From the NCBI GenBank assembly GCA_048887225.1, contig JBHLJY010000006.1, forward strand, positions 32,001 to 96,000: DNA of 64,000 nucleotides, in the 5' to 3' direction. The position numbers and the translations under genes were made by a program. The notes below the pieces were generated by a model, which worked only from the letters and a program-made list of their open reading frames with translations, had not been told where the DNA came from and searched no databases. Positions 1 to 64,000 of this stretch are shown piece after piece. The number at the start of each line of letters is the position of its first letter. Positions within the stretch are counted from its first letter, which is position 1. The DNA comes from Candidatus Hodarchaeota archaeon (GTDB taxonomy: Archaea; Asgardarchaeota; Lokiarchaeia; Sigyniarchaeales; SOKP01).

Positions 1-1019
1 AATATTGAAATCGGGAGGCCGGGTAAGATCTTATTTCTTTTTAATCCTTGAATAGTAATGCCAGTTCCGATTATTATAGCAATGGCTGTTAAAATCATTA
101 CTATTAAATTGCCAGTAATAATAAGTGCACTCGTTGTAAGCATGCTATAAAATGCTAAATCACCTACTCCAATTTCTACTTTTGAGGTTTCATATATAGC
201 CTCGCCACTCTTAATTCTCTCTTTTAATTCATCCTCCGATAATCCTTCCTTAAGATTATTTTGGGATACAATATCAATCATTTTTTTTATTGGCCCTTGT
301 TTTGCTTTCACAGCATAAATGTCCCATAGCGAGAATCCAATTAATATAGCTAAAGTGGTCCATAATGGCATAATGACTCCAAACATAGCTCCAACTAAAA
401 AACCTACATATAAAACAAAGAAATTTTTAGTAAAATAAGATGTTGTAGTAAAATATTTATAAACCATAAAAATTATAAAAGCTCCAGAGCCGAATAAAAG
501 AATATAATTAACAATGATATAAGTTATAACAATGATTTCGCTCTCTGGTAAATTATAAAAAATTAGATATGATATAATTTCAGCGAAGAAATAAGTTAAA
601 ATAAACCCAAGAAATCCAAAAGAAAAACCAAAAACATATCTTAAAACACCTATTCCAAACTTTTTCACTAAATAAATTATTATGAAAGAAGATATTGCTG
701 CAACTAAAACAAATATTAACCCGTTTATTAGACCAGCAGTTAACCCATATTCCTCTTCTGAAATATAACCACCTTCAACTTGAACGCCTGCTAATACATA
801 AGTTGCATAAGCTAAAAAACCCGCACAAATAACTGCTATAATAATAGGAATTGGATATAAGTTGCGAGAAATCCTAAAAGTTGGAAAAAAATGTGGAATA
901 AAATCTTTTTCGATAATTTCCTTTTCATCTTCTTTTTCAGCTAATGTAGTTTTTAATTTTTCTCGTTCAGATTCTATTTCAATTGAATAGTCATCTGTAT
1001 CATCCGGTATATCTGACAT
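1..1019 (-). CDS. Presenilin-family (A22) GxGD intramembrane aspartyl protease, 3' end runs off the window
   Basis: Not in the ORF track. Manual translation from ATG at 1019 gives a multi-TM protein with SLWDIYAV (first catalytic Asp), IGVGDLAFYS (GxGD) and LPGLPISI (PAL-type motif). Confidence 0.9.
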   Translation of the reverse strand, partial: MSDIPDDTDDYSIEIESEREKLKTTLAEKEDEKEIIEKDFIPHFFPTFRISRNLYPIPIIIAVICAGFLAYATYVLAGVQVEGGYISEEEYGLTAGLINGLIFVLVAAISSFIIIYLVKKFGIGVLRYVFGFSFGFLGFILTYFFAEIISYLIFYNLPESEIIVITYIIVNYILLFGSGAFIIFMVYKYFTTTSYFTKNFFVLYVGFLVGAMFGVIMPLWTTLAILIGFSLWDIYAVKAKQGPIKKMIDIVSQNNLKEGLSEDELKERIKSGEAIYETSKVEIGVGDLAFYSMLTTSALIITGNLIVMILTAIAIIIGTGITIQGLKRNKILPGLPISI

Positions 1020-1154
1020 AATAATAAAAGAGGTTTATTTTAATATTATATAAATTAATTTAATATATCTTTAATGACTTAAAAAGTATGAAATAATAAA
1101 TTAAATATATCACGAATTGAAAAACCTAAGAAATAACACGATTTCTTAAAAAAG

Positions 1155-2396
1155 TTAGAATCCTACTCTTGGTATGTGTTTGACAAACTCTTTCACTACT
1201 TCTACTCGCTCTTTCCTTTCTTTATTATAATATCTTAGCGGATACAATTCATCAATTACAAATTTATACAGTTTAATCCAATTTTCAGCAACATTACTGA
1301 CTCTGTAATTTTCAGCTATTCTTTTAGCATTTTTTCCAAATTCTTCCCTAAGTTCGTCGTCTTTAAACAATTTAACTACGTAATTTGAAAACTGATCTAA
1401 ATTATCCGCAAGATATCCCGTTTCTCCGTGCCTTATTACATCTTGGATACCAAGTGCGTTAGCACCAACGCAAGGACTTCCTTGGGCCATGGCTTCAATA
1501 AGTACAAGCCCTTCAGCTTCAACCCAACTCCACAGACATGTAAGATCTGCCGTGTTAAATAACTTCAATAAATCGTTGAATGGTACTCTTCCAGCACAAC
1601 TAACGTAATCTGATTTTCTTGCTAGTCGTTTTACATGTTTAGTAGAAGGGCCCTCACTACCTACTATTAATAAATGAGAGTCTGGTACTTTTTTATGAAT
1701 TTGTTTGAATTTTTTAATAACGCTTACCATGTGTTTTTCGGGAGACATTCGGGAAGCATATAGCAATAGTTTATCATTGGGAGCTATATCGTATTTCTCT
1801 CGGATACCATTTTCCTTTAAATTTTGAAAATAATGATCGTGTATTCCATTTGTAAAGTAAATAATTGGTTCTTTGAATTTATGATCTCTTAATTGTTGCT
1901 TTTTAGATTTAGTAGCAACATGTATTAAATCGTATTTATCAAGTATATGGCGTTCGTATCGCCAAGTTATATCCGACTTCATTATTAATTTGCCGATTAT
2001 GGGAAAATATTGTCCAGCGTAAAATTGAAGAGGAGAGTTGTGAGTTGCACACATAGGAATTCCAAGATATTTTGACCAATTAATCGCCATACTTCCAATG
2101 GTAGTATGGGTAAATATATGAGACACATTTAGATAATCGTGTTGGCAAAAGAAATATTTATGAAGAGGGGCGCTTAGAACAAATTCAGTTTTACCACAGA
2201 GTCTTGCACCACCAAGATTATGATAATGTAAATGTTTAGGTTTATCATGTCCATTTGTGATTTTTGGCGCAAAAACATGGACATTATGTCCTGTCTTAGC
2301 AATCGCTTCGCTAAGAAATCTGCAAGCATGAGCGGTACCATTGACTTGTGAGTACATGATTGAAAAGAATCCTATATCAAGTACTTGTTTTACCAT
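1155..2396 (-). CDS. Glycosyltransferase family 4 (GT-B fold)
   Basis: N-terminal 'QVNG..GHNVHVFAP', RMSPEK, and EAEGLVLIEAMAQG (E-x7-E motif). Confidence 0.9.
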   Translation of the reverse strand: MVKQVLDIGFFSIMYSQVNGTAHACRFLSEAIAKTGHNVHVFAPKITNGHDKPKHLHYHNLGGARLCGKTEFVLSAPLHKYFFCQHDYLNVSHIFTHTTIGSMAINWSKYLGIPMCATHNSPLQFYAGQYFPIIGKLIMKSDITWRYERHILDKYDLIHVATKSKKQQLRDHKFKEPIIYFTNGIHDHYFQNLKENGIREKYDIAPNDKLLLYASRMSPEKHMVSVIKKFKQIHKKVPDSHLLIVGSEGPSTKHVKRLARKSDYVSCAGRVPFNDLLKLFNTADLTCLWSWVEAEGLVLIEAMAQGSPCVGANALGIQDVIRHGETGYLADNLDQFSNYVVKLFKDDELREEFGKNAKRIAENYRVSNVAENWIKLYKFVIDELYPLRYYNKERKERVEVVKEFVKHIPRVGF

Positions 2397-2606
2397 GGTA
2401 GGGGCTCAGAAAAAATTGATCGATCTTTGATAAATTAGAGTTATAATTTTATCTAGAAGACTATCGATTTAAATAAATCTATTTATTAAAAAATTAAGAA
2501 CTTTTTAATAAGAGAACATTTTTAATAATTTTCTATTTAATTTTAGAAGCTTTCTTTTATATAAAAATCAAAAAATTTTTTTGACTTCCATGATTTGTCA
2601 TGAAAT

Positions 2607-2768
2607 ATGGAAAAGAAAATTATCGATGAAATAATAAAACAAAGAAGATTACCCTATTCTATTGAAATAATAGATATTCAAGGAGATAAGTATACGGTTC
2701 GCAATAATTTCGGGAGCACAATTAAATATATAAAGAAAGGAGATAAATTTATTCCAGAGGAGGAATAG
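2607..2768 (+). CDS. Small hypothetical protein, 53 aa (MEKKIIDEIIKQRRLPYSIEIIDIQGDKYTVRNNFGSTIKYIKKGDKFIPEEE)
   Basis: Clean ATG..TAG ORF in an otherwise empty intergenic gap, with protein-like composition; below the ORF track size cutoff. Confidence 0.55.
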   Translation: MEKKIIDEIIKQRRLPYSIEIIDIQGDKYTVRNNFGSTIKYIKKGDKFIPEEE

Positions 2769-3065
2769 AAAAAACATCATCATTTATTTTTAATTAATTA
2801 ATAATTTCTACTCCAAAAAAATATCTTTCTAAGAATAAATTTAGGCTTGTTTATATCCGAGTCAAAATGCCAAACAATAAACTCAGTTCATTGTGTATTG
2901 GAATAACAAAAAGAGAGATATTAATTCAATTTTTATGTTTTTGTGATGTATGTTTCAGATTAATGAGATTTTTTTGAAATAGTGTATTAATAATATAAAG
3001 TAGATAATAATTTAAGACAAAATTTTCTTATTTAAAATAAGAATATTTTTTTTTAATTAATAAAA

Positions 3066-4157
3066 ATGCGGCGTCGACGAGTAAGGTCAGGAGATTCTGC
3101 TTCTAAAGAAGTTGAGAAGTTTCGGGCAGTTGTTAATGATAATACATCTTTATCAATTTTTAACAAGGGAGGGGACCGTTCATATGTTGTTATTCGCAAA
3201 GACCTGACAAAAGAGTATGAGATAGATGTGCAACCATCTGAAGCTCCAATTTTAAATAAAGTGTTAAACGAGCCTGAACCATATGAAAGCTCATGTGCAG
3301 ATATAAAAATCTTAGAAGACGCTGTATTCCCTGTAAATAACGCAATCAAAAAAGTATTTGGAGATAATAAGGATCTTAAATTACATAGAATTAAATTGGC
3401 GATTGGTGGAAACAAAAACGATTACGCTACAATAGAAGAACAGGATTTGAGAAAATTTGATGTCAAGCCTACGCTTGATGGGTTAATGGATTTTATTAAG
3501 GAAAATCACGAAAGTATATTAGGATTCTTAGATCGAGAATATATTAACGAAGAGGGAAATCTAATATATATAAGTTGCGGAAAAAAGAGTGTTTCCGATA
3601 ATATTTTTTCAATCAAATTGAAAATTTTAGCTTCAATGCATCAAAGAGGATTTTTTCTTCAACAAGAGCACAAGTACTATGGTCTGCAACTCTATATTAT
3701 TATTGAATCAAGAAAAACTGATGATGATAAATTATTAGAGTTATTAAAAGAGCTTGAAATCGACTGGGAATTAATATTTTTTAGAAGGCGATTAGCAATC
3801 CATGATTGGACAGAAATTGAGTGTGAAAGAAATTCTGAAAATTTGAAAAATTATTTACGCTCCAAACATGAAACTTTAAACTATTTTGACGTAAACAACA
3901 TCACCCGATTAATAGTTAAAAATCAACTACCTTTTATTGTAGCAGACAAAATGGCTTCATTGTTATATCAAATGAAAGCTGAGCGATCTACTCAATATCA
4001 AGAGGATGGATATTCAATAACTTTAAAAAAAGCTGAAATAGCTGCGGCAGCAAGACTTGCTTGTGCATATTTAGGAATTCAAGTAGAAATACAATTTGAT
4101 CGGGATATTTCTATAGAAGAAATTCTTAAATATGAGGAGGAACTCACTAATATGTAA
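3066..4157 (+). CDS. Hypothetical protein (363 aa)
   Basis: Long ORF with typical codon usage; no motif recognised. Confidence 0.7.
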   Translation: MRRRRVRSGDSASKEVEKFRAVVNDNTSLSIFNKGGDRSYVVIRKDLTKEYEIDVQPSEAPILNKVLNEPEPYESSCADIKILEDAVFPVNNAIKKVFGDNKDLKLHRIKLAIGGNKNDYATIEEQDLRKFDVKPTLDGLMDFIKENHESILGFLDREYINEEGNLIYISCGKKSVSDNIFSIKLKILASMHQRGFFLQQEHKYYGLQLYIIIESRKTDDDKLLELLKELEIDWELIFFRRRLAIHDWTEIECERNSENLKNYLRSKHETLNYFDVNNITRLIVKNQLPFIVADKMASLLYQMKAERSTQYQEDGYSITLKKAEIAAAARLACAYLGIQVEIQFDRDISIEEILKYEEELTNM

Positions 4158-4230
4158 ATAATCTTTATTTCTGAAAATAAAGTAAAAAAAAATTTAATTT
4201 CTTTTCTAAGAAAAAAAATAAATCTTTTTT

Positions 4231-5226
4231 TTAACCTAATCCATAAGATTGTTTTAATAATTCGTGATTTTTTTCTCCTACGGTTATACTATTCCCAGTT
4301 TTTACATTATTTACATGATATATTGCTGGAGCAAATAATCCTGGGTCAATTTTGTAGAAATCATAATTAGCTTCTTTAAAGATCTCATTGAATGGTTTTC
4401 CATAACTTGGCGATTGATTAGCGGGAGCGGTTTTAATAAGTTCAAATAAATGTTCTTCCTTTTCTTTTTCAGCATTTATAGTATAAAAGGTTGTACCAGC
4501 TGCAATAATAGAGTCGTTTGTAAACCCCATTGCCGCAAAATCATCTTTAGCTATTGGGGCAATGGGTGCAATTCCCAAACCATCTCGTATAACTTCTAAT
4601 GGAAAATGTAGTTCATGGAGTTTATGTATACCTGTTTCAACTACTCTCGCAGAGACTTGAATTGAACCTGTTAAACAGGCAGTGGGGGCACATACAGCAT
4701 AAGTCTTGCTTGCTTCTACTTTGCATTTCTTTGTAATTATCTCCATAACTTCTTCATTGGGCATTTTTCTTGTTTCGAAGACAATTACGGCACAATCCGA
4801 ATCGTCTTTATATTCGATTTCTTCAAATAAATTTTCGACTTTAGCTTTTGCTCGAGCCGGTCCAGAACCTAAGGATTGAAATACAACTTTTTTTTTCATT
4901 TTTCCGTCTTTTTCTATTTCTTTCTTTAATTTTATACTCCAGCCGGCTAATTGAGAGGCCATGCAAGAAATGATTGGCTCTGAAGTATTTACATTAACAG
5001 CATCTAGGATATGCCCATCTAATTCATAAGAACTAAATTCTACAGAGCCTAAACCCCCCATGCAAACCTCAGCTACGAGTTTTCCACCAATACGAGATGC
5101 TTTTGTACAATCTATAACTGTGGCACCGCTTCTTAATTCAATTACTTCAATATCATAATTTTCTTTATTATCAATTAACTTTTTCACCAACTCTAAAGCG
5201 AGTTCATTAATTTTTACCTCACGCAT
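4231..5226 (-). CDS. mch: Methenyl-H4MPT cyclohydrolase
   Basis: CMGGLG, SQLAGW, LGSGPARA, GSIQVSARVVE, NDSI and FYKIDPGLFAPA motifs. Confidence 0.95.
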   Translation of the reverse strand: MREVKINELALELVKKLIDNKENYDIEVIELRSGATVIDCTKASRIGGKLVAEVCMGGLGSVEFSSYELDGHILDAVNVNTSEPIISCMASQLAGWSIKLKKEIEKDGKMKKKVVFQSLGSGPARAKAKVENLFEEIEYKDDSDCAVIVFETRKMPNEEVMEIITKKCKVEASKTYAVCAPTACLTGSIQVSARVVETGIHKLHELHFPLEVIRDGLGIAPIAPIAKDDFAAMGFTNDSIIAAGTTFYTINAEKEKEEHLFELIKTAPANQSPSYGKPFNEIFKEANYDFYKIDPGLFAPAIYHVNNVKTGNSITVGEKNHELLKQSYGLG

Positions 5227-5467
5227 CTTCTTTCACTGAGACATTTGTTTTTTATACTTTTTTAGATATAATGACTATTAAACATCTAATTTTAAAAATT
5301 GATAGTAACATAAAAATTTATAAACATTATTTTAATTGATAAGATCTAGAACGTCGTTTAAACATTTTTCTAAGTTTTAGCATTCAATTAATAAAAATTT
5401 TGAAATAATTTTTGGATTATTAAATATATTTAAATATATATTATTGAAGTAGAATTTTAGAGAAACT

Positions 5468-6997
5468 TTGAATATGAATGATCCTAGTAAAAATTTAAAA
5501 AATCTAATAGTTGACCTCAACAAAGCTAAAGATTATTTTTTTGAGAAAATAAAAAATTTAGAGGTAGCCGTTCATATATATACTCATATAGATGCTGATG
5601 GTTTAGCCGCAGGTGCAATACTTAGTAAAGCACTTTATAGAGCAAATATCCCCTTTCAAATTACGGTTCTTAGACAATTAGAAAAAGAAGAAATTATAAA
5701 AATAGTAAAGAAGGGATTTAACAATTTTATTATTTTCTCTGATTTTGGGAGTGGTCAATATTTAGAACTTCAAGAAAAACTAACAAACAAGGATAATTCA
5801 GCTTCTTTTTTAATTTTAGACCATCATTTTCCTCAAAACATTAATAATAAAGAGGAATTTGATTTGATTAAAAAGATTCATCAAAAAACTAGCCCTTGGC
5901 ATATAAATCCATATTTTCATGGCATCGACGGAAGTACAGAGGTATCAGGGGCAGGAATATGTTATTATTTTGTGAAAAGTTTAAATGAAAGAAATTTAGA
6001 CCTCTCTCCAATTGCTATCGTAGGCGCGATGGGAGATATACAAAATCAAGGACCAAATAAATCTTTTACAGGGATAAATTCGCTAATTGTGGATGAAGCA
6101 AAAAGAAATGGATATATTGAAATTGTTGACGATTTAAACTTTTCTTCTATGAAACCTTTAAATGAAGCGATTGCATATTCTTCTGAAATAAAATTACCAG
6201 GATTGACTAATGATATTAATAAAACATTAAAATTCCTTCAAACTTTAGGGATTTTAATGGAAAATTCTAAAGGTGATATAAGAACTTTAAATGATTTAAA
6301 CAAGGATGAAAAACAAAAAATTTCAACTGGGATAATTGAATATGCATCTCTTAAATTAGATGTTGAACCAATTGAGATTATCAAAAAGTTAATCGTGAAT
6401 CGATATTTGATTAAAAGAGAAAAGGCTTATTCGGAACTTTTTGATTCAAATGAATTCTCATACGTTTTAAATGCATGTGGAAGAACAAATAATGCATCTT
6501 TAGGGATTGCCATAGCAATGGGAGATAGAAAAAAAGCATATCAACAATCTTACGATATTATATTGAATTATAAAAGCTCAATTGTAAAAAGTCTCTCATG
6601 GATTAAAGAGAATAACAAAATACACCAAATGGATTTTATTCAATACTTTTTTGGAGAGGATATTATTCCAGAAAACATTATAGGAACAATAACTTCAATG
6701 TTGATATTAGAAAGGAGTGATTTTATTGACATAATGAAACCTATTTTTGGAATTGCCATTCGCGAAGACGAAAATGTATATAAAATCTCAGGGAGGGCTC
6801 ATGAACAAATTGTAAATAGAGGTGTAAACTTATCTGAAGCAATTAGAGAGGCTTTAGAACTTATAAATTTAGATTCATTAGGCGGTGGACATCCTCCAGC
6901 TGCCGGTACTAAAGTTCCTATGGATAAAATCGAACTTTTTTTAGAAAAAAGTAATGAAATTATTAAAAACCAATTAAAAACTAAAAAAAATTTATAA
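5468..6997 (+). CDS. DHH/DHHA1 phosphoesterase, archaeal RecJ/Cdc45 (GAN)-like
   Basis: HIDADG, DFGSG, LDHH, GDIQ and C-terminal GGGHPPAAG. Confidence 0.9.
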   Translation: MNMNDPSKNLKNLIVDLNKAKDYFFEKIKNLEVAVHIYTHIDADGLAAGAILSKALYRANIPFQITVLRQLEKEEIIKIVKKGFNNFIIFSDFGSGQYLELQEKLTNKDNSASFLILDHHFPQNINNKEEFDLIKKIHQKTSPWHINPYFHGIDGSTEVSGAGICYYFVKSLNERNLDLSPIAIVGAMGDIQNQGPNKSFTGINSLIVDEAKRNGYIEIVDDLNFSSMKPLNEAIAYSSEIKLPGLTNDINKTLKFLQTLGILMENSKGDIRTLNDLNKDEKQKISTGIIEYASLKLDVEPIEIIKKLIVNRYLIKREKAYSELFDSNEFSYVLNACGRTNNASLGIAIAMGDRKKAYQQSYDIILNYKSSIVKSLSWIKENNKIHQMDFIQYFFGEDIIPENIIGTITSMLILERSDFIDIMKPIFGIAIREDENVYKISGRAHEQIVNRGVNLSEAIREALELINLDSLGGGHPPAAGTKVPMDKIELFLEKSNEIIKNQLKTKKNL

Positions 6998-7012
6998 AAA
7001 TTCTAAATCCTA

Positions 7013-8314
7013 TTATATTTTGTAAATTTCTCCAATTTCAGGAGCAACAGAACTATATGATTTTTTTACCATCTCGCTTGCTAAATAAGTAACGGCTTCC
7101 TCGTCTCCGTGAACACAAAATATTAATTTTGAACCTTCATGAAACCTTAAATTCTCTATATATTTGTGAAGATGAGCACTATCCGCGTGACTTGAGAAAT
7201 CAAAATAATCATAATCACATTTAGCTTCAATTTTAAAATCAATTATTTTTCCATTTCGATTCATTTCTCTAAATTCAAGAATTCCATTATCTAAAAGACC
7301 TCTTCCAGGAGATCCTTCAACTTGGTATCCAACTAAATAAATTGCCGATGCGGGATCGTTTAAAAAAGATTTTACAAATTCAATAGCGGCTCCCCCTTTT
7401 AGCATGCCAGAAGGAGCAATAATCACTCCATTAGATTTCTTTGCTATTTTTCTACCTTTTCTTGAGATAAATTGAGCTTTTTTTAATGCTTTTCTATATA
7501 TTTTTATATTTTTAAGAGATTCGGGAAAATTTAATAAAATATTAGAAATTTTTCTTGCCAATCCATCAACAAAGATTTTACCTTCATAACCATATTTTTG
7601 TAGTATCAAAAGGGCTTCTTGAGAACGAGCAACGCCGAAAGCTGGAATAAGAACTTTTCCACCATTTTTTGTAATATCTATTATATTTTCTACAAATTTT
7701 TTCTCAAGTTTCTCTCTCAAAGGGTGATTTCTCAGAGTGTATGTACTTTCGGTGATTAAAGCATCTATTTTTGGTATAATTGAAGAGTTTGTGGGATTAA
7801 CTAAATTTGTAATTTGATTATTAATATCTCCTGTGTATAAAATTATCTTATTATCTACTTCAATAAGAATCGAAACACTTCCAGGGATGTGCCCAGCATC
7901 TATAAATGTTATATAAAAATTGTCGCCAATTTTTTGACGTAAATTATTTGTAAGAAAATGTGAATTTTCAATTATTTTATTTAATTCTCTAAAACCAAAA
8001 GGATAAGGAAAATTAGAAATTCTTATCATGTCCTTTACAAGAACTTCTGTTAAAGCTAAGGTAACTGAATTTGTATAGAGTGGAGTTGATATAGTTTTAT
8101 AAAGGTAAGGTAATGCTCCTGAATGGTCAATATGGCAATGAGTCAAAGCAATTCCCTTAAGATTATCTAAATTTGGCTTATAAGGTAATCTATCATCGCC
8201 TCGGAATCTAATCCCATAGTCTAGAATGCATTTTTCTCCGCTATTACTTGATTCGATTGAAATTGCGGAGCGCCCTACTTCTCTGCAACCACCCAAAAAT
8301 GAAATTCTTACCAT
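7013..8314 (-). CDS. Metallo-beta-lactamase beta-CASP ribonuclease (aCPSF-like)
   Basis: GGCREVGRS, THCHIDHSG, AGHIPGS, YTGD, ESTY, FSSHAD, VHGD. Confidence 0.92.
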   Translation of the reverse strand: MVRISFLGGCREVGRSAISIESSNSGEKCILDYGIRFRGDDRLPYKPNLDNLKGIALTHCHIDHSGALPYLYKTISTPLYTNSVTLALTEVLVKDMIRISNFPYPFGFRELNKIIENSHFLTNNLRQKIGDNFYITFIDAGHIPGSVSILIEVDNKIILYTGDINNQITNLVNPTNSSIIPKIDALITESTYTLRNHPLREKLEKKFVENIIDITKNGGKVLIPAFGVARSQEALLILQKYGYEGKIFVDGLARKISNILLNFPESLKNIKIYRKALKKAQFISRKGRKIAKKSNGVIIAPSGMLKGGAAIEFVKSFLNDPASAIYLVGYQVEGSPGRGLLDNGILEFREMNRNGKIIDFKIEAKCDYDYFDFSSHADSAHLHKYIENLRFHEGSKLIFCVHGDEEAVTYLASEMVKKSYSSVAPEIGEIYKI

Positions 8315-8414
8315 TAGATAAAAGTCTCAACGAAATTAAAAATTTATTATATAAGGAACATAATGTTTCAATATAATTCAATTTTTTGTTATAAAAATAA
8401 TAAGTGAAGTAATA

Positions 8415-9275
8415 ATGAAACTTGAAGGAAGTGCTGATATAGGCATAATTGGTGGTACTGGATCTGATGTGGAATTAGAAAATGCTAAAGATATAAAAGC
8501 ATATACGCCTTATGGAAGAACTTCTGATTTTATAAAGGTTGGAATATTTAAAAGCAAAAAAGTTGCCTTTTTACCACGACACGGAACAGGCCATACGATT
8601 CCCCCTCATATGTTAAATTTTAGAGCAAATATTTGGGCTATGAAAGAAATGGGCGTAAAATACATTATTTCTCCTTCCGCTGTAGGTTCTTTTAAGAAAG
8701 AACACGATAAAAGAAAATTTATTTTAGTGGATCAATATATTGACAGAACAAAGAAGAGACTAGATACCTTTTACGAGGGTAGTCAAGTTTGTCATATAGG
8801 ACAAGCCGATCCTTTCTGTGGATATTTAAACGACCTTTTTTACGAAAATGGGAAAGATATTGGTATAGATATCCAAAAAGGAGGAACTTACATATGTATT
8901 GAAGGACCTAGATTTTCTACCAGAGCAGAATCTAAAATGTTCCGCCAATGGGGTGGAGATATTATCGGAATGACTATATATCCTGAAGTTGTACTTGCGG
9001 CAGAAAAAGAGATATGTTATTGTACAATAGCAATGGTAACAGATTTAGATGTCTGGGCAGGAAATTGCCCTAACTGTGGAATTGTTGAAATTCAAGAGAA
9101 ATGCGAGAAATGTGGAGCTTCTATTGAAAAACTAGCCGTTAGTATCGAGGAAATCTTAGAAACTATGGCAAAAAATGCGAAAAACCTTAAAAAATTATTA
9201 GAAATAACAATTCCAAAAATCGATACAGAAAGAGACTGTGCTTGTTTCCACACATTAACAGGAGCAGTTATTTAA
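8415..9275 (+). CDS. mtnP: S-methyl-5'-thioadenosine phosphorylase with a CxxC..CxxC insertion
   Basis: GIIGGTG, PRHG, EGPRFSTRAES, GMT, TDLDVW. Confidence 0.92.
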   Translation: MKLEGSADIGIIGGTGSDVELENAKDIKAYTPYGRTSDFIKVGIFKSKKVAFLPRHGTGHTIPPHMLNFRANIWAMKEMGVKYIISPSAVGSFKKEHDKRKFILVDQYIDRTKKRLDTFYEGSQVCHIGQADPFCGYLNDLFYENGKDIGIDIQKGGTYICIEGPRFSTRAESKMFRQWGGDIIGMTIYPEVVLAAEKEICYCTIAMVTDLDVWAGNCPNCGIVEIQEKCEKCGASIEKLAVSIEEILETMAKNAKNLKKLLEITIPKIDTERDCACFHTLTGAVI

Positions 9276-9358
9276 AATAAATATTTTCACTTTATTTTAA
9301 AAAAATAATTTTTTTTTAATTTCTCTGTAATTCCAATTCATAACTTTATTGGATTCAA

Positions 9359-9898
9359 TTATTCTTCAACTGGAATTTCAATTAAAGATAGAATATCATA
9401 GCCTTTTAATTGATCTCTCCCATGTAGACTTCCAGTAAGTTCAATTACGAATGCAATCCCCATTACAATACCTCCTGATTTTTCTACAAGATTACATGCT
9501 GCTTTAGCAGTCCCTCCTGTTGCTAATAGATCATCAAATACCAGTACTTTCTCTCCATTTTCTATCGCATCACTATGCATCTCTATAGAGTCTGTACCAT
9601 ATTCTAATTCATAAGTTTCACTAATTGTTTCAGCAGGTAACTTGCCTGGTTTTCTCATTAAAATAAAACCAGCACCTAATTGATATGCTATAGCACCCCC
9701 CCAAACATAACCTCTCGCTTCAATTGCAGCAACCTTTTCTATACCTTTATCTTTAAAATATTCGATAATTTTATCGCATGATTCCTTAAAAGGAGCATGA
9801 ACTTTACATAATGTGGTTACATCTTTGAATTGTATCCCTGGTTTGGGCCAATCGGGTACATTTCTTATAAATTTTTCCAAATCCAATGTCAAGATCAC
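9359..9898 (-). CDS. apt: Adenine phosphoribosyltransferase
   Basis: PDWPKPGIQFKD, EARG, RKPGKLP, YELEYG, DDLLATGGT. Confidence 0.95.
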   Translation of the reverse strand: MILTLDLEKFIRNVPDWPKPGIQFKDVTTLCKVHAPFKESCDKIIEYFKDKGIEKVAAIEARGYVWGGAIAYQLGAGFILMRKPGKLPAETISETYELEYGTDSIEMHSDAIENGEKVLVFDDLLATGGTAKAACNLVEKSGGIVMGIAFVIELTGSLHGRDQLKGYDILSLIEIPVEE

Positions 9899-10101
9899 TT
9901 TTTCTTTATGTTTCAGAAGTATTTTATTTTATGTAATTTAAAATTATATTTAATTGAATCGTATAATTATCCTAAAAAAATAGATTAACCTTAAATAATT
10001 ACAAAAAATTAAATAGAAATTATAGCTTTATAGTATAGTAAAATCATAATTTTAAAGTAAATTTATATTTATAAAATAAAAACAAGACGAGTTACAATCT
10101 A

Positions 10102-11058
10102 ATGAAAATTTTGCTATTTGGTCCCGCTGGTGCTGGAAAAACTAGTTTAATGAGAACAACCTGCTTAGGATACAACTTTATGAAAGTAGCAAACATCAAA
10201 CCAACTAAAGGTGTTTCACGTGAAAATTTTATATTTCGCGGCATAATGGAACTAACAGTATGGGACGCTGGTGGTCAAGAACGATATTTAGAAAGATATT
10301 TCTCTGAATCCCAGCGAGAACTTATATTTTCAGAAGTTACAACATCAGTATTTATGGTTGATTCTACAATTGTAGAGCCAAGAGTAAAAGAAGTTTTTGA
10401 TAAATACTTAGAATACATATTTCTTTTTTCTCCTCATATTGATAAGGTTTATGTTTTGTTAAATAAAATTGATTTGCAAAATTCAAGGGAAGACGACATT
10501 TTTAAACTTTTATCTGAAGATTTAGCCGAAGATATACGATATAAGCTTGCTTTTACTCCTGTATCTGTCAAAGAAGGTAGTGCTCAACACAGATTAATTG
10601 AAATTTTAGATTACGAAATTCAAAAGTCAACATTAAGCATGCAAAAACTTGGTAAGATTAGATATATGCTGGATCAATTAAAAATAAGTACCTTATCAGA
10701 GTATCTTCTCTTTAATCAACCAGATGGATTATTAATCTCTTCTACAATAGGCAAATTTGAGAGTAAGCCATTAGAATTTATGAAATTTGAAATGGGTACA
10801 TTAGATTCTAACCTATATCAGATATATCAACGAACCATGGAGATATTAGACATACAAAACGTTAGTCCTCTGGCACTTTCTACAATTGTCTATGAGTCTG
10901 ATCTTTGTTATGTTTTAGTAAAAGAAGTAAGTGACGGCGCTGTTTTAATGGCAATCTCTAAAAATAAAGAACCTGAGGTGTTTTCAGGAATTATAAGTGC
11001 TCTAAACAGCCCAGATTTTGATAATTTAAGGAAATTTATAAGTACTTCAGAATATTAA
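10102..11058 (+). CDS. Rag/Gtr1-like small GTPase with C-terminal roadblock-like domain
   Basis: G1 GPAGAGKTS, G2 PT, G3 WDAGGQ, G4 NKID; C-terminal ~130 aa with a roadblock-like 'DGLLISS' segment. Confidence 0.85.
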   Translation: MKILLFGPAGAGKTSLMRTTCLGYNFMKVANIKPTKGVSRENFIFRGIMELTVWDAGGQERYLERYFSESQRELIFSEVTTSVFMVDSTIVEPRVKEVFDKYLEYIFLFSPHIDKVYVLLNKIDLQNSREDDIFKLLSEDLAEDIRYKLAFTPVSVKEGSAQHRLIEILDYEIQKSTLSMQKLGKIRYMLDQLKISTLSEYLLFNQPDGLLISSTIGKFESKPLEFMKFEMGTLDSNLYQIYQRTMEILDIQNVSPLALSTIVYESDLCYVLVKEVSDGAVLMAISKNKEPEVFSGIISALNSPDFDNLRKFISTSEY

Positions 11059-11145
11059 TCGAAACAAAAGATAATCTGACTTTTTTTAAAGAACAAATTT
11101 AAAAGAAATAAAATAAAAAATAGAAGATTTTTAATTCGCTCTTAT

Positions 11146-11988
11146 TTATTGTTCTTTATCCATTAAGCCAATTTTTGATAATATCTGCTGTTTGGCATGA
11201 TGTGGTCTTCTAATAACTGTATCATTAGATTTTTCTATCTCTCTTGCATTGGCACACATATCAGCTGCAGTTTTCATCATTTCATGTGCTGCTGCTAATA
11301 GGGGCATATAATCAGCTCTTTCCTTTAATTGGAAACATGCTTTACCAGTTAATTTTGAAACAGAAGCAGCTAACTCAAACGCAGCAATAGCTTTGGCTCT
11401 AGCATATGGATTAGAGAATCGGGCAGCTTCAGTTGCATTTACTGAATCCACTATTATTTGGGGTAAGGTTGGTGTTTTGCCTTCTAACATATCGATTATC
11501 ACTTTATTTAGTTCTTCAGCGATTGATTGAAGAGCTCCAGTAATCGCAAGAACTTTTAATAAGTCAGAGTTGAAAACGCTCATTTCAATAGGATCTAAAA
11601 ATGGGCGTCTTGCACCTATCATTGAATCACATCCTACTAAAATATACCCCATATTTTTTTCTTTTATTTCATCAATAGCTTTTTTCGCGGGTGCATCAGA
11701 AATTATAATAGTAGGTATGCTTCCCGCCATCTCCCTGGCTGCCTTTGGTCCTTGTAAGGCAGCGTTAGGACTTGACATAATTATTAATTCGGGTTCCCAT
11801 TTCAATAAATCTTTCATAATTTCTGTACACATTGCTGGCGGATGCATTTTTGCTCCAGAGGTGACTTCATAGACATTAATTCTCGTAGATTCTGCTCTTT
11901 CATCAATTAAAAAAGCGAGTAATAAAGAAGAACCAATTGTTCCGTTTTTAAGGATGCCGATCTTTAGTATTTTACCTTCTTCGCTCAT
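11146..11988 (-). CDS. mtd: F420-dependent methylene-H4MPT dehydrogenase
   Basis: DERA, SGAKM, SPNAALQGP, DSMIGARRPFLDP, NPYARAKA, RRPH. Confidence 0.95.
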   Translation of the reverse strand: MSEEGKILKIGILKNGTIGSSLLLAFLIDERAESTRINVYEVTSGAKMHPPAMCTEIMKDLLKWEPELIIMSSPNAALQGPKAAREMAGSIPTIIISDAPAKKAIDEIKEKNMGYILVGCDSMIGARRPFLDPIEMSVFNSDLLKVLAITGALQSIAEELNKVIIDMLEGKTPTLPQIIVDSVNATEAARFSNPYARAKAIAAFELAASVSKLTGKACFQLKERADYMPLLAAAHEMMKTAADMCANAREIEKSNDTVIRRPHHAKQQILSKIGLMDKEQ

Positions 11989-12138
11989 TTTTTACAACTT
12001 CTTTTATAATTTCAAATTTAAATTAAGTTTTACAATTTTCCAATGTTTTTAATGTTTTTTTGAAATTTTATATAAAACAGAAATCTATTAATTAATACGA
12101 AATATTAAAAAAATTATTATAAAAATAGGAGTTAAAAT

Positions 12139-13053
12139 ATGGAATTAAATGGAGTCGAAATTGAAGATACTTACTGCGAGGCCTTCGGCTCATTTTTTGC
12201 AAGAATTTTAGTAACTGCTAAAAACGAAAAATGGGTAAAAATTGCAGCTCAGGAGGCAACTGGTTATGGAACATCTACAATACATTGCGACGCTGAAGCA
12301 GGCATAGACATATTTATTCCACAGGATAAAACACCAGATAAACGACCTGGAGTGGCTTTGATGTTTTTTGTTTCGGATAAAACCAAGATAGGTAATATAG
12401 TTATGAATAGAATGGGACAAACTGTGTTGACATGCCCCACAACGGCTTGTTTCGACGCATTAGAGATTTCTTTAGACCCAGAAAAGGAGTTTAAAATAAA
12501 GATCGGAGCTAATCTAAGATATTTTGGTGATGGCTTTGAAGAGAAAATAGAAGGCATATATCCTTTTGAAGTATGGAAGATCCCAGTAATGGATGGCGAT
12601 TTTATAGTTCAAAGTATGGCGAAGGTTGGCAAAGGTGTAGCTGGAGGGAATTTTTTAATAATTGGTAAAAACCAAGATTCCGCTTTAGAGGCAGCTGAAA
12701 AATCAATTGAAGCAATCAAAGACATTGAAAATGTTATAGCGTGTTTTCCTGGTGGAATCGTCAGGTCTGGTTCGAAAGTTGGATCAAAATATAGCTTTCT
12801 AGGAGCATCTACAAATGACTCTTATTGCCCTACGTTAAAGGCTAAACTCGATAATTCACAGCTTAAAGAAGGAGACGAATGTGTATATGAAATTATTTTA
12901 GATGGCGCAACTGAAGATGCGGTTAAAAATGCTATGAAATTGGGAATTGAAGCTGCTGTAAAAGTTTCAGGAGTAAATAAAATATCTGCTGGAAATTATG
13001 GAGGGAAACTAGGCAAATTCCAATATAGACTTTATGAACTTGGCTTAGATTAA
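12139..13053 (+). CDS. ftr: Formylmethanofuran-H4MPT formyltransferase
   Basis: IEDTYCEAF, CDAEAG, TPDKRPG, QTVLTCPTT, RSGSKVGS, SAGNYGGKLG. Confidence 0.96.
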   Translation: MELNGVEIEDTYCEAFGSFFARILVTAKNEKWVKIAAQEATGYGTSTIHCDAEAGIDIFIPQDKTPDKRPGVALMFFVSDKTKIGNIVMNRMGQTVLTCPTTACFDALEISLDPEKEFKIKIGANLRYFGDGFEEKIEGIYPFEVWKIPVMDGDFIVQSMAKVGKGVAGGNFLIIGKNQDSALEAAEKSIEAIKDIENVIACFPGGIVRSGSKVGSKYSFLGASTNDSYCPTLKAKLDNSQLKEGDECVYEIILDGATEDAVKNAMKLGIEAAVKVSGVNKISAGNYGGKLGKFQYRLYELGLD

Positions 13054-13090
13054 AAATAAATATGATATTAAAAATTTTCTAATTTTCTTT

Positions 13091-14794
13091 TTATTTTAAT
13101 TTTCTTTTTATTTTTCGAGGTGGCTTTGGTTCTTTTTTCTCGGGTTTTTCTTCCTCAATCAATTTTTTTGCTGCTTCTCGTTTAACAGGAGTGAGTCTAG
13201 ATATTTTCTCCTTTTTTGGCTTTTTCTCTATAACTTCGATTTCTTTCTCAGGTTTTAATTTTTTTGATTTCATCATATAATAACTTATAGCAGTACCAAA
13301 TAAAACACCACTAATTAATCCAAGGACTAACATAATCCAAGATAACATTTCGCCTAAGGTATCAGGAATAATTGTTATTTTTTGAGGCGCAGTATCGAAA
13401 TCATCATCCAAACCTACAGTTGCGCCATCCGTATCAGTCACATAAACGTAAATATCCCAGGTTCCTATAATTAATTCAGCCGTTCTAACAGTAATTTCAA
13501 GATCTTCTTCATATTCTCTCGTAATTTCGTATTCATCGTCATCTTCGTTGATAAGTAAAAGAGTGATATATTGTACTCCTTCGACATCAAAAGCATCAAA
13601 CTCGAATACTAAATCCTCTCCATACAATACAGATATGCTCTCATCCGTATCATAATTATTAATTTCATAACCATCTATATCGGGAAGATTATTTTTAACG
13701 CTCAATGTTCCCGAATACTGCTCAATTTCTTCATTTTTATAGAAAGTTTTGATAACATAAGTATATGTTCCTTTTGGACTTGTAGCAACAACAGAAAAAC
13801 TAGTAGAAAATGTATCGTCCGCTTTACGCATTAAATTTATATTATTCACGATTATACTATTGGTATCTTTTAGAATAAAAGTTACATTAATTAATCCAAT
13901 AGATAAACCATTTTCCTGTGCACTCACATTTAAATTAAGAGTACAACTTTGAGTTCTAAATATAGAAGTCGGATTAAATGTAATTGATGATTGTTTTAAT
14001 ATAGATTCAGGTAAAAGAACTTTAAACTGAAAATATGCGGCAGCTATCCTTTGGTAGGTGTTTATATCAGTCATATTCACTTTTATGTAATATTTTTTGT
14101 TTGTTTGTTCGAAAGTCTCATTGATTTCTAATTCAATATGAAGTAAATCGTTTCCCACATTAAAAACATTTTTTTGGTTGCTTTCGTTTACACTATCGAC
14201 AATGGTAACGTTCCATTTAAAATTATATGGATCAAAATCATATACGATTAATGAAGTACTTAACGTTTCTCCCCTGCGGTATTCAGATTTTTCTGGATCT
14301 AAACCAACCATACAATTTGATTTGACAGTAAAATTTGATACTGTTGTTTGAGTATTTAATTCAACACCAGTTTTGTTATAAACTATAAATCTCGCTTCAT
14401 GAAGTCCTAATGGAGCATTATAAGCTGGAGTATATGTAAAAGTAAAATTCTTATTGGTTCCTGGAACATAGGTCATATCATAAATTCCAACGGTATTATT
14501 CCGAAAAGAAATACGTATTCTCGTATAATTAACATACTGAAAATCAGAAGCATTAATCGTGAAATTAATAGAGTGAAAACCGCGGTATATTATTGAAGCA
14601 TTTTTATAGATAGATGAATAATTCAGAGATTGTGAAGTTTTTGGTTGAAGATCTATTTCCATGTATTCTTTTTCCTTAAAAAATTTGTTATTCTTATTTA
14701 TTTGGTTATTTATAGAAAATATTCCAACATTAAGAAATAGAGATAATAACAGAAAAAAGATTAAAATTGTACAAATTGCATTTTTTCTTTTCAA
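13091..14794 (-). CDS. Membrane-anchored surface glycoprotein (beta-rich, Ig-like), Lys/Glu-rich cytoplasmic tail
   Basis: N-terminal hydrophobic signal/TM, many N-x-S/T sequons, C-terminal TM, basic tail. Confidence 0.7.
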   Translation of the reverse strand: MKRKNAICTILIFFLLLSLFLNVGIFSINNQINKNNKFFKEKEYMEIDLQPKTSQSLNYSSIYKNASIIYRGFHSINFTINASDFQYVNYTRIRISFRNNTVGIYDMTYVPGTNKNFTFTYTPAYNAPLGLHEARFIVYNKTGVELNTQTTVSNFTVKSNCMVGLDPEKSEYRRGETLSTSLIVYDFDPYNFKWNVTIVDSVNESNQKNVFNVGNDLLHIELEINETFEQTNKKYYIKVNMTDINTYQRIAAAYFQFKVLLPESILKQSSITFNPTSIFRTQSCTLNLNVSAQENGLSIGLINVTFILKDTNSIIVNNINLMRKADDTFSTSFSVVATSPKGTYTYVIKTFYKNEEIEQYSGTLSVKNNLPDIDGYEINNYDTDESISVLYGEDLVFEFDAFDVEGVQYITLLLINEDDDEYEITREYEEDLEITVRTAELIIGTWDIYVYVTDTDGATVGLDDDFDTAPQKITIIPDTLGEMLSWIMLVLGLISGVLFGTAISYYMMKSKKLKPEKEIEVIEKKPKKEKISRLTPVKREAAKKLIEEEKPEKKEPKPPRKIKRKLK

Positions 14795-14804
14795 TATTAT
14801 CTCC

Positions 14805-17618
14805 TCATCTTCGCAAAAGTTTATGTTTTATTTCTTTATTTTTATAATATAAAATAATTCCTAGTGGTATTATAATTGGAATCATATAAAAACAGATTAA
14901 ATTGATTGCTGACAATTCTATCTCGTATTCGAAATAATCTTTAAAAACGACTTCTTCAGAACTATCTTCAATTTCAATTTTGTAAGTTTTAATCCCAAAT
15001 TCATAAGGATTCCATGTCGGGAGAACTCCTTGTTCAATTCTGTTTTCTCCAGGAATTAACTCATTTATTTCTGTGTCTACCTTATCTCCGTTTATTAATA
15101 AAGAAAATTCCTCTGTTGACTCTTGATTGTTTTGAATAATTATTATAAAATAAGCATAAGTTCCTTGTGTGACTTTTTCAGGAAATTCAATACTGATTAC
15201 CTCTAAACTCGGAACGATTTCTACTGTTAATATTTCAGTGTAAAATGTCGTTTTTCCTTTTGAAATACTCATTTCTATTTCAATTGAACTAATTAAAATA
15301 ACAGAGGTAGTATAGACAAGGTATAATACGGTTCTTCTTTCATTTTCGTCCAATACAATTGATATATTAATGTCATGAATATATGTACCTGAAAAAATTA
15401 AATTCAAAGATTGTGTCTCATTCGGTAGGGCATTAATTAAATCTAAAAAAATCTTAACGCTATTTCCAGGCACTACTTTTTTACTATAAATCAAATTTGA
15501 ATACGTTAGTGCGTTTCTAATTTCTATGTCAATTTCTTTCTTTAAATAGAGTACTGTACCATTTATAAAAGTAAAAGTTATGTTCATCTTCCCAGGAGTC
15601 GCGTCATTTTTAACAGTAATATTAAACGCTATGGATGTTTGATTGTTATTTATAAATGTTATATTTTCACTTGTTACAGTAAATATCCCGTCTCCAAACA
15701 TTGTAACATTTAAAGTAAGATTGTAATTATAATTGCTATCGATTAGAATTGAAACATTAGTTTTTTCACCTTGGTATAACCATTCTCTTAATCCTGATAT
15801 TGAGATATAAGTTAAACCAGAAATGACGTTGAACGTTTTAGTTATAAATGCAAAACCAAAATAAGTCCAATTTGCATAGATATCTATTATATAACCATTA
15901 TCAAAAGGTAAGTTATCAGTTATTGGAAATTGTAAAGTTGTAGAGTTAGTGCTAAATGTACGTTTCGTGATATTGAAAATCGTATTATTAGGGTATCTGA
16001 AAATGTAGGTTATAGACGCTCCCGTAATGTTATCGTATCTTATGGTTTTGGTATCACTGGGGTTGAAAACGGTTATGTCTTTTTCAAAAGCATATACGGA
16101 TGTTAGATTTAATATATCTTGATTCATAATGCCCCCTCCTGCCGTAATGAGCGATGTTTCTAAAATCGTACTGTTATAACTTTCAAAAGCTTTTAAATAA
16201 GCTTCACATAATCTCAGATTAGAGTGTAAGTTTATATTTGTATTATCTACTGCTCCATGAGATGTTTTATGAGCGTCTATAGTAGCATTATAAAAATATT
16301 TTCTTAAGGATTCGAATAGTGTTATAGTTTTATTATAATAAGTAAAATTTCCAGAAACTTCGAATAGCCTTAAACAAGCTAGCATCATTAATGCATTTGC
16401 TTCAAGGTCGATTTTATTACTATTCGGCCTTCCAGACAAAGGATTCCAATTCTCTGCGTTATAAGTTTCATAAGCTTTATAAGTAGTATTCCATAGACCA
16501 CCATTACCACCACCAACAGTACTATCACGATTTATTCTATTGAAAAGTGCTGTGGCGTTTTTGTAATATAAAGAATTTGGATCCATTCCATTCATGATCC
16601 AGTATTCTAATAGCGCTAATATTCCTAACGCGTTTACAGATAAATACTTATAATTTCTAGGATCTGGGAAAGAAAAGGGACTCCAACTATAATTTGATTT
16701 ATAGTAAAAACCTTTACTAGTATTATCCCATGCTTTATTAACAAGTTTTTCCATCGTAATTTTTGCCAGATTATATGCGTCACCACTTACTTCCTGATTG
16801 CCTAATGCACTTTGATATCTATAGATCATAAAATTAGCTAATACAGCATATAAATTGCTTTTTATATCTTTATCTCCAGTTATAGATGAATTTGTCTCAT
16901 AAAAACCTTTATATGTGCTATCCCAAAATTCAGATGAATTGATAAGTCTGAACATTTGAATGATAGAATCTCTAGGAGTTTCACCATCAATACTAATACT
17001 GCCTATTTCATTTCCAATGTTTTCGAGCAAAAGGAAAATTGGCATTAAATTGTCGATTAAATGTCTCTCAACATCTATTATTTCTCCTGTAGTTCCGTTA
17101 ATCGATTTTATAAATCCATATTGACTAATGTTGTAATAATACCACAATGGCGTTGATTTTAAATATAAATATGCCTGAAAAGTATCACTTTCGTCATAAT
17201 CTTCCTTAACTAATGATTTGTACAAGAGTAAATTATCCAATGAATAAGTGGTGTTATCAATAACTATTCCTGTATTATCTGATTCACTTACATAGAGAGA
17301 TATATCATATGTTAGAGGAGATTTAAAATTGCTTTGAAAAAATGACCACATTTTACTAAAATTTATAGTATAAGGATCTTGAAGAAGACTGATGGCACCC
17401 TGAGATAATTTGAGACAATCTAAATTCTTTTCTAATTTTTCTTCTTTTAAGGAATTTCCTTCATTATTAAAATAATTACTTTGATAATTATTATTTTTAG
17501 TTGATAAAAAATTCAGTAAGAAGACTAATATAACGAATAGACATATTATTTTTTTAAAAACTTTCTTTTTTTCTTTTCTTCTGGCTCTTATTCCAGTTTT
17601 AAAAATAATACAACTCAT
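14805..17618 (-). CDS. Large secreted membrane-anchored protein: putative (alpha/alpha)6 glycosidase-like (GH76/AGE-like) domain plus Ig-like domains
   Basis: Signal peptide; repeated W-D/N-x-x-x-x-G/A-F/Y helical-barrel motifs (FWDSTYKGFY, AWDNTSKGFY, LWNTTYKAY); beta-rich C-terminal half; C-terminal TM. Confidence 0.6.
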   Translation of the reverse strand: MSCIIFKTGIRARRKEKKKVFKKIICLFVILVFLLNFLSTKNNNYQSNYFNNEGNSLKEEKLEKNLDCLKLSQGAISLLQDPYTINFSKMWSFFQSNFKSPLTYDISLYVSESDNTGIVIDNTTYSLDNLLLYKSLVKEDYDESDTFQAYLYLKSTPLWYYYNISQYGFIKSINGTTGEIIDVERHLIDNLMPIFLLLENIGNEIGSISIDGETPRDSIIQMFRLINSSEFWDSTYKGFYETNSSITGDKDIKSNLYAVLANFMIYRYQSALGNQEVSGDAYNLAKITMEKLVNKAWDNTSKGFYYKSNYSWSPFSFPDPRNYKYLSVNALGILALLEYWIMNGMDPNSLYYKNATALFNRINRDSTVGGGNGGLWNTTYKAYETYNAENWNPLSGRPNSNKIDLEANALMMLACLRLFEVSGNFTYYNKTITLFESLRKYFYNATIDAHKTSHGAVDNTNINLHSNLRLCEAYLKAFESYNSTILETSLITAGGGIMNQDILNLTSVYAFEKDITVFNPSDTKTIRYDNITGASITYIFRYPNNTIFNITKRTFSTNSTTLQFPITDNLPFDNGYIIDIYANWTYFGFAFITKTFNVISGLTYISISGLREWLYQGEKTNVSILIDSNYNYNLTLNVTMFGDGIFTVTSENITFINNNQTSIAFNITVKNDATPGKMNITFTFINGTVLYLKKEIDIEIRNALTYSNLIYSKKVVPGNSVKIFLDLINALPNETQSLNLIFSGTYIHDINISIVLDENERRTVLYLVYTTSVILISSIEIEMSISKGKTTFYTEILTVEIVPSLEVISIEFPEKVTQGTYAYFIIIIQNNQESTEEFSLLINGDKVDTEINELIPGENRIEQGVLPTWNPYEFGIKTYKIEIEDSSEEVVFKDYFEYEIELSAINLICFYMIPIIIPLGIILYYKNKEIKHKLLRR

Positions 17619-17661
17619 TAAAACTTCTTTTTTTATCTAATAAATTAATTTCTAACCAAAG

Positions 17662-19176
17662 TTATATTTTTAAAAAATTATTTCCATTAAAAGATTTTTT
17701 TTTAATCGTTTCACTGATATCTGGAATGTTTATTCGAATTTGTTCCATAGTGTCTCTATCTCTAAGGGTTACAGTGTTGTCTTCCATCGAATCATAGTCT
17801 ATAGTAATACAAAATGGAGTACCTAACTCATCTTGCCTTCGGTACCTTTTACCAATTGATCCTGACTCATCGTAAAATGAACTAATACGGTTTTCTAGTA
17901 AATCTTTATGGATTTTCATCGCTAAATTTCTTATGTTCTCTTTATTCCTTACAAGAGGAAATACGGCAACTGTATTTGGAGCTAAGATTGGAGGTAATTT
18001 CAAATTGATTCTGCCATCTTCCACATTGAAAGCGGCCTCAAGTAATGTATATATAATTCTATCAGGTCCAAAAGCAACCTCAAGAATTTGTGGTATTTCT
18101 TTGAGTTTTGGGTCAGGACTCATACTTATTTCAAAGTTTTGTTTAGAAAATTCTCCATGTTGCCTTAGATCATAATCTGTTCTGTCATGTATTCCACATA
18201 TCTCAACCCAGTCAAACTGCTGAGTTTTAATTTCTAAATCCCACGCATCATCAGCATAATGGGACCTTTCATATGGAGAATGCTGTCTAATCCTAATAAT
18301 TTCATTAGGGTACCCTAAAATTTTTGTTAAATAATATCCTAAATAGAGACAATAAGCATAAGCAGGTTTTTTAATAATTTTAGTATTTATCGCTTCTTCG
18401 AGAGAGATTAGATTTGGTTTATATACATTTTCAATTTGAAGTTTCCAATCCAATAAAGGTAATTTATTTATTTTAACCTCTCCGTATTCATCGAAATTCA
18501 TCTCTTGCTCTTTGCCTATGAATAATTGTATTTCAAGTTGATCAAATGCCCTCATTCGGAGGATCTGTTGCCTTGGAGAGATCTCATTTCTATAAGCTTT
18601 TCCATATTGAAAAATTTTAATTGGATATTGCTTTCTTGCATCTTGATTTAGTCTATTAAATAAAAGATAAGTTGTTGTAGCGGTTTCAGGACGTAAATAA
18701 GCAATTTTATTATGTCCTACTTGGGTTTTTAACATTAAATTATATTTTTCGATTTTTTTAAAGGGTGTATCACATTTAGGACATGAGAGATCATTTTTTT
18801 TTATTAATTCTTCCATTTGTTCAAATGATAAGCCGTCTATTGTAAGATCTGGTAAATTTTCATAAATAAATTTATCCGCTCTTACTAATTTACTGCATTT
18901 CTCACATCTTAGCACCGGATCTATAAATCTATCTAAATGACCCGAGGCTTTCCATACAATTTCAGGCATAATCGTAGGACACTCTATTTCTCCAAATCCA
19001 AAAGCTCTTAATTCCTTTCTAAAAAGAGAAAGAATATTATTCTTAAGAGCCATCCCCGCAGGACCGTAACTCCAAAAACCTGCAAAACCACCATAAATTT
19101 CTGGTGAAGGTCCCCAAATGAATCCGCGTCGACGAATTAATGAATTGAATGTCTCTATATTATCTACTATTTTCAT
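17662..19176 (-). CDS. glyS: Glycine--tRNA ligase (archaeal/eukaryotic alpha2 type)
   Basis: IYGGFAG, LRPETA, RNEISPRQ, HYADDAWDLE, anticodon domain SIGKRYRRQDELGTPFC. Confidence 0.95.
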   Translation of the reverse strand: MKIVDNIETFNSLIRRRGFIWGPSPEIYGGFAGFWSYGPAGMALKNNILSLFRKELRAFGFGEIECPTIMPEIVWKASGHLDRFIDPVLRCEKCSKLVRADKFIYENLPDLTIDGLSFEQMEELIKKNDLSCPKCDTPFKKIEKYNLMLKTQVGHNKIAYLRPETATTTYLLFNRLNQDARKQYPIKIFQYGKAYRNEISPRQQILRMRAFDQLEIQLFIGKEQEMNFDEYGEVKINKLPLLDWKLQIENVYKPNLISLEEAINTKIIKKPAYAYCLYLGYYLTKILGYPNEIIRIRQHSPYERSHYADDAWDLEIKTQQFDWVEICGIHDRTDYDLRQHGEFSKQNFEISMSPDPKLKEIPQILEVAFGPDRIIYTLLEAAFNVEDGRINLKLPPILAPNTVAVFPLVRNKENIRNLAMKIHKDLLENRISSFYDESGSIGKRYRRQDELGTPFCITIDYDSMEDNTVTLRDRDTMEQIRINIPDISETIKKKSFNGNNFLKI

Positions 19177-19318
19177 TTTTTGTGCATTTTTATTGTGATT
19201 GTTTTAAAGAATTAATCATAATTTTTGTAATTTTAGAATTAGAAAAAATATAAATTTTAATATAATAAAAAGATAAAAATAATATTAAAAGAAAATTAAA
19301 TTAAAAAATTGATTAATC

Positions 19319-20137
19319 ATGATTCTTGAAAATTTTAGATACTATGATTTTTATGATGCCATTGAAATGGGCTTATATTTCGTTATAGTTGGCTATTATT
19401 TTCTTCTTTTTGCGTTTTTCTTAACAATGAGATTTAGAACTTCTAAAAAATTATATTGGTTATTCTTCTCGATTTTATTTCTATGTTTAGCTACCGCAAG
19501 AGTGTTTTTTATTGCTTATTATTTCTTTATTCCAGAAATGAGTGTATCAAAAGTAGAATTAATACAGTATTTAATGCTAACTTATCGTTTAGCAACTCTT
19601 TTTTCATGGCTTGCAATAGCCTGTTTTATGGGAGTATTAGGAATACTTTTATTTCCGCCTGAAGCAGTTGAGGAAACAGAGAGCTCTGGGAAAAAAAGTT
19701 TTCTTAGTCCAAATCTAAAAATCGCAATAAGACTATTATTTATTGCTATTCCGGTTTTTGTGGGAGTTCTAGCATTCATAATGCCTGACAGTTTATTAAT
19801 GGATCCTGATATTGCTGAGGAATATAATTTAGATATCCGTATCCAGAAAATTTGGGGATATCCTATTGGGAGATTTATATTACTAGTATTAGTGGTTATA
19901 TTCATATTTATAATTCCATTCTTATTCCTTTATTTAGCTATAAAAACTTATGGAGTTCTACGGAAATCCTATTTATTAAATGCTATTGGTATATTGCTTT
20001 ATTATATTGGTAGAATACTACAAGGTGCATTTGAAATATTAGAATGGCCTCATTTTGAAGCAACTGTCCCTCCCTTAATAATTCTATGTGCTCTTTTAAT
20101 AATCGTAATTGCGAATAATTACGAGCAATTGAGGTAA
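19319..20137 (+). CDS. Integral membrane protein with about 7 TM helices
   Basis: Seven hydrophobic segments counted by eye. Confidence 0.75.
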   Translation: MILENFRYYDFYDAIEMGLYFVIVGYYFLLFAFFLTMRFRTSKKLYWLFFSILFLCLATARVFFIAYYFFIPEMSVSKVELIQYLMLTYRLATLFSWLAIACFMGVLGILLFPPEAVEETESSGKKSFLSPNLKIAIRLLFIAIPVFVGVLAFIMPDSLLMDPDIAEEYNLDIRIQKIWGYPIGRFILLVLVVIFIFIIPFLFLYLAIKTYGVLRKSYLLNAIGILLYYIGRILQGAFEILEWPHFEATVPPLIILCALLIIVIANNYEQLR

Positions 20138-20252
20138 AAAACGAAAATATTCCACCAATTTTTTTTTGATGAAAATGGAATAATTATTTATAAGTAAGCG
20201 AGGTTGTTTAAAAATTTCGATTCATGGAAATCAATTCCTGCTTCCATTTCTG

Positions 20253-21842
20253 ATGCGAAAAACCCCTGATGCTCCAATTGTAGATGAAAATGCTGAATTG
20301 GCTCTTGTATTTTATTTGTTAACTAAAAACTTTGATTATAAAAACGAGAAAATTTTGTCATTTTCGAGATTATTATGGCCACTTTTGAGTATTCAAGGTG
20401 TTATTTCTACTCATATATTTCTTGATGGAATCAAAATATTTTCAAAGAAAGGAAAATTTAGCAATCCTCCACGTCAACCTCTTATAGGTCATATCTTAAG
20501 AAATATTGACGAGAGGAGCGAGATTGAATTATTAAGTAGAATTATTGATGTTTTAACATATAAGGATGCTAAGGCAGAGGAGATTGGAAGTGGAGAGGAA
20601 TCTGAATATCAGACTCTCGAAGTAGAGGGATTAATCAACCCAGATCATCTTCAGTCGCTTTTAAAATTAATTCCTCACTTAGAATATTTACCAATAACAG
20701 ATTATGTTCCTTTAGATACAACTTTAAATACTGAAAATGCTCTAGATGTTTCTGAAAAATATAGATCTTATATAGATACTATGAAAGGAAATGCGCGAAG
20801 ATGGGAGACTCAAGTCAAACTAATTAATGCCGAAATAGAAAAGTGGATGACCAATTTAAATGTAAAAATTAAAGATGTAGAATTGCTATTTTCTTCTCAA
20901 ATAAGTAAAATTAAGGAAGGTTTTGACGAAGGACAATTGAAAACACAGAAAGAAATCGATTTTGATAAAGTTGAACAATGGAATGTAAGCGAAAAAAAGA
21001 AGATAATTGAAAATATTTCAGTATTATTTAAGACTGCGGAAAAACAATTGCAAGAAATTATTAAGAAAAATCGATTTTTTAGCTCTGAAGAATCTTTTAA
21101 ATCTAAAGTATTTGAAGATCTTTTAAATCCTTACGAAGAACATTTTAATTATTTAAAAGAAGAAAGTAAAAAATTTGAGGATTCAATTGAGTCGCTTTAT
21201 CAAAAATATATTGAATTAAAAAAACAAGCCATAAAAGTTGATAACGACACAGCTATGAAGCTGCATGATGTTACAACAGAGTTAAATAAAAAATTGGAAG
21301 ATCGAAATAAGCAACTATCTGAATTTAAACAACAAAAAGAAGATAACTTGTCTGAACTAATCTCTTTAAAAACAAAAATTGAAAGTCTATTTTCCGAAAT
21401 TAAAGAACTCTGTCAGAATAAAATTAAGAATTGCTTACAAGAAGCAGAAGACCTAACTGGATGGTCTATTCAAGACACACATGATGAGTTGTTCTCTAAG
21501 CCCGTTCAATGGATTTACATGCCATTTTACGCAATGTTTAAGGAGAACGAAGAGCAAATGGAAGAACAAATGGATGTGGTTTTTCCAGGCTACATTAACA
21601 TAGATCCTACTTCGCTCTACGAAGATCTCTCTGATTCCTTTACAGAATTAAAAAAAATATTATTAAAAAGAATTGAAGATGACGTCAAAATTCGATCAAA
21701 TTTCGAATTTTCTTGTGATAGAAAAAATTTCATAAAAGATTTAAATTATAAAAAGCAAATCCAACAAGGTATTTCAATTTTAAAGAGTAAAAAATTATTT
21801 AATGGCGAAATTGAGGCTAATATTCTTAAATTATTACCATAA
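20253..21842 (+). CDS. Hypothetical protein with a long central coiled coil
   Basis: E/K/L heptad-rich region at about aa 165-400, flanked by globular ends. Confidence 0.7.
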   Translation: MRKTPDAPIVDENAELALVFYLLTKNFDYKNEKILSFSRLLWPLLSIQGVISTHIFLDGIKIFSKKGKFSNPPRQPLIGHILRNIDERSEIELLSRIIDVLTYKDAKAEEIGSGEESEYQTLEVEGLINPDHLQSLLKLIPHLEYLPITDYVPLDTTLNTENALDVSEKYRSYIDTMKGNARRWETQVKLINAEIEKWMTNLNVKIKDVELLFSSQISKIKEGFDEGQLKTQKEIDFDKVEQWNVSEKKKIIENISVLFKTAEKQLQEIIKKNRFFSSEESFKSKVFEDLLNPYEEHFNYLKEESKKFEDSIESLYQKYIELKKQAIKVDNDTAMKLHDVTTELNKKLEDRNKQLSEFKQQKEDNLSELISLKTKIESLFSEIKELCQNKIKNCLQEAEDLTGWSIQDTHDELFSKPVQWIYMPFYAMFKENEEQMEEQMDVVFPGYINIDPTSLYEDLSDSFTELKKILLKRIEDDVKIRSNFEFSCDRKNFIKDLNYKKQIQQGISILKSKKLFNGEIEANILKLLP

Positions 21843-21865
21843 GTTCTTTATTTATCATAATAACG

Positions 21866-22519
21866 ATGCCAAAATCTAAGTTAGACCTTAAAAAAAAAAG
21901 AATTAGAGAATTTTTTTCAACTTTTGAGACGAAAAAGAAAGATGAGATCGAGAAAGAGATCTATGAAAAGGGCATGGTTTACACACAAATGCGATTACCT
22001 GTAGAATTAATCACTAAAGAATTTGAAGACTCGTTGAAACTGAAAATTGAGCAGAACATTATCCAAGCAAGAATTCGAGTGGCTACGGAAGCAGACCTTG
22101 AAAGTATTATGAACCTTTACAATAAAAGTTGGTTAACTTCAAATACTCCTTTTAGACCAATAACTAAAAATTCTTTAAAAGTAATTTTTGAGGATAAAGA
22201 CACTATTTTTTTAATTGCTAAAGTATATGGTAAAGATGCTGGTTTTATAATTTTGGATTTTGAGGGTGATAATAATGAATATGGTATAATTGCGGGACTA
22301 GGAATAATCCCTCGCTTTCAACATAAAGGTTTGGGAACAATATTAGGTATGGCTGCATGGAATCATTTGAAGGAGTTAAAGGATAAGAAGATTAAAGAGC
22401 TTAGGTGTGAAGTCTACAAAGATAATGAAATTTCGTATTCCTTTATTAAAGCACTCGGCTTTAAAGAATTTGGTAAAGTTGTTTATACAAAGTCAGACTT
22501 TTCAATAGACGAGGAATAG
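21866..22519 (+). CDS. GNAT family N-acetyltransferase
   Basis: Acetyl-CoA motif PRFQHKGLG; N..SYSFIKALGF. Confidence 0.9.
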   Translation: MPKSKLDLKKKRIREFFSTFETKKKDEIEKEIYEKGMVYTQMRLPVELITKEFEDSLKLKIEQNIIQARIRVATEADLESIMNLYNKSWLTSNTPFRPITKNSLKVIFEDKDTIFLIAKVYGKDAGFIILDFEGDNNEYGIIAGLGIIPRFQHKGLGTILGMAAWNHLKELKDKKIKELRCEVYKDNEISYSFIKALGFKEFGKVVYTKSDFSIDEE

Positions 22520-22594
22520 GATAGAGTTTTTTTTATTTATAATGTAGATTTATTAGAAAAAATTAAATTTTTTAAAATCCTTGCGATATTAACT

Positions 22595-23260
22595 ATGCAA
22601 GAAACTAAAGAGAGTTTTAAGCAAAAAAGAATAAGAACATTTTTTCTTTCTTTTGAATCAAGTTCAAAAAGAAGTGAATCAATTGAGAAAATCCAAGAGG
22701 AAATTGAAGACATTGGTTTAATTTATATCCAAATGAGATTACCAGTTGAAAAAATAACACCAGAATACGAAGCAGAGGTGAACAAAAAAGTAGAACACAA
22801 TATTCTTCGCGCAAAGATAAGAGAAGCAACGGAAGAAGATTTAGAGAACATAATGAATTTATATAATAAGGCGTGGTTGACTTCAAATACACCTTTCTCT
22901 CGCATAACAGTTAATTCTCTGGCGGAAATAAGCAAATATCCTGACACCGTAATTCTTATTGCAAAAGTCTATGGTATTGATGGCGGTTTTATCATTCTTG
23001 ATTACGAAGGACCTAATAATGAATATGGAGTAATCGCAGGACTAGGAATTTTACCACGATTTCAGCGCAAAGGTTTAGGTACAGTTCTTGGTTTAGCGAG
23101 TTGGAAATATTTTAAAGAAAAAGGGATAAAAGAACTCAGATGTGAAGTATATATTGAGAATAAGGCGTCTTACAATTTTATTAAGTCATTAGGGTTCGAG
23201 GAGTATGGGAAAAAATGTTATAGAAACAATGATTTCATTGATGAAGAACAATCCTTATAA
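22595..23260 (+). CDS. GNAT family N-acetyltransferase (tandem paralogue)
   Basis: PRFQRKGLG; shares QMRLPVE, WLTSNTPF and NNEYG.IAGLGI with the upstream gene. Confidence 0.9.
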   Translation: MQETKESFKQKRIRTFFLSFESSSKRSESIEKIQEEIEDIGLIYIQMRLPVEKITPEYEAEVNKKVEHNILRAKIREATEEDLENIMNLYNKAWLTSNTPFSRITVNSLAEISKYPDTVILIAKVYGIDGGFIILDYEGPNNEYGVIAGLGILPRFQRKGLGTVLGLASWKYFKEKGIKELRCEVYIENKASYNFIKSLGFEEYGKKCYRNNDFIDEEQSL

Positions 23261-23338
23261 ATAATTTATTTTCATATTAGAAGATTATCTTATTTTAAAA
23301 TTCTATTAATTAAATAATAAATATAAAAAGTCCCTTAA

Positions 23339-24547
23339 ATGAATTCAAAAGAAAATCTCAATAAAAATTATACTAAACTTGAAAAAGGAGAATTAAACAA
23401 TGTATATACGAAAAGAATTCATTCTATAGATTTTCTCAAAGGTGTCGCTATTTATATTATAATTTTGATAAATACAGCAGAAATATGGATTAATAAAGAG
23501 TCAAGATTTGTTTATGCTATAATTTATTTGTACTTAGACGTCATTGGTACTTCTTTGTTTATATTTTTATTTTCTTTATCTGTGATATTTTTATGGAAAA
23601 AGAAGATGGGTATAAGCCCTAGTAAAGAAATCCGCAATGATATACTAACGAGAGGATTAATTTTAATTATTTTAGGTATTGGGTATAATATAATATCAAC
23701 ATCAATTACATTAAATATGCCACTACCACTTAACTTATGGGGTTGGAATATACTTATCTTCATTGGATTTGCTCAAATAATTAGTTATTACGCTGTTAAA
23801 TTATCCAGAGGTGCTAGGTGGATCATTGGTTTCTTATTTTTTTTTGCTAGTACCCCAATAAGAGAGTTATTAATTTTAGGTAAAAATACTAATCAAATCG
23901 TTAGTATTTTACACTTTATAATTATATCTCCTAATCCACAGACTACAATTCTACCCTATATTGCATTATGCTTTTTTTCAACAATTTTTGGAGAACGACT
24001 TTTAGAATGCTTACAATTAGATGCGAAAGTATGTAATTTAGAGACTTTTCATACTTTAATAATATTTGGTTTTATTTTCTTATTTATTGGAATATCTTAT
24101 GGTTATGGATTAGTAACACCAGAAATTCTCGATCCCGAGGATTATCCAATGATTAAACTCATCCCAATTTTAGAAACTCAATCATTTTTTCCGTTATCAA
24201 AAGTCCCAGGATATTTAATAAGAGGAACTGCACCAAACTTGCTTTATGGATTAGGAGTGGCATTAATAATTCTTGGATGCACATTTTATCTTCTCGATAT
24301 TTTGTATGTACAAAATGCTATAATTAAAATGTTCGATTTTTATGGAAAGGTTTCATTAAGTCTTTTTTTCATTCATTGTGTTGGGTTGTTATTCTTTATT
24401 CAGCAATTAACAATTGTTGTTTTTTTTATCGCCTATTTCTTTTATATTGGATTTTTAGGACTGTTAATGTATCTGTGGTTTAGATATGCTAAAGGAGTTG
24501 GCACTCTAAAATGGCTCATATCCAAGACAAGCTCTCGCCACAAATAA
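23339..24547 (+). CDS. HGSNAT/DUF1624-like multi-pass membrane acyltransferase
   Basis: N-terminal RIHSIDFLKGVA motif; C-terminal 'GKVSLSLFFIH'; many TM helices. Confidence 0.7.
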   Translation: MNSKENLNKNYTKLEKGELNNVYTKRIHSIDFLKGVAIYIIILINTAEIWINKESRFVYAIIYLYLDVIGTSLFIFLFSLSVIFLWKKKMGISPSKEIRNDILTRGLILIILGIGYNIISTSITLNMPLPLNLWGWNILIFIGFAQIISYYAVKLSRGARWIIGFLFFFASTPIRELLILGKNTNQIVSILHFIIISPNPQTTILPYIALCFFSTIFGERLLECLQLDAKVCNLETFHTLIIFGFIFLFIGISYGYGLVTPEILDPEDYPMIKLIPILETQSFFPLSKVPGYLIRGTAPNLLYGLGVALIILGCTFYLLDILYVQNAIIKMFDFYGKVSLSLFFIHCVGLLFFIQQLTIVVFFIAYFFYIGFLGLLMYLWFRYAKGVGTLKWLISKTSSRHK

Positions 24548-24563
24548 TTATTTGTTAATAGGA

Positions 24564-25985
24564 TTAGTCTGAGTTTGATGTTCTTAAAGATTTGATTTTC
24601 TCAGCAATCAAATTTGAATTGTACTCATCTTGTAAATCTTGATAATAATGTAGTGCTTTTTGCCAATTGGACAATGCTAATTCAATAATTCCTTTATTAA
24701 TATAGATATCGCCTAATTTATGAAGAATCTGCGCTGAATTTTTTGTGTAATTTTGATCTTCAAAGATTTCTAAAGCATCCTCATAATTTTTAATAGATTC
24801 TGATTCATTTCCAATATTATCTAGGAAAATTTGAGCTATTTTACTCCTGATTTGAGCAACCTTAATATCGTTTCCAAATTTATAATAAATCTCATTTGAT
24901 AAATTGTAATAATCAATTGCATTTTGATATTCTCCTTTAATAGTATAGAATTTTGCTAAATTTTTTAATATATTTGCTTCATTTAGGCTTTCTCCTAATT
25001 CAAAAATGCGAACTGCTTCAAGACTTTTTAATAAATAAACTTCAGCCTCTCTATATTTCTTCCAAAATAGATTTAACTTACCTAAATAGAGATAACACTC
25101 CCATTTTAGTTGTGTATTAACAAATATAGATGTTTGACTTTTTACGCTTTTAATCAAATCTAATGCGTCTTTTAAATTTTGGTGTGAATATTGGTAATTG
25201 CTAGAACCTAAGTTGTAATTTAGCTTTCCAAGTTTAATAAGCGAAATTATTGTTCCATATATATCACCGGATTGTCTAAAATATTCTAAATTTCTATTTA
25301 AGATTCTTTTAACTTTATCATGATTCTTTAATAAAAATAAGACATCTATAAGATTACTTGACGTTTTAATTTCTTCTGAAACAAAATTGTTTTGTTCAGC
25401 CAATTTTAGCGCCTTGTTATAAAATTCATAGCTATGATCTAAATCGTTAATTAAATAATAAATATTTGCTAAATTATTGTAAACTAAGATTAGTTTACGT
25501 TTTTCATTAATTTTTTTGAGAACTCCTATGGATTGTTCAAAATGATAAATAGCATCATCAAAAAATCCATTTTCTTCGTGTATCAAGCCAATTTCATTAT
25601 GTGAAATCGCTAAATTCAAAAAATCATTCTCTTCCATAAAATAATTCAATGCTAATTCTAAAACTTTTAAAGATGTTGATAAATCTCTTTTTATGTAATA
25701 TAAACTAGCTTTTTCTAATAGCAAGCTCCCAGAAGATTCTCCTAAGCTTTGTTTTTGCTCTAAATTTCTATTAATTTCATCGATTTTTTTCTCAATTTTT
25801 TCGTCATTAATAATATTGAAATCATATAATTCTTCCTCCATATGATAATGTTTTAATATTGCCAAATCATTATCAATTGTCTGACTCATTTTTTTTCTTT
25901 CTAAATTAACGATTAAGGGCTTATTACATTGTTTACAATAATCCCAGTCAGGCTTGATATAATTCCCACAGTAAGGGCAATTCAT
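24564..25985 (-). CDS. TPR-repeat protein with N-terminal zinc ribbon
   Basis: CPYC..CKQC; repeated TPR units (e.g. YNNLANIYYLINDLDHSYEFYNKAL). Confidence 0.88.
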   Translation of the reverse strand: MNCPYCGNYIKPDWDYCKQCNKPLIVNLERKKMSQTIDNDLAILKHYHMEEELYDFNIINDEKIEKKIDEINRNLEQKQSLGESSGSLLLEKASLYYIKRDLSTSLKVLELALNYFMEENDFLNLAISHNEIGLIHEENGFFDDAIYHFEQSIGVLKKINEKRKLILVYNNLANIYYLINDLDHSYEFYNKALKLAEQNNFVSEEIKTSSNLIDVLFLLKNHDKVKRILNRNLEYFRQSGDIYGTIISLIKLGKLNYNLGSSNYQYSHQNLKDALDLIKSVKSQTSIFVNTQLKWECYLYLGKLNLFWKKYREAEVYLLKSLEAVRIFELGESLNEANILKNLAKFYTIKGEYQNAIDYYNLSNEIYYKFGNDIKVAQIRSKIAQIFLDNIGNESESIKNYEDALEIFEDQNYTKNSAQILHKLGDIYINKGIIELALSNWQKALHYYQDLQDEYNSNLIAEKIKSLRTSNSD

Positions 25986-25993
25986 ATTAAAAT

Positions 25994-26947
25994 TTACAAT
26001 CGATTTTTATGATTTTTATTTCTGGTTTTTTTATAGTCTTTTAATTCATTTTCAATATCTTTATCACTAAGTCCTAAAGATTTAATTAAAGTTTTGAGTT
26101 GAAATATGGCATTAGTAGCTTTTAATTTTTCAGCTAAATGTAATGCTTTAATAAACTCCTTTTTTGCTTCCTTAAATTTCCCTAAGTAGAATAATGTTTC
26201 TCCTATATAACCTAATCCTCGCATAATCAATTCTACAAAATTAGAATCGATTGCTTGATTTGTTCCTTTTTTAAAAGATAATAGTGCTTTATAATATCTG
26301 TTATTTCGTTTTTCTATAATTCCTAAATTAAAATACGATGTAATAATTCCTTTATTATCCTTGAGTTTAACAAAGGCTTCTAAAGATTTTTTATACAAGT
26401 CATAAACAATATCCCATTTTTCTTGCGTTTCATGAATATAAATTAAATTTCCTAAGCAATCCAATAAATTATAGATATCATTATCATCGGAACAAATCTC
26501 ACTACATTCCAAAAACAGTTCGCAAGCGTCATCTAATTTGTTTAATTTAATATAACTGTTTCCAAGTCCTTTTAAACACGTAATTTCTTCCTTTACTTGT
26601 TTTAATTCATTGTATATATTATATGCATTTTTATAGTTTTCAATTGCTTTTTCATATTCGCTTTTTTTAAAATACAGGGTACCTAAAACTCCTAATACAG
26701 CTGCTTGTCCTAGCCTATCCCGTTGCTTTTTAAAATGTTTTAAGCAGATTAAAAAATTTTTCTCAGATTCATCATATTGTTCAATTCCTAACTGGAGAAA
26801 CGCAATCTCACTAAGTTCTTTTATATAATTTGAAGTCTTACCAATTTTTTCAAATAATTCCTTTAGTATCACAGACTTTTCTTGGATTAATTTTTCAATT
26901 TCTTCCCTAGTTAATTCAATGTCTTTATTAAATAGAAAAAAATTCAC
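25994..26947 (-). CDS. TPR-repeat protein
   Basis: Repeated LG.LY....Y..A...Y..A units. Confidence 0.88.
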   Translation of the reverse strand: MNFFLFNKDIELTREEIEKLIQEKSVILKELFEKIGKTSNYIKELSEIAFLQLGIEQYDESEKNFLICLKHFKKQRDRLGQAAVLGVLGTLYFKKSEYEKAIENYKNAYNIYNELKQVKEEITCLKGLGNSYIKLNKLDDACELFLECSEICSDDNDIYNLLDCLGNLIYIHETQEKWDIVYDLYKKSLEAFVKLKDNKGIITSYFNLGIIEKRNNRYYKALLSFKKGTNQAIDSNFVELIMRGLGYIGETLFYLGKFKEAKKEFIKALHLAEKLKATNAIFQLKTLIKSLGLSDKDIENELKDYKKTRNKNHKNRL

Positions 26948-26963
26948 CTTATTTTTATTAATT

Positions 26964-27470
26964 TTATTTTATTTTACGTAATCCGCTTAATGGGCATGCA
27001 TATGTTGGACATTTATTACAACCAGTTTTTTGGTGTATTCCTAACGTTATAACAACTATCATGGAATATAAAATCAATAGAATCCAATCAACGACAGTTA
27101 AATCCTCAACAAATAATAAATAGAGATAGAGATATATTGGCATTAAATTCGCAAGAGCAAGGAAGGATATGTCGAACAATATCATTTTCCAAAGTCCTCC
27201 ACCCTCAAGAAAATTTTTCTTTTCTGAACGCTTAAATAACTTAGCACCAATGATTCCCATACCCCATGAAGGACAAGGCTTTCCAAGGAAGTCACAATGG
27301 CGACAGCTAACATATCTTCCTACTGTTATATAAAGAAGCCAAAACACCCAATAGAATATCAGCATTATCCAAGACTTTATTATTATCATAATTATAGCCA
27401 TAATCACCAAAATAAAAATAAATATTAAATTTGCTATAATAACTTTCTTAGTCCAAGGAGATTCACTCAT
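26964..27470 (-). CDS. Small 4-TM membrane protein with two Cys clusters
   Basis: CRHC..C and CNKC...C motifs between or after hydrophobic helices. Confidence 0.7.
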   Translation of the reverse strand: MSESPWTKKVIIANLIFIFILVIMAIIMIIIKSWIMLIFYWVFWLLYITVGRYVSCRHCDFLGKPCPSWGMGIIGAKLFKRSEKKNFLEGGGLWKMILFDISFLALANLMPIYLYLYLLFVEDLTVVDWILLILYSMIVVITLGIHQKTGCNKCPTYACPLSGLRKIK

Positions 27471-27590
27471 ATAAAATCATTTTATTTTAATAATTTATAA
27501 TATATATCTATAAAAATTAAAAAAATGCGAATCTATTAATATATTTAGCAAAGCAATTATTTTTAAATTATTAAAAAAAGGGATTATATC

Positions 27591-28703
27591 TTGAAATTTA
27601 AAGCAAGATTATGGGACAAGCTTAATGATAATAAAGTTAAATGTCACGTCTGCGCCAATGAATGTATTATAACGCCCGGAAAAGTTGGTACTTGTCGAAC
27701 GCGTAAAAATTTTGATGGTGAATTATTCACACTAATCTATGGATCTCTTATATCAATGGGAAGCTTGGATCCCATTGAAAAAAAACCTCTTTATAATTTT
27801 TGGCCTGGAGCAACAGCATATTCAATTGCTTCGATAGGATGTTCTTTTCGATGTCTTAATTGCCAGAATTGGTCAATAAGTCAAGCATGTCCTACTGATG
27901 ATGGAAAAGATGGATATTATGATTTTGAAGGTTTTAATAATCGCAAAATGTCGCTTGTTGAATTGACTCCAGACAAACTTGTTAAAAAAGTTATTAAAAG
28001 TGGAGCGAAAACTTTAGCTTACACATATAACGAACCGCTAATTTGGCACGAGTGGATTTTAGACACAACAATCCTTCTTAAGAAAGAAGATATAAAAACA
28101 ATTTTAGTTACGAATGGTTTTTCTACTCCAGAGGCTTCGAAAGAATTAATTGAAATAGGGATTGATGCAGCAAATATTGATATTAAAGGTATAACTGATG
28201 AATTTTATAAAAAAATCTGTGGAGTTAAGTCTGTACAACCAGTTTTAGATACAGCTAAGCGTTTTAAGGATAATGGGATTCATGTGGAGATTACTAACTT
28301 AATACTTCCAGATATGAACGATGGAAAAGAGGAACTTGAGAAATTATGTAATTGGATTGCGGAAAATTTAGGAAAAAATACCCCCACCCACTTTTCCGCA
28401 TATCATCCTGATTTTAAAATGCCTTCTAAGAAAAGAACACCGTACGAGACCTTAGATATGGCATATAAAATTGCGAAAGAAGCTGGTTTATATTTTCCAT
28501 ATGTCGGAAATATAAGACACGACGAGGGAAGCAATACCTATTGTCCAAAATGTAATTATTTATTATTTGGAAGATCAGGATACGCTTTTACTAAAATTGA
28601 CATAACTGACGATAACAAATGCCCTAATTGCGGTTATGACTTAAAAAATGATATAATTGGAAAAGTCAATAAAAAGCCTTCGCATCGATTTAGCTTTTTA
28701 TAA
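27591..28703 (+). CDS. amrS: AmmeMemoRadiSam system radical SAM enzyme
   Basis: CHVCANEC, DPIEKKPLYNF, CSFRCLNCQNW, AYTYNEP, C-terminal CPKC/CPNC. Confidence 0.92.
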   Translation: MKFKARLWDKLNDNKVKCHVCANECIITPGKVGTCRTRKNFDGELFTLIYGSLISMGSLDPIEKKPLYNFWPGATAYSIASIGCSFRCLNCQNWSISQACPTDDGKDGYYDFEGFNNRKMSLVELTPDKLVKKVIKSGAKTLAYTYNEPLIWHEWILDTTILLKKEDIKTILVTNGFSTPEASKELIEIGIDAANIDIKGITDEFYKKICGVKSVQPVLDTAKRFKDNGIHVEITNLILPDMNDGKEELEKLCNWIAENLGKNTPTHFSAYHPDFKMPSKKRTPYETLDMAYKIAKEAGLYFPYVGNIRHDEGSNTYCPKCNYLLFGRSGYAFTKIDITDDNKCPNCGYDLKNDIIGKVNKKPSHRFSFL

Positions 28704-28737
28704 ATATATAAAAATAAAAAAAATAAGATTTTAATAA

Positions 28738-29385
28738 TTAAACAATTGAGGTTCCTAAAGCTACTAATATAATTCCTTGAATGAAACAAAAGATTGCGGC
28801 AACAAACGCTAATGGAGGCCAAGAAATGATTTTAGAAACAGCCATAAAAGCTGCTGTGTAAAATTTTACTGTTATAGCAGTAATTGCAAATATGATTAAA
28901 AATATAACTATTAAAACGACTGCTATTGCAGTTGAAATTGTAACACCAAGCGCCACAATTACCCATATAATTATGGCGGTTACTAATGACGCAGCAGCAA
29001 GTCCAATTATACTTGCTATAGGAAGATCATTCAATGGTTTAAAGAATGTTAACAATCCAAAAATAATTAAGAAAATTGCAGTAAAATAATTAACCGAATC
29101 AGCCGTTTCAGTGGAATATTTTGTACTAGGGGGTATATCTAGTATTAATCCAGAAGCACCACAGAAAATACTTAATATACCAACAATAAATCCTATAAAT
29201 GTTAATAATTTTAAAAAGGGAGTTATATTGAAGTCCCAATCATCGATTTTCGTCAATTTTCGCCATGTTTCTCTTCTGTTCGCTTCGTATGATGCATAAA
29301 TTAACCACATAACTCCAAGTATCACCATCATAAGCCATGCAACTTGCGCTAATGGTTTAAAAATTCCATCTACCCATTCTACCAT
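28738..29385 (-). CDS. Integral membrane protein
   Basis: About 6 hydrophobic helices. Confidence 0.7.
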   Translation of the reverse strand: MVEWVDGIFKPLAQVAWLMMVILGVMWLIYASYEANRRETWRKLTKIDDWDFNITPFLKLLTFIGFIVGILSIFCGASGLILDIPPSTKYSTETADSVNYFTAIFLIIFGLLTFFKPLNDLPIASIIGLAAASLVTAIIIWVIVALGVTISTAIAVVLIVIFLIIFAITAITVKFYTAAFMAVSKIISWPPLAFVAAIFCFIQGIILVALGTSIV

Positions 29386-29503
29386 TTAAATACGCACCAA
29401 AATATAGATTTTTAATTTATATTATAATTATACGAATATTGTGTATTAACTATAATATAATTTTATGGTAATCCAATATTTATTAAAAAAACAAATATAC
29501 GAA

Positions 29504-31198
29504 TTATTTAATAAATGATACGGTTTTTTTGATATAATCTAGATAAATATCAATTTCTTCATTTTTCTTCTCTTCATTCCAAGAATATTCTTCTGCCATA
29601 AGTTCAGCTACTTTTTTAGCAGCTTCAAGTGCTTTCTTATGACTTATCCATAATGACATTTCTGTTCGTCGGCAAAAAACATCAATTAAATGGGGAGTTA
29701 ATTCACATCTGAGACAATAAATGATTTCTGCCTTAATAAAATCATTTTCTTCGATAATTCTTTCTTTTAAAGACTCATCATCTTTGATAAGCTCAAGAAT
29801 CTTAAATGCTCCCTTACCGTATTGTTGATATACATGGTCTGTAATATCTTTGTCTAAATTAAGTCCGGAATTTTTTATCTCATTTATCCAATCTTCCTTT
29901 TCAAGACTGATTATAAATTTTTGTTTTGAAAAATTCTTTTCTCTATTAATATCTTTAAATATATGTTTTTCTTCAATTTCTTTAAATAAATCTTCGGCCA
30001 TACTTCGCCATGCAGTTAATTTTCCTCCTGTAATTGTTAATAAACCATCATCAGAGAAAAAAATGATGTGCTTTCGAGAAATCTCACTTTCAGATTTACC
30101 TTTTTGCATAACTAAGGGTCTAATTCCAGCATAAGTCGAAAGTATATTATCATAATCTAGCTCGGCATTTGGAAAATAAAATTTTGTGGAACTAATTAAA
30201 TAATCAGCATCTTCTTTATCGCAAAAAGGATTGGCTAAATCTCCATTGTAATCAGTATCAGTAGTTCCTATGATTGTAAAATTATTATTACGTGGTAATA
30301 CAAAAAAAGCCCGATCATCTGAAATGGAGCGAATAATAGTCGCCATTTTATTCTTAACATGTTCTCTTCTATATTGCAAATGAACACCTTTAGTGGGACG
30401 AATAAGTGGCTCGGGAATCTCTTCTGGATAACTTTCTAATAAATTATCACTCCATATGCCTGTAGCATTTACAACTAATGTCCCCTTTATTTCAAAATCA
30501 TTATCGTTTTCTAAGTCTCTACATTTTACACCTATAATTTTTCCGTTATCTTTAACATATCCATTAACTTTACAATAATTAATTATATCAGCACCTCGAA
30601 TTACCGCTTCTTTTAACGTTTCTATGGTTAATCTAGCATCATCAACATTAGTGTCATAATATACGGCTCCACCTAAATTGCCTTCCCTTAAATATTCAGG
30701 TTCTAATTCAAACACTTCTTCAGGTTTATACCATTTATGCTCTTTAAAAATTTTAAATTCTGTGTCCTTATTTCCTAAGAAATCGTATATTTTGACGGCG
30801 CTCATTATAGTGCGCTTATTATATTTTCCATCCTTCAAATGAACAAAGAGAAATGGAATAGGGCGAACTAGATGACATAATGCCCACATTAGCCAGTTAC
30901 GTTCAGTCGTAGATTCATGAACTAAATCCATATCTCCATGACTAAGATACCTTATCCCTCCATGAGCTAATTTAGAGGACCTCGAAGATGTGCCTGCCGC
31001 AAAATCCTGCATATCTACAAGGGCAACTTTTAGATTTCTTAAAGCAGCTTCCCGTGCCACTCCTGCACCAGTTATTCCTGCTCCTATTACAATAACATCA
31101 TAACAAGTTTCTTGTAATCGTTTTATGATATTTTCTCTATTTTTATAGTTCCAAGATTGATCAAATAATTTACGTTCTAATTCACTCATTTTAACCAC
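29504..31198 (-). CDS. glpD: FAD-dependent glycerol-3-phosphate dehydrogenase (GlpD/GlpA)
   Basis: IGAGITGAG, GTSSRSSKLAHGGIRYL, DDARL, GTTD, AGIRPL, GGKLT. Confidence 0.92.
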   Translation of the reverse strand: MVKMSELERKLFDQSWNYKNRENIIKRLQETCYDVIVIGAGITGAGVAREAALRNLKVALVDMQDFAAGTSSRSSKLAHGGIRYLSHGDMDLVHESTTERNWLMWALCHLVRPIPFLFVHLKDGKYNKRTIMSAVKIYDFLGNKDTEFKIFKEHKWYKPEEVFELEPEYLREGNLGGAVYYDTNVDDARLTIETLKEAVIRGADIINYCKVNGYVKDNGKIIGVKCRDLENDNDFEIKGTLVVNATGIWSDNLLESYPEEIPEPLIRPTKGVHLQYRREHVKNKMATIIRSISDDRAFFVLPRNNNFTIIGTTDTDYNGDLANPFCDKEDADYLISSTKFYFPNAELDYDNILSTYAGIRPLVMQKGKSESEISRKHIIFFSDDGLLTITGGKLTAWRSMAEDLFKEIEEKHIFKDINREKNFSKQKFIISLEKEDWINEIKNSGLNLDKDITDHVYQQYGKGAFKILELIKDDESLKERIIEENDFIKAEIIYCLRCELTPHLIDVFCRRTEMSLWISHKKALEAAKKVAELMAEEYSWNEEKKNEEIDIYLDYIKKTVSFIK

Positions 31199-31322
31199 AT
31201 TTTTAAATGAATATAATATAATTAAGATTTTAAAATTTTATTCAAAAGCATTGTCTTGGGATTTATAGACACGCATTAGAGTTATTAAATCATTTTATTT
31301 TACAAAACATAATTATTTTAGA

Positions 31323-32291
31323 TCAATCTTGTAATATTTTTTGTAAAATTAAAGGTAATGCGTAAATATCGCAATAATTATGATCAACACATTCTTTAAC
31401 TAATCCAATATATTTTTCAGGATTCTTCAGAAATCTTCTATAACAAGTTCCTACCATATTACTTGGTAATTGATTTTTCCTCTCCAAATTTAATAACTCT
31501 CTTTCCATATTAATGAGCGTATAATCAAAAAAACTTCCCTTAAATTTGCGACGACAGCTGTGGTATAAATCAATGTGGTGATATCTTGTATTAACATTCT
31601 CATAAGGTATTTCATTTTCAGAAATCATTGGATTTTCATCAAAATAGTATAGAAATCGATTTGCAATATAGGGAATGTCAAATGTTTTTCCATTATACGA
31701 AACGAAACATTTAAAGTGTGGTAAAATTTCTCTTCGAAGATGCTCGCAAATTGCTATTTCTTCTTCTAATTCTCGGGCAAATAAGATATCTACATGAAAT
31801 CTATTAGCTTTGTAATATCCTATTCCCACAATAATCATAGGGGAATCATAAATTCCTAAAGTTTCTATGTCAAGAAATAGTATTTCTTCTAACTCGAAGC
31901 AGAATGCAACATCTAAATCGCTAACATATCTATTTTTATAGAGTTTTTTATAGGCTCTATCATGAATTAAATTTAAAATTTTATTTGCGGAATGTCTGTA
32001 TCTTAGGTGTGCCTTTAAATCGATAAGATTTCTAACACCTCTTCTAACCAAATATTTTTCTATGTTTTCACCGACATAATATACAGTTTTGAGATTATTT
32101 ATTAAATTTCTCTTGGTTTTTCCTAAATCAACAATAGGAAAATCTTCTTCAACCCACTTAAGTTCAATAAATTCTCCCATCTCATTTCTTATTATTCGTT
32201 GATCTTGAAATAAATCTTCTAATTTTTTCCCTCTATATTGTTTTATTTGTCGGGTGATATCGTAACTTTCGAGATTATAATAGGAATCCAT
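31323..32291 (-). CDS. YprB-like RNase H-fold (DEDD) exonuclease
   Basis: FLDIETLG, SYNGKTFDIPY, HIDL, HNYCD. Confidence 0.85.
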   Translation of the reverse strand: MDSYYNLESYDITRQIKQYRGKKLEDLFQDQRIIRNEMGEFIELKWVEEDFPIVDLGKTKRNLINNLKTVYYVGENIEKYLVRRGVRNLIDLKAHLRYRHSANKILNLIHDRAYKKLYKNRYVSDLDVAFCFELEEILFLDIETLGIYDSPMIIVGIGYYKANRFHVDILFARELEEEIAICEHLRREILPHFKCFVSYNGKTFDIPYIANRFLYYFDENPMISENEIPYENVNTRYHHIDLYHSCRRKFKGSFFDYTLINMERELLNLERKNQLPSNMVGTCYRRFLKNPEKYIGLVKECVDHNYCDIYALPLILQKILQD

Positions 32292-32483
32292 TGTCTATAT
32301 TAATTAAGAAGTTTTATTTAATAATTTATTGGGTGATAATTTTTAATAATTCTGAAACCTTTGAAATTGCTACTATAAACTTCTATGTTGGTTTTGCGTT
32401 ACCAAAATTTATAATAGAGCTCATTATTAAAGAAGCCTAATTTTTTCTTAAACAATTTTGAAAAGGAATAGTAAGAAAAAAAT

Positions 32484-33818
32484 TTATAAATCTATTCGTG
32501 GAATAACATCCTCAATTTCTCTCCTTGTAGGTTTATACTTAAAGTATCTTCTTGATTCACTATCTTCAAGTACATAATTTGATCCACCGCCGTGGATCAT
32601 ACAATATGGATCTAATAATCCAATTGGATTGGAGTATTGCCTTATAAAGCCACGACCACCCATGGTCCTGAAACAATGTATTGCGCTTTCAAAACCAAGC
32701 TCAGTACTAGAGATTTTAAGCCCCATTGCTTGAGCTGCCATTAATTTAGAACTTGCTAGTTCTGGTCGTCGATCTAATTCTCTTGCATAATTTATCAATG
32801 TAGAAATTAAAAGATTCATCTCCCTTATGTTCTTAGATATTGGGAATCTTATAACTTGGTATTGATGCAACCGTCTCTCAAATTGTCTACGATGAAGTGC
32901 GTATGTATGAGAATAAAGAAGCTTTTTCATAGCATCTCCTAATGCTTCAGCGCTAATGACTAATCTTTCTTCTGTAAGCTGATGAAAGGCTATATCTAAT
33001 CCATTTCCATGAAGTAGATTTTCTAATGGCTGCTCTACTCTGTCAAAGATCAATCTACTTACGAAAGCATCAGTCATACCATATGTTCTTATTCTTGCTG
33101 ATCTAAAATTCTTTAGCTGTTGATTTTCAGTATCAATTATAATAGCTCCTAATGGTCCATTGTTTATTCTTCCATAAACAATTATATAATCAGCGATCAT
33201 ACCATTAGTAATGAATACTTTCTTACCTTTAAGAATTGCTTTATCATCCTTTATTTGAATATTTAATTCCATTCTTGCTATATCGCTTCCAGCGTTAAAT
33301 TCAGTCATAGCGGATGCTGCAGGTGCACCATCTTTGGCAACGGGAACTAAGAATTTTTCCTTTTGCTGTTCGGTCGCTTTATAATTGACGGGATTACAGT
33401 ATAAAGTTCCTCCAGAAAGACGTCCCATTTCAACGCTATAATTTCCTGCAATATATTGCTCGCTCGATTCACTCCATCTCCCACCACATAATGCATAAGC
33501 GATAAGTGCATTTCTTGTTATCTTCCCAACTTCAAAATCATCGTCGTTAAGAATTGTGCTATAATATCCGTTATCAGCTAATTTTTTTAGGATATTAATA
33601 ACAATTACTCTTTTTTTATCCTGAGTAGGTTCCTCGACGAAATAATCGAGTTCTTCTAAAGCTTTCAGATCTGTATCAAGATCTCGTTCTAAAAAATCAT
33701 AAAAATCTGATAGGAATTCCTTTTCTTGCGGAGTAAGTAAAGGATTAGCTAAGAGGTCTAATTCAGGTACATATTTTTGGATTCTTATTGGTTCAAAATC
33801 TCTTAATCTAGTATCCAT
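32484..33818 (-). CDS. Acyl-CoA dehydrogenase family protein
   Basis: AMTEFNAGSD, GKKVFITNG, LTEERL, RRQFER, MGGRGF. Confidence 0.85.
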   Translation of the reverse strand: MDTRLRDFEPIRIQKYVPELDLLANPLLTPQEKEFLSDFYDFLERDLDTDLKALEELDYFVEEPTQDKKRVIVINILKKLADNGYYSTILNDDDFEVGKITRNALIAYALCGGRWSESSEQYIAGNYSVEMGRLSGGTLYCNPVNYKATEQQKEKFLVPVAKDGAPAASAMTEFNAGSDIARMELNIQIKDDKAILKGKKVFITNGMIADYIIVYGRINNGPLGAIIIDTENQQLKNFRSARIRTYGMTDAFVSRLIFDRVEQPLENLLHGNGLDIAFHQLTEERLVISAEALGDAMKKLLYSHTYALHRRQFERRLHQYQVIRFPISKNIREMNLLISTLINYARELDRRPELASSKLMAAQAMGLKISSTELGFESAIHCFRTMGGRGFIRQYSNPIGLLDPYCMIHGGGSNYVLEDSESRRYFKYKPTRREIEDVIPRIDL

Positions 33819-33980
33819 AATACCTCATTTTTAGATTTTAAATTTTGACTATTTAATTCTAATTTAAAAAATCAATTTTAGCATAAATAAATTTATAATA
33901 TTAATATTGAACAAAATCCAATAATAGATCATAATTATAAAATTCAGATTAAAAAAAATTTAAAAAATAATTGAAAAAAA

Positions 33981-35225
33981 ATGAGTAGAAAAGTATGTGT
34001 AATTGGAATCGGGCATACAGATTTTAATTCCATGACTCCAGATGTTCAATGGAAAGAAATCATGTATGAAGCATGTAATAAAGCTTATGCCGATGCAGGA
34101 ATTGATGTTCGAAAAGATGTTGGTAGTTTCATTACCTGTGCTGAAGATTTCTGGGAAGGGTTTAGCATTTTTGATGAATTTGTTCCAGATCAAATTGGTG
34201 CATTATTGAGACCGTGTTGTACTGTATGTGGCGATGGACTTTATGGCTTAGGGAATGCCTACATGCAAATTATGACGGGATATTTTGATATTGTTGCGGT
34301 TGAAGCCCATAGTAAAGTCTCGGATTTGCTAACGTATGGAAACATTATACTTCATGCTTTTGATCCTAGATTTGAAAAACCAGTTACTGGTCCTGTTGAG
34401 AGACCCAATTATAAAGAGAGTCCAACCTATCCTCCTTCGAGTCCAAAACCTTTAATAGGAAGTTCGGACGAAAAAGAGAGAGTTCATCCTTATTTCTTGG
34501 CAGGTTTAGAAATGCAGCATTATTTGAAAACTACAGGTACTACTGAAGAACAATGTTCGTCTGTAGTGGTTAAGAACAAGAAAAATGCATTCTTTAATCC
34601 TTATGCTGACTACGAAGCAAAAATTTCTGTTGAAGATGTTATGAATTCAGAGTGCCTTTTCAAACCTTTAAAAAGTTTAGATATAAGTCCTAATGTTGAT
34701 GGAGCCATTTGCTTTGTCTTAGCTGACGACCAAACAGCTAAAAATTTAGGAATTGAGCCCATCTTTCTCTCCGGATTTGGATGGTGTTCAGAAACACCTT
34801 GGCTTGCAACTAGAGGTATGGATGCTCTATACGCGAAAGAAGCGGCTAAGATGGCATACAAAATGGCGGGAATTAAAGATCCTAAAAAAGAGATTTGTAT
34901 TGCGGAAGTTGATGATAGATTTTCATATAAAGAACTTCAACATCTCGAAGCTTTAGGTCTTGCAGAACCCGGAGAGGCAGGACAATTAGTAGAAGAGGGA
35001 GCATTGGACATTAATGGTTCACTTCCAACAAACATGTCGGGTGGAGCCTTAGGAGTGGGAAACTGTCTTGAAGCCACTGGATTACAAAAAGCTTTAGAAA
35101 TAGTCACACAGCTTAGAGGGCATGCCGCAAAGAGACAAATCTCAGATGTTGAGCGGGGAATTGCTCAATCTTGGCGTTTTCTTCCCTCTGGAAGCGGAGC
35201 AGTAGCGATATTTGAGAGAGGATAA
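33981..35225 (+). CDS. Thiolase-fold protein (SCP-x/Ltp-like, no nucleophilic Cys motif), cassette 1
   Basis: VKNKKNA..NP, DGA, NMSGG.LG.G; Pro-rich insertion. Confidence 0.85.
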   Translation: MSRKVCVIGIGHTDFNSMTPDVQWKEIMYEACNKAYADAGIDVRKDVGSFITCAEDFWEGFSIFDEFVPDQIGALLRPCCTVCGDGLYGLGNAYMQIMTGYFDIVAVEAHSKVSDLLTYGNIILHAFDPRFEKPVTGPVERPNYKESPTYPPSSPKPLIGSSDEKERVHPYFLAGLEMQHYLKTTGTTEEQCSSVVVKNKKNAFFNPYADYEAKISVEDVMNSECLFKPLKSLDISPNVDGAICFVLADDQTAKNLGIEPIFLSGFGWCSETPWLATRGMDALYAKEAAKMAYKMAGIKDPKKEICIAEVDDRFSYKELQHLEALGLAEPGEAGQLVEEGALDINGSLPTNMSGGALGVGNCLEATGLQKALEIVTQLRGHAAKRQISDVERGIAQSWRFLPSGSGAVAIFERG

Positions 35226-35232
35226 GGAGGTG
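35226..35232 (+). promoter_or_regulatory. Shine-Dalgarno GGAGGTG
   Basis: Upstream of ATG 35244; the same heptamer lies at 36931 and 43341 ahead of other internal operon genes. Confidence 0.65.
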
Positions 35233-35243
35233 CGAGAAAAAAG

Positions 35244-36407
35244 ATGAAAGATGTAGCAGTTATTGGAGCCGGCATGACTTTATTTCGTAGGCATTTAATG
35301 GAGACTGGCAAAGAACTCTCCTATTTGGCTACAAAAATGGCAATGGAAGATGCTGGTATTCAAAAGGATGATATTGATATGGTTGTTATGGGCTCTGCTC
35401 CAGATGCTTTTGACGGCATCCATATGAAAGGAGAAAATTTATTAGATGGAGCAGCTGCAGCGGGAAAACCATATGTTAGAGTATTCAATGGGGGAGGCAC
35501 TGGTGTATTTGCTCCAATTGCAGGATGGTGGCACGTTGCATCAGGCGTAGCTGACGTGTGTTTAGTTGTATGCGAAGAAAAAATGGGCAATACTTATCCT
35601 CATCCACAAACAGCTTTTAGACACATATGGGATCCAGTTTTAGATAGACCACTTAACCCTAATTTAGTGTGGTTGTTTGCTATGGAAATGAACCGGTATA
35701 TGACAGTCCATGGAATTAAAAAAGAAGATATAGCAAGAGTCGCAGTAAAGAATAAAAGAAATGCAGTAGGTCATCCATGTGCCCAGTTAGCAGATCCAAA
35801 CATTACAGTTGATGATGTCTTGAATTCTGAAATTATGGCGTGGCCTGTGCAGAGATTAGATATTAGTCCACCGAGCGATGGTGCCGCGGCATTAATATTT
35901 TGCAATAAAGACGTTGTACACAAATTCACAGATGAACGTATCTATGTTGCTAGCGTTGGATGGAGTATTGACAGTACAATGTGGACTAATCGAGATTTAT
36001 ACTTCCCTCGATATGTAGCGGAGGCTGCGAAAATGGCATATAAAAAAGCAGGAATTATAAACCCTCCAAAGGATATAGATTTTGCTGAACCTTATGATCC
36101 ATTTGATTATAAAGAATTGCATCACATGGAGGGGCTTTTACTCTGTGATAAAGGTGAAGCACCAATCCTTACGAGGGAGGGAGTTACCCAGCGAGATGGT
36201 GATTTACCAATATGTCCTTCAGGAGGGCTTTTAGGAGTAGGCAATCCTATTGCGGCGACAATGGGACAGAAAGTATGTGAATTATATTGGCAACTTGCAG
36301 GTAAAGCGGGGAAGAGACAAATCCCAGGTGATCCAAGAGTCGGCGTAGGGCAAGCGTGGGGTGATATAATGCAAATGGCTACCGTAATAGTATTAAGGAG
36401 GGAATAA
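35244..36407 (+). CDS. Thiolase-fold protein (Ltp3-like), cassette 1
   Basis: SAPDAFDG, GGGTG, SDGAAA, AEPYD, PSGGLLG.GNP. Confidence 0.88.
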   Translation: MKDVAVIGAGMTLFRRHLMETGKELSYLATKMAMEDAGIQKDDIDMVVMGSAPDAFDGIHMKGENLLDGAAAAGKPYVRVFNGGGTGVFAPIAGWWHVASGVADVCLVVCEEKMGNTYPHPQTAFRHIWDPVLDRPLNPNLVWLFAMEMNRYMTVHGIKKEDIARVAVKNKRNAVGHPCAQLADPNITVDDVLNSEIMAWPVQRLDISPPSDGAAALIFCNKDVVHKFTDERIYVASVGWSIDSTMWTNRDLYFPRYVAEAAKMAYKKAGIINPPKDIDFAEPYDPFDYKELHHMEGLLLCDKGEAPILTREGVTQRDGDLPICPSGGLLGVGNPIAATMGQKVCELYWQLAGKAGKRQIPGDPRVGVGQAWGDIMQMATVIVLRRE

Positions 36408-36411
36408 AAAA

Positions 36412-36945
36412 ATGGCAGAAGAGAGAAAAGATTGGCCGCCTTATGCTCCAGGCACTCATGTTAGGGAAAGTGATATTAGAGAAAAGAAAATTACATATAC
36501 ATGGTGGGAGCCTGAGGTTCAGTATAGTTGGAGCCTAGGTCCCGCAATGAGCAAATTTTTACAAGGTCTCAAAGCTGGAAAAATTATTGGGATAAATTGT
36601 AAACGATGTAAGCGAGTCATTGTACCTCCAAGAATGTTTTGCGAATATTGTTACGGACCTACAGAAGAATGGGTAGAATTAAAAGATACTGGAACTATAG
36701 AAACTTTCTCAATCTCATATCTAGACCCTGATGCAAGAAGAATTGAGGAACCTATTCTTGTTGGCGTAGTTTCCATTGATGGAGCTTCTCCTCAACATGG
36801 TTTCATGCACTATTTTGGAGAGATGACAAAGGAAGAGATTAAGATCGGCATGAAGGTCAAGGCAGTTTGGAAGCCAGAGAACGAGAGAGAAGGTTCCATA
36901 AATGATATAAAATATTTCAAACCTTTAAGAGGAGGTGAAATTTAA
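36412..36945 (+). CDS. DUF35 zinc-ribbon/OB-fold protein
   Basis: CKRC...PPR.FCEYC; IGMKVKAVW. Confidence 0.92.
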   Translation: MAEERKDWPPYAPGTHVRESDIREKKITYTWWEPEVQYSWSLGPAMSKFLQGLKAGKIIGINCKRCKRVIVPPRMFCEYCYGPTEEWVELKDTGTIETFSISYLDPDARRIEEPILVGVVSIDGASPQHGFMHYFGEMTKEEIKIGMKVKAVWKPENEREGSINDIKYFKPLRGGEI

Positions 36946-37424
36946 TGACATTCGGAGAAAAACAAACAGATCCGACATCCCCAATGCATTGGAGGGGAGA
37001 TATGCAAGCAGATTATTTCTATCCAAGCGGACTTGCTGGAGAAAAGTTTTTCAGACATTTAATGCAAATGGATACATTCTTAGCAACAAGATGTCCAAAA
37101 TGTATTAAAGTATTATTCCCACCAAGATTATATTGCGAGGATTGCTTTACAGAAATTACAGACAACGATTGGGCAGAAGTCCCAGCAGCCGGCACAGTTA
37201 GACTTTTCACAGTAGCAACCATTAACGCCCATGGAAAAAAAATGGAAAAACCAAAGATCATAGCACTTATTGATATAGAAAAAACAGATGGGGCAATGCT
37301 GGGAATAATTAAAACTAACGATTTAGAAAATGATTTTTGCGGTGTAAAGGTAAAGGCAGTGCTAAAGCCTAAAGAGAAAAGAGAAGGAACTGTAAAAGAT
37401 ATACTATACTTTGAAGTAGTGTAA
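36945..37424 (+). CDS. DUF35 zinc-ribbon/OB-fold protein
   Basis: CPKC..PPRLYCEDC; overlaps the upstream stop (taatg). Confidence 0.92.
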   Translation: MTFGEKQTDPTSPMHWRGDMQADYFYPSGLAGEKFFRHLMQMDTFLATRCPKCIKVLFPPRLYCEDCFTEITDNDWAEVPAAGTVRLFTVATINAHGKKMEKPKIIALIDIEKTDGAMLGIIKTNDLENDFCGVKVKAVLKPKEKREGTVKDILYFEVV

Positions 37425-37427
37425 TAA

Positions 37428-37470
37428 TCTTTTTTTTCCTTATATTTTTTTTCTTTCCTATTTTTTTATG
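37428..37470 (+). terminator. Oligo-T tract, probable archaeal terminator between convergent operons
   Basis: Several T7-8 runs right after the stop at 37424; A-runs at about 37478-37500 would serve the opposite strand. Confidence 0.45.
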
Positions 37471-37522
37471 TAGTTAATAAAAAGCAAATAAAAAAAAATA
37501 GTAGAACTAATAATTTTTTTAT

Positions 37523-38041
37523 TTATTCGATGCTACCTTCTTCTTTATTCAGTTCGATTCCTGGATCTTCGATTGGTTCGTAACAATCTATATCCATCCA
37601 TAAGCCCTTCCGCTCTTTAGCCCATACGACTTTTAGGGGCATTCCTATATAAACTGAATTGAAATCAACGTCCTCAGCCATATTATGAACCAACATAGTA
37701 TCCGACCCATCTTGCCGAACAGCTATAACTGGAAAGGGATGTTCTCTATTCTTATCATCTTCGTCGTAGTTTGCAGAACCAGTTGCTACTGAGGCTGTTT
37801 CAGGCAATCTAACCCATTGATCGGGTTTTACTAAACATCTTCCGCAAATTAGTCTTGGAGGAAAGGAAACTGTGTTGCATGATCTACACTTTAATCCTAG
37901 GATTATTCCATCCTTTAAACCTTTTAAAAATACTTTCGTCCTTGATAAATTAAACTTGTATTTATAAGACGTCAAATACCAATTTCCTTTCAATGTTCTT
38001 GTTTTTATATAATCTTTTTTAACATAAGCTGGTAGTGGCAT
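37523..38041 (-). CDS. DUF35 zinc-ribbon/OB-fold protein, cassette 2
   Basis: CRSC..PPRLICGRC; IGMPLKVVW. Confidence 0.9.
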   Translation of the reverse strand: MPLPAYVKKDYIKTRTLKGNWYLTSYKYKFNLSRTKVFLKGLKDGIILGLKCRSCNTVSFPPRLICGRCLVKPDQWVRLPETASVATGSANYDEDDKNREHPFPVIAVRQDGSDTMLVHNMAEDVDFNSVYIGMPLKVVWAKERKGLWMDIDCYEPIEDPGIELNKEEGSIE

Positions 38042-38055
38042 TTTCTTTTATCACC

Positions 38056-39312
38056 TCACCTAAATTTACGTTGTGGCTCATCTGCCATAACAACGTGTGT
38101 TATTAAATTTATTGCGCCCCCCCAACCATGTCCAAGAGCTGCATGAACTGTCTTAGGAACTTGATTTCCCGCTTTACCCATGATTTGTAAAGCAGATTCA
38201 GCAGGTCTTTCCATTGCCGAAGCTCCAATTGCGTTTGTAGCATTTACTCCTCCAGAACAGTTCACTGGTAGCTCACCATTTAATGCAGTAACTCCATTTT
38301 CATAAGCTTCAGGAGCAGTGTTTGGCTCAAATAGCCCAACTCTCTCCACCCATTGCAATTCTTGATTTGGAAAAGGAGAATACACTTCTGCGTAATCAAT
38401 TTCTTTGTTTGGGAAAGAAATTCCCGCTTGACTATAAGCAACCTCAGAAGATTTGACAGCGCCTAATTGTTCACAAGGGTCAATTTGTCCTGCTCCGCTA
38501 CAATCAACTCCTATTATAGCAGGTTCATTGGCATAACTAGCAACACCATTTACATAAACAGGAATGTCGGCTATTTGTTTTGCCTTATCTTCGGTAGTAA
38601 ATAATACAGCACATGCACCATCGGAGGCAGGACATACCATTCCAAATCTTAATGGAAACGAAATATATGGTGTATCTAACACATCTTCAATTGTAATAGT
38701 AGGCATCTTTAAGTGTGTCCACCAATTTTTTGCAGCATTTCTTCTATTTTGTACAACTACCCGAGCTAAGTCTTCTTCAGTGGCTTTACTTCTTCTCATA
38801 TAATTCATTGCCTGGTATGACGCAACGCCAATTGCAGCTCCAGCACCCATATTTCTCCTTAATCTATCGGTTTCATAGCCTAAACTTGGGAAAATGGATA
38901 ATTCGCCTAATGCCACAGTAGCTAATCCCAATGTCGTATTCCCACATGATTGTTGTTCGAAGGCAACTGCTAATACCATATCGTATAATCCTGAAGCTAT
39001 AGCATAATATCCAGAGATAAATACAGAACCGCCAGTTGTTCCACCAGTTGTAACCCTCAAAAGAGCTTTGTTCTTAGCAGCTATATGGTCTGTCATCCAT
39101 AATTCTGGCATATTTGCACCTTCAAAGGCAGGCATATTCCCATTTATTACACAATCAATATCATTCCACTCAACAGACTCAGCTTTACTTAAACAGTCTT
39201 CAACTGCCTCATTTACCAATTCCGCCATATTTACATCAGATCGCTTGGAAGCGTGTTCACAAAAACCACAACTTATTACTGCGGGTTGTACTTTAGCCAT
39301 TTTATTTTTCAC
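38056..39312 (-). CDS. Thiolase-fold protein (Ltp3-like), cassette 2
   Basis: KRSDVNMAELV, FEGANMPEL, TGGTTGGS, SDGACA, NCSGG..ATNAIGA. Confidence 0.88.
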   Translation of the reverse strand: MKNKMAKVQPAVISCGFCEHASKRSDVNMAELVNEAVEDCLSKAESVEWNDIDCVINGNMPAFEGANMPELWMTDHIAAKNKALLRVTTGGTTGGSVFISGYYAIASGLYDMVLAVAFEQQSCGNTTLGLATVALGELSIFPSLGYETDRLRRNMGAGAAIGVASYQAMNYMRRSKATEEDLARVVVQNRRNAAKNWWTHLKMPTITIEDVLDTPYISFPLRFGMVCPASDGACAVLFTTEDKAKQIADIPVYVNGVASYANEPAIIGVDCSGAGQIDPCEQLGAVKSSEVAYSQAGISFPNKEIDYAEVYSPFPNQELQWVERVGLFEPNTAPEAYENGVTALNGELPVNCSGGVNATNAIGASAMERPAESALQIMGKAGNQVPKTVHAALGHGWGGAINLITHVVMADEPQRKFR

Positions 39313-40435
39313 CTCCTTCTAACACATATATTATATTATTTTGAGCACAAAAGCCGACTTGTCCCGAAGCAATAGCTTTATTTGCTCCAGATACTTGATG
39401 TCCATCTGCATCACCTCGAATTTGTTTCACTGCCTCCATTATTCTTGTTAAACCATTTGCTGCAGGTGTATACCCTGCCATTGTTCCTCCTGAAGGATTA
39501 AGCTTTCCAGTGTCAATTAAAGAGATACCTTTCCCTTTATCGGCCAAACCCGCTGCTTCAGCCAAAATCAAATCTTCGCATGCGGTATGTCCAAAAAGTT
39601 CGGCTACATCAATTTCCCTTTTTGGATCTTTTATACCTGCTAATTTATATGCTCTTTCTGCAGCTTTTTCCATTGATAAACAACTGCTTAAATCTCTATC
39701 ACCTAAATAATATGTCTCATTGAAATGTCCTACACCAGTAACCCATACAGGCTTATCTGTTATTTTTAAAGCTTGTCTTTCTGGAGCGAGAATCACTGCT
39801 GTTATGCCATCACATAGGATTGGATACATTAATTCCCTTAAGGGGGTACTCAATACTTCGGAGTTTAACACATCAGCAACAGAAATATTCGGTTTTTTAG
39901 CTTCTGCTAATGCTAAGGGATTTTTAGCGGCATTTCTTAAATTATACGCAGCAACGTTAGCAATATCTTCTTCTGAAAGCCCAAAAGTATTTAAATAAGC
40001 CCTCATCTGCATAGCTCCTGCAGTATAACTATTTAAAAGATTAATTGGGCGATCAAACGTAGGATCATTTTCTAAAACTCGAACAGATTCGTATGGAAAA
40101 CAAGAGGGCATACTTAATCCGTAGATCATTGCCAATTTATGATTACCTGATAAGATTCTCATTAATCCATACATCATTGCGTGAGCTCCATCCATCTCAA
40201 CTTTACTTTCATCCTTCATATATGCTCCACTCGATTCTACTTTAAAACAATTTGAGATGGTTTTACCATCGTAATAATCGTTGGAGCATCCAATAACGGT
40301 TGATAAATCATCTCGTTTTAAGCCTGCATGATCTAATGCCCCTCGTGTTGCCTCAAAAAGCATCTCATAAGGGCTCATCATTTTATCCAAGTCGGGCTTT
40401 ACTTGATAAAAACCTACTACTCCTACTTTATCCAT
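39302..40435 (-). CDS. Thiolase-fold protein (Ltp4-like), cassette 2
   Basis: SNDYYDG, ESKVEMDGA, NPSGG, GQVGFCAQNN. Confidence 0.88.
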   Translation of the reverse strand: MDKVGVVGFYQVKPDLDKMMSPYEMLFEATRGALDHAGLKRDDLSTVIGCSNDYYDGKTISNCFKVESSGAYMKDESKVEMDGAHAMMYGLMRILSGNHKLAMIYGLSMPSCFPYESVRVLENDPTFDRPINLLNSYTAGAMQMRAYLNTFGLSEEDIANVAAYNLRNAAKNPLALAEAKKPNISVADVLNSEVLSTPLRELMYPILCDGITAVILAPERQALKITDKPVWVTGVGHFNETYYLGDRDLSSCLSMEKAAERAYKLAGIKDPKREIDVAELFGHTACEDLILAEAAGLADKGKGISLIDTGKLNPSGGTMAGYTPAANGLTRIMEAVKQIRGDADGHQVSGANKAIASGQVGFCAQNNIIYVLEGGEK

Positions 40436-40437
40436 CT

Positions 40438-40914
40438 TTAAGCACCTCCTATTGGCTCAAATCCTGCAATGTCGCTAGGGTGGCCCTTAATTCTTTTTGC
40501 CCAAACTATTTTTACTTTCATACCTATTTTTAAATCTTCTGGATTGACATTTAAAATTGGCACAATCATAGCATTATTTGCTCCATCAATTTGGACCAAT
40601 CCCACAATCTGATCCTTATTCACTTTTCTTGTTTTTCGCTCAGTAATTTTGTAATTTGTCGCCGTGAAATTCTTTAAGACGCCCGTTTCGGGTAAATCAA
40701 CAAAATCTTCAGCTTTTGCAAAGCAATAGCCACATCTATTTCTAGGTGGTAAAAAGACTTTTCCACATTTAGAACATTTGGTACCAATAAATTTCTTTTC
40801 TTGAAGTCCATAGTAGAATTTATCCATGACAACTCCGACCCAAAAATTGAATTCAGCACGTACCATACCTTTTGTGACATATATATCTTGTTCATCATCC
40901 AAATTTAATGACAA
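40438..40914 (-). CDS. DUF35 zinc-ribbon/OB-fold protein, cassette 2
   Basis: CSKC..PPRNRCGYC; IGMKVKIVW. Confidence 0.9.
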   Translation of the reverse strand: MSLNLDDEQDIYVTKGMVRAEFNFWVGVVMDKFYYGLQEKKFIGTKCSKCGKVFLPPRNRCGYCFAKAEDFVDLPETGVLKNFTATNYKITERKTRKVNKDQIVGLVQIDGANNAMIVPILNVNPEDLKIGMKVKIVWAKRIKGHPSDIAGFEPIGGA

Positions 40915-41088
40915 TATCTTTCACACTTTTATTTTTTTTTGATTTCTGAAAAATTGTTTAATAAATAATATTTTACATGTTCTATTATTTATAACTTTCA
41001 AAAATATATCTCGTTTTGGAGATTGAATTTAAAGAAAAAAAGAAAAATAATAAAAAAAATAGAAATTGGTTAGTGGAATTAATTCTTC

Positions 41089-41991
41089 TTAGTATACATC
41101 ACTTTTTAGTAAGTTAAAAATCTCTACTGTTTCTGCTGGAGTAGCAACTTCACGTCCTGCAATTTTTGCAACTTTTGCTGCCCATTCTACTTGCTCGTAA
41201 GAACCTTTAGCCAATGCACCATCAACTGTACGGATGTTATCTTCTAATCCAACTCTAATGTGTCCACCCATAGTAGCTGCACACATACCTGCTCGAAACT
41301 GATCTCTTGCTACACCACATACGCTCCATGAGGCATCTGGAGGTTTTAAAGCTAACAAATTAGCTAAATTTTGGAAAGAAAATGGAATTCCTCCTAGTAC
41401 TCCAAATACAAATTGAAAATGAAGGGGATGCTCGAACAAACCTTCTTGTTTATTAAGGAAAAGAACATTATACATACCCCCCATATCGTATATTTCTAAT
41501 TCTGGCTTTGTTCTCGCTCTTCTTATTCGTTTAGCAAACTTTTGAATCATAGAAAAATTGTTCTCAAAAACCAATGCGGGGGCAAGTGTTATCGTTCCTG
41601 TTTTATGATCTCCTACACTAAAATTCATAGAATTTGTATTTAATGAACAAAGAGGTGGTTTATAAGTTTCAACAGGTCGTATTCTTTGTTTTTCAGTTGC
41701 GACCGCACTGATAGCAGTACTTAAGTTAATTAAAAGATCTGGTGCCTTATCTTTTATATTATCTATTACAGCTTTTATAATATCCAATTCATGCGTAGGA
41801 ATTCCTTTTTCTGGGTCCCTTGCGTGAATATGAACAATTGAAGCGCCTGCATCATAGCATTTTTTTGCTTCGTTCCCAAACTCTTCTGCTGTATATGGAA
41901 CATTTTCATTTTGGCTTTTTAACGTTGCTGCGCCTGCTAAAGCGGCACTAATTACCAATTTATTTGACAAATCTGACACTTTTACTTTCAA
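41089..41991 (-). CDS. Beta-keto acid cleavage enzyme (BKACE/DUF849, Kce family)
   Basis: AGASIVHIHARD, PELEIYD, GGHIRVGLEDN. Confidence 0.93.
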   Translation of the reverse strand: MKVKVSDLSNKLVISAALAGAATLKSQNENVPYTAEEFGNEAKKCYDAGASIVHIHARDPEKGIPTHELDIIKAVIDNIKDKAPDLLINLSTAISAVATEKQRIRPVETYKPPLCSLNTNSMNFSVGDHKTGTITLAPALVFENNFSMIQKFAKRIRRARTKPELEIYDMGGMYNVLFLNKQEGLFEHPLHFQFVFGVLGGIPFSFQNLANLLALKPPDASWSVCGVARDQFRAGMCAATMGGHIRVGLEDNIRTVDGALAKGSYEQVEWAAKVAKIAGREVATPAETVEIFNLLKSDVY

Positions 41992-42194
41992 CCTATATAA
42001 TATATTTTCAATACTATTGATTATAATTTAAACTATTTTAATATATAAAATTTAAATGATTAAAAAAAATAATTCAAACTTTCTTTATATCCATTTGGAA
42101 AAAAATCAAATAAAAACATTATAATATAATCTGATTTAATTTATATCTATATTAGTAATCTATCTGAAATGAATGAAAATAATCTTAAAGAAGT

Positions 42195-43352
42195 GTGAAA
42201 ATGACAAATTTAGGTAAAGTAGCAATTGTAGGAGTAGCACAGACAAAATATGAAGAAGAAAAGATTGATCAACCCTACTCTGAATTAGTTTTCGAAGTTG
42301 TTAAGAAACTATACAACGAATTAGGATTAGCAAAAGAAGATATTGGCTGTGTTATTACTAGTTCCAACGATTTCAACGATGGGAGAACAATTGCTAATAT
42401 GGCAATTCAAGATGCTGTAGGATCAGTTAAGAAATCGGAATCAAGAGTTTCTGGGGATGGGGCTTTTGCGTATGTTTACGGTGCAATGAGAATACTTTCG
42501 GAAGAATACGATACTGTAATGGTTGTTTCACATACAAAATGCTCCGAAGTCAACCAATATTTAATAAATAATAGTATTTTTGATCCATATTATCAAAGAG
42601 CTTTAGGATTAGATCAAATCTCAGCAGCAGGATTAATGGCCAATATGTACATGAAAAAATATGGCGTAACTGAGGAACAAGCTGCCAAAATAGTTGTAAA
42701 AAATAGAAAAAATGCGTTAAATAATCCTTACGCTCATTTACAAAGAGAAGTTTCTATTGAAGATGTACTTAATTCACCTATGATAGCATATCCTCTTAAA
42801 GAACTTGATTTTCCACCTTTCTCTGACGGTGCGGTTGCAATACTCCTAACAAACGAAGAAAACGCTAAAAAATTTTCAGATAAACCAGTTTGGCTTAAAG
42901 GATACGGAAGTTGCACTGATGCATATTATCTCGGACATCGTAATATGACAGATTTAATCGGTTTGGAACTCGCTGCTAAGGAGGCGTATAAAATGGCGGG
43001 AATTAACAACCCAGTTAAAGAGATAGATGTAGCAGAAGTATACGACGCTTTTTCTGTCCATGAACTAATGAGCTATGAAGCCTTAGGACTCTGTGAAAAA
43101 GGAGAAGGCGGTAAATTCATTGATAGCGGCGAGACTCAAATGAATGGATCGATTCCTGTGAATCCCTCTGGAGGCGTTTTATCAGGCAATCCAACAATGG
43201 CTAATGGACTTATTCGAGTGGCTGAAATTGCTTTACAATTAATGGGTAAGGCTAATAAACGTCAAATTCCAGACGCAAAATTGGGATTAGCAAATGGTAT
43301 GAATGGTATTTGTTCCCAAGGAAATTGCGTACTTATACTTGGAGGTGAATAA
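42195..43352 (+). CDS. Thiolase-fold protein (Ltp4-like), cassette 3
   Basis: SSNDFNDGR, ESRVSGDGA, AEVYD, NPSGG, GICSQGN. Confidence 0.88.
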   Translation: MKMTNLGKVAIVGVAQTKYEEEKIDQPYSELVFEVVKKLYNELGLAKEDIGCVITSSNDFNDGRTIANMAIQDAVGSVKKSESRVSGDGAFAYVYGAMRILSEEYDTVMVVSHTKCSEVNQYLINNSIFDPYYQRALGLDQISAAGLMANMYMKKYGVTEEQAAKIVVKNRKNALNNPYAHLQREVSIEDVLNSPMIAYPLKELDFPPFSDGAVAILLTNEENAKKFSDKPVWLKGYGSCTDAYYLGHRNMTDLIGLELAAKEAYKMAGINNPVKEIDVAEVYDAFSVHELMSYEALGLCEKGEGGKFIDSGETQMNGSIPVNPSGGVLSGNPTMANGLIRVAEIALQLMGKANKRQIPDAKLGLANGMNGICSQGNCVLILGGE

Positions 43353-43355
43353 AAA

Positions 43356-44522
43356 ATGCCTAAGCATGATGTAGCAGTAGTAGGTATAGGTCAAACAAAA
43401 TATAGAAGTAAAAGAAGAGATGTTAACATTCCTGAGATGATTTACGAAGCAGTTAAGATGGCGCTTGACGATGCCAAACTCGAACCAAAAGATATAGATG
43501 CGATATTAATTGGAAATATGGATCATTTCGAAGGTGTCAATTTTTCTGAGATGTGGTGTGGAATTGATGCTGCCCCTGGATATCTTAAACCTGTAGTGAA
43601 AGTTGCAACTGGTGGAACTACAGGATCATCACTGGCAATATGTGGATACTATAATGTAGCATCAGGAATTTATAACAAGGTTCTAGTTGTAGGATGGGAA
43701 AAGTTAAATGAAGGTGGAGCAACCACTGGTATTATTACGGCATTCGATCCTGTATGGGAAAGACCATCTTTGGCAGGAGCACTAGGACCCCTTGCTCTTA
43801 TGGCAGGCATATATGCTGATAAGTATGGAATAACCTCAGAACAAGCAGCTAAAGTCACTGTTAAAAATCGTAGCAACGCTGCTAATAATCCATTCGCACA
43901 TTTACAAATGCCTAATATTACTATAGATTATGTTATGAGTTCACAAATGATATCTTATCCTTTAAGATTGCATGATGTTTGTCCTCAAAGCGAAGGTGCG
44001 TGTGCAGTTATTTATGCAAACGAGGAAGAAGCTAAAAAAATTACAGATAACCCAGCTTATTTCCACTCAGTAGCAACTGCTCATTATTACACTTTCGGTT
44101 GTGATGATTTAATGTACAACCTCCCTTCAGCAACAATTGCTTCTAAAAATGCGTATAAAAAGGCAGGAATTAAAAATCCTATAAAAGATTTGGATGTTGC
44201 TGAAATTTATGAACCCACAAGTTGGAGTGAATTAGCTTGGACAGAAGCCTTAGGATTTGCTGATTTTGGTCAAGGTGGAAGTTTATTAGATGAAGGAATT
44301 ACTCAAATTAGCGGAGAACTCCCCGTAAATCCTTCAGGAGGAGTTTTAAGCACTAATCCCATAGGCGCTACGGCATTAATCCGAGTGGCTGAAGCTGCAA
44401 CCCAAGTTATGGGTCGGGGTGGAAAACGACAAGTTCCTGATGCGGAAACTGCCTTATCCATGGGATTTGGTGGTAGTCTTTGGACTGAGCTTATGATATT
44501 AGGAAAAGAACCGTTGAGGTGA
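43356..44522 (+). CDS. Thiolase-fold protein (Ltp3-like), cassette 3
   Basis: GQTKYRSKRRDVN, FEG, TGGTTG, NPSGGVLSTNPIGA. Confidence 0.9.
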   Translation: MPKHDVAVVGIGQTKYRSKRRDVNIPEMIYEAVKMALDDAKLEPKDIDAILIGNMDHFEGVNFSEMWCGIDAAPGYLKPVVKVATGGTTGSSLAICGYYNVASGIYNKVLVVGWEKLNEGGATTGIITAFDPVWERPSLAGALGPLALMAGIYADKYGITSEQAAKVTVKNRSNAANNPFAHLQMPNITIDYVMSSQMISYPLRLHDVCPQSEGACAVIYANEEEAKKITDNPAYFHSVATAHYYTFGCDDLMYNLPSATIASKNAYKKAGIKNPIKDLDVAEIYEPTSWSELAWTEALGFADFGQGGSLLDEGITQISGELPVNPSGGVLSTNPIGATALIRVAEAATQVMGRGGKRQVPDAETALSMGFGGSLWTELMILGKEPLR

Positions 44523-45016
44523 TTATTATGAGTAGAAAAAAAGGTCAAGAAAAAGCTTTTGAGATTAGATGGAAAACTGATTTGTCTTATAGATATTCTA
44601 TTGGTAAATTGGCTGTAAAATTTTTTGAAGAACTCAAGGAAAGCGGGAAATTGCTGGGTAGTAAATGTCCAAAATGCGAAAAGGTTCATTTTCCGCCTCG
44701 AGCTGTGTGTGTAAAATGCTTTATTGAAATGACATTAAATGATATGGTTGAGGTTTCCCCAGAAGGCACATTAGTAGGCTTCACTGTGATTAACTATCCT
44801 TTTGTTGATCCAAATACAGGAGCAACGCGTCCTTTTCCTTACGGCTATGGCTTATTTCAATTGGACGGGGCAGATACATATACAATGCATTTTATTGATG
44901 AGACAGATTATACAAAAATGAAGGTTGGACAACGCGTTGAAGCAGTATTCAAAGAGAAAAGAGAAGGGAATTCAGGAGATATTCAATATTTTAAAATTAT
45001 AAAAAAAGAGGAATGA
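44519..45016 (+). CDS. DUF35 zinc-ribbon/OB-fold protein
   Basis: CPKC..PPRAVCVKC; LDGADT. Confidence 0.92.
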   Translation: MIIMSRKKGQEKAFEIRWKTDLSYRYSIGKLAVKFFEELKESGKLLGSKCPKCEKVHFPPRAVCVKCFIEMTLNDMVEVSPEGTLVGFTVINYPFVDPNTGATRPFPYGYGLFQLDGADTYTMHFIDETDYTKMKVGQRVEAVFKEKREGNSGDIQYFKIIKKEE

Positions 45017-45483
45017 AATTAGAGGTGCAAAAAATGAGTGAAGAAATTGAGAAGAAAGTTTTTAGAGGTAAAATTAAACTAACATATAAACATGTTGGCG
45101 GTGCATATGTTGAAAGATTTTTCAAAGAAATTGGAAAAAATAAAAAAATAATGGGTGTTAGGTGTCCGAAGTGTAGTAAGGTGTATATTCCTCCTAAAAT
45201 GATTTGTTTTGAATGTTTTGAAAAGATGGAAGAATGGGTTGAGGTCGGGAACCAAGGAACGATTAAAGGATTTACAGTTGTTACGCATTCAACTCCAGTT
45301 ATGCCTTTAAACCCTCCATTTGCTTATGCGATAATTACACTCGATGGAGCTAATACTGATTTTGTACATATTATAAAAGAAAGCGATCCAAAAAAGCTCA
45401 ATATCGGTATGCGAGTTGAGGCTGTTTTTAAACAGAAACCGAGAAAAAGAATACTAGATATTGAATATTTCCAACCAATTTAA
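45013..45483 (+). CDS. DUF35 zinc-ribbon/OB-fold protein
   Basis: CPKC..PPK.ICFEC; IGMRVEAVF. Confidence 0.92.
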   Translation: MKLEVQKMSEEIEKKVFRGKIKLTYKHVGGAYVERFFKEIGKNKKIMGVRCPKCSKVYIPPKMICFECFEKMEEWVEVGNQGTIKGFTVVTHSTPVMPLNPPFAYAIITLDGANTDFVHIIKESDPKKLNIGMRVEAVFKQKPRKRILDIEYFQPI

Positions 45484-45516
45484 TATTTTTTTTATTATAA
45501 TAAAAATAAAAAATAC

Positions 45517-46329
45517 TTAGAGATTTTCAAGAAATTCTCCTAATACTTTGTAATATTCTTCTTGAGCTTCATAATTCACCATATGCCCTATATTTGGTGA
45601 GAAAACTACTAATTTAGAGTTAGGAATTTTCTCACTCAAAATTTTCGAACCTTCTGGAAGAATATATTTATCTTTTTCTCCCGTTAGGATTAATGTAGGA
45701 ACATCTATCGTATGAATTTTATTTTCGACATTATAATTATTCACAATAGCATTCATAGTTCTAAATCCAATAAATTCTTCGTTTTCAAGCGTTTTTTCGA
45801 TGAATTCTTCTATTAATTTTGGATTCTGCTTTATATATTTTCGATTAAAACATAGTTTAGTGTGAATGTTTTCAATCGAGGATCGTTCTATGAATTTCAT
45901 TTTTCCCGCCCTTAAATCTTCAATATATTGAACTAAGCCTGGGTTGTCTAATCTTGCAGTTGTTGACATCAATACCAATCCTCCTAATCTTTTTGCTAAT
46001 GCAGGAGTAGTAGCATATGTTAGAGCAATCATTCCACCCATGCTATGACCATGTAATATAATTTTTTCATCGCCTATAATTTTTAAAAGAGCCTGTTCAA
46101 CGTATCTTGCCAGATCGATTAGTTCATATGATTCATTTTCGGGTTTATCACTTTTTCCATGTCCAAGGTGGTCTAACGCAATGACCCTATATTTATTTGA
46201 AAAATGTTCAACTTGGTCCTCGTAAATCCATGAACAACCAAGAAATCCGTGAATATAAACAAGATTTTTTCCTTTACCTTTATCTATATAATTTATTTTA
46301 TATCCCTTATCAATTTCTACAGTTGGCAT
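45517..46329 (-). CDS. Alpha/beta hydrolase
   Basis: HGF, DHLGHGKS, GHSMGG nucleophile, GEKD, GH. Confidence 0.92.
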   Translation of the reverse strand: MPTVEIDKGYKINYIDKGKGKNLVYIHGFLGCSWIYEDQVEHFSNKYRVIALDHLGHGKSDKPENESYELIDLARYVEQALLKIIGDEKIILHGHSMGGMIALTYATTPALAKRLGGLVLMSTTARLDNPGLVQYIEDLRAGKMKFIERSSIENIHTKLCFNRKYIKQNPKLIEEFIEKTLENEEFIGFRTMNAIVNNYNVENKIHTIDVPTLILTGEKDKYILPEGSKILSEKIPNSKLVVFSPNIGHMVNYEAQEEYYKVLGEFLENL

Positions 46330-46500
46330 AAAAATCTTTTTTTTTTTAATTTTTCAACTTAAATTAAGTTTATTTTTAAGAGAAATATTTTAATAGACTA
46401 TAAATAGCTTATAATTTGTTGACCCAATATAAATAAATTATGTATTTTTATTTTAGGTAGTTTAACTTAAGAACCTAAGATTATATATAAGTGAAAAAAT

Positions 46501-47610
46501 ATGTCTAAAAAATTTTGGTATAAGGTGGCAAGAACTATTGTAAAGGCTGGAGCGTTTCCTTTCCCTATTACAGATACTCTCATTGAATTTTTACAAACCG
46601 TGATCACAGAAGAACAAGCAAAATTTATCTTGATTTTTAAGAAATCCTCTTTAAATATTGATCAAATTAAAGCAAGAACTGATTTAGACGACGATGAATT
46701 AGATAAAATGCTGAATGAATTAATGCACAATGGAATAGTAATCAGTGCTCCCAGCAGAAGTACTGGTATAATGGTTTACCGCCTCATGGGCCCATATCCA
46801 GGTATTTTTGAATACTCGTTAATGAGAGGTAAAACGGACGATAGATATAAAAAATTAGCACAATTAGCAGAAAGGTTATTTGATGAATTAGGTGCGAAAT
46901 CTCAGCAGAATTATGAGAGTATCTCAAAATTGTATAAACAAGTACCTGCGGTTGATAGAACCGTTCCAGTTGAAAAAGAGGTTGAAGTTGGTACTGAAGT
47001 CGTTATGCCTTACGAAGAAATAGAAAAATATTTAGATGAATATGGAAAAGAAGAAAATAATATTGCCGTTGCTCACTGTTATTGTAGACATGAGCGCGAT
47101 CTTCTCAATAATCCCTGCAAACTTGGAGCCCCAAAAGTAAATTGCTTTCTTTTTGATAAATCCGCTAAATATGCCATTGAACGTGGCTTTGCGAGTCCTA
47201 TTTCAAAAGAGGATGCTATGAAAATTTTTAGAGAAGCTGAAGATTACGGGCTTGTTCATAAAGTTTTTCATGTTCATTCTGATCCAGAAAAAGGGATTGA
47301 AGCAATGTGTAATTGTTGCAAATGTTGTTGCGGAATTTTTCAAATGTATACCCGAGGCGTGACACCATTTCATACAATTAGTTCTTACATATCGAGAGTT
47401 AGCGAAGACGATTGCGTTGGCTGTGGAACATGTGTAGAAAAGTGTCCTTTGGAAGCTGTCGAATTAGAGGATTCCATTGCTGTAGTAAATAAAGATTTAT
47501 GTATAGGATGCGGTGTTTGTGCCCATCATTGTTCTGAAGAAGCAATACATCTTGAAAGGATAGGTCCTAGAGATGTATATATTCCTCTGAAAAAAATCAC
47601 GATAAATTAA
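46501..47610 (+). CDS. Fe-S protein with C-terminal 2x[4Fe-4S] ferredoxin domain
   Basis: CYCRH, CNCCKCCCG, CVGCGTCVEKCP, CIGCGVCAHHC. Confidence 0.88.
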   Translation: MSKKFWYKVARTIVKAGAFPFPITDTLIEFLQTVITEEQAKFILIFKKSSLNIDQIKARTDLDDDELDKMLNELMHNGIVISAPSRSTGIMVYRLMGPYPGIFEYSLMRGKTDDRYKKLAQLAERLFDELGAKSQQNYESISKLYKQVPAVDRTVPVEKEVEVGTEVVMPYEEIEKYLDEYGKEENNIAVAHCYCRHERDLLNNPCKLGAPKVNCFLFDKSAKYAIERGFASPISKEDAMKIFREAEDYGLVHKVFHVHSDPEKGIEAMCNCCKCCCGIFQMYTRGVTPFHTISSYISRVSEDDCVGCGTCVEKCPLEAVELEDSIAVVNKDLCIGCGVCAHHCSEEAIHLERIGPRDVYIPLKKITIN

Positions 47611-47712
47611 AACATTTATTTGCTTTAGTAAATTTTTCTCTTCAAAATTAAAGATTTGTTTGTTCATTATAGATGATCATAACATATCAAATTTAAAAAA
47701 AGGTGGAATTTA

Positions 47713-49026
47713 ATGTCAAGAAGAGATATTGCTTGGTACGAGAATGAAGAATTAAAAACATTATATCTAAAAGCAGCTACTCAGGCTTTTACAGGATATC
47801 ATTGTCCAATTTCCTCGCCAAAAATAACTTATGTGGGAACAAATAGCTTAATAGATTTAATTAATCAATCAGCAGCTTGTTTGCCTGCTGACAATAAGCG
47901 TGTTTTAATCGTAGTTGATAAGGATCTGAGAAAATTCGCAGAAAATGTAGCTGAAAAGTTAGATTCATTAAAAGGCATTGACAGCAAAATTTTTGATAAT
48001 ATTCATCCTGATGTACCAAAAAATACGGTTTTTGACGGTGTTAAAGCATGTGAAGAATACGACCCGAAAGGTATGATTGTGATAGGGGGAGGTTCAGCAA
48101 TGGATACTGCTAAAATGATTTTATTATTTTATGAACAACCCAATATCAACCTAAATAATTTAATGGTTCCAAGTTATTTAGGATTGCGTAAAAAGATATA
48201 TTATATGGCAGCCATACCTACTACTAGTGGAACGGGATCTGAAGCAACACCTCTATCGGTAATAACAGATACAGATAGGGACCCCCCTAAAAAAACTGTA
48301 GTATATGCTTATGAACTTGTTTTTGATTTTGTTGCCTTATATCCCGAATTTGTAAAAACGATGCCTCCATACTTAACTATGGGAACAGGAATGGACGCTT
48401 TAGCACACGCAATGGGTGCTCTTGTTCTAAACAGAAGTAATGTTTTCTGCGATATGCATGATTTAAAAGCTATTGAATTAATTTTAAAGTATCTTCCACG
48501 AGCTGTAAAAAGAGGAAATGATATGGAAGCTCGAGAAAAAATGCAATGGGCAGCATATATTGCTGGAATCGGTTTTGGCAATATTTCTGCCGGGGTTGAA
48601 CATTCATTAGGACACTCATTTGGTGCTTTATTTCATATTCATCATGGTGTGTCTGTGGGGATCTTTCTGGCTCCTTCAGTAGCTTATCAATCAAAAGTTA
48701 CTGATCGAGTTTTAGAGATTGCGAAAGTATGGGATATTGAAACAAAGAATAGGAAAAAAGATGAGATCTTGAGAGAATTATTTGAAAAATTACAGACATT
48801 TATGAAAAAAATAGGGGCTCCTGTATCTATTCAAGAGATTGAGAGACCAAAGAAAATAAGTCGAGAAGAATACATAAAAAAAATAGAAAAAATGGTTGAT
48901 TATACCTATAGAGACATTGATACATTATTTTCTACCCGGAAATTGGATCCTCCCCAAATTCGGAAGATATTAGAAATTGCTTATGAAAATAAAATAGAAG
49001 ATTTAATGGAATTATATTATAAGTAA
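47713..49026 (+). CDS. Iron-containing alcohol dehydrogenase
   Basis: GGGSAMD, PTTSGTGSE, DALAH, HSLGH, HG. Confidence 0.92.
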   Translation: MSRRDIAWYENEELKTLYLKAATQAFTGYHCPISSPKITYVGTNSLIDLINQSAACLPADNKRVLIVVDKDLRKFAENVAEKLDSLKGIDSKIFDNIHPDVPKNTVFDGVKACEEYDPKGMIVIGGGSAMDTAKMILLFYEQPNINLNNLMVPSYLGLRKKIYYMAAIPTTSGTGSEATPLSVITDTDRDPPKKTVVYAYELVFDFVALYPEFVKTMPPYLTMGTGMDALAHAMGALVLNRSNVFCDMHDLKAIELILKYLPRAVKRGNDMEAREKMQWAAYIAGIGFGNISAGVEHSLGHSFGALFHIHHGVSVGIFLAPSVAYQSKVTDRVLEIAKVWDIETKNRKKDEILRELFEKLQTFMKKIGAPVSIQEIERPKKISREEYIKKIEKMVDYTYRDIDTLFSTRKLDPPQIRKILEIAYENKIEDLMELYYK

Positions 49027-49038
49027 GAGAGATAAGAA

Positions 49039-50901
49039 ATGAGTGAAAAATTATTAGGTTATAATGGAAAAATTGCTTATATAGATTTAAACAAATTGAA
49101 AGTAGAAATAAAAGACCTTGATCCTAAAATAGCTGAAGATTATATTGGTGGAGTGGGATTATCAGCGAAAATTATTTATGATTTGCTGTCTGATGCTGAT
49201 TATGAAACATTAAAAAAAGACCCGCTTTCAAGTATTAATCCGCTAGTTTTCGCAACGGGACCATTGACAGGATCAACAACACCTTCCAGTAGTAGATATT
49301 CTGTTTCAAGTATCTCTCCTTTAACGGGTATTTGGGGTGAATCCACATCAGGAGGTTTTTTTCCCATAGCTTTAAAAAGATCTGGATTTGATGCTATTGT
49401 AATAACAGGAGAATCCAATAAACCCATATATATCTATATTGAAAATGGAGAAGTCCAATTTAAAGAAGCTAATACGATTTGGGGAAAAAATACTAAAGAA
49501 ACAATCGAAACTATTAAAAAAGAACTTAACGATGACCGAATACGCGTAGCTTGTATAGGTAAAGCGGGAGAAAACTTAGTAAAATACTCAGCTATTATTA
49601 ATGATGAAGGAAGGGCCACTGGAAGATGTGGAATGGGTACATTAATGGGTAAGAAAAAATTAAAAGCTTTAGCAATTAAAGGAAATCAAAATATTGAATA
49701 CGCTGATAGAAATGCACTAATAGAAAGTGGAAAAACTGCTCTAAAAGGTATTAAAGGCATTTTTCAGTATAATTTTATATCTCACTATGGAACTTTATGT
49801 TATACAGATATAGGAGCGATTTTTGGAGATGTACCTGTTAATTATTTTACAGAAACGGAATTTCTCGCAGAAAAATTAACTGGAAGAGCTTTAAAAGAGC
49901 AATACCCTGTTCTAAGTTATGCTTGCGCTGGATGTACAATTGGATGTGGACGGACAACTATTGCAGAGATAGATGGAGTAGAAACTGAAATTGATGGTCC
50001 TGAATATGAAACAACAATGACTTTCGGTCCTTTATGTGGGATCATTGATTTTGAGCATGTACTTAAATGTAATCATATTAGTAATTTAGAAGGAGTTGAT
50101 ACAATTTCCAGTGGAGTTTCTATAGCTTTTTTAATTTATCTTGTTGAAAATAAAATTGCTCTCGATAATATTTCAAAATATTTATCAAATATCAAATTAG
50201 AAGAAATTTATTGGGCAAATGAAGAAGTTGTAATAAAACTATTAAATCAAATTATAAACAGAGAAGGAATAGGAGATCTCCTTGCTGAAGGCGTAAGAAT
50301 TATGGCTGAAAAACTTGGTGTTGACCCTGACTTAGCGGCTCATGTAAAAGGTTTAGAAATACCTATGCATGATCCAAGAGCATATTTAGGACAAGCCCTT
50401 AGCTACATGACTGCATGTGTTGGAGCGAATCATTGTAAAGGAGATTTCTATGCTATTGATAGTGAATTTTTTTCATTTGGGAAAATACGGAGTGGTGATC
50501 GGTTTAAAATCGACGGCCGAGAACCATTAGTTATAGAACTTCAAGATTTAAGAAGCGTTTACGACTCAGCCGTTACTTGTGTCTGGGCAGCTATTAATAT
50601 AGCAAATTACTCCAAATTATTAAAAGCCTCAACCGGATGTAAGAGTTTAGGAAATAAGAAAAAGGTGATTATAGCAGGAGAGCGAGCGAATAATCTCAAA
50701 AGATTAATCTCTTGTAAGTTAGGTTGTAAGAGAGAAGATGATTATTTACCAAAAATTGTTACAGAAGCTTTAAAAAGTGGAAGTAGTGCTGGTATTAAAG
50801 TTGATTTAGAAGATAACCTAAAGACTTATTATCAAATCCGAGGTTGGGACTGGGAAACAGGCTGGCCAACTAAAGAAAAATTAGATGAATTAGGAATATA
50901 A
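49039..50901 (+). CDS. aor: Tungsten-dependent aldehyde:ferredoxin oxidoreductase
   Basis: SPLTG, GRCGMG..MG.K.LKA, CAGCTIGC, GPEYET, DTIS, VKGLE.PMHDPR, YY..RGWD. Confidence 0.93.
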   Translation: MSEKLLGYNGKIAYIDLNKLKVEIKDLDPKIAEDYIGGVGLSAKIIYDLLSDADYETLKKDPLSSINPLVFATGPLTGSTTPSSSRYSVSSISPLTGIWGESTSGGFFPIALKRSGFDAIVITGESNKPIYIYIENGEVQFKEANTIWGKNTKETIETIKKELNDDRIRVACIGKAGENLVKYSAIINDEGRATGRCGMGTLMGKKKLKALAIKGNQNIEYADRNALIESGKTALKGIKGIFQYNFISHYGTLCYTDIGAIFGDVPVNYFTETEFLAEKLTGRALKEQYPVLSYACAGCTIGCGRTTIAEIDGVETEIDGPEYETTMTFGPLCGIIDFEHVLKCNHISNLEGVDTISSGVSIAFLIYLVENKIALDNISKYLSNIKLEEIYWANEEVVIKLLNQIINREGIGDLLAEGVRIMAEKLGVDPDLAAHVKGLEIPMHDPRAYLGQALSYMTACVGANHCKGDFYAIDSEFFSFGKIRSGDRFKIDGREPLVIELQDLRSVYDSAVTCVWAAINIANYSKLLKASTGCKSLGNKKKVIIAGERANNLKRLISCKLGCKREDDYLPKIVTEALKSGSSAGIKVDLEDNLKTYYQIRGWDWETGWPTKEKLDELGI

Positions 50902-50939
50902 ATTCTTATTAGCTTTTTATTTTTATTTTGTTTTTAAAT

Positions 50940-52136
50940 TTATGTTAGAGTTAAATCCAGATGTATATCTGTTATTGGGTAAGATATACATGGGTGGAGA
51001 TAACCGAAAATTTGGTCTACTTCTCGAATGGTTACCTCAGGTGGCACAAAAACGTTTCCCGATACTAATTTTGTTCTGCAAAAAGCACAAGCACCCGAAC
51101 GACATCCACTATTGATTAAATAACCCAATTCTTTTGTTCTCTCTAGACTATTCAATAAAGGTTCAGTACACGACGCTTCAAAAACTTTTTGTTCCTTCCT
51201 GCCTTGACTTATAAAATCTACTGTAATTTGAATTTCTTTAGTTGCGTCAATTTCTTTAGGCCAACCCATTATTTTTGTTATATCTTCAGGAACTCCATAT
51301 GCTTCGTAAAGAATACGGTGTTTCGGGACTCCCATCGCTTCTAATTCACCTTGTATAAACATATACATATCTCTATTTCCAACGACATAGAAATATTTTT
51401 CTTTAATAGAACCAGTATATTTTGAGATTATATCTTTAGTTATAAAACCACATTCTCCTGCCCAATCTGGATCTGCTGAAAGCACATATTCAACTTTAAT
51501 ATTAGGTCTTCTATTCTGAATTTCTTCTAAATCCTCTCGAAATAATATATCTGTTTCCGTCAAACACCCAAAAATCAACACAACATTTAAGGAAAACATC
51601 CTCTCAGTGATATTTCTTAACATAGACATGAAAGGAGTTATACCAGATCCGCCGGCGATAAATACTAAATTATCACCATGAAAAATTGGATTATAATAGA
51701 AATTTCCCATAGGTTCTGTTGCCTCAATTATATCACCAATTTTTAGATTATCAAGGAGATAGGGGCTAACAAATCCTCCTTCTTTTCTTTTAATACCTAG
51801 CTCGTAATATGCAAGTTGATTTGGAGAAGATACAATAGAAAAAGGACGGGAAGTTCTGACGCCATTAATTTCTACTGTAAGTCCAATGTATTGCCCAGCA
51901 CGGAACGGTGCTAAAGCTTTTTTAGGTTCTGCAGAGATAAATCGGAATAGCTTTGTATCGTGCGAAAGGCTTTCAATGTCGGTTACCTGCAATAATTGCT
52001 TTTCTGGATGTATTCGATCACATAGGTTTTCTAATCCATCAAAATACCACGGTATTGGTTGAACCTCGTCTCTCCATTTCTTTAATTTCTCTGCTTTCCT
52101 ATATTTTTTTATATCTTGATTTATATCATTATACAA
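50940..52136 (-). CDS. FAD/NAD(P)-binding reductase with C-terminal [2Fe-2S] (PaaE/Hcr-like)
   Basis: FRAGQY, RPFSI, GGFVS, AGGSGITPF, CRSGACAFC...C. Confidence 0.9.
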   Translation of the reverse strand: MYNDINQDIKKYRKAEKLKKWRDEVQPIPWYFDGLENLCDRIHPEKQLLQVTDIESLSHDTKLFRFISAEPKKALAPFRAGQYIGLTVEINGVRTSRPFSIVSSPNQLAYYELGIKRKEGGFVSPYLLDNLKIGDIIEATEPMGNFYYNPIFHGDNLVFIAGGSGITPFMSMLRNITERMFSLNVVLIFGCLTETDILFREDLEEIQNRRPNIKVEYVLSADPDWAGECGFITKDIISKYTGSIKEKYFYVVGNRDMYMFIQGELEAMGVPKHRILYEAYGVPEDITKIMGWPKEIDATKEIQITVDFISQGRKEQKVFEASCTEPLLNSLERTKELGYLINSGCRSGACAFCRTKLVSGNVFVPPEVTIREVDQIFGYLHPCISYPITDIHLDLTLT

Positions 52137-52140
52137 TCTT

Positions 52141-53694
52141 TCACCAACTCCCTTCTTTTTTATCTTCTAAATACATTCCAGCAGCAATCCTTCCGCTAAG
52201 AATGGTAGTTGAATAACCACCACCAAAATTCGTCCATGAACCTACTTGATATAGTCCAGGGATAGCACCTCGACTTTTTAATCGAAGTAGTGGACCATTT
52301 AAAATATCTTGCGTATATCCATATACAGCTCCATCCATATTCTTTGAATATCGATAATATGTTAACGGTGTTGCCCCTTCCGCTACTTCGATATAATCAC
52401 GTAAATTTGGTGATAAAGTTTTTTCTACTGATTCAACCATTTTGTCTCCTATAAAATCTTTTATTTTATGATATTGATCAGGAGAGATATTATACCATAG
52501 CTTTCCCATCTGAAGTGTAGTGAGAACAAGTTGAGTAGTTCCAGGAGGAGATATAGTATCATCAACATGATTATAACAAGCCGCTACAATATATTTTGGA
52601 GGTTTTAATTTCTTGAATGTCTCGTAAGCTTCATTCATATCATAGGTTTCGTTAATGAATGTTTCATGAGCGTCTAATCCTAAATTTTCGGGTGTAGTAT
52701 TTAGACCCAAATAGACTGAAAAGGCAGAAACGCCTATTTCTGGGGCGTATATTTCTTTTTTATAATTATCTGGCACGATTTCTGGCGGAAGCATTTTCAT
52801 TGTTGTACAAATAGGATTGACATTTGAAATTACAGCTTTGCAGCGATAAATATCTCCATTGATGAGTTCGACACCACATACACGTCCATTTTCTACAAGA
52901 ATACGATTTACCAAAGCATTATATCTGATTTCACCGTTTAAATCCTCAAAGGCTTTTACCATAGCAGTAGTTAGCGCGTGAGATCTTCCTATTGGAAATA
53001 CAGCACCATGTTTCAAAAATGTAGCTAACATAGCAACAAAAATATAGGCATTAAGTCTTATTGGAGGTAAACCAACATACCCCCATATATTACTAATTAC
53101 CGCAATTAACTTCTGATCTTTAATAAATTTATTGAAGAGCTCCATAAGAGTTAGCCCAGGGACACGTGCAAGCCAAGGATGTTCTTTAAGAATCTCCTCT
53201 TGGGTAAATTTTCCTTGTTTAGACGCAATATAATCAATTCCCGCTTGTATTGCTCTACATACTCCAACAAATCCCTCTATCCCCTCTTTCTCAGCGGGAA
53301 ATAGTTCAATTAATTTTTCAGTATATTCATCGAAGCCGAAGGGAATTTTTACATCGTATCCATCGTAAAATACACTTCGATATAACTCTGGAACTTGCTT
53401 AAATTTAATTTTCATAGGAATGACTCCTAGATTTTCTAAAAATTTATACAGAGTTCCTTTATTATTTTCAGAGCCAATATCACTTAACTCGTGCAAGGCT
53501 CCTTCAAATTCAAATCGTCCTCTAACGAAAGAAGTTGCAAATCCCCCTGGTACATTGTGTTTTTCAAGCAATAACACTTTTTCTCCCGCAAGAGCAAGCT
53601 GACACGCAGCACCAAGACCTCCAAGCCCAGCGCCTGCGACAATAACAGGATAGGTCGCAATAACTCGACGCTCATATATATTATTTTTTTCCAT
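52141..53694 (-). CDS. Phytoene desaturase/retinol saturase-family FAD oxidoreductase
   Basis: GAGLGGL, EKHNVPGG..TSF.RG.FEFE, ATPLT..RY, GAVYG. Confidence 0.88.
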   Translation of the reverse strand: MEKNNIYERRVIATYPVIVAGAGLGGLGAACQLALAGEKVLLLEKHNVPGGFATSFVRGRFEFEGALHELSDIGSENNKGTLYKFLENLGVIPMKIKFKQVPELYRSVFYDGYDVKIPFGFDEYTEKLIELFPAEKEGIEGFVGVCRAIQAGIDYIASKQGKFTQEEILKEHPWLARVPGLTLMELFNKFIKDQKLIAVISNIWGYVGLPPIRLNAYIFVAMLATFLKHGAVFPIGRSHALTTAMVKAFEDLNGEIRYNALVNRILVENGRVCGVELINGDIYRCKAVISNVNPICTTMKMLPPEIVPDNYKKEIYAPEIGVSAFSVYLGLNTTPENLGLDAHETFINETYDMNEAYETFKKLKPPKYIVAACYNHVDDTISPPGTTQLVLTTLQMGKLWYNISPDQYHKIKDFIGDKMVESVEKTLSPNLRDYIEVAEGATPLTYYRYSKNMDGAVYGYTQDILNGPLLRLKSRGAIPGLYQVGSWTNFGGGYSTTILSGRIAAGMYLEDKKEGSW

Positions 53695-53788
53695 AAAAAA
53701 TAATTCTATTTGATCGCTTTTAAAGAATTACTTATATTAGAGAAAGATGATGTTTTTATAATAGACGATTTTTTTAAAGGAGATAAGT

Positions 53789-54199
53789 TTGGATCAAAAA
53801 CGGAAAATTCGTGTCCTCATGGCTAAACCTGGTCTGGATGGCCATTTTAGAGGAGCTAAAGTAGTTTCAATGGCACTTAGAGATGCAGGAATGGAAGTAA
53901 TTTATACAGGACTTCAAAAAACGCCAGAGCAAATAATCCAAGCTGCCTTGCAAGAGGATGTGGATTGCCTTGGAGTCTCAATTTTAAGTGGCGCTCATAT
54001 GACACTTGTACCTCGCATTTTAGAGCTCGCGAAAAAACAAGGATTATCTGATCGATTAATATTAGTTGGAGGGACCATTGTCTTAGAGGAAGAAATTGAA
54101 GCTCTCAAGAAATTAGGAGTAGAAGAAATATTCGGTCCAGGAACTCCTACAAAAGAGATTGTGGATTATATTTACCGATATTTCGAGAAAACTAAGTAA
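53789..54199 (+). CDS. Cobalamin-binding small subunit of an acyl-CoA mutase
   Basis: [10 protein letters not shown] (DxHxxG), SILSGAH, VGG, FGPGT. Confidence 0.93.
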
Positions 54200-54240
54200 T
54201 CCATGATATAAATGAGCCAAAAATAACTTTAAGAAAAAGA

Positions 54241-55908
54241 GTGAAAAAATTGTTTGATAAAGAAAAATTAAAGAATATAAAAAATAATGAAAACTTCTGG
54301 AAAAATGCGATTGTTCAAAAATGGATTGAAAGATATGGTGAAAGAAAAAAAGAGTTTAAAACTACTTCAGGTATAAAGCTAAAAACCATTTATACCCCTA
54401 CTGATATAGAAAATTTAGATTACTTAAAAGACCTCTCATTTCCTACCGTTTATCCATTTACTCGTGGAATTTATCCAAACATGTATAGGGGTCGAATATG
54501 GACCATACGGCAAGTAACTGGTTTTGGAAAAGCCGAAGAAACCAGCAAAAGGCTTTCCTTTTTACATAAAGCAGGACAGACAGGTCTGAACATCGTTTTT
54601 GACATGCCTACTCATTTTGCACTTGATTCGGATGATCCCCTTGCTGAAGGTGAAGTGGGAAAAGAAGGAGTCGCGATTGATACTCTTGAAGATATGGAAC
54701 ATCTCTTCGAAGGAATACCCCTTGATCAAGTAAGTACTTCATTGATAACTATTGGAGCAGCACCAATATTATTAGCAATGTATATTGCAACTGCTGAGAA
54801 AAGAGGGATACTTCCTGAACAATTAGCAGGCACTATTCAAAACGATTCCATAACAGCTCTAGCCGTGACTGGCGTTTCCGCCGCATTACGACCCGATCCT
54901 TTTATTAGGATCGCCTTAGATACAGCTGAATATTGTATTAGAAATATGCCAAAGTGGTATCCATTAAGTATTGTAGGATATCATATACGTGAAGCTGGAG
55001 GAAATGCGGTTCAGGAATTAGCTTTCACCTTAGCTAGTGGTATTGAGTATCTAAGAGAACTTTCAAACAGAGGATTAGACACAGACGATATTGGAAATAA
55101 AATAACTTTTTTCTTTGGTGCACACAATAATTTATTCGAAGAAATCGCAAAATTTCGAGCAGCCAGAAGAATGTGGGCCAAAATTATGAAGGAATGGTTC
55201 GGTGCTAAAGATATAAAAGCCATGATTTTAAAATATCATGTTCAAACCTGTGGATCTACTTTGATCGCTCCACAACCAGAAACAAACATTATAAGAACAA
55301 CAATACAAGCTCTAGCAGCAGTATTAGGAGGGGTAAACTCCTTACACACGAATTCTATGGATGAAGCTTTAGCTTTACCCACTGAAAAGGCATCAAGAAT
55401 TGCTGTAAGGACTCAGCAAATACTCGCTTACGAATCAGGTGTAGCTGATGTAAGTGACCCTTTTGGGGGATCTTATTTCATGGAGGCACTTACCAACGAA
55501 GTAGAAGATGAGGCTTATAAATATATCGAAAAAATTGAGAAAATGGGAGGTATGATAGAAGCTGTGAAAAAAGAATTTATTCAAAATGAGGTTGCACAAT
55601 CAGCTTATAGGTATCAAAAGGAAATTGAGAAAGGAGAAAGAATTATTGTTGGATTAAATAAATTTCAGATTAAGGAGGAATTAAAACCTACTCTATTTAA
55701 ATTAGACCCTATGATTGAACAGAGGCAAATAGAAAGAGTTCAAAAAATAAGAAAGATGAGAGATAACAATAAGGTCAATGAAGTTTTAAACGATTTCAAG
55801 ACTAGATTCCATAAAGGTGAAAATATCATGCCACCCCTTATTAGGGCAGTAAAAAAATATGCAACAATAGGAGAACTCAGCGGAGTATTAAATGTGAGAA
55901 GCTTATAA
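54241..55908 (+). CDS. Acyl-CoA mutase large subunit (methylmalonyl-CoA mutase family, atypical specificity residues)
   Basis: PFTRG, WTIRQV, GYHIREAG, EEIAKFRAARRMW, SLHTNSMDEA. Confidence 0.92.
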   Translation: MKKLFDKEKLKNIKNNENFWKNAIVQKWIERYGERKKEFKTTSGIKLKTIYTPTDIENLDYLKDLSFPTVYPFTRGIYPNMYRGRIWTIRQVTGFGKAEETSKRLSFLHKAGQTGLNIVFDMPTHFALDSDDPLAEGEVGKEGVAIDTLEDMEHLFEGIPLDQVSTSLITIGAAPILLAMYIATAEKRGILPEQLAGTIQNDSITALAVTGVSAALRPDPFIRIALDTAEYCIRNMPKWYPLSIVGYHIREAGGNAVQELAFTLASGIEYLRELSNRGLDTDDIGNKITFFFGAHNNLFEEIAKFRAARRMWAKIMKEWFGAKDIKAMILKYHVQTCGSTLIAPQPETNIIRTTIQALAAVLGGVNSLHTNSMDEALALPTEKASRIAVRTQQILAYESGVADVSDPFGGSYFMEALTNEVEDEAYKYIEKIEKMGGMIEAVKKEFIQNEVAQSAYRYQKEIEKGERIIVGLNKFQIKEELKPTLFKLDPMIEQRQIERVQKIRKMRDNNKVNEVLNDFKTRFHKGENIMPPLIRAVKKYATIGELSGVLNVRSL

Positions 55909-55921
55909 ATTAAAGAGTCAA

Positions 55922-56743
55922 TTAACGTCCAATAAATACTGAATCTCTTTTTTCTTTAAGTGCTTCCATCGATTCTCTAAAATCATGAGTTGTCAATGTT
56001 TTTCTTAAAGCTCTATTTTCCTTATCTAAAGTCTTGCTCAATATGTCATAAAAGTAGCTATGTATTGTTTTTTTCATTAATTTAATTGAGAAACTAGGAC
56101 CTTTAGGAGGTATTAATCTTAATGCTTGTTCTCGAGCGTAAGGCATTAACTCTTCTTTAGGTAAGACTTTATTTACTAAACCAAGTTCAAGAGCCTGCTG
56201 AGCAGTAATATTATCACCGAAATAACAAAGTTCTTTGGCCCTTTGAAATCCCATTAAGAAAGGTAAAAGAAAAGATGAAGCAAATTCCTGAATTATCCCT
56301 CTTCTCACAAAATATAATCCCATCCAAGCATCTTCAGCCATATAGATCAAATCGGCTCCAATTAAGGGAAGAGTAACACCACCACCAATTGCCATTCCAT
56401 TAATGGCTGCAATCACTGGTTTGGGAAAATTCCAGAATTTTAAAGCTAATTTCTTTTGAGCAACATCCATTAAATCAATCTCAGGATATTTTCTCATTTG
56501 GTGGAAAACTTCTTTTCTAAAATATGCTCCAGATGTGAAAGCATTCCCTTTTGGATCCCCTGTAATAATTAAAACTTTTGTATTTTTGTCGTTCTCCATA
56601 TCATCTAAAAGATAATACATCTCGTGGAAAGTTAAAAGAGTCATAGCATTTCGTCTTTCAGGTCTACTAATAATTGCTGTACAAATTCCATTATCTTCCT
56701 TTTTACATATAATATCTTCAAAATCTTCTATCTTTACCATCAA
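55922..56743 (-). CDS. Enoyl-CoA hydratase/isomerase (crotonase) family protein
   Basis: RPERRNAM, PKPVIAAINGMAIGGG, AQQALELGLVN. Confidence 0.9.
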   Translation of the reverse strand: MMVKIEDFEDIICKKEDNGICTAIISRPERRNAMTLLTFHEMYYLLDDMENDKNTKVLIITGDPKGNAFTSGAYFRKEVFHQMRKYPEIDLMDVAQKKLALKFWNFPKPVIAAINGMAIGGGVTLPLIGADLIYMAEDAWMGLYFVRRGIIQEFASSFLLPFLMGFQRAKELCYFGDNITAQQALELGLVNKVLPKEELMPYAREQALRLIPPKGPSFSIKLMKKTIHSYFYDILSKTLDKENRALRKTLTTHDFRESMEALKEKRDSVFIGR

Positions 56744-56823
56744 AACTCAACATTTCAGAATATTATTATTAATAATTTGCTGCATTAGTTTAATATTTTG
56801 AATGCAATTTTACAAGGTTAAAT

Positions 56824-57873
56824 CTATAAAAATTTTCTCAAAACATTTCCAATTTTTCCTACACTATACCGAATGTCATCCTCATTAATTCCATAATGAG
56901 TAACAAAACGTATTCTCTGTTTGTCTATATTAAAAGCTAAAATTCCTTCTTTATTAAGAGCTGTAATTATTTTAACTACGCGAACACCTTGCGGAATAGA
57001 TACCATGAGAATATTTGTATCGGGTTTTTGAATTTCTATAGGTAGATTTAAATTTTCAATTCCTTCGGCAAGTAATGTTGCATTTTTATGATCCTCCTCG
57101 AGTCTATTAATCCATTTTGGCTCAAAAGCTACTAAGCCAAAAGAAGCGATTATTCCTGCTTGTCGCATACCTCCTCCTAATATCTTTCGATACTTTCTTG
57201 CTTTCATAATTAAGGTTTTTGAACCCGCAACAATAGATCCGACAGGACAAGAAAGCCCTTTAGATAAACAAAACATCACGCTATCAACGTGTTTAGTAAA
57301 TTCAATTGCTGGGATATTAAGTCCAACAGCAGCGTTAAATATTCGTGCTCCATCTAGATGTAACTTTAAGTCATTCTCTTCAGCAAATTGTTTCATATTC
57401 TGTATATCTTCAGGTCTAATAATCGCTCCACCGTGGTAATTATGTGTGTTTTCAGTACATAAGAGAGTGATAGGTGCTTCATTTGCGTTTTCTTTTTTAT
57501 GGATAAGTTTTTGAAGATCATCAAGCAATGGCACTCCCTTATTTGATGTATACGTCCCAATCTTTAACCCGGCAACTCGAGTAGCACCGTCTATTTCATG
57601 TTCATAAATATGACTGAGATCTTCCAATAAAATTTCCTCACCTGGATTAGTCTGTGATAATAATGAAACAAGATTACCCTGCGTACCAGAAGTAACATAT
57701 AATGCTGCTTCCTTACCTACGATCTTGGCAGCTTTTGCCTCCAACTCATTAATAGTCGGGTCTTCTCCATAAACATCATCACCTATTTTGGAATTGTCTA
57801 ATGATTTAACCGCATCCCACATTTCAGGAGAAGGTTTAGTTATCGTATCTGACCGCAAATCAACTATTTTCAT
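56824..57873 (-). CDS. ltaE: Low-specificity L-threonine aldolase
   Basis: DLRSDT, GDDVYGEDPT, SGTQGN, ENTHN, HLDGARIFNA, CLSKGL, GGGMRQAG. Confidence 0.93.
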   Translation of the reverse strand: MKIVDLRSDTITKPSPEMWDAVKSLDNSKIGDDVYGEDPTINELEAKAAKIVGKEAALYVTSGTQGNLVSLLSQTNPGEEILLEDLSHIYEHEIDGATRVAGLKIGTYTSNKGVPLLDDLQKLIHKKENANEAPITLLCTENTHNYHGGAIIRPEDIQNMKQFAEENDLKLHLDGARIFNAAVGLNIPAIEFTKHVDSVMFCLSKGLSCPVGSIVAGSKTLIMKARKYRKILGGGMRQAGIIASFGLVAFEPKWINRLEEDHKNATLLAEGIENLNLPIEIQKPDTNILMVSIPQGVRVVKIITALNKEGILAFNIDKQRIRFVTHYGINEDDIRYSVGKIGNVLRKFL

Positions 57874-57969
57874 AAAGTTAGCCCATAATTTTACATTCGA
57901 TTATATTGAGTTAATAAAGAATTAAAAACCATAAGTAAAAAAAGAGATAAAAATATAAAAAAAATAATA

Positions 57970-58338
57970 TTATGATTTTAAAACAAGTGTAATTGCTCTA
58001 GTAAGGCGGATAACATCCATTACTTTTCCCTTTTCAACAGTAATTTGTTCCCTACTGATAACATGAGTGAAATCCCCGCGTCCCTGACAGATATTCACAA
58101 TGGAATTATTATCACCTGTCATAACAATCTCAGGATCAGAGGCAGTTCCATTAATTAGTTTTGCCTTTCTCTCTTTAATTTCCACATAAAACGGATCTTC
58201 ATTTGCTAAATTAAATTGGAAAGTCATTTCCCAATCAACGTCTTTTCCAGCAATATTAGTTACAAAAACTTGTTGTGCTTTCGGGATATTGTTCATTTTT
58301 TCAATGATTTTGCTTAAATTTTCGCTTGCGACACCCAT
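57970..58338 (-). CDS. SCP2 sterol-carrier-like lipid-binding protein
   Basis: SCP2-like pattern (FQF..FYVEI...A....G....P....); co-transcribed with thiolase and DUF35. Confidence 0.7.
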   Translation of the reverse strand: MGVASENLSKIIEKMNNIPKAQQVFVTNIAGKDVDWEMTFQFNLANEDPFYVEIKERKAKLINGTASDPEIVMTGDNNSIVNICQGRGDFTHVISREQITVEKGKVMDVIRLTRAITLVLKS

Positions 58339-58340
58339 AA

Positions 58341-58838
58341 TTACGCGCCTCCCTCGTATTCTGGTTTATTAATCCATGTTTCATATTCATCTTCGGGTAC
58401 AAAGAAGAAATCTGTCATTTTTCCTTCTCTTTCTTTCAAAAACACAGCCTTGACAACCCTGCCTTTCTTAATTTTCGATGGTACTAAGTTTTCCGAGAAA
58501 ATTCCTTGAAGTAAAGCGGTGTCGGCTCCATCCAATTTAACAAAAGCTATGCCATATGGGATTGCTTTTATAAAAGCTGAAGTTGTGTACCAAACGATTG
58601 TACTCACTTCTATCTTTCCCGTTTGCTTCATTTCAATCCAATTGGTAGGCTCATAACATTCAGAGCAGTTGATTCTTGGAGGCATCCACGTTTTTCCACA
58701 TTTGGTACATTTTGTACCTAGGAGTTTTTTGTTGTTTTTTACTTCGATAAAGAACTTCGATTGGCCGCCCATGGTGTATTTGTAGTTAATGGCGATCCTG
58801 TCTCGGATTTCATGTGATTGAAATTTATCGTCATTCAT
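58341..58838 (-). CDS. DUF35 zinc-ribbon/OB-fold protein, cassette 4
   Basis: CTKC..PPRINCSEC; LDGADT; ATGA overlap with the thiolase stop. Confidence 0.92.
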   Translation of the reverse strand: MNDDKFQSHEIRDRIAINYKYTMGGQSKFFIEVKNNKKLLGTKCTKCGKTWMPPRINCSECYEPTNWIEMKQTGKIEVSTIVWYTTSAFIKAIPYGIAFVKLDGADTALLQGIFSENLVPSKIKKGRVVKAVFLKEREGKMTDFFFVPEDEYETWINKPEYEGGA

Positions 58839-60191
58839 GGCTTCTTCAACCCCTCTTCATTTGCCATTACAATAACGGCTGCATAAGCGGCTCCTGGACC
58901 TCCGATCGAATGAGCAATGGACCGACCTTTTTCAATTGTGACTTGGTGTTTGCCAGCATCTCCTCTAATCTGAAGAGCGGCCTCTCCTGTGCTCATTATA
59001 CCAGTCGCGCCCACAGCATGTCCACAGCCAATTAAGCCTCCCGAAGGACAGCATGGCAATTCACCATTTAGCCAAGGACCTTCGCCGGGCTTTTCGAAAG
59101 AATTTTCAATCCAAGGACCGCCTTCTCCGAATGGTACAAAGCCTAATTCTTCATAAGAAATTACTTCTTGACCGCTAAACGCATCGTGGAGCTCTGCAAC
59201 ATCGATTTGTTCCTTAATCTTGTTGTAGTCGAGCCCTGCCATTTTATAAGCTGCTTTAGCAGCTTCAATGTTTGAATAAAGCCGACCAATGCTCTCTCTG
59301 TTTCCGATAAAACAATCTGTATTTGCAGCAGCGACTCCGGTTATCCATGTAGGCTTTTCCACGCCGAGTTCTTTTACTTTTTGTTCGTTTGCAAGGATTA
59401 ATGCGGCAGAAGCCTCGGAATAAAGACAGCAATCCAGGAGTTTGAAGGGATAACAGATAATTCTTGAGTACATAACGTCTTCGACGGTTACCTTCATTGG
59501 CGATTGAGCCTTTGGGTTGAGCAGAGCGTTCCCATGATTTTTAATGGAAACCATAGCCATATAAGCCAAAAGTTGAAAATATTCAACTGATTGTTTGCTC
59601 TTCGGTCGGGTTTCCAAATTCTTTGTAATGTGCATTTACCATAGAAACATATGAAGATGCCGCCATCATGCCCATAGGATATTTACGGAATATCGCGAAA
59701 TGCGAATTAAATTCTTTCATAAGTCATATCCGCAGAATAGGCAATGGCATTTAATACTTCTGGTGTTGTAACTCCTGTTTGCTAACGCTTTAAACTAAAT
59801 ATTTACAAGATTCGTCATAACAGTCGTTACATTTCTCCAAACCAATGCAGAGACACAAATCCGACAATCCAGATGCAACTTCAGCATAAGCCATTCTCAC
59901 AGTATAACCTCCCGTTGCTCCGCCCGACGCAATTCTCGTGCCAGGTTTGTCATTCATGCCAAGATAACTATTAGTAAATATATCGGGCATGAATTGGCGT
60001 TCAAAAAGCTCATTATAAATTCCATAAACCGTGGACTGCAAATCTTTATGTATAATCTCTGCCCCGTTTTTATTTGCATCATCAAGAGCCAATCTAGTGG
60101 CATCAAACGCCAGCTCAAAATACGTTTTATCAAGATACCTTGCTCTAAAAGGAGTAATGCCTACTCCGATTATCGCAACTCTATTTGGCAT
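58835..60191 (-). CDS. Thiolase-fold protein encoded in four exons (60191-59811, 59781-59716, 59681-59595, 59560-58835); 419 aa after removing three BHB introns
   Basis: Joined exons read ...CNDCYDE|QTGVTTPEVLNAIAYSADMTYE|YPMGMMAASSYVSMVNAHYKEFGNPTEEQ|MAMVSIKNHGNALLNPKAQ...; C-terminal AELHDAF and GHAVGATG motifs are intact. The two track ORFs (59790-60191, 58835-59635) are fragments of this gene. Confidence 0.85.
59561..59594 (-). other. Putative BHB intron 3 (34 nt)
   Basis: GAGC-AA|A-CAA...UUG-GCUU-AU|A: helix GAGC/GCUU, bulges AAA and AUA, internal AGUUGAA/UUCAACU stem; in-frame TGA. Confidence 0.8.
59682..59715 (-). other. Putative BHB intron 2 (34 nt)
   Basis: UAUG-AA|A-GAAU...AUUC-CGUA-AA|U: helix UAUG/CGUA, bulges AAA and AAU, internal UCGC/GCGA stem; in-frame TAA. 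Confidence 0.8.
59782..59810 (-). other. Putative BHB intron 1 (29 nt)
   Basis: GACG-AA|U-CUU...AAG-CGUU-AG|C-AAACAG: 4-bp helix GACG/CGUU, bulges AAU and AGC; in-frame TAA. Confidence 0.8.
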
Positions 60192-60393
60192 TTATTTTTT
60201 TACCTTTTTTCATTTTTTATATTATTTTTAATAATTAATTATGATTAAATCTTGATTACACTTAATAATATTTAATCTTCTTAAAAAATGGTTAAAATAT
60301 ATCGAAAGATTCAAGAAACTAGATTTCTTTACTTTATGTTTTCAATGGTATTTTTAATAAAGAATTTTCAATATTGAAAATTCATTTGATTAA

Positions 60394-61419
60394 TTATTCT
60401 TTTAAACTCGAGCCACAGCTGGTACAAAAATTATCATCAGCTTTAACCGGCTTTCCACACGTAGGGCAAAATTTTACACTTAGGGGAGGTACGACAGGTG
60501 GTTTAGCTATGGCTGGTTTTGGAATTTCAGGTTTTTTTGCTAATATTAGGAGGGTCACTAGAATAACAATACTTGCAATAGCTATGATACTTAAAAATAT
60601 CCACCACCAATTATAATAAAGAAAAGCTCCTTCTAATACTATTTCAGCGATTGTATCTCCATCATATGTCCATACATAATACAGAAGAATTCCATCACGA
60701 GTGTATATTGATTTAGATTCATGTTCCTCGCACTTCTTAGTGAATTTTGGTTCCCACTTAGTTGAGATACCACATTCTTCTTCTGTGAAAAAGAATATTC
60801 TTTTTTCCTCATTAGCTCCACCTTCTTCATTATCATCTTCAAGTTCATCTTCAAATCCATCAGCTAAATCATCCCAATCTGTATTTGCACTTACAAAACA
60901 TTTGAAAAGACCATATGAAAAAGCCATATGATCTGAATAATAATCTTCGTCAAATTTTGGAATTATTGCCCTTTTGTTATGATCTTCTCTATCCCAATCT
61001 TTCTCATCCCAATTTTCGGTTTCGTAAAAATTGTATAAATATGGCACACAATTGATTTCATCACTATCGTAATCAAATACTTTTTCGTCTCTAATTTCTA
61101 AAATATATATTTTCCATCCTTCAACATCTTCGTCCCATTCGGATTGATCAAACCACCAATCAGTAAAATTTTCTGCGTATGCTTCCGAATAACCAAGATC
61201 TTCAATATAATCTTGAAAAGGATCCTTGTCGAATTTTGTGGTCCAAATATAGGTTTGTCCCTCATTAATTCCACAATAGTATGGTTTATAATAAGCTAAA
61301 GCATAATTTATTAGCGGTAGTAAACATATTGTAGTTAGTGAGATAAACAGCATAAATTTTGAACTTTTAATAGTTACACACCCATAATTTTTTATTGGAT
61401 TCATTTTTTTAATGGACAT
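60394..61419 (-). CDS. Membrane protein: acidic extracellular domain, TM, Pro-rich linker, C-terminal zinc ribbon
   Basis: Signal/TM; D/E/W-rich domain; TM; CPTCG...CTSCG. Confidence 0.8.
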   Translation of the reverse strand: MSIKKMNPIKNYGCVTIKSSKFMLFISLTTICLLPLINYALAYYKPYYCGINEGQTYIWTTKFDKDPFQDYIEDLGYSEAYAENFTDWWFDQSEWDEDVEGWKIYILEIRDEKVFDYDSDEINCVPYLYNFYETENWDEKDWDREDHNKRAIIPKFDEDYYSDHMAFSYGLFKCFVSANTDWDDLADGFEDELEDDNEEGGANEEKRIFFFTEEECGISTKWEPKFTKKCEEHESKSIYTRDGILLYYVWTYDGDTIAEIVLEGAFLYYNWWWIFLSIIAIASIVILVTLLILAKKPEIPKPAIAKPPVVPPLSVKFCPTCGKPVKADDNFCTSCGSSLKE

Positions 61420-61604
61420 TTTAAATTTATGATGTAAGAGTATTTATACATTATTGTCTCTAATAAGAGAATTACGGTTAAAAATCGCTTTTAATACTTC
61501 AAAAAAGCCAAATTTCAATTAATAATTTTTAAATAGTGAAAGTATATAAATGTAAAATATAGGTGAATTTTAAATAATGAATTATAGTAGAGGTAGAACT
61601 AATA

Positions 61605-62690
61605 ATGCCTATTTTGAATAGATCAAAAATACGACCAGATGTGCTCAAACTCTACGATGATGTTTTTAAGGAGCAAATGAATGGTGTCATTGAATTTATA
61701 AGTAGAGAAGAGAATAAAGAATTTAATTTCCAGACTATCTATAAAAAAGTCATGGATGCAAATGAACTTTTTTTTAAAAGAGAGAAGAGCGTCGAGGAAC
61801 TAAATAATATATTGACGAAAAAAGAAAGACTCTTTATGGTAAAATTGCTTCGATATGCATTCGAGTATGGTGAAACTTTAGCACAAAAAAAATCCCCTAT
61901 ACCTGATGATGTAAAAATAGAGAAAATTATTGTCAATGGTATTCCTGCTGAGTGGCAAATCGTACCTGGGGCTGAAAAGAGCAGAGTCTTATTATACTTC
62001 CATGGAGGGGGCTGGATTATGGGGTCTCCCAATACCTGCCGATTACTTACAATTGAACTGGCCAACGCAACTAAAATGCATGTTTTAAGCGTTGATTACA
62101 GGCTTGCACCTGAGCATCCATTCCCTGCAGCAGTGGAAGATTGTGTTGCTGTATACAAATGGTTGTTATCGAATGATATAAACCCCGAGGATATAATAAT
62201 TTCAGGAGATTCTGCAGGGGGAAATTTAACACTCGCAACACTTATAAAATTACGAGATGATGGAATTCCTTTACCTGCTGGAGCAATACCAATCTCACCA
62301 GCCACAGATCTTTCATTTGTAGATGATATTTCAAGCCTTGATGATTTATTTATTAAAAACGGTGAAACCGATCCAATTTTAGCCGATCTCGGAATTTATT
62401 GGTGGTCCTATATTTATATAGCAGGAGCAAATTCTCGAGATCCGTTGATCTCTCCTGTATTTGGGGATTTAACAAGATTACCACCGATATTAATCCAAGC
62501 AAGTTCATGTGAAATGCTTTATAGTGAGATTAAACGTTTTTTTGAAAAAGCTAAAGAAGCAGGAGTTGATGTTGAACTACAAACTTGGGATGATATGGTT
62601 CATGTATTTCAAGGATTCGGACTGCACATACTTCCTGAAGCAGAGGAAGCAATAAAAAAAATTAGCCAATTTGTCCAAAAATTAATTTAA
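61605..62690 (+). CDS. Hormone-sensitive lipase family (family IV) esterase
   Basis: HGGG, DYRLAPEHPFPAA, GDSAGG, HVF. Confidence 0.93.
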   Translation: MPILNRSKIRPDVLKLYDDVFKEQMNGVIEFISREENKEFNFQTIYKKVMDANELFFKREKSVEELNNILTKKERLFMVKLLRYAFEYGETLAQKKSPIPDDVKIEKIIVNGIPAEWQIVPGAEKSRVLLYFHGGGWIMGSPNTCRLLTIELANATKMHVLSVDYRLAPEHPFPAAVEDCVAVYKWLLSNDINPEDIIISGDSAGGNLTLATLIKLRDDGIPLPAGAIPISPATDLSFVDDISSLDDLFIKNGETDPILADLGIYWWSYIYIAGANSRDPLISPVFGDLTRLPPILIQASSCEMLYSEIKRFFEKAKEAGVDVELQTWDDMVHVFQGFGLHILPEAEEAIKKISQFVQKLI

Positions 62691-62812
62691 TAGTAAATCA
62701 GGTGAAGAAATTTTACAATATCTTGAACTAAATAGATAATTTCTTGAGTTTCTTTCTAAGATATAAGATTCTCTAAGTTTACTTAATCAAAAATGCCAAA
62801 TTTCAAACGATT

Positions 62813-63904
62813 TTATTGTATTACTTTGTCGGTTCCTTTGAAATAGCTAAATACTTTATTAGTAAATAGATCTAATGCATCAAAATAATTTCCGAGACCA
62901 AAAAGCTCTATAATAAAGTATTCAGCACCAGCATCAGTATATTCGCATATTTGTTCTATAACTTCATCTGAAGAACCAGCAATTATTACCGCTTCTATAA
63001 TATCTTCAGGGATATTCTCCAAAGCATAATCTCTTAATTTGTCCGTATATTTTAACAGTTCTGTCATAGGTAACTTAAAGACTTGTTGCGAGTTTAATTC
63101 TTCTGATATTGTAATATTATAATCGTCTAATAATTCAGGATTAAGGCATATTGAAGCACCAACAGTGCGCCCTACTTCATGTGCTTTGTCTGGATTTTCG
63201 TCACTAATAAAAACAAAAATTTCACAAGCTTTTACGATCTCATCGATTCTACCTGCTTTTCTTAACTGAGTAAGGTGTTTTTTGTATAGTTTTGGACTAT
63301 AATTTATAGGTATCCAACCATCAGCATGTTTTCCAGCAAACTCAATCATTTTCGGACCATTAGCGGCGATCCATAATTTTGGTAATACTTTTGTTGGATA
63401 CTGTAATCTCGCATTCTTTAAATTATAGAATTCTCCTGAGTAATTTACAGTTAATTTTCGTGATTGAGAAGTTTTCCACAATAATTTTATCACTTCTATA
63501 GCTTCTTTCAATCTTTTGACAGGTTTATTCCATTGAACTCCAAAATCAGTTAAATTCATCCCCTCCCCTGTGCCAATTCCTAAAATAAACCGATTCTCTG
63601 TGATCCTCTGCATTGTGAGAGAATCTAATGCGATTTGAGCCGGATGCTTTCTATGAGGATCGGTTACACTAGAACCTATTTCAATATTTTTAGTTTCTGC
63701 GGCAGCCCAACCTAATAATACATTACAACTAGGGATTTCCGCTCTTGGGGGAGTATGGTTTAAATGGTCCATAATAAAAACTGAATCATACCCAACGCTC
63801 TCGGCATATTTAATGGATTTCAAATAGGTGTCGGTTTTCATAAGTATAAAGGAGCTATTCGTTCCATGTTCTATTCCAAATTTTACATCCAATTTTCTCA
63901 CCAT
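62813..63904 (-). CDS. LLM-class (likely F420-dependent) oxidoreductase
   Basis: AESVGYDSVFIMDH, HPAQIA, RFILGIGTG, GPKM...AG..ADGW. Confidence 0.88.
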   Translation of the reverse strand: MVRKLDVKFGIEHGTNSSFILMKTDTYLKSIKYAESVGYDSVFIMDHLNHTPPRAEIPSCNVLLGWAAAETKNIEIGSSVTDPHRKHPAQIALDSLTMQRITENRFILGIGTGEGMNLTDFGVQWNKPVKRLKEAIEVIKLLWKTSQSRKLTVNYSGEFYNLKNARLQYPTKVLPKLWIAANGPKMIEFAGKHADGWIPINYSPKLYKKHLTQLRKAGRIDEIVKACEIFVFISDENPDKAHEVGRTVGASICLNPELLDDYNITISEELNSQQVFKLPMTELLKYTDKLRDYALENIPEDIIEAVIIAGSSDEVIEQICEYTDAGAEYFIIELFGLGNYFDALDLFTNKVFSYFKGTDKVIQ

Positions 63905-64000
63905 TAATAGAAAATTTTCAAATTGGTTTCTATATTGATTACTAATTGTTTGATTTATATTTTTTATTAGATATTTTAAACTTATAACGTAAGAGTATTT

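What the first reader, a model, noticed from the sequence alone, without database searches (positions are those of the whole stretch)
59561..59810. Three bulge-helix-bulge introns in one protein-coding gene: candidate multi-intron mRNA splicing in an Asgard archaeon
Seen in sequence: the thiolase-fold gene 60191->58835 carries three inserts of 29, 34 and 34 nt within 250 nt. The boundaries chosen to restore thiolase-like protein sequence independently match BHB geometry at all three sites. The last 6 nt of each 5' exon are a 4-nt helix strand plus 2 bulge nt, and the last 6 nt of each intron are the complementary strand plus 2 bulge nt (GACG/CGUU, UAUG/CGUA, GAGC/GCUU). Each intron also closes its own hairpin. 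Removal yields an uninterrupted 419-aa ORF with micro-exons of 66 and 87 nt. Established: the archaeal splicing endonuclease EndA cuts after the second nt of each 3-nt bulge and RtcB ligates. Besides tRNA and rRNA, the well-known mRNA example is the single cbf5 intron of crenarchaea such as Aeropyrum and Sulfolobus. Inference: this metabolic gene is spliced by the tRNA machinery, and similar genes may be mis-annotated as pseudogenes across Asgard genomes. The exon-exon outer helix is weak for introns 2 and 3 (relaxed BHB/BHL-like).
Basis: partly seen in the sequence, partly recalled or inferred. Interest (0 to 1): 0.97.

Follow-up and report, generated by a model that had tools for sequence, protein, structure and literature searches.

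The report
Three tRNA-type introns in thiolase gene
A thiolase-family gene of an uncultured Asgard archaeon carries three 29-34-base inserts shaped like the introns that the archaeal tRNA-splicing enzyme removes; sister species show the gene is still under selection, so its mRNA is very probably spliced, which the papers I could search confirm in archaea only for cbf5.

Summary
Observation confirmed; interpretation supported by comparison, but no RNA data were available.

- **Gene structure.** The minus-strand thiolase gene (60191..58835) holds inserts of 29, 34 and 34 nt. Removing them gives a 419-aa ORF that aligns without any indel to the uninterrupted orthologue of a sister species (96% identity).
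- **BHB fit.** At the protein-defined boundaries all three inserts have a 4/4-paired central helix, a strict 5' bulge and an intron hairpin. The outer exon helix is loose (relaxed HBh' form).
- **Real DNA.** Independent contigs from two other samples carry introns 2 and 3. Intronless relatives abut exactly at the predicted cut sites.
- **Gene family.** Across 69 orthologous loci I found 30 distinct mini-intron alleles, 29 of them scored, at about ten sites. Of the scored alleles, 25-26 fit BHB geometry, with compensatory changes in the central and inner helices.
- **Selection.** G000 and a lineage sharing intron 2 differ at about 69% of synonymous sites, yet dN/dS is 0.037. The intron itself differs at 4 of 34 bases, all in loops.
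- **Machinery.** The genome encodes two EndA paralogues. Its only rtcB match and its only match to the uL11 N-terminal-domain family are themselves split by canonical BHB inserts.

This scan has flagged the same kind of intron before, on other DNA of this genome and in other Asgard genomes.

The parts
59811..60191 (-). Exon 1 (381 nt, 127 codons), N-terminal part of the thiolase domain; ATG at 60191
   Evidence: weak Pfam Thiolase_N hit below the cut-off; collinear with orthologues
59782..59810 (-). Intron 1 (29 nt). Central helix GACG (59816-59813) / CGUU (59787-59784); bulges AA|U and AG|C; inner hairpin CUU..AAG plus a 5-bp stem
   Evidence: The boundary used is the only 4/4-paired one among three boundaries that give the same protein. 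Intronless relatives abut at 59811 and 59781 (loose ends). No independent contig was shown to span this intron.
59716..59781 (-). Exon 2 (66 nt, 22 codons: QTGVTTPEVLNAIAYSADMTYE)
   Evidence: identical or near-identical peptide in all orthologues
59682..59715 (-). Intron 2 (34 nt). Central helix UAUG (59721-59718) / CGUA (59687-59684); bulges AA|A and AA|U; inner helix GAAU/AUUC plus UCGC/GCGA
   Evidence: An identical copy lies in an X2 contig. Homologous introns in L026-L028 differ at 4 of 34 bases, all in loops, and their exon change turns the U.G pair into C-G.
59595..59681 (-). Exon 3 (87 nt, 29 codons)
   Evidence: In the metagenome loci L026-L028, which carry an intron at site 447 and one at site 542, gene callers report a separate 29-aa gene between the two introns.
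59561..59594 (-). Intron 3 (34 nt). Central helix GAGC (59600-59597) / GCUU (59566-59563); bulges AA|A and AU|A; inner helix CAA/UUG plus a 7-bp stem
   Evidence: the free minimum-energy fold is the BHB. Contigs from X2 (identical) and X3 (another study) carry it. The X3 copy has 2 substitutions, one turning G-C into G-U in the stem and one in an unpaired base.
58835..59560 (-). Exon 4 (726 nt including the stop), thiolase C-terminal domain
   Evidence: Pfam Thiolase_C_1, E 1.5e-24. Nearest solved structures are SCP2-type and archaeal thiolases.
58341..58838 (-). Downstream partner gene, DUF35/ChsH2-type zinc-ribbon plus OB-fold protein; its start overlaps the thiolase stop (ATGA)
   Evidence: The same neighbour is present in the metagenome loci.
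57970..58338 (-). Third gene of the cluster, weakly SCP2-like (122 aa)
   Evidence: E 0.0066, below the cut-off; tentative

Best explanation
The three inserts are bulge-helix-bulge (BHB) mini-introns in a pre-mRNA.

Proposed mechanism, inferred step by step:
1. After transcription, the last 4+2 nt of each upstream exon pair with the last 4+2 nt of the intron, forming a 4-bp helix flanked by two 3-nt bulges. The intron's own hairpin forms the inner helix.
2. The host's two-subunit tRNA-splicing endonuclease EndA cuts after the second nucleotide of each bulge.
3. RtcB joins the exons and probably circularises the introns.

The product is an mRNA for an intact 419-aa thiolase-family protein that works with its DUF35 partner.

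Shown here: the anatomy, boundaries that match orthologues exactly, conservation and covariation of the structure, purifying selection on intron-bearing genes, and presence of the enzymes. Inferred: the cleavage and ligation themselves.
For: 1. Removing the inserts restores a 419-aa ORF that aligns 1-419 without indel to the G005 orthologue at 96% identity. At least twelve orthologues lack exactly these bases.
2. The central helix is 4/4 paired at the protein-defined boundary in all three introns, with an inner helix directly after the bulge. Across the family, 4/4 pairing occurs at 25 of 88 protein-optimal shifts against 4 of 463 other shifts.
3. The inserts are real DNA. The X2 contig 59518-59761 is identical and spans introns 2 and 3. 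An X3 contig from another study carries intron 3 with structure-preserving changes. Intronless relatives break off exactly at 59811, 59781 and 59716.
4. Orthologues carry 30 distinct 29-34-nt alleles (29 scored) at about ten sites, and 25-26 of the scored ones are BHB-compliant. Compensatory changes include A-U to G-C in the central helix at site 384 and three double changes at site 542. Pairing is 89-98% against 8-62% for slid controls.
5. Selection. For G000 against L026, which share the site-447 intron, pS is 0.69 and dN/dS 0.037. Five further pairs that share an intron give 0.024-0.058 or, where dS is saturated, pN/pS about 0.11-0.12. Every spliced gene is open over its whole length or to the contig end. 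Intron 2 differs at 4 of 34 bases against about 69% of synonymous sites.
6. Machinery. There are two EndA paralogues. One aligns end to end with the A. pernix catalytic subunit and keeps the His of GLEHSPF and the KPR-containing loop. RtcB is present.
7. The same kind of insert splits the genome's only rtcB match (29 nt, UUGG/CCAA, 9-bp inner helix, restores ISPGGVGYDINCG). Two more (36 and 28 nt) split the only match to the uL11 N-terminal-domain family. These genes are expected to be needed, so the inserts must be removed in expression.
Against: - No RNA evidence: no RNA run holds this DNA, and no near-identical spliced protein is in the protein collection.
- Folding energies are ordinary against shuffles.
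- For introns 1 and 2 the free minimum-energy fold is not the exact BHB. The constrained BHB costs +1.9 and +4.7 kcal/mol.
- None of the three has a strict outer exon-exon helix adjoining the 3' bulge.
- Intron 1 has no independent contig shown to span it.
- Thirteen other matches to this protein were found in the genome, so this copy is not necessarily essential.
- My genome-wide BHB plus ORF-joining scans gave no enrichment over slid decoys.
Confidence: 0.85

Rival explanations
1. Pseudogene: the inserts are disabling insertions in one redundant member of a large thiolase family, and the gene is decaying.
For: Thirteen other matches to this protein were found in the genome. Unspliced, translation stops after 133 aa. 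No RNA or protein evidence of expression.
Against: dN/dS is 0.024-0.058 in pairs that share an intron or differ in intron content, with synonymous sites saturated. There are no other lesions in 419 codons. Intron-bearing orthologues in many independent genomes and metagenomes are all open after removing the BHB-bounded inserts. The intron is far more conserved than synonymous sites. The same inserts occur in the only rtcB match and the only uL11 N-domain match.
Confidence: 0.03
2. Translational recoding: ribosomes bypass (hop over) each insert, as at phage T4 gene 60, or combine frameshifts, so no RNA splicing is needed.
For: The inserts are short hairpins, and a hairpin is part of the T4 gene 60 bypass signal (my own knowledge). 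Sequence alone cannot tell removal in RNA from skipping in translation.
Against: There are no matching take-off and landing codons: GAA..UAG|CAA, GAA..AAA|UAU, CAA..UAU|AUG. Three successive bypasses would compound inefficiency. The conserved and covarying feature is pairing of exon-end with intron-end in exact BHB register, which bypass does not require.
Confidence: 0.05
3. The inserts are removed from RNA, but by another route: an unknown endonuclease, self-cleavage, or a different ligase than RtcB.
For: The 3' side is a relaxed motif, and EndA cleavage was not tested. rtcB itself needs splicing.
Against: The geometry matches the EndA rule exactly: two cuts separated by a 4-bp helix, each after the second bulge nucleotide (PMC2738675). 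At 29-34 nt the inserts are too small for group I or II ribozymes. No Rfam family matches them. An EndA catalytic subunit with the loop linked to broad specificity in TACK and Asgard archaea is present (PMC5829648).
Confidence: 0.05
4. Assembly or sequencing artefact, or short mobile DNA repeats (MITE-like) inserted at random.
For: The window comes from a metagenome-assembled genome. Intron 1 has no independent spanning contig shown.
Against: Introns 2 and 3 are present in contigs from two other samples, one from another study. Homologous introns occur in JGI and ENA contigs. There are no flanking target-site duplications. None of the three has another copy in the genome (blastn-short).
Confidence: 0.02

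Closest known systems
BHB intron in the cbf5 pre-mRNA of Crenarchaeota (Watanabe 2002; Yoshinari 2006; Yokobori 2009, PMC2738675)
   Same: [quoted passage not shown] Mostly unconventional (relaxed) BHB. Cut between the second and third bulge residues by a hetero-oligomeric EndA. Presence and absence vary among related species.
   Different: cbf5 has one intron in one RNA-modification gene of thermophilic Crenarchaeota. Here there are three introns and two micro-exons in one metabolic gene of an Asgard archaeon, about ten sites across orthologues and up to four introns per gene (L073). cbf5 splicing was confirmed by cDNA; this case has no RNA data.
Multiple non-canonical tRNA introns of Asgard archaea and Thermoproteales (PMC11291895; bioRxiv 10.64898/2026.10.13.758758; PMC5829648)
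   Same: Same presumed enzymes ((alpha-beta)2 EndA with the L1 loop, and RtcB). Several introns per gene. Relaxed motifs. Repeated gains at nearby positions.
   Different: Those papers describe tRNA genes only; searches of their text for protein-coding or mRNA introns found no such report. In an mRNA the exon half of the motif is also constrained by the codons.
Unconventional HAC1/XBP1 mRNA splicing in eukaryotes (Ire1 cleavage; RtcB ligation in animals). From my own knowledge; mentioned in PMC5435141 and PMC8718801.
   Same: Non-spliceosomal removal of a short, frame-changing intron from an mRNA by a protein endonuclease that recognises stem-loops, followed by tRNA-ligase joining.
   Different: A different endonuclease (Ire1, not EndA/TSEN). 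One regulated intron serving stress signalling. Nothing here indicates regulation.
Programmed translational bypass at phage T4 gene 60 (my own knowledge)
   Same: A short hairpin-containing coding gap in an otherwise intact gene.
   Different: Bypass needs matched take-off and landing codons, which are absent here. The conserved pairing here is in BHB register.

Membership tests
Archaeal BHB (EndA-type) intron | 4-bp central helix between the exon end and the intron end | tested here: met
   GACG/CGUU, UAUG/CGUA and GAGC/GCUU, all 4/4 paired with one G-U each. Compensatory A-U to G-C change in this helix at the orthologous site 384.
Archaeal BHB (EndA-type) intron | Two 3-nt bulges on opposite strands, each flanked by helices (strict hBHBh') | tested here: not met
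   The 5' bulge is strict in all three, lying between the central and inner helix. On the 3' side the outer exon helix is offset by 1-2, 6 and 2 unpaired nucleotides on the opposite strand. These are therefore the relaxed HBh' form, which PMC5829648 describes as a substrate of (alpha-beta)2 and epsilon2 EndA.
Archaeal BHB (EndA-type) intron | Exon-intron borders lie after the second nucleotide of each bulge | tested here: met
   Borders defined by orthologue alignment coincide with that rule for all three introns, and for 25-26 of 29 scored alleles in the family. The rule is as stated in PMC2738675.
Archaeal BHB (EndA-type) intron | Host encodes a splicing endonuclease able to cut relaxed motifs, and an RtcB ligase | tested here: met
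   Two EndA paralogues of 201 aa. One matches the A. pernix catalytic subunit 3P1Z_B at E 5e-35 and keeps the catalytic His and the loop region. RtcB matches at E 4e-145, in two exons. The heterotetramer architecture itself is inferred.
Archaeal BHB (EndA-type) intron | Spliced RNA and excised (circular) intron exist | not testable with these tools
   No RNA run holds the stretch. No near-identical full-length protein is in the collection.
Group I / group II self-splicing introns | Ribozyme core of hundreds of nucleotides | tested here: not met
   The inserts are 29-34 nt. No Rfam family hits them.
T4 gene 60-type translational bypass | Identical take-off and landing codons flanking the gap, with a stop directly after take-off | tested here: not met
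   The codons at the gap edges differ at all three inserts, and no stop follows directly.
Thiolase family (host gene) | Thiolase N- and C-terminal domains | tested here: met
   Pfam Thiolase_C_1 at E 1.5e-24, with a weak Thiolase_N hit below the cut-off on exon 1. An 88%-identical orthologue matches NCBIfam thiolase-domain models below the equivalog cut-offs. PDB neighbours are SCP2-type and archaeal thiolases. The specific reaction is not assigned.

The most novel reading that the evidence does not exclude
This Asgard lineage carries a genome-wide, evolutionarily dynamic population of EndA/RtcB-spliced mini-introns in protein-coding genes. It includes multi-intron genes with micro-exons, housekeeping genes (uL11) and the splicing ligase's own mRNA. 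Introns are repeatedly gained at clustered sites and their structure is kept by selection. That would be an exon-intron gene architecture in the closest prokaryotic relatives of eukaryotes that owes nothing to the spliceosome, and it would make mRNA maturation before translation a real problem for these cells.
Probability: 0.65. Interest if true: 0.92.

Novelty: new variant of a known kind. Interest (0 to 1): 0.85.

Why it matters
In the papers I could search, archaeal mRNA splicing is confirmed for a single gene, cbf5, with one intron (PMC2738675). Asgard introns are described only in tRNA genes.

This case is a metabolic gene with three such introns and exons of 22 and 29 codons. Its gene family has about ten intron sites, and comparison shows that intron-bearing copies stay functional.

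If RNA data confirm it:
- Asgard genomes hold many genes now annotated as fragments or pseudogenes, or read with a wrong genetic code. One relative was called with TAG=Q to read through an intron.
- Metabolic reconstructions of these organisms need to take introns into account.
- A lineage without a nucleus must cope with translation of unspliced mRNA, which bears directly on ideas about why transcription and translation became separated in eukaryotes.
- rtcB needing its own product to be made is a testable self-referential circuit.

Tried and rejected
1. **RNA evidence.** The look-up of sequencing runs listed no RNA holder. The raw-read DNA run X21 gave no reads at 1% sampling, so it is no test.
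2. **Genome-wide census by structure and ORF joining.** I combined BHB geometry (4/4 central helix, inner helix of at least 3 bp) with ORF joining, using decoys slid by +/-1-2 nt as control. There was no enrichment at any stringency of energy, helix length, intron length or ORF length. The background from gene boundaries and chance open frames swamps the few tens of true cases.
3. **Adding a hexamer coding-potential filter.** This did not help. Known true introns had flank scores from -2 to +33 bits over 20 codons.
4. **Thermodynamic significance.** z-scores were ordinary, so stability alone is no evidence.
5. **A suspected fourth intron.** A paralogue at window 42684-43352 showed '1 TAA inside'. 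It is only the boundary between two tandem intact thiolase genes.
6. **Search for an RNA-derived spliced copy.** The closest intronless locus, L031, is only 83% identical in DNA, so it is another species. No intron-split fragment protein has a near-identical full-length twin; the one 99.7% pair (P0003 with P0004) does not look intron-split.
7. **Repeated mobile elements.** There are no other copies of the three inserts in the genome.
8. **Rfam.** The only hit is a sub-threshold osmY match in exon 4, which is chance.

Full report
**What is in the sequence**

On the minus strand an ATG at 60191 opens a thiolase-like frame that stops after 133 codons. The rest of the protein continues in other frames. 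Three stretches interrupt it: 59810-59782 (29 nt), 59715-59682 (34 nt) and 59594-59561 (34 nt). Cutting them out joins exons of 381, 66, 87 and 726 nt into one 419-aa ORF.

Exon 4 carries a Thiolase_C_1 domain (E 1.5e-24) and exon 1 a weak Thiolase_N match below the cut-off. The nearest solved structures are SCP2-type and archaeal thiolases. An 88%-identical orthologue matches NCBIfam 'thiolase domain-containing protein' models below their equivalog cut-offs. I therefore name only the family, not the reaction.

A DUF35/ChsH2-type gene follows with an overlapping start, then a weakly SCP2-like gene.

**Do the boundaries hold?**

Among 41 related genomes, the G005 orthologue aligns to the spliced protein 1-419 with no indel at 96% identity. 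More than a dozen others are uninterrupted and lack exactly these bases.

Metagenome contigs in the source study and in another study break away from the window exactly at 59811, 59781 and 59716. They continue with exon-like sequence of intronless relatives (loose ends). The borders are thus fixed to the nucleotide, apart from two or three equivalent positions per intron that give the same protein.

**BHB geometry**

The rule is a 4-bp helix between two 3-nt bulges, with a cut between the second and third bulge residue (stated in PMC2738675). It predicts that the last six exon bases are helix(4) plus bulge(2), and likewise the last six intron bases. All three introns obey it:

| Intron | Exon strand / intron strand | 5' bulge | 3' bulge | Inner helix after the bulge |
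|---|---|---|---|---|
| 1 | GACG / CGUU | AA\|U | AG\|C | 3 bp |
| 2 | UAUG / CGUA | AA\|A | AA\|U | 4 bp |
| 3 | GAGC / GCUU | AA\|A | AU\|A | 3 bp |

Further stems lie inside each intron.

The outer exon-exon helix exists (5, 4 and 3 bp) but is set off from the central helix by 1-2, 6 and 2 unpaired bases. These are therefore relaxed HBh' motifs, not strict hBHBh'.

Energetically nothing stands out. The z-scores against shuffles are -1.4, +0.4 and -1.5. Only intron 3 has the BHB as its free minimum-energy fold; forcing it costs 1.9 kcal/mol for intron 1 and 4.7 kcal/mol for intron 2. The evidence lies in the register, not the stability.

**Are the inserts real DNA?**

- A contig from a second sample of the same study (X2) is identical over 59518-59761 and spans introns 2 and 3.
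- A contig from a different study (X3) spans intron 3 with two substitutions. One turns a stem G-C into G-U; the other lies in an unpaired base.
- Intron 1 has no independent spanning contig among the pieces shown.
- None of the three inserts has another copy in the genome, and there are no target-site duplications.

**The gene family**

I collected 69 orthologous loci from relatives' genomes and from JGI and ENA metagenomes. Each was aligned to the intronless coding sequence. This gave 29 distinct insert alleles of 29-34 nt, which I scored, plus one in L013 near reference position 32 that lay too close to the edge of the extracted segment to score. They sit at about ten sites, at reference coding positions about 32, 381, 384, 444, 447, 460, 534, 542, 920 and 925.

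One contig (L073) has four inserts and L058 has three. Of the 29 scored alleles, 25 have a 4/4 central helix at a protein-optimal boundary, or 26 after correcting one alignment range. Three have 3/4. Among boundary shifts within +/-9 nt, 25 of 88 protein-optimal shifts are 4/4 against 4 of 463 others.

Alleles at one site are related, so the fair unit is the site: 8 of 9 scored sites comply.

Structure counts on alignments:

| Site | Cells paired | Slid controls | Pairs changed on both sides |
|---|---|---|---|
| 542 | 89% | 19-47% | 3 |
| 384 | 98% | 8-62% | 2 |

One of the double changes at site 384 lies in the central helix. GAAC/GUUU becomes GAGC/GCUU, so a synonymous GAA-to-GAG exon change is matched by U-to-C in the intron.

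G000's intron 2 has clear homologues in L026-L028. They differ at 4 of 34 bases, all in loops, and a synonymous TAT-to-TAC exon change turns the U.G pair into C-G.

Sites come in close pairs (381/384, 444/447, 534/542, 920/925). This suggests favoured landing spots or sliding; I did not resolve which.

**Is the gene alive?**

| Pair | What they share | pS | dN/dS |
|---|---|---|---|
| G000 vs intronless G005 | nothing | 0.66 | 0.024 |
| G000 vs L026 | site-447 intron | 0.69 | 0.037 |

The second comparison is the stronger test. If the insert disabled the gene, both lineages would have drifted since their common ancestor. Instead, selection is as strong as between two uninterrupted genes (0.035).

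Five other pairs that share an intron give 0.026-0.058 or, where dS is saturated, pN/pS of 0.11-0.12. Every gene is open to its end, or to the contig end, once the BHB-bounded inserts are removed. The intron itself (12% different) is far better conserved than synonymous sites (69%).

**Machinery and genome context**

The genome (98% complete) has two EndA-fold genes of 201 aa.

- One aligns almost without gaps to the catalytic subunit of the Aeropyrum pernix heterotetramer (3P1Z_B, E 5e-35). It keeps the catalytic His (GLEHSPF against GIDHAPF) and the KPR-containing loop region.
- The other is nearest to the M. jannaschii enzyme.

This fits the (alpha-beta)2 type with the L1 loop that PMC5829648 assigns to Asgard archaea and links to broad substrate range.

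RtcB is present, but its only match is in two pieces. A 29-nt insert with a textbook BHB (UUGG/CCAA, 9-bp inner helix, 2-bp outer helix) splits the motif ISPGGVGY|DINCG. It is the only BHB candidate in the region whose removal opens the frame.

The only match to the uL11 N-terminal-domain family is likewise split, by inserts of 36 and 28 nt. The second has a 7-bp outer, 4-bp central and 8-bp inner helix. I checked both cases myself after earlier notes of this scan pointed to them.

The ribosomal protein is expected to be needed and has no other match in the genome, so it must be expressed. That makes removal of such inserts a necessity in this organism.

ARAGORN finds only 32 tRNA genes, 15 of them with introns. 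This agrees with heavy, partly undetected tRNA interruption.

**Rivals**

- **Pseudogene:** contradicted by the selection analysis and by the clean exons in many lineages.
- **Translational bypass:** lacks matched take-off and landing codons, and does not explain covariation in BHB register.
- **Ribozyme introns:** excluded by size and by Rfam.
- **Artefact or mobile repeat:** excluded by independent contigs and by the lack of other copies.
- **Unknown nuclease:** cannot be excluded without biochemistry, but the geometry is exactly EndA's.

**Literature**

Six full-text searches and targeted term searches in four papers found the following:
- Confirmed archaeal pre-mRNA splicing is reported only for cbf5.
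- PMC2738675 states that other cases had been predicted but not confirmed.
- Asgard intron papers deal with tRNA genes only.

I cannot rule out a report outside this library.

Earlier notes of this scan describe similar inserts in other genes of this genome (iolM, acetoacetyl-CoA synthetase, acs, csp and others). In other Asgard genomes, some notes report metatranscriptome contigs lacking the intron. I did not check those and do not count them as evidence.

**Verdict**

The interpretation, three EndA-type introns in one mRNA, is the best explanation by a wide margin (about 0.85). It is a new variant of a known kind: the same presumed mechanism as cbf5, but with several introns and micro-exons, in a metabolic gene of an Asgard archaeon, and part of a wider and evolutionarily active intron population. 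The missing piece is RNA.

Noticed in passing
G000:C13:33313-34649 (+), outside the window; insert at about 33458-33486: The genome's only rtcB match is split by a 29-nt canonical BHB insert (UUGG/CCAA, 9-bp inner helix) inside the motif ISPGGVGY|DINCG. The ligase needed for splicing would therefore need splicing of its own mRNA.
   Followed up: yes
G000:C4, about 65449-65720 (-), outside the window: The only match to the uL11 N-terminal-domain family is interrupted by two BHB-bounded inserts of 36 and 28 nt. The second is a strict hBHBh' with a 7-bp outer and 8-bp inner helix. Splicing restores ...VTGGSASGGPPIGPAVGPTGINIKDV...
   Followed up: yes
L073 (JGI contig Ga0114923_10104425) and L058: Orthologues with four (L073) and three (L058) mini-introns. 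Intron sites across the family cluster in close pairs (381/384, 444/447, 534/542, 920/925), suggesting preferred insertion spots or intron sliding.
   Followed up: partly
L030 (ENA contig k141_367396), gene 211-1044: The public gene call for this orthologue translates only 'with TAG=Q'. The caller read through the 30-nt intron at site 542, which holds an in-frame TAG. Such introns can thus mimic a reassigned stop codon in annotation pipelines.
   Followed up: partly
L026-L028 (three JGI samples): Gene callers split the orthologue into products of 150, 29 and 241 aa. The 29-aa 'gene' lies between the site-447 and site-542 introns, showing how these genes get mis-annotated.
   Followed up: yes
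whole genome G000: ARAGORN finds only 32 tRNA genes in a 98%-complete genome, 15 of them with introns. Many tRNA genes are probably missed because of non-canonical or multiple introns.
   Followed up: no
window 41900-43900 (+): Two intact tandem thiolase paralogues lie here. The '1 TAA inside' reported by the genome search is only their gene boundary, not an intron. The window and genome hold many thiolase paralogues (14 matches to this protein in G000).
   Followed up: yes
window 59200-59266 (-): Sub-threshold Rfam hit to osmY RNA (24 bits against a cut-off of 46.9) inside exon 4; looks like chance.
   Followed up: no

What the first reader, a model, noticed from the sequence alone, without database searches (positions are those of the whole stretch)
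59782..59810. Intron 1: most canonical BHB of the three
Besides the GACG/CGUU central helix and two 3-nt bulges, it has an exon-exon outer helix (CUGUU/AACAG) and an intron stem (CUU/AAG, UAAAU/GUUUA). If retained, translation stops after 133 aa, which is the ORF the track reports.
Basis: seen in the sequence. Interest (0 to 1): 0.75.

Follow-up and report, generated by a model that had tools for sequence, protein, structure and literature searches.

The report
tRNA-type mini-intron in Asgard thiolase gene
A 29-base insert that breaks a well-conserved thiolase-family gene of an Asgard archaeon has the RNA shape that the tRNA-splicing enzyme cuts. It is the first of three such inserts in this gene, so the message very probably has to be spliced, which the papers I could search document for only one other archaeal protein gene (cbf5).

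Summary
On the minus strand, window 59810..59782 is a 29-nt insert in a thiolase-family gene (60191..58835). It has a 4-bp helix GACG/CGUU, two 3-nt bulges (AA|U and AG|C), an intron hairpin and a long exon-exon helix.

Cutting at 2|3 in each bulge joins ...CYDE|QTGV..., which is exactly the sequence of uninterrupted homologues that are 90-96% identical. The other two inserts (34 nt each) behave the same way. The joined gene reads 419 codons.

- **Selection:** dN/dS against relatives is 0.03, at dS of about 1.6, so this is not a dead gene.
- **Relatives:** 22 of the 54 copies read from the same family carry 41 such inserts at about 10 positions. Six copies have one at this same spot. They keep the fold with compensatory changes, and their flanking exons pair more strongly than in intron-less alleles.
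- **Machinery:** the genome has a two-subunit EndA and a single rtcB gene, which is itself split by a similar insert.
- **Missing evidence:** no RNA data could be obtained, so splicing is inferred, not shown.
- **Caveat:** the free-RNA minimum-energy fold prefers a 5-bp register that would not restore the frame.

This scan had already noted such introns in other genes of this genome and in rtcB genes of DPANN archaea. I found no paper that describes them in Asgard.

The parts
59782..59810 (-). Intron 1, 29 nt (the finding). Not a multiple of 3, with an in-frame TAA.
   Evidence: removing it restores CYDE|QTGV.
59813..59816 (-). Central helix, 5' strand GACG (last full codons of exon 1).
59810..59812 (-). 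5' bulge A A | U; predicted 5' cut between 59811 and 59810.
59788..59809 (-). Intron hairpin (h'): CUU/AAG, a 1-nt bulge G, UAAAU/GUUUA, loop AUUUA.
59784..59787 (-). Central helix, 3' strand CGUU (inside the intron).
   Evidence: C-G here versus U-A in the other carriers.
59781..59783 (-). 3' bulge A G | C; predicted 3' cut between 59782 and 59781.
59817..59830 (-). Exon-1 strand of the outer helix (GUAAC GA CUGUU A U).
59768..59780 (-). Exon-2 strand of the outer helix (A AACAG GA GUUAC).
59811..60191 (-). Exon 1, 381 nt, 127 codons (thiolase N-terminal part).
59716..59781 (-). Exon 2, 66 nt (QTGVTTPEVLNAIAYSADMTYE).
59682..59715 (-). Intron 2, 34 nt. H is UAUG/CGUA, bulges AA|A and AA|U.
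59595..59681 (-). Exon 3, 87 nt.
59561..59594 (-). Intron 3, 34 nt. H is GAGC/GCUU, bulges AA|A and AU|A, with a 7-bp hairpin.
58835..59560 (-). Exon 4, 726 nt including the stop (thiolase C-terminal domain).
58341..58838 (-). Downstream DUF35/ChsH2-type zinc-ribbon plus OB-fold gene. Its start overlaps the thiolase stop.
57970..58338 (-). Downstream gene with a weak SCP2 Pfam match (below the curated cut-off).

Best explanation
Window 59810..59782 (minus strand) is a bulge-helix-bulge (hBHBh') intron in the pre-mRNA of a thiolase-family gene of an Asgard archaeon. Homologues are named Hermodarchaeota or Promethearchaeota.

Proposed mechanism:
1. The transcript folds so that the last six exon-1 bases (GACG + AA) and the last six intron bases (CGUU + AG) form a 4-bp helix flanked by two 3-nt bulges. 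An intron hairpin on one side and an 11-bp interrupted exon-exon helix on the other clamp it.
2. The heterotetrameric splicing endonuclease (catalytic alpha plus a beta that lacks the catalytic His) cuts after the second base of each bulge.
3. RtcB joins the exons. The 29-nt intron is released, probably as a circle.

Introns 2 and 3 must be removed in the same way before the 419-aa protein can be made. Unspliced RNA yields a 133-aa fragment.

Shown: the structure, the exact in-frame junction, selection on the gene, conservation and covariation of the fold, and the presence of the enzymes.
Inferred: the cleavage and the ligation.
For: - **Junction.** Intact homologues (P0002 and others, 90% identical; G124, 96% identical in exon 4) read CYDEQTGVTTPE without a gap. 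The BHB cuts give exactly that, and the empty sites in G124 and G111 are precise.
- **Not chance.** The per-junction background for the motif is 5.6e-4, and all three inserts meet it. Across 41 inserts in relatives, 28 of 62 strict-BHB cut pairs fall on frame-restoring junctions, against 1.3 expected.
- **A functional gene.** dN/dS is 0.027-0.040 at dS 1.5-1.8 against G124, G111 and G040. G000-specific codon changes are 79 synonymous against 10 non-synonymous. The spliced reading frame is open throughout.
- **Structure conserved while sequence is not.** Six carriers at this exact site have 96% of the cells of the canonical structure paired, and three pairs show changes on both sides: H pair 3 (C-G/U-A), the first inner pair, and one exon-exon pair. 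Slid controls give 27-67%.
- **Exon-exon pairing.** It is stronger in carriers (mean -9.4 kcal/mol; G000 is the strongest at -14.4) than in 44 intron-less alleles (-4.0); Mann-Whitney p = 6e-4.
- **Machinery.** There are two EndA paralogues of 201 aa. One keeps Tyr/His/Lys and is closest to the catalytic subunits of crenarchaeal heterotetramers (3P1Z_B, 3AJV_B, 2ZYZ_B). The other has Ser in place of the His. RtcB is present. PMC5829648 reports (alpha-beta)2 EndA with the broad-specificity L1 loop for Asgard.
- **tRNA context.** ARAGORN calls introns in 15 of the 32 tRNA genes it detects.
Against:
- The free-RNA MFE uses a 5-bp central helix (U-A48, probability 0.89). The 4-bp register needed for a 29-nt excision is 4.4 kcal/mol less stable. 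A cut in the 5-bp register would remove 30 nt and leave the frame broken.
- The intron hairpin is weak and AT-rich. The intron with short flanks has an unremarkable energy (z = +0.35), so the significant fold depends on the exon-exon helix.
- The relatives are kin, so the p-values across them are overstated.
- The only rtcB gene in the assembly is itself interrupted.
Confidence: 0.85

Rival explanations
1. Decaying gene: the three inserts are small hairpin insertion elements (MITE-like) or replication slips that inactivated the thiolase gene, and nothing removes them.
For: Each insert introduces a stop or a frameshift. The sister genome G124 and most relatives lack them. The G000 branch is somewhat longer than the G124 branch.
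Against: dN/dS is 0.03, and G000-specific changes are 79 synonymous against 10 non-synonymous at dS of about 1.6. There are no other stops or frameshifts in 1257 nt. The inserts are not repeated elsewhere in the genome. There are no target-site duplications. Their ends sit exactly where BHB geometry predicts. Independent genomes keep equivalent inserts under the same constraint (dN/dS 0.029 for L012/L050 and 0.046 for L036/L054).
Confidence: 0.05
2. The insert is skipped at translation (ribosome hopping, as in T4 gene 60 or the mitochondrial 'byp' elements) or is removed by an RNA-processing route other than EndA/RtcB.
For: The size (29-34 nt), the hairpin and the in-frame stop resemble bypass elements.
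Against: There are no matched take-off and landing codons: GAA before the insert, UAG before the resuming CAA. The same holds in the relatives. Bypassing does not explain the 4-bp helix with two 3-nt bulges, nor the covariation between exon and intron bases. Rfam finds no ribozyme or intron family here.
Confidence: 0.04
3. It is a real BHB intron, but its splicing is conditional. The weak 4-bp register and the need for three excisions would make the thiolase-DUF35-SCP2 operon a splicing-gated switch rather than a passive carrier of a selfish or neutral insert.
For: The competing 5-bp register is present in all six carriers. There are three introns within 250 nt. The downstream DUF35 start overlaps the thiolase stop.
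Against: The introns are absent from the closest relatives, with no sign that the operon differs. The patchy, homoplastic distribution fits neutral or selfish turnover better than a conserved regulator.
Confidence: 0.06

Closest known systems
BHB intron in the cbf5 (pseudouridine synthase) pre-mRNA of Crenarchaeota (Watanabe 2002; Yoshinari 2006; Yokobori 2009, PMC2738675)
   Same: A short intron inside a protein-coding ORF with a BHB motif at the exon-intron boundaries. The host has a hetero-oligomeric EndA. Presence varies among related species (gain and loss).
   Different: The host is an Asgard archaeon, not a crenarchaeon. The gene is a metabolic thiolase-family gene, not cbf5. There are three introns in one gene, with micro-exons of 66 and 87 nt. 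About 10 insertion positions occur in the same gene across one family, with repeated occupation of the same site by unrelated sequences.
Archaeal pre-tRNA BHB introns, including the many non-canonical and multiple introns of Asgard tRNA genes (PMC11291895; bioRxiv 10.64898/2026.10.13.758758; PMC5829648)
   Same: The same motif (4-bp helix, two 3-nt bulges, cut 2|3), the same size range, the same predicted enzymes, and the same pattern of frequent gain.
   Different: The substrate is an mRNA. The outer helix is built from coding sequence, so codon choice and even one Val/Thr replacement covary with it.
Ire1-dependent HAC1/XBP1 mRNA splicing with RtcB ligation in eukaryotes (my own knowledge; RtcB in XBP1 splicing is mentioned in PMC8718801)
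   Same: Non-spliceosomal removal of a short (26 nt in XBP1) frame-shifting intron from an mRNA by an endonuclease followed by RtcB ligation.
   Different: The endonuclease and the recognition motif differ (twin stem-loops, not BHB), and that system is a regulated stress switch.

Membership tests
Archaeal hBHBh' intron (EndA substrate) | Two 3-nt bulges on opposite strands, separated by a 4-bp helix. | tested here: met
   GACG/CGUU with AAU and AGC. Caveat: the MFE prefers a 5-bp register.
Archaeal hBHBh' intron (EndA substrate) | Flanking helices h (exon-exon) and h' (intron). | tested here: met
   The outer helix is U-A plus 5 bp plus 5 bp; the inner is 3 bp plus 5 bp.
Archaeal hBHBh' intron (EndA substrate) | Cuts at the symmetric bulge positions yield the functional mature RNA. 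| tested here: met
   Excising 29 nt gives CYDE|QTGV, identical to intact homologues, and an open 419-codon frame. This was tested in silico only.
Archaeal hBHBh' intron (EndA substrate) | The structure is kept by compensatory change among homologues. | tested here: met
   Six carriers: 96% of cells paired, three pairs changed on both sides, slid controls 27-67%.
Archaeal hBHBh' intron (EndA substrate) | The host encodes the splicing endonuclease and the RtcB ligase. | tested here: met
   EndA alpha (Y/H/K) and beta (His to Ser). RtcB on C13, itself interrupted.
Archaeal hBHBh' intron (EndA substrate) | Cleavage by EndA and ligation demonstrated on RNA. | not testable with these tools
cbf5-type pre-mRNA intron of Crenarchaeota | Located in the cbf5 gene of Desulfurococcales or Sulfolobales. 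| tested here: not met
   The host gene is a thiolase-family gene. The homologues are from Hermodarchaeota and Promethearchaeota.
Translational bypass element (T4 gene 60, mitochondrial byps) | Matching take-off and landing codons flank the gap. | tested here: not met
   GAA against UAG. There is no match in the relatives either.
Self-splicing group I or group II intron | A ribozyme core of hundreds of nucleotides, matching Rfam models. | tested here: not met
   The insert is 29 nt, and there is no Rfam match in the window.
Pseudogene | Relaxed constraint (dN/dS near 1) and additional disabling mutations. | tested here: not met
   dN/dS is 0.03, and there is no other stop or frameshift.

The most novel reading that the evidence does not exclude
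BHB mini-introns in this Asgard family are a turning-over intron population in protein-coding genes, not a one-off. They repeatedly colonise the same 'proto-splice' sites, where an NN|N bulge follows four bases that the intron can match and where the flanking exons can pair. They create micro-exons as short as 16 nt. They recruit codon choice to build the splice structure, and they sit even in the only rtcB gene, so that splicing capacity depends on already-made ligase. That would be a eukaryote-like mosaic gene architecture produced by the tRNA-splicing machinery in the archaeal lineage closest to eukaryotes.
Probability: 0.45. Interest if true: 0.9.

Novelty: new variant of a known kind. Interest (0 to 1): 0.8.

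Why it matters
In the papers I could search, archaeal mRNA splicing by the tRNA endonuclease is documented inside a coding sequence only for cbf5 of Crenarchaeota. Here a metabolic gene of an Asgard archaeon needs three such excisions within 250 nt. One protein family shows about 10 insertion sites with rapid, recurrent gain or loss.

This gives a tractable natural system for three questions: how introns invade coding sequence without a spliceosome, how coding sequence adapts to carry splice structures, and how a cell with coupled transcription and translation copes with unspliced messages.

There is also a practical consequence. Gene callers split such genes into fragments, here 133 aa and 266 aa, so Asgard proteomes and metabolic reconstructions are under-annotated.

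Tried and rejected
- **Genome-wide census by ORF merging.** The filter was strict BHB, intron of 18-60 nt, and open frames on both sides. It gave 181,330 motif hits and no excess of true junctions over frame-shifted decoys at any threshold (for example 354 against 318-360). The method has no power against neighbouring-gene boundaries. It would also miss this very gene because of its short exons, so it gives no count of introns in the genome.
- **Is intron 1 a repeated mobile element?** blastn-short of the three introns against the genome found only the introns themselves and 14-16-nt chance matches inside unrelated coding sequence.
- **Known RNA families and tRNA genes.** Rfam and ARAGORN found nothing in the window.
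- **Translational bypass, group I or II intron, intein, assembly error.** All rejected (see membership tests). Independent assemblies carry equivalent inserts.
- **A 'phase 0 after NAA' rule.** It holds for the three introns of this genome. It is not general: sites 3 and 5 are phase 1 and site 4b is phase 2 in relatives.

Full report
**What is there.** The window is G000:C6:32001-96000 of a 3.27-Mb, 30.5% G+C archaeal assembly. On the minus strand, a thiolase-family gene starts at 60191 and ends at 58835. It is followed by a DUF35/ChsH2-type gene and a gene with a weak SCP2 match. Its closest solved relative is the archaeal acetoacetyl-CoA thiolase 6ESQ, and NCBIfam gives 'thiolase domain-containing protein' below the cut-offs.

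The frame is broken three times. ORF listing gives a 133-aa piece (60191..59790), a 45-aa piece and a 266-aa piece. Close homologues from Hermodarchaeota and Promethearchaeota metagenomes are uninterrupted proteins of 413-419 aa. Aligning one of them (P0002) to the DNA shows four collinear blocks...CNDCYDE / QTGVTTPEVLNAIAYSADMTYE / YPMG...NPTEEQ / MAMVSIKNHG.... Inserts of 29, 34 and 34 nt separate them, with no residue gained or lost.

**The finding itself (intron 1, 59810..59782).** Read as RNA, the region is:

GUAAC GA CUGUU A U [GACG] AA|U CUU G UAAAU AUUUA GUUUA AAG [CGUU] AG|C A AACAG GA GUUAC.

- the 4-bp helix GACG/CGUU;
- two 3-nt bulges;
- the intron stem CUU/AAG plus UAAAU/GUUUA;
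- the exon-exon helix CUGUU/AACAG.

I add U59817-A59780, which stacks the outer helix directly on the 3' bulge, and a further 5-bp exon-exon helix, GUAAC/GUUAC.

The 66-nt region folds to -16.7 kcal/mol (z = -3.3). The canonical rule, a cut after the second base of each bulge, removes exactly 29 nt. The result is GAC GAA | CAA ACA, that is D-E|Q-T, matching the homologues. The fully spliced gene is open for its whole length.

**Is it more than chance?** Loose BHB-like motifs are very common in this AT-rich DNA, so the motif alone proves nothing. The test is coincidence with a junction fixed independently.

- A given pair of cut sites satisfies 'H 4/4, inner helix of at least 3, outer of at least 1' with frequency 5.6e-4 in the window.
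- Protein homology leaves at most two or three placements per insert, and all three inserts satisfy the motif.
- In relatives I scored every cut pair within about 10 nt of the insert start, at lengths within 5 nt of the insert length, for 41 inserts. Of these, 2.2% of pairs restore the frame, but 28 of the 62 strict-BHB pairs do (1.3 expected).
- Most of the 13 inserts that failed the automatic test are pairs of introns only 16 nt apart, which my local-translation check could not handle. Checked jointly, those have H 3/4 or 4/4 with inner helices of 3-11 bp.

**Not a pseudogene.** The spliced G000 sequence was compared with the intact genes of G124, G111 and G040. dN/dS is 0.027-0.040 at dS 1.5-1.8, the same as between intact genes. 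Changes specific to the G000 lineage are 79 synonymous against 10 non-synonymous. Other intron-bearing pairs show the same (0.029 and 0.046).

**Relatives.** The orthologue was found in 98 of 135 genomes of the family.
- The closest relative, G124 (96% identical in exon 4), and also G111 and G040 have precise empty sites at all three positions.
- I read 54 copies: the 30 best-matching ones, plus every copy whose open frame was truncated or interrupted in the search tables. This sample is enriched for carriers.
- 22 of the 54 copies carry 41 inserts of 28-35 nt at about 10 positions: 1a, 1b, 2a, 2b, 3, 4a, 4b, 5, 5b and 5c.
- Site 1a, exactly the position of intron 1, is occupied in G000, G081, G075, G068, G150 and G139.
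- Site 1b, 3 nt downstream, is occupied in G062, G125 and G058.

The G000 intron (29 nt) shares no recognisable sequence with the other five 1a introns (30 nt) beyond the helix strand. That strand reads CGUU opposite GACG in G000 and CAUU opposite GAUG in the others, a compensatory change.

RNAalifold on the six carriers recovers the same architecture. Counting the canonical hBHBh' pairs gives 96.3% of cells paired, three pairs changed on both sides and 0-1 in slid controls.

On a gene tree, (G000, G124) is supported at 0.95 inside an otherwise intron-less clade supported at 0.999. Site 1a needs at least 5 changes for 6 carriers. The same spot has therefore been gained or lost repeatedly. For G000, gain after the split from G124 is the parsimonious reading. 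This rests on a single gene with saturated synonymous sites, so it is tentative.

**Coding sequence adapted to the structure.** I computed the duplex energy between the 16 nt upstream of the helix strand and the 16 nt downstream of the 3' bulge. It averages -9.4 kcal/mol in the six 1a carriers, with G000 the strongest at -14.4, against -4.0 in 44 intron-less alleles (Mann-Whitney p = 6e-4). Kin are not independent, but the carriers sit in at least four lineages.

One exon-exon pair covaries between an Asn third position (AAC/AAU) and a Val/Thr first position (GUU/ACU). There are two possible readings: introns persist only where the exons can pair, or the exons are selected to pair once an intron is there.

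**Machinery.** The genome has two 201-aa EndA paralogues.
- One aligns best to the catalytic subunits of crenarchaeal heterotetramers and keeps the His (GLEHSPFIVH against GIDHAPFIVH).
- The other aligns best to M. jannaschii EndA but has Ser where that enzyme has the catalytic His.

This is the (alpha-beta)2 type, which PMC5829648 reports for Asgard together with the L1 loop linked to broad substrate range.

RtcB is present once. It is itself split at the GGVGY/DINCG motif by a 29-nt insert with helix UUGG/CCAA and a 9-bp hairpin.

ARAGORN detects only 32 tRNA genes, 15 of them with introns. This fits the reports of heavily interrupted Asgard tRNA genes (PMC11291895; bioRxiv 10.64898/2026.10.13.758758).

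**Caveats.**
- No RNA data could be reached, so cleavage and ligation are inferred.
- The free-RNA MFE pairs U59817 with A59783, the first base of the 3' bulge. That gives a 5-bp helix (-16.7 against -12.3 kcal/mol; pair probability 0.89 against 0.07). A cut in that register would take out 30 nt and leave the frame broken. All six carriers can form this alternative pair. The enzyme must therefore impose the 4-bp register, or splicing is inefficient. This is the main open mechanistic point.

**Comparison with what is known.** In mechanism this is the known archaeal BHB/EndA/RtcB pathway. As a pre-mRNA intron, its only counterpart in the library I could search is cbf5 of Crenarchaeota (PMC2738675). 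It differs in lineage, in host gene, in number per gene and in turnover. I found no paper describing BHB introns in Asgard protein-coding genes.

Earlier notes of this scan report such introns in other genes of this genome (uL11, lsrF, an acyl-CoA dehydrogenase gene and others) and in rtcB genes of DPANN archaea. I did not test those, apart from finding the rtcB insert of this genome myself.

**Verdict.** It is a new variant of a known kind, and interest is high. What is still missing is RNA-level or enzymatic proof.

Noticed in passing
L047 1473..1501 (= G000:C13:33458-33486, + strand): The only rtcB (RNA-splicing ligase) gene of this genome is split at the conserved GGVGY/DINCG motif by a 29-nt insert. 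It has helix UUGG/CCAA, bulges AU|A and AA|A, and a 9-bp hairpin (MFE -20.5, z -3.4). The ligase message would therefore need the ligase. The Pfam profile matches positions 1-47 and 47-426 in two frames.
   Followed up: partly
L033, L034, L049, L055 (G050, G054, G151, G137), thiolase codons ~148-152: Four relatives carry two mini-introns (28-35 nt and 31 nt) separated by a 16-nt micro-exon (GAATATCCGATGGGAA). Their central helices are mostly 3/4 paired, the inner hairpins are 3-11 bp, and there is no outer helix (relaxed BHB).
   Followed up: partly
L037-L042, L045, L053 (G021, G102, G100, G075, G099, G068, G146), thiolase codon ~308: A 30-nt insert whose length keeps the frame, with an in-frame TAA. 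It has helix CUGG/CCAG, bulges AC|A and UC|A, and a 5-bp exon-exon helix. It is nearly identical in 8 copies, and gene callers split these genes into pieces of about 310 and 151 aa (compare P0073 and P0068).
   Followed up: partly
whole genome G000: ARAGORN finds only 32 tRNA genes in a 98%-complete genome, 15 of them with introns (8-268 nt). This suggests that further tRNA genes are too interrupted to be detected.
   Followed up: no
window 58835-58841: The DUF35/ChsH2-like gene starts (58838) inside the stop region of the thiolase gene (overlapping ATGA). Translation of the downstream gene may therefore be coupled to that of the spliced thiolase mRNA.
   Followed up: no

What the first reader, a model, noticed from the sequence alone, without database searches (positions are those of the whole stretch)
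59682..59715. Intron 2: unrelated sequence, same structure
It shares no evident primary sequence with introns 1 or 3, yet its 3' end (CGUA) complements its own upstream exon (UAUG). Site-specific complementarity at each insertion argues for selection on spliceability rather than random insertion or a repeated mobile element.
Basis: partly seen in the sequence, partly recalled or inferred. Interest (0 to 1): 0.7.

Follow-up and report, generated by a model that had tools for sequence, protein, structure and literature searches.

The report
tRNA-type mini-intron in Asgard thiolase gene
A 34-base insert that breaks a healthy thiolase-like gene of an Asgard archaeon has the RNA shape that tRNA-splicing enzymes cut and keeps it in related genomes, so the message is very probably spliced, which papers report in archaea only for cbf5.

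Summary
Observation confirmed and interpretation supported. Window 59715..59682 (minus strand) is a true 34-nt insertion in a thiolase-fold gene (60191..58835). Removing it and two other inserts (29 and 34 nt) gives a 419-aa protein that aligns without gaps to uninterrupted orthologues in about 45 Promethearchaeota (Asgard) genomes.

In the only protein-restoring register the RNA reads UAUG-AA|A-GAAU...AUUC-CGUA-AA|U. That is a 4-bp helix, two 3-nt bulges cut after their second base, and an inner stem. [quoted passage not shown]

The 4-bp helix alone is weak evidence (chance 0.03-0.07). The comparative data carry the case:
- The same intron sits at the same site in four other sequences. All 48 pair cells stay paired, four pairs change on both sides, and one changes U.G to C-G.
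- About ten insert positions occur in this orthologue group, nearly all in BHB register.
- dN/dS is about 0.03 on the carrier's own branch.
- The genome has two EndA paralogues and RtcB.

The insert is unique in the genome and unrelated to introns 1 and 3. RNA evidence could not be obtained. This scan has already noted such mRNA mini-introns many times on other Asgard DNA. In the papers I could search, only cbf5 is documented.

The parts
58835..60191 (-). Thiolase-fold gene made of four exons and three mini-introns. It is the only copy of this orthologue in the genome.
   Evidence: The spliced 419-aa product is colinear with intact orthologues.
59811..60191 (-). Exon 1 (381 nt)
59782..59810 (-). 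Intron 1 (29 nt), a near-canonical hBHBh' motif: GACG AA|U ... CGUU AG|C
   Evidence: It is the MFE structure with 20-nt flanks; P(H) = 0.92.
59716..59781 (-). Exon 2, a 66-nt micro-exon. Its last 6 nt, UAUG+AA, form the central-helix strand plus two bulge bases.
59682..59715 (-). Intron 2 (34 nt), the finding. It is phase 0 between GAA (Glu) and UAU (Tyr), has an in-frame UAA at 59709-59707, and its length is 3n+1.
59718..59721 (-). Central helix H, exon strand UAUG
59715..59717 (-). 5' bulge AA|A; predicted cut between 59716 and 59715
   Evidence: The cut rule (between the 2nd and 3rd bulge base) is from PMC2738675.
59688..59714 (-). Inner intron helix h', GAAU (59714-59711) paired with AUUC (59691-59688). 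It encloses the hairpin UCGC (59705-59702) / GCGA (59696-59693).
   Evidence: Compensatory changes are shown.
59684..59687 (-). Central helix H, intron strand CGUA
59681..59683 (-). 3' bulge AA|U; predicted cut between 59682 and 59681
59595..59681 (-). Exon 3, an 87-nt micro-exon
59561..59594 (-). Intron 3 (34 nt): GAGC AA|A ... GCUU AU|A, with a 7-bp hairpin
58835..59560 (-). Exon 4 (726 nt including the stop codon)
58341..58838 (-). Downstream DUF35/ChsH2-type zinc-ribbon plus OB-fold gene. Its start overlaps the thiolase stop (ATGA).

Best explanation
Intron 2 is an archaeal BHB intron inside a protein-coding mRNA of a Promethearchaeota (Asgard) archaeon.

**Proposed mechanism (inferred)**
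1. In the pre-mRNA, the last exon bases UAUG pair with CGUA near the intron's 3' end.
2. The intron's own stem (GAAU/AUUC plus a UCGC/GCGA hairpin) stacks on this helix. This leaves two 3-nt bulges, AAA and AAU, on opposite strands.
3. The splicing endonuclease EndA, here a two-paralogue and probably (alpha-beta)2 enzyme, cuts after the second base of each bulge.
4. RtcB joins the exons to give ...UAU GAA|UAU CCU... (MTYE|YPMG). The intron is released, probably as a circle.

**Consequence.** Unspliced RNA meets a UAA and a frameshift, so intron 2 and the other two introns must all be removed to make the 419-aa enzyme.

**What is shown:** the insertion, the exact register, the covariation, the purifying selection, and the presence of the enzymes.

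**What is inferred:** the cleavage and ligation in vivo.
For: 1. **True insertion.** About 45 orthologues at 82-96% aa identity are uninterrupted and gap-free against the spliced product.
2. **Register.** Of the three boundary placements that restore the protein, only one has H = 4/4 and h' = 4. That one puts both cuts after the 2nd bulge base, as in cbf5 (PMC2738675).
3. **Orthologous introns.** The same site is occupied in L099, L217-219 (three metagenomes) and L065.
   - 48/48 pair cells are paired, against 17-60% when the 3' partners are slid.
   - Four pairs change on both sides.
   - The central helix varies U.G/C-G through a synonymous Tyr codon change.
4. **Other inserts in the same gene family.** The orthologue group carries 29-35-nt inserts at about 10 positions in many independent assemblies. 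Eight classes have H = 4/4 and two have 3/4 in the protein-restoring register, against a 2.6% chance per register.
5. **Selection.** dN/dS is 0.026-0.030 on G000's own branch with dS about 1, and all exons are open.
6. **Single copy.** This is the only copy of the orthologue in the genome.
7. **Enzymes.** Two EndA paralogues are present. One has the catalytic-type Y/H/K pattern by my reading and matches the C-terminal repeat of fused EndA. The other matches the N-terminal repeat and weakly the beta subunit. RtcB is also present. Asgard EndA is reported as (alpha-beta)2 with the L1 loop that gives broad specificity (PMC5829648).
8. **Intron-rich genome.** Aragorn finds introns in 15 of 32 tRNA genes, and RtcB's own gene has a 29-nt BHB insert.
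Against:
- The outer exon-exon helix is absent (h = 1), so this is a relaxed motif.
- In G000 the BHB is the MFE fold only with 8-nt flanks. The probability of the central helix is 0.02-0.09 with 12-20-nt flanks and 0.75 with 40-nt flanks.
- The fold energy is not better than shuffles, z = -0.28.
- The 4-bp helix alone arises by chance in 3-7% of cases.
- Only four distinct sequences support the covariation, and all double changes come from one of them (L065).
Confidence: 0.85

Rival explanations
1. Decaying pseudogene: the three inserts are disabling insertions in a gene that no longer makes protein, and the BHB-like shape is coincidental.
For: The inserts carry stops and frameshifts. G000 has the longest terminal branch in its clade. 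At least 13 thiolase paralogues could cover a loss.
Against: - dN/dS is about 0.03 with dS about 1 on G000's own branch, and there is no other stop or frameshift in 1257 nt of exons.
- The same intron persists in at least 4 other lineages with intact exons and compensatory changes.
- The paralogues are only about 30% identical to this gene.
- All three inserts fit the cut register.
Confidence: 0.03
2. The insert stays in the mRNA and the ribosome bypasses it (translational hopping, as in T4 gene 60 or the mitochondrial 'byp' elements), or the cell recodes around it.
For: The insert is about the size of known bypassed gaps (27-55 nt; my own knowledge), contains a hairpin, and has a stop soon after the take-off region.
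Against: - No matching take-off and landing codons exist. Exon 2 ends in GAA, but the triplet before the resumption site is AAA. Introns 1 and 3 give GAA versus UAG and CAA versus UAU (read).
- A UAU-to-UAU hop would drop two conserved residues (E, Y) that all orthologues keep.
- The covariation follows BHB pairs, including exon-intron pairs, which bypassing does not require.
Confidence: 0.02
3. Assembly or sequencing artefact in a metagenome-assembled genome, for example a chimeric join or indel noise.
For: The genome is a 49-contig MAG with 4.3% estimated contamination.
Against: Homologous 31-34-nt inserts sit at exactly this site in independent assemblies: one MAG and four metagenome contigs from different projects. 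Neighbouring genes are intact. The inserts are structured, not homopolymer indels.
Confidence: 0.01
4. A real RNA-level intron that is removed by some machinery other than EndA/RtcB, or a mobile mini-element that merely mimics the BHB shape and spreads between lineages.
For: - The distribution on the exon tree is patchy: 3 carriers among 13 leaves of the clade, plus the distant L065.
- The intron is 88-91% identical between G000 and L099/L217, while third codon positions are about 50% identical.
- Third-position identity is raised in the two flanking micro-exons among carriers, 0.69 versus 0.51.
Against: - Both cut sites fall at the EndA positions in all classes.
- There is no second copy in the genome.
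- Stems are invariant and loops diverged between G000 and L217, as selection on structure predicts.
- No other endonuclease/ligase system for such motifs is known in archaea (my own knowledge).
Confidence: 0.07

Closest known systems
BHB intron in the cbf5 (pseudouridine synthase) pre-mRNA of Crenarchaeota (Watanabe 2002; Yoshinari 2006; Yokobori 2009, PMC2738675)
   Same: - A short intron inside an archaeal coding sequence.
- Often a relaxed BHB motif.
- Cuts between the 2nd and 3rd bulge bases coincide with the frame-restoring junction.
- The host has a hetero-oligomeric EndA.
- Gain and loss among related species.
   Different: - A different gene (a metabolic thiolase-fold enzyme) and a different phylum (Promethearchaeota/Asgard).
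- Three introns in one gene, separated by 66- and 87-nt micro-exons.
- About ten alternative intron positions in one orthologue group.
- Splicing is not yet shown by cDNA here.
Non-canonical BHB introns of archaeal tRNA genes, abundant in some Asgard classes (Marck & Grosjean 2003; bioRxiv 10.64898/2026.10.13.758758)
   Same: - The same motif geometry and the same predicted enzymes.
- A similar size range.
- Repeated gains and patchy distribution.
[quoted passage not shown]
   Different: The host RNA is an mRNA, so the exon half of the motif must also encode protein. Here only the synonymous UAU/UAC position of the helix varies. No tRNA scaffold helps recognition.
BHB intron in the 5' UTR of Haloferax volcanii HVO_1309 (PMC7714728)
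   Same: An mRNA substrate of the splicing endonuclease, shown there by circRNA-seq and in vitro cleavage.
   Different: That intron lies in the untranslated leader and does not interrupt the reading frame. Haloferax also has a homodimeric EndA.
IRE1/RtcB splicing of XBP1/HAC1 mRNA in eukaryotes
   Same: It works alike: a short frame-shifting intron (26 nt in XBP1) is removed from an mRNA by a protein endonuclease that recognises stem-loops, and the exons are joined by RtcB, so that translation of the full protein depends on splicing (my own knowledge; PMC13149111 lists it as spliceosome-independent splicing).
   Different: The endonuclease (IRE1) and the recognition motif are different, and that system is regulated by stress. 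No regulation is shown here.

Membership tests
Archaeal BHB intron (EndA/RtcB-spliced) | [quoted passage not shown] | tested here: met
   The RNA reads UAUG/CGUA with bulges AAA and AAU. It is the MFE fold with 8-nt flanks. The helix is kept in 4 distinct orthologous introns.
Archaeal BHB intron (EndA/RtcB-spliced) | Cuts between the 2nd and 3rd bulge bases give exactly the frame-restoring exon junction | tested here: met
   Of the 3 junction placements that give MTYE|YPMG, only the one in this register has H = 4/4 and h' = 4. The cut rule is quoted from PMC2738675.
Archaeal BHB intron (EndA/RtcB-spliced) | Flanking helices on both sides (canonical hBHBh') | tested here: not met
   The inner helix h' is present (4 bp plus a 4-bp hairpin). 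The outer exon helix h is only 1 bp, or irregular. This makes it a relaxed HBh'-type motif. Such motifs are accepted by (alpha-beta)2 and epsilon2 EndAs according to PMC5829648, so the intron fits the relaxed class, not the strict one.
Archaeal BHB intron (EndA/RtcB-spliced) | The host encodes a splicing endonuclease of broad specificity and an RtcB ligase | tested here: met
   There are two 201-aa EndA paralogues above the Pfam/TIGR cut-offs. One resembles the catalytic repeat and one the structural repeat. RtcB is present. The L1 specificity loop itself was not examined.
Archaeal BHB intron (EndA/RtcB-spliced) | Structure maintained by selection (covariation) in homologous introns | tested here: met
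   48/48 cells are paired. Four pairs have changes on both sides and one has a one-sided change. Only 1/500 shuffles reach the observed values, and slid controls pair 17-60%. The sample is small: 4 sequences.
Archaeal BHB intron (EndA/RtcB-spliced) | Excision observed in RNA (spliced junction, circular intron) | not testable with these tools
No full-length protein at 95% identity or more was found in the large protein collection.
Translational bypass element (T4 gene 60 / mitochondrial byp) | Matching take-off and landing codons flanking the gap | tested here: not met
   The take-off codon is GAA and the triplet before resumption is AAA. Introns 1 and 3 also have no match (sequence read).
Pseudogene | Relaxed selection and accumulating lesions in the exons | tested here: not met
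   dN/dS is 0.026-0.030 on the carrier branch, and there are no extra stops or frameshifts.

The most novel reading that the evidence does not exclude
Intron 2 may be one visible member of a dynamic population of tRNA-type mini-introns in Promethearchaeota protein-coding genes. These would be gained, lost and perhaps moved between lineages by reverse splicing or gene conversion. They would hit neighbouring codons repeatedly: sites one codon apart occur at three places in this gene. Expression of many enzymes, including the RtcB ligase itself, would then depend on EndA/RtcB splicing. This would be a prokaryotic, protein-enzyme-based form of split genes in the closest archaeal relatives of eukaryotes, and possibly a regulatory layer.
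Probability: 0.35. Interest if true: 0.9.

Novelty: new variant of a known kind. Interest (0 to 1): 0.7.

Why it matters
Papers I could search document endonuclease-spliced introns inside an archaeal coding sequence for one gene only, cbf5 in Crenarchaeota. PMC7714728 says so explicitly.

Here a metabolic gene of an Asgard archaeon needs three such splicing events. Its orthologues across Promethearchaeota carry about ten alternative intron positions. Coding and splice-motif constraints are superimposed on the same bases.

If confirmed by RNA data, several things follow:
- mRNA splicing by the tRNA machinery is a regular part of gene expression in the archaeal lineage nearest to eukaryotes.
- Gene callers systematically truncate or split such genes. 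The collection holds 229-277-aa fragments of this protein.
- Intron gain and loss can be studied in a prokaryote with dense comparative data.

This scan has already flagged the same phenomenon many times on other Asgard DNA. This finding therefore adds a well-controlled case with covariation, not a first sighting.

Tried and rejected
2. **Genome-wide census of BHB introns in G000.** I combined an ORF-joining criterion with BHB geometry and shifted-register controls.
   - Counts were 558 against about 506 in controls for h' >= 3, so the background from adjacent genes swamps any signal.
   - A paralogue-spanning filter gave 33 against 21-40 in controls.
   - The design also excludes micro-exons, so it misses this very gene. 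The census is uninformative and I dropped it.
3. **Metagenome pattern scan for site-2 inserts.** The pattern was too loose. Only 2 of 120 returned stretches were thiolase orthologues, though both were useful.
4. **Search of the large protein collection** for a contiguous protein identical to G000's exons, as a proxy for a spliced transcript. The best hit was 90% identical, so this is not informative.
5. **Rfam and ARAGORN on the window.** Neither found anything.
6. **Rejected readings:** pseudogene, ribosomal bypass, assembly artefact, repeated mobile element. See the rival explanations.
7. **Spliceosomal-type or self-splicing intron.** There are no GU...AG ends, and 34 nt is far too short for group I or II (read; my own knowledge).

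Full report
**What is there**

The finding lies in a minus-strand thiolase-fold gene, window 60191..58835. In six-frame translation the gene is broken into four frame segments. Pfam recognises the C-terminal thiolase domain. The next gene downstream is a DUF35/ChsH2-type zinc-ribbon/OB protein.

Removing three stretches gives one 419-aa reading frame:
- 59810-59782 (29 nt)
- 59715-59682 (34 nt, the finding)
- 59594-59561 (34 nt)

The window is contig 6 of a 3.27-Mb, 49-contig, 30% G+C genome. Records carrying the orthologues are titled Promethearchaeota, Promethearchaeia or Hermodarchaeota, which are Asgard archaea.

**Is it a real insertion?**

Yes. A search of 40 related genomes and of one-genome-per-species contigs gave 55 distinct orthologues at 82-96% protein identity. 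Most are uninterrupted and align to the spliced G000 product residue for residue with no gaps. For example, L002 covers 1-419 over an alignment length of 419 at 96% identity. In the DNA alignment the 34 nt stand as a clean block between ...ACU UAU GAA and UAU CCU AUG G.... G000 has no second copy of this orthologue; the next best match is a 33%-identical paralogue.

**The observation itself**

- CGUA (59687-59684) does complement UAUG (59721-59718).
- The insert is not similar to inserts 1 or 3 beyond shuffled controls.
- It occurs nowhere else in the genome.
- The 4-bp match alone is weak: 2.6% of random positions, and 7% of shuffled inserts when boundary sliding is allowed. With the adjacent inner stem the figure is about 0.15%.

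**Geometry**

Three boundary placements restore MTYE|YPMG. Only one has all four central pairs plus a 4-bp inner stem. It reads UAUG AA|A GAAU ... AUUC CGUA AA|U, so both cuts fall after the second base of a 3-nt bulge. This is the rule reported for cbf5 introns (PMC2738675).

- Inside the intron, UCGC/GCGA forms a further hairpin.
- The outer exon-exon helix is practically absent, so this is a relaxed (HBh'-like) motif.
- Introns 1 and 3, in contrast, fold as textbook hBHBh' in the MFE structure with 20-nt flanks.
- In G000 the intron-2 motif is thermodynamically marginal. It is the MFE fold only with 8-nt flanks. The central-helix probability is 0.02-0.09 with 12-20-nt flanks and 0.75 with 40-nt flanks. 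The z-score is -0.28.

**Comparative test of intron 2**

The same site (GAA|UAU) is occupied in:
- a marine-sediment contig (L099, 34 nt, 4 substitutions)
- three JGI metagenome contigs (L217-219, 34 nt)
- MAG 9R3_44 (L065, 31 nt, hairpin sequence replaced)

On the alignment of the four distinct sequences, all 48 pair cells of the central helix, inner stem and hairpin are standard pairs. With the 3' partners slid, only 17-60% pair. Four pairs changed on both sides: G-C to A-U in the inner stem, and three pairs in the hairpin. The central helix varies U.G (G000) to C-G (the three others) through the synonymous Tyr codon UAU/UAC.

UAC occurs in 3 of 4 carriers but in only 7 of 53 non-carriers (plus). 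This is a hint only, because the carriers are related. With C-G the central helix has probability 0.5-0.99 in every flank context tested, and at least 0.8 in all but one.

**The wider pattern in this gene**

A motif-free look at the orthologue alignment shows 29-35-nt inserts at about ten positions: codons about 126, 127 (two sites one codon apart), 148/149 (two sites one codon apart), 152, 178, 180, 307 and 308. They occur in many independent assemblies. In the protein-restoring register, eight classes have 4/4 central pairs and two have 3/4. With a per-register chance of 2.6%, this cannot be coincidence. Phases vary (0, 1 and 2), so 'phase 0 after NAA' is not a rule. The bulges are simply A/U-rich.

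**Selection**

On G000's own branch dN is about 0.030 and dS about 1.0-1.2, so dN/dS is 0.026-0.030. No additional lesion is seen in 1257 nt of exons. A gene disabled by three frameshifting inserts would not look like this.

**Machinery**

G000 encodes two 201-aa EndA paralogues.
- One has the Y/H/K catalytic pattern by my reading and matches the C-terminal, catalytic repeat of fused EndAs.
- The other matches the N-terminal repeat and weakly the beta subunit.

This agrees with the (alpha-beta)2, broad-specificity enzyme reported for Asgard archaea (PMC5829648). RtcB is present. Aragorn finds only 32 tRNA genes, 15 of them with introns. This fits the intron-rich Asgard classes described in bioRxiv 10.64898/2026.10.13.758758.

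**History**

On the exon tree the intron-2 class is patchy. G000 carries it, but its sisters L002-L005 do not. L099 and L217 carry it, but L007, L010 and L017 do not. The distant L065 also carries it. Between G000 and L217 the stems are identical and the loops diverged, while third codon positions are about 50% identical. In the two flanking micro-exons, third-position identity is 0.69. An old intron with many precise losses and lateral spread by recombination both remain possible.

**Rivals**

The following are each contradicted by specific tests (see the rival and membership sections):
- pseudogene
- ribosomal bypass
- assembly artefact
- repeated mobile element
- spliceosomal or self-splicing intron

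**What is missing**

**Comparison with what is known**

In the searchable literature, a BHB intron within an archaeal coding sequence is documented for cbf5 of Crenarchaeota, and a BHB intron in a 5' UTR for Haloferax HVO_1309. PMC7714728 states that cbf5 is the only other case.

Intron 2 works like those and like non-canonical tRNA introns. It differs in host lineage and host gene, in the multiplicity of introns (three per gene, separated by micro-exons), and in the polymorphism of positions.

Earlier notes of this scan report the same kind of mini-intron in other genes of this genome and in many other Asgard genomes. One follow-up claims RNA support in another genome. I did not test those claims. 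Independently, I found a further case in this genome in the RtcB gene.

**Verdict**

This is a relaxed BHB intron in an Asgard mRNA, with confidence about 0.85 pending RNA evidence. It is a new variant of a known kind.

Noticed in passing
G000 contig C13:33459-33487 (+), outside the window; locus L022 about 1474-1502: The RtcB RNA-ligase gene is itself split by a 29-nt BHB insert: UUGG AU|A CAUAAAAG..CUUUUAUG CCAA AA|A. It has H = 4/4 and an inner stem of about 8-9 bp. Excision restores GGVGY|DINCG. The same insert, with a U-A to U.G change in the stem, is in same-genus genome G002. The other 26 relatives with a match have uninterrupted RtcB frames (377-536 aa; some are cut by contig ends). 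So the ligase presumably needed for this splicing needs splicing itself.
   Followed up: partly
L011 and L159, site 2 region (orthologues of window about 59660-59730): Two mini-introns lie only 16 nt apart, one at UAU|GAA and one after UGGGAA. This leaves a 16-nt micro-exon, GAAUAUCCGAUGGGAA, whose ends both take part in BHB motifs.
   Followed up: partly
Orthologue alignment of window 58835-60191: There are about ten intron positions in one orthologue group. They cluster in codons 126-181 and 307-308. Three pairs of sites lie only one to a few codons apart (b1/b2, c1/c2, e/f, g/h). This suggests hot spots or intron sliding. It is unexplained.
   Followed up: partly
window 59595-59781 (exons 2 and 3) compared with L217/L099: Between G000 and other intron-2 carriers, third-codon-position identity is 0.65-0.69 in the two micro-exons flanking intron 2, against about 0.5 elsewhere. 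Against the intron-less sister L002 it is 0.49. This may be a recombination tract or a structural constraint on synonymous sites. The sample is small (51 codons).
   Followed up: no
window about 33981-44510 (G000 C6:65981-76510): Six further thiolase-fold paralogues, 28-33% identical to this gene, are clustered in the same window. None is interrupted in the tblastn hits.
   Followed up: no
L037 (DATKTP010000175.1): A contig carrying a 91%-identical orthologue of this Asgard gene is deposited under a bacterial name (Candidatus Deferrimicrobium sp.). It is probably a mis-binned contig.
   Followed up: no
whole genome G000: Aragorn finds only 32 tRNA genes, 15 with introns of 8-268 nt. Many tRNA genes are presumably missed because of multiple or non-canonical introns.
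   Followed up: no
protein collection hits P0002, P0018, P0023, P0024, P0030: Gene callers have deposited 229-277-aa 'thiolase' fragments that begin just after mini-introns. For example, P0002 equals exon 4 of L217-219. Such introns therefore cause systematic mis-annotation.
   Followed up: partly
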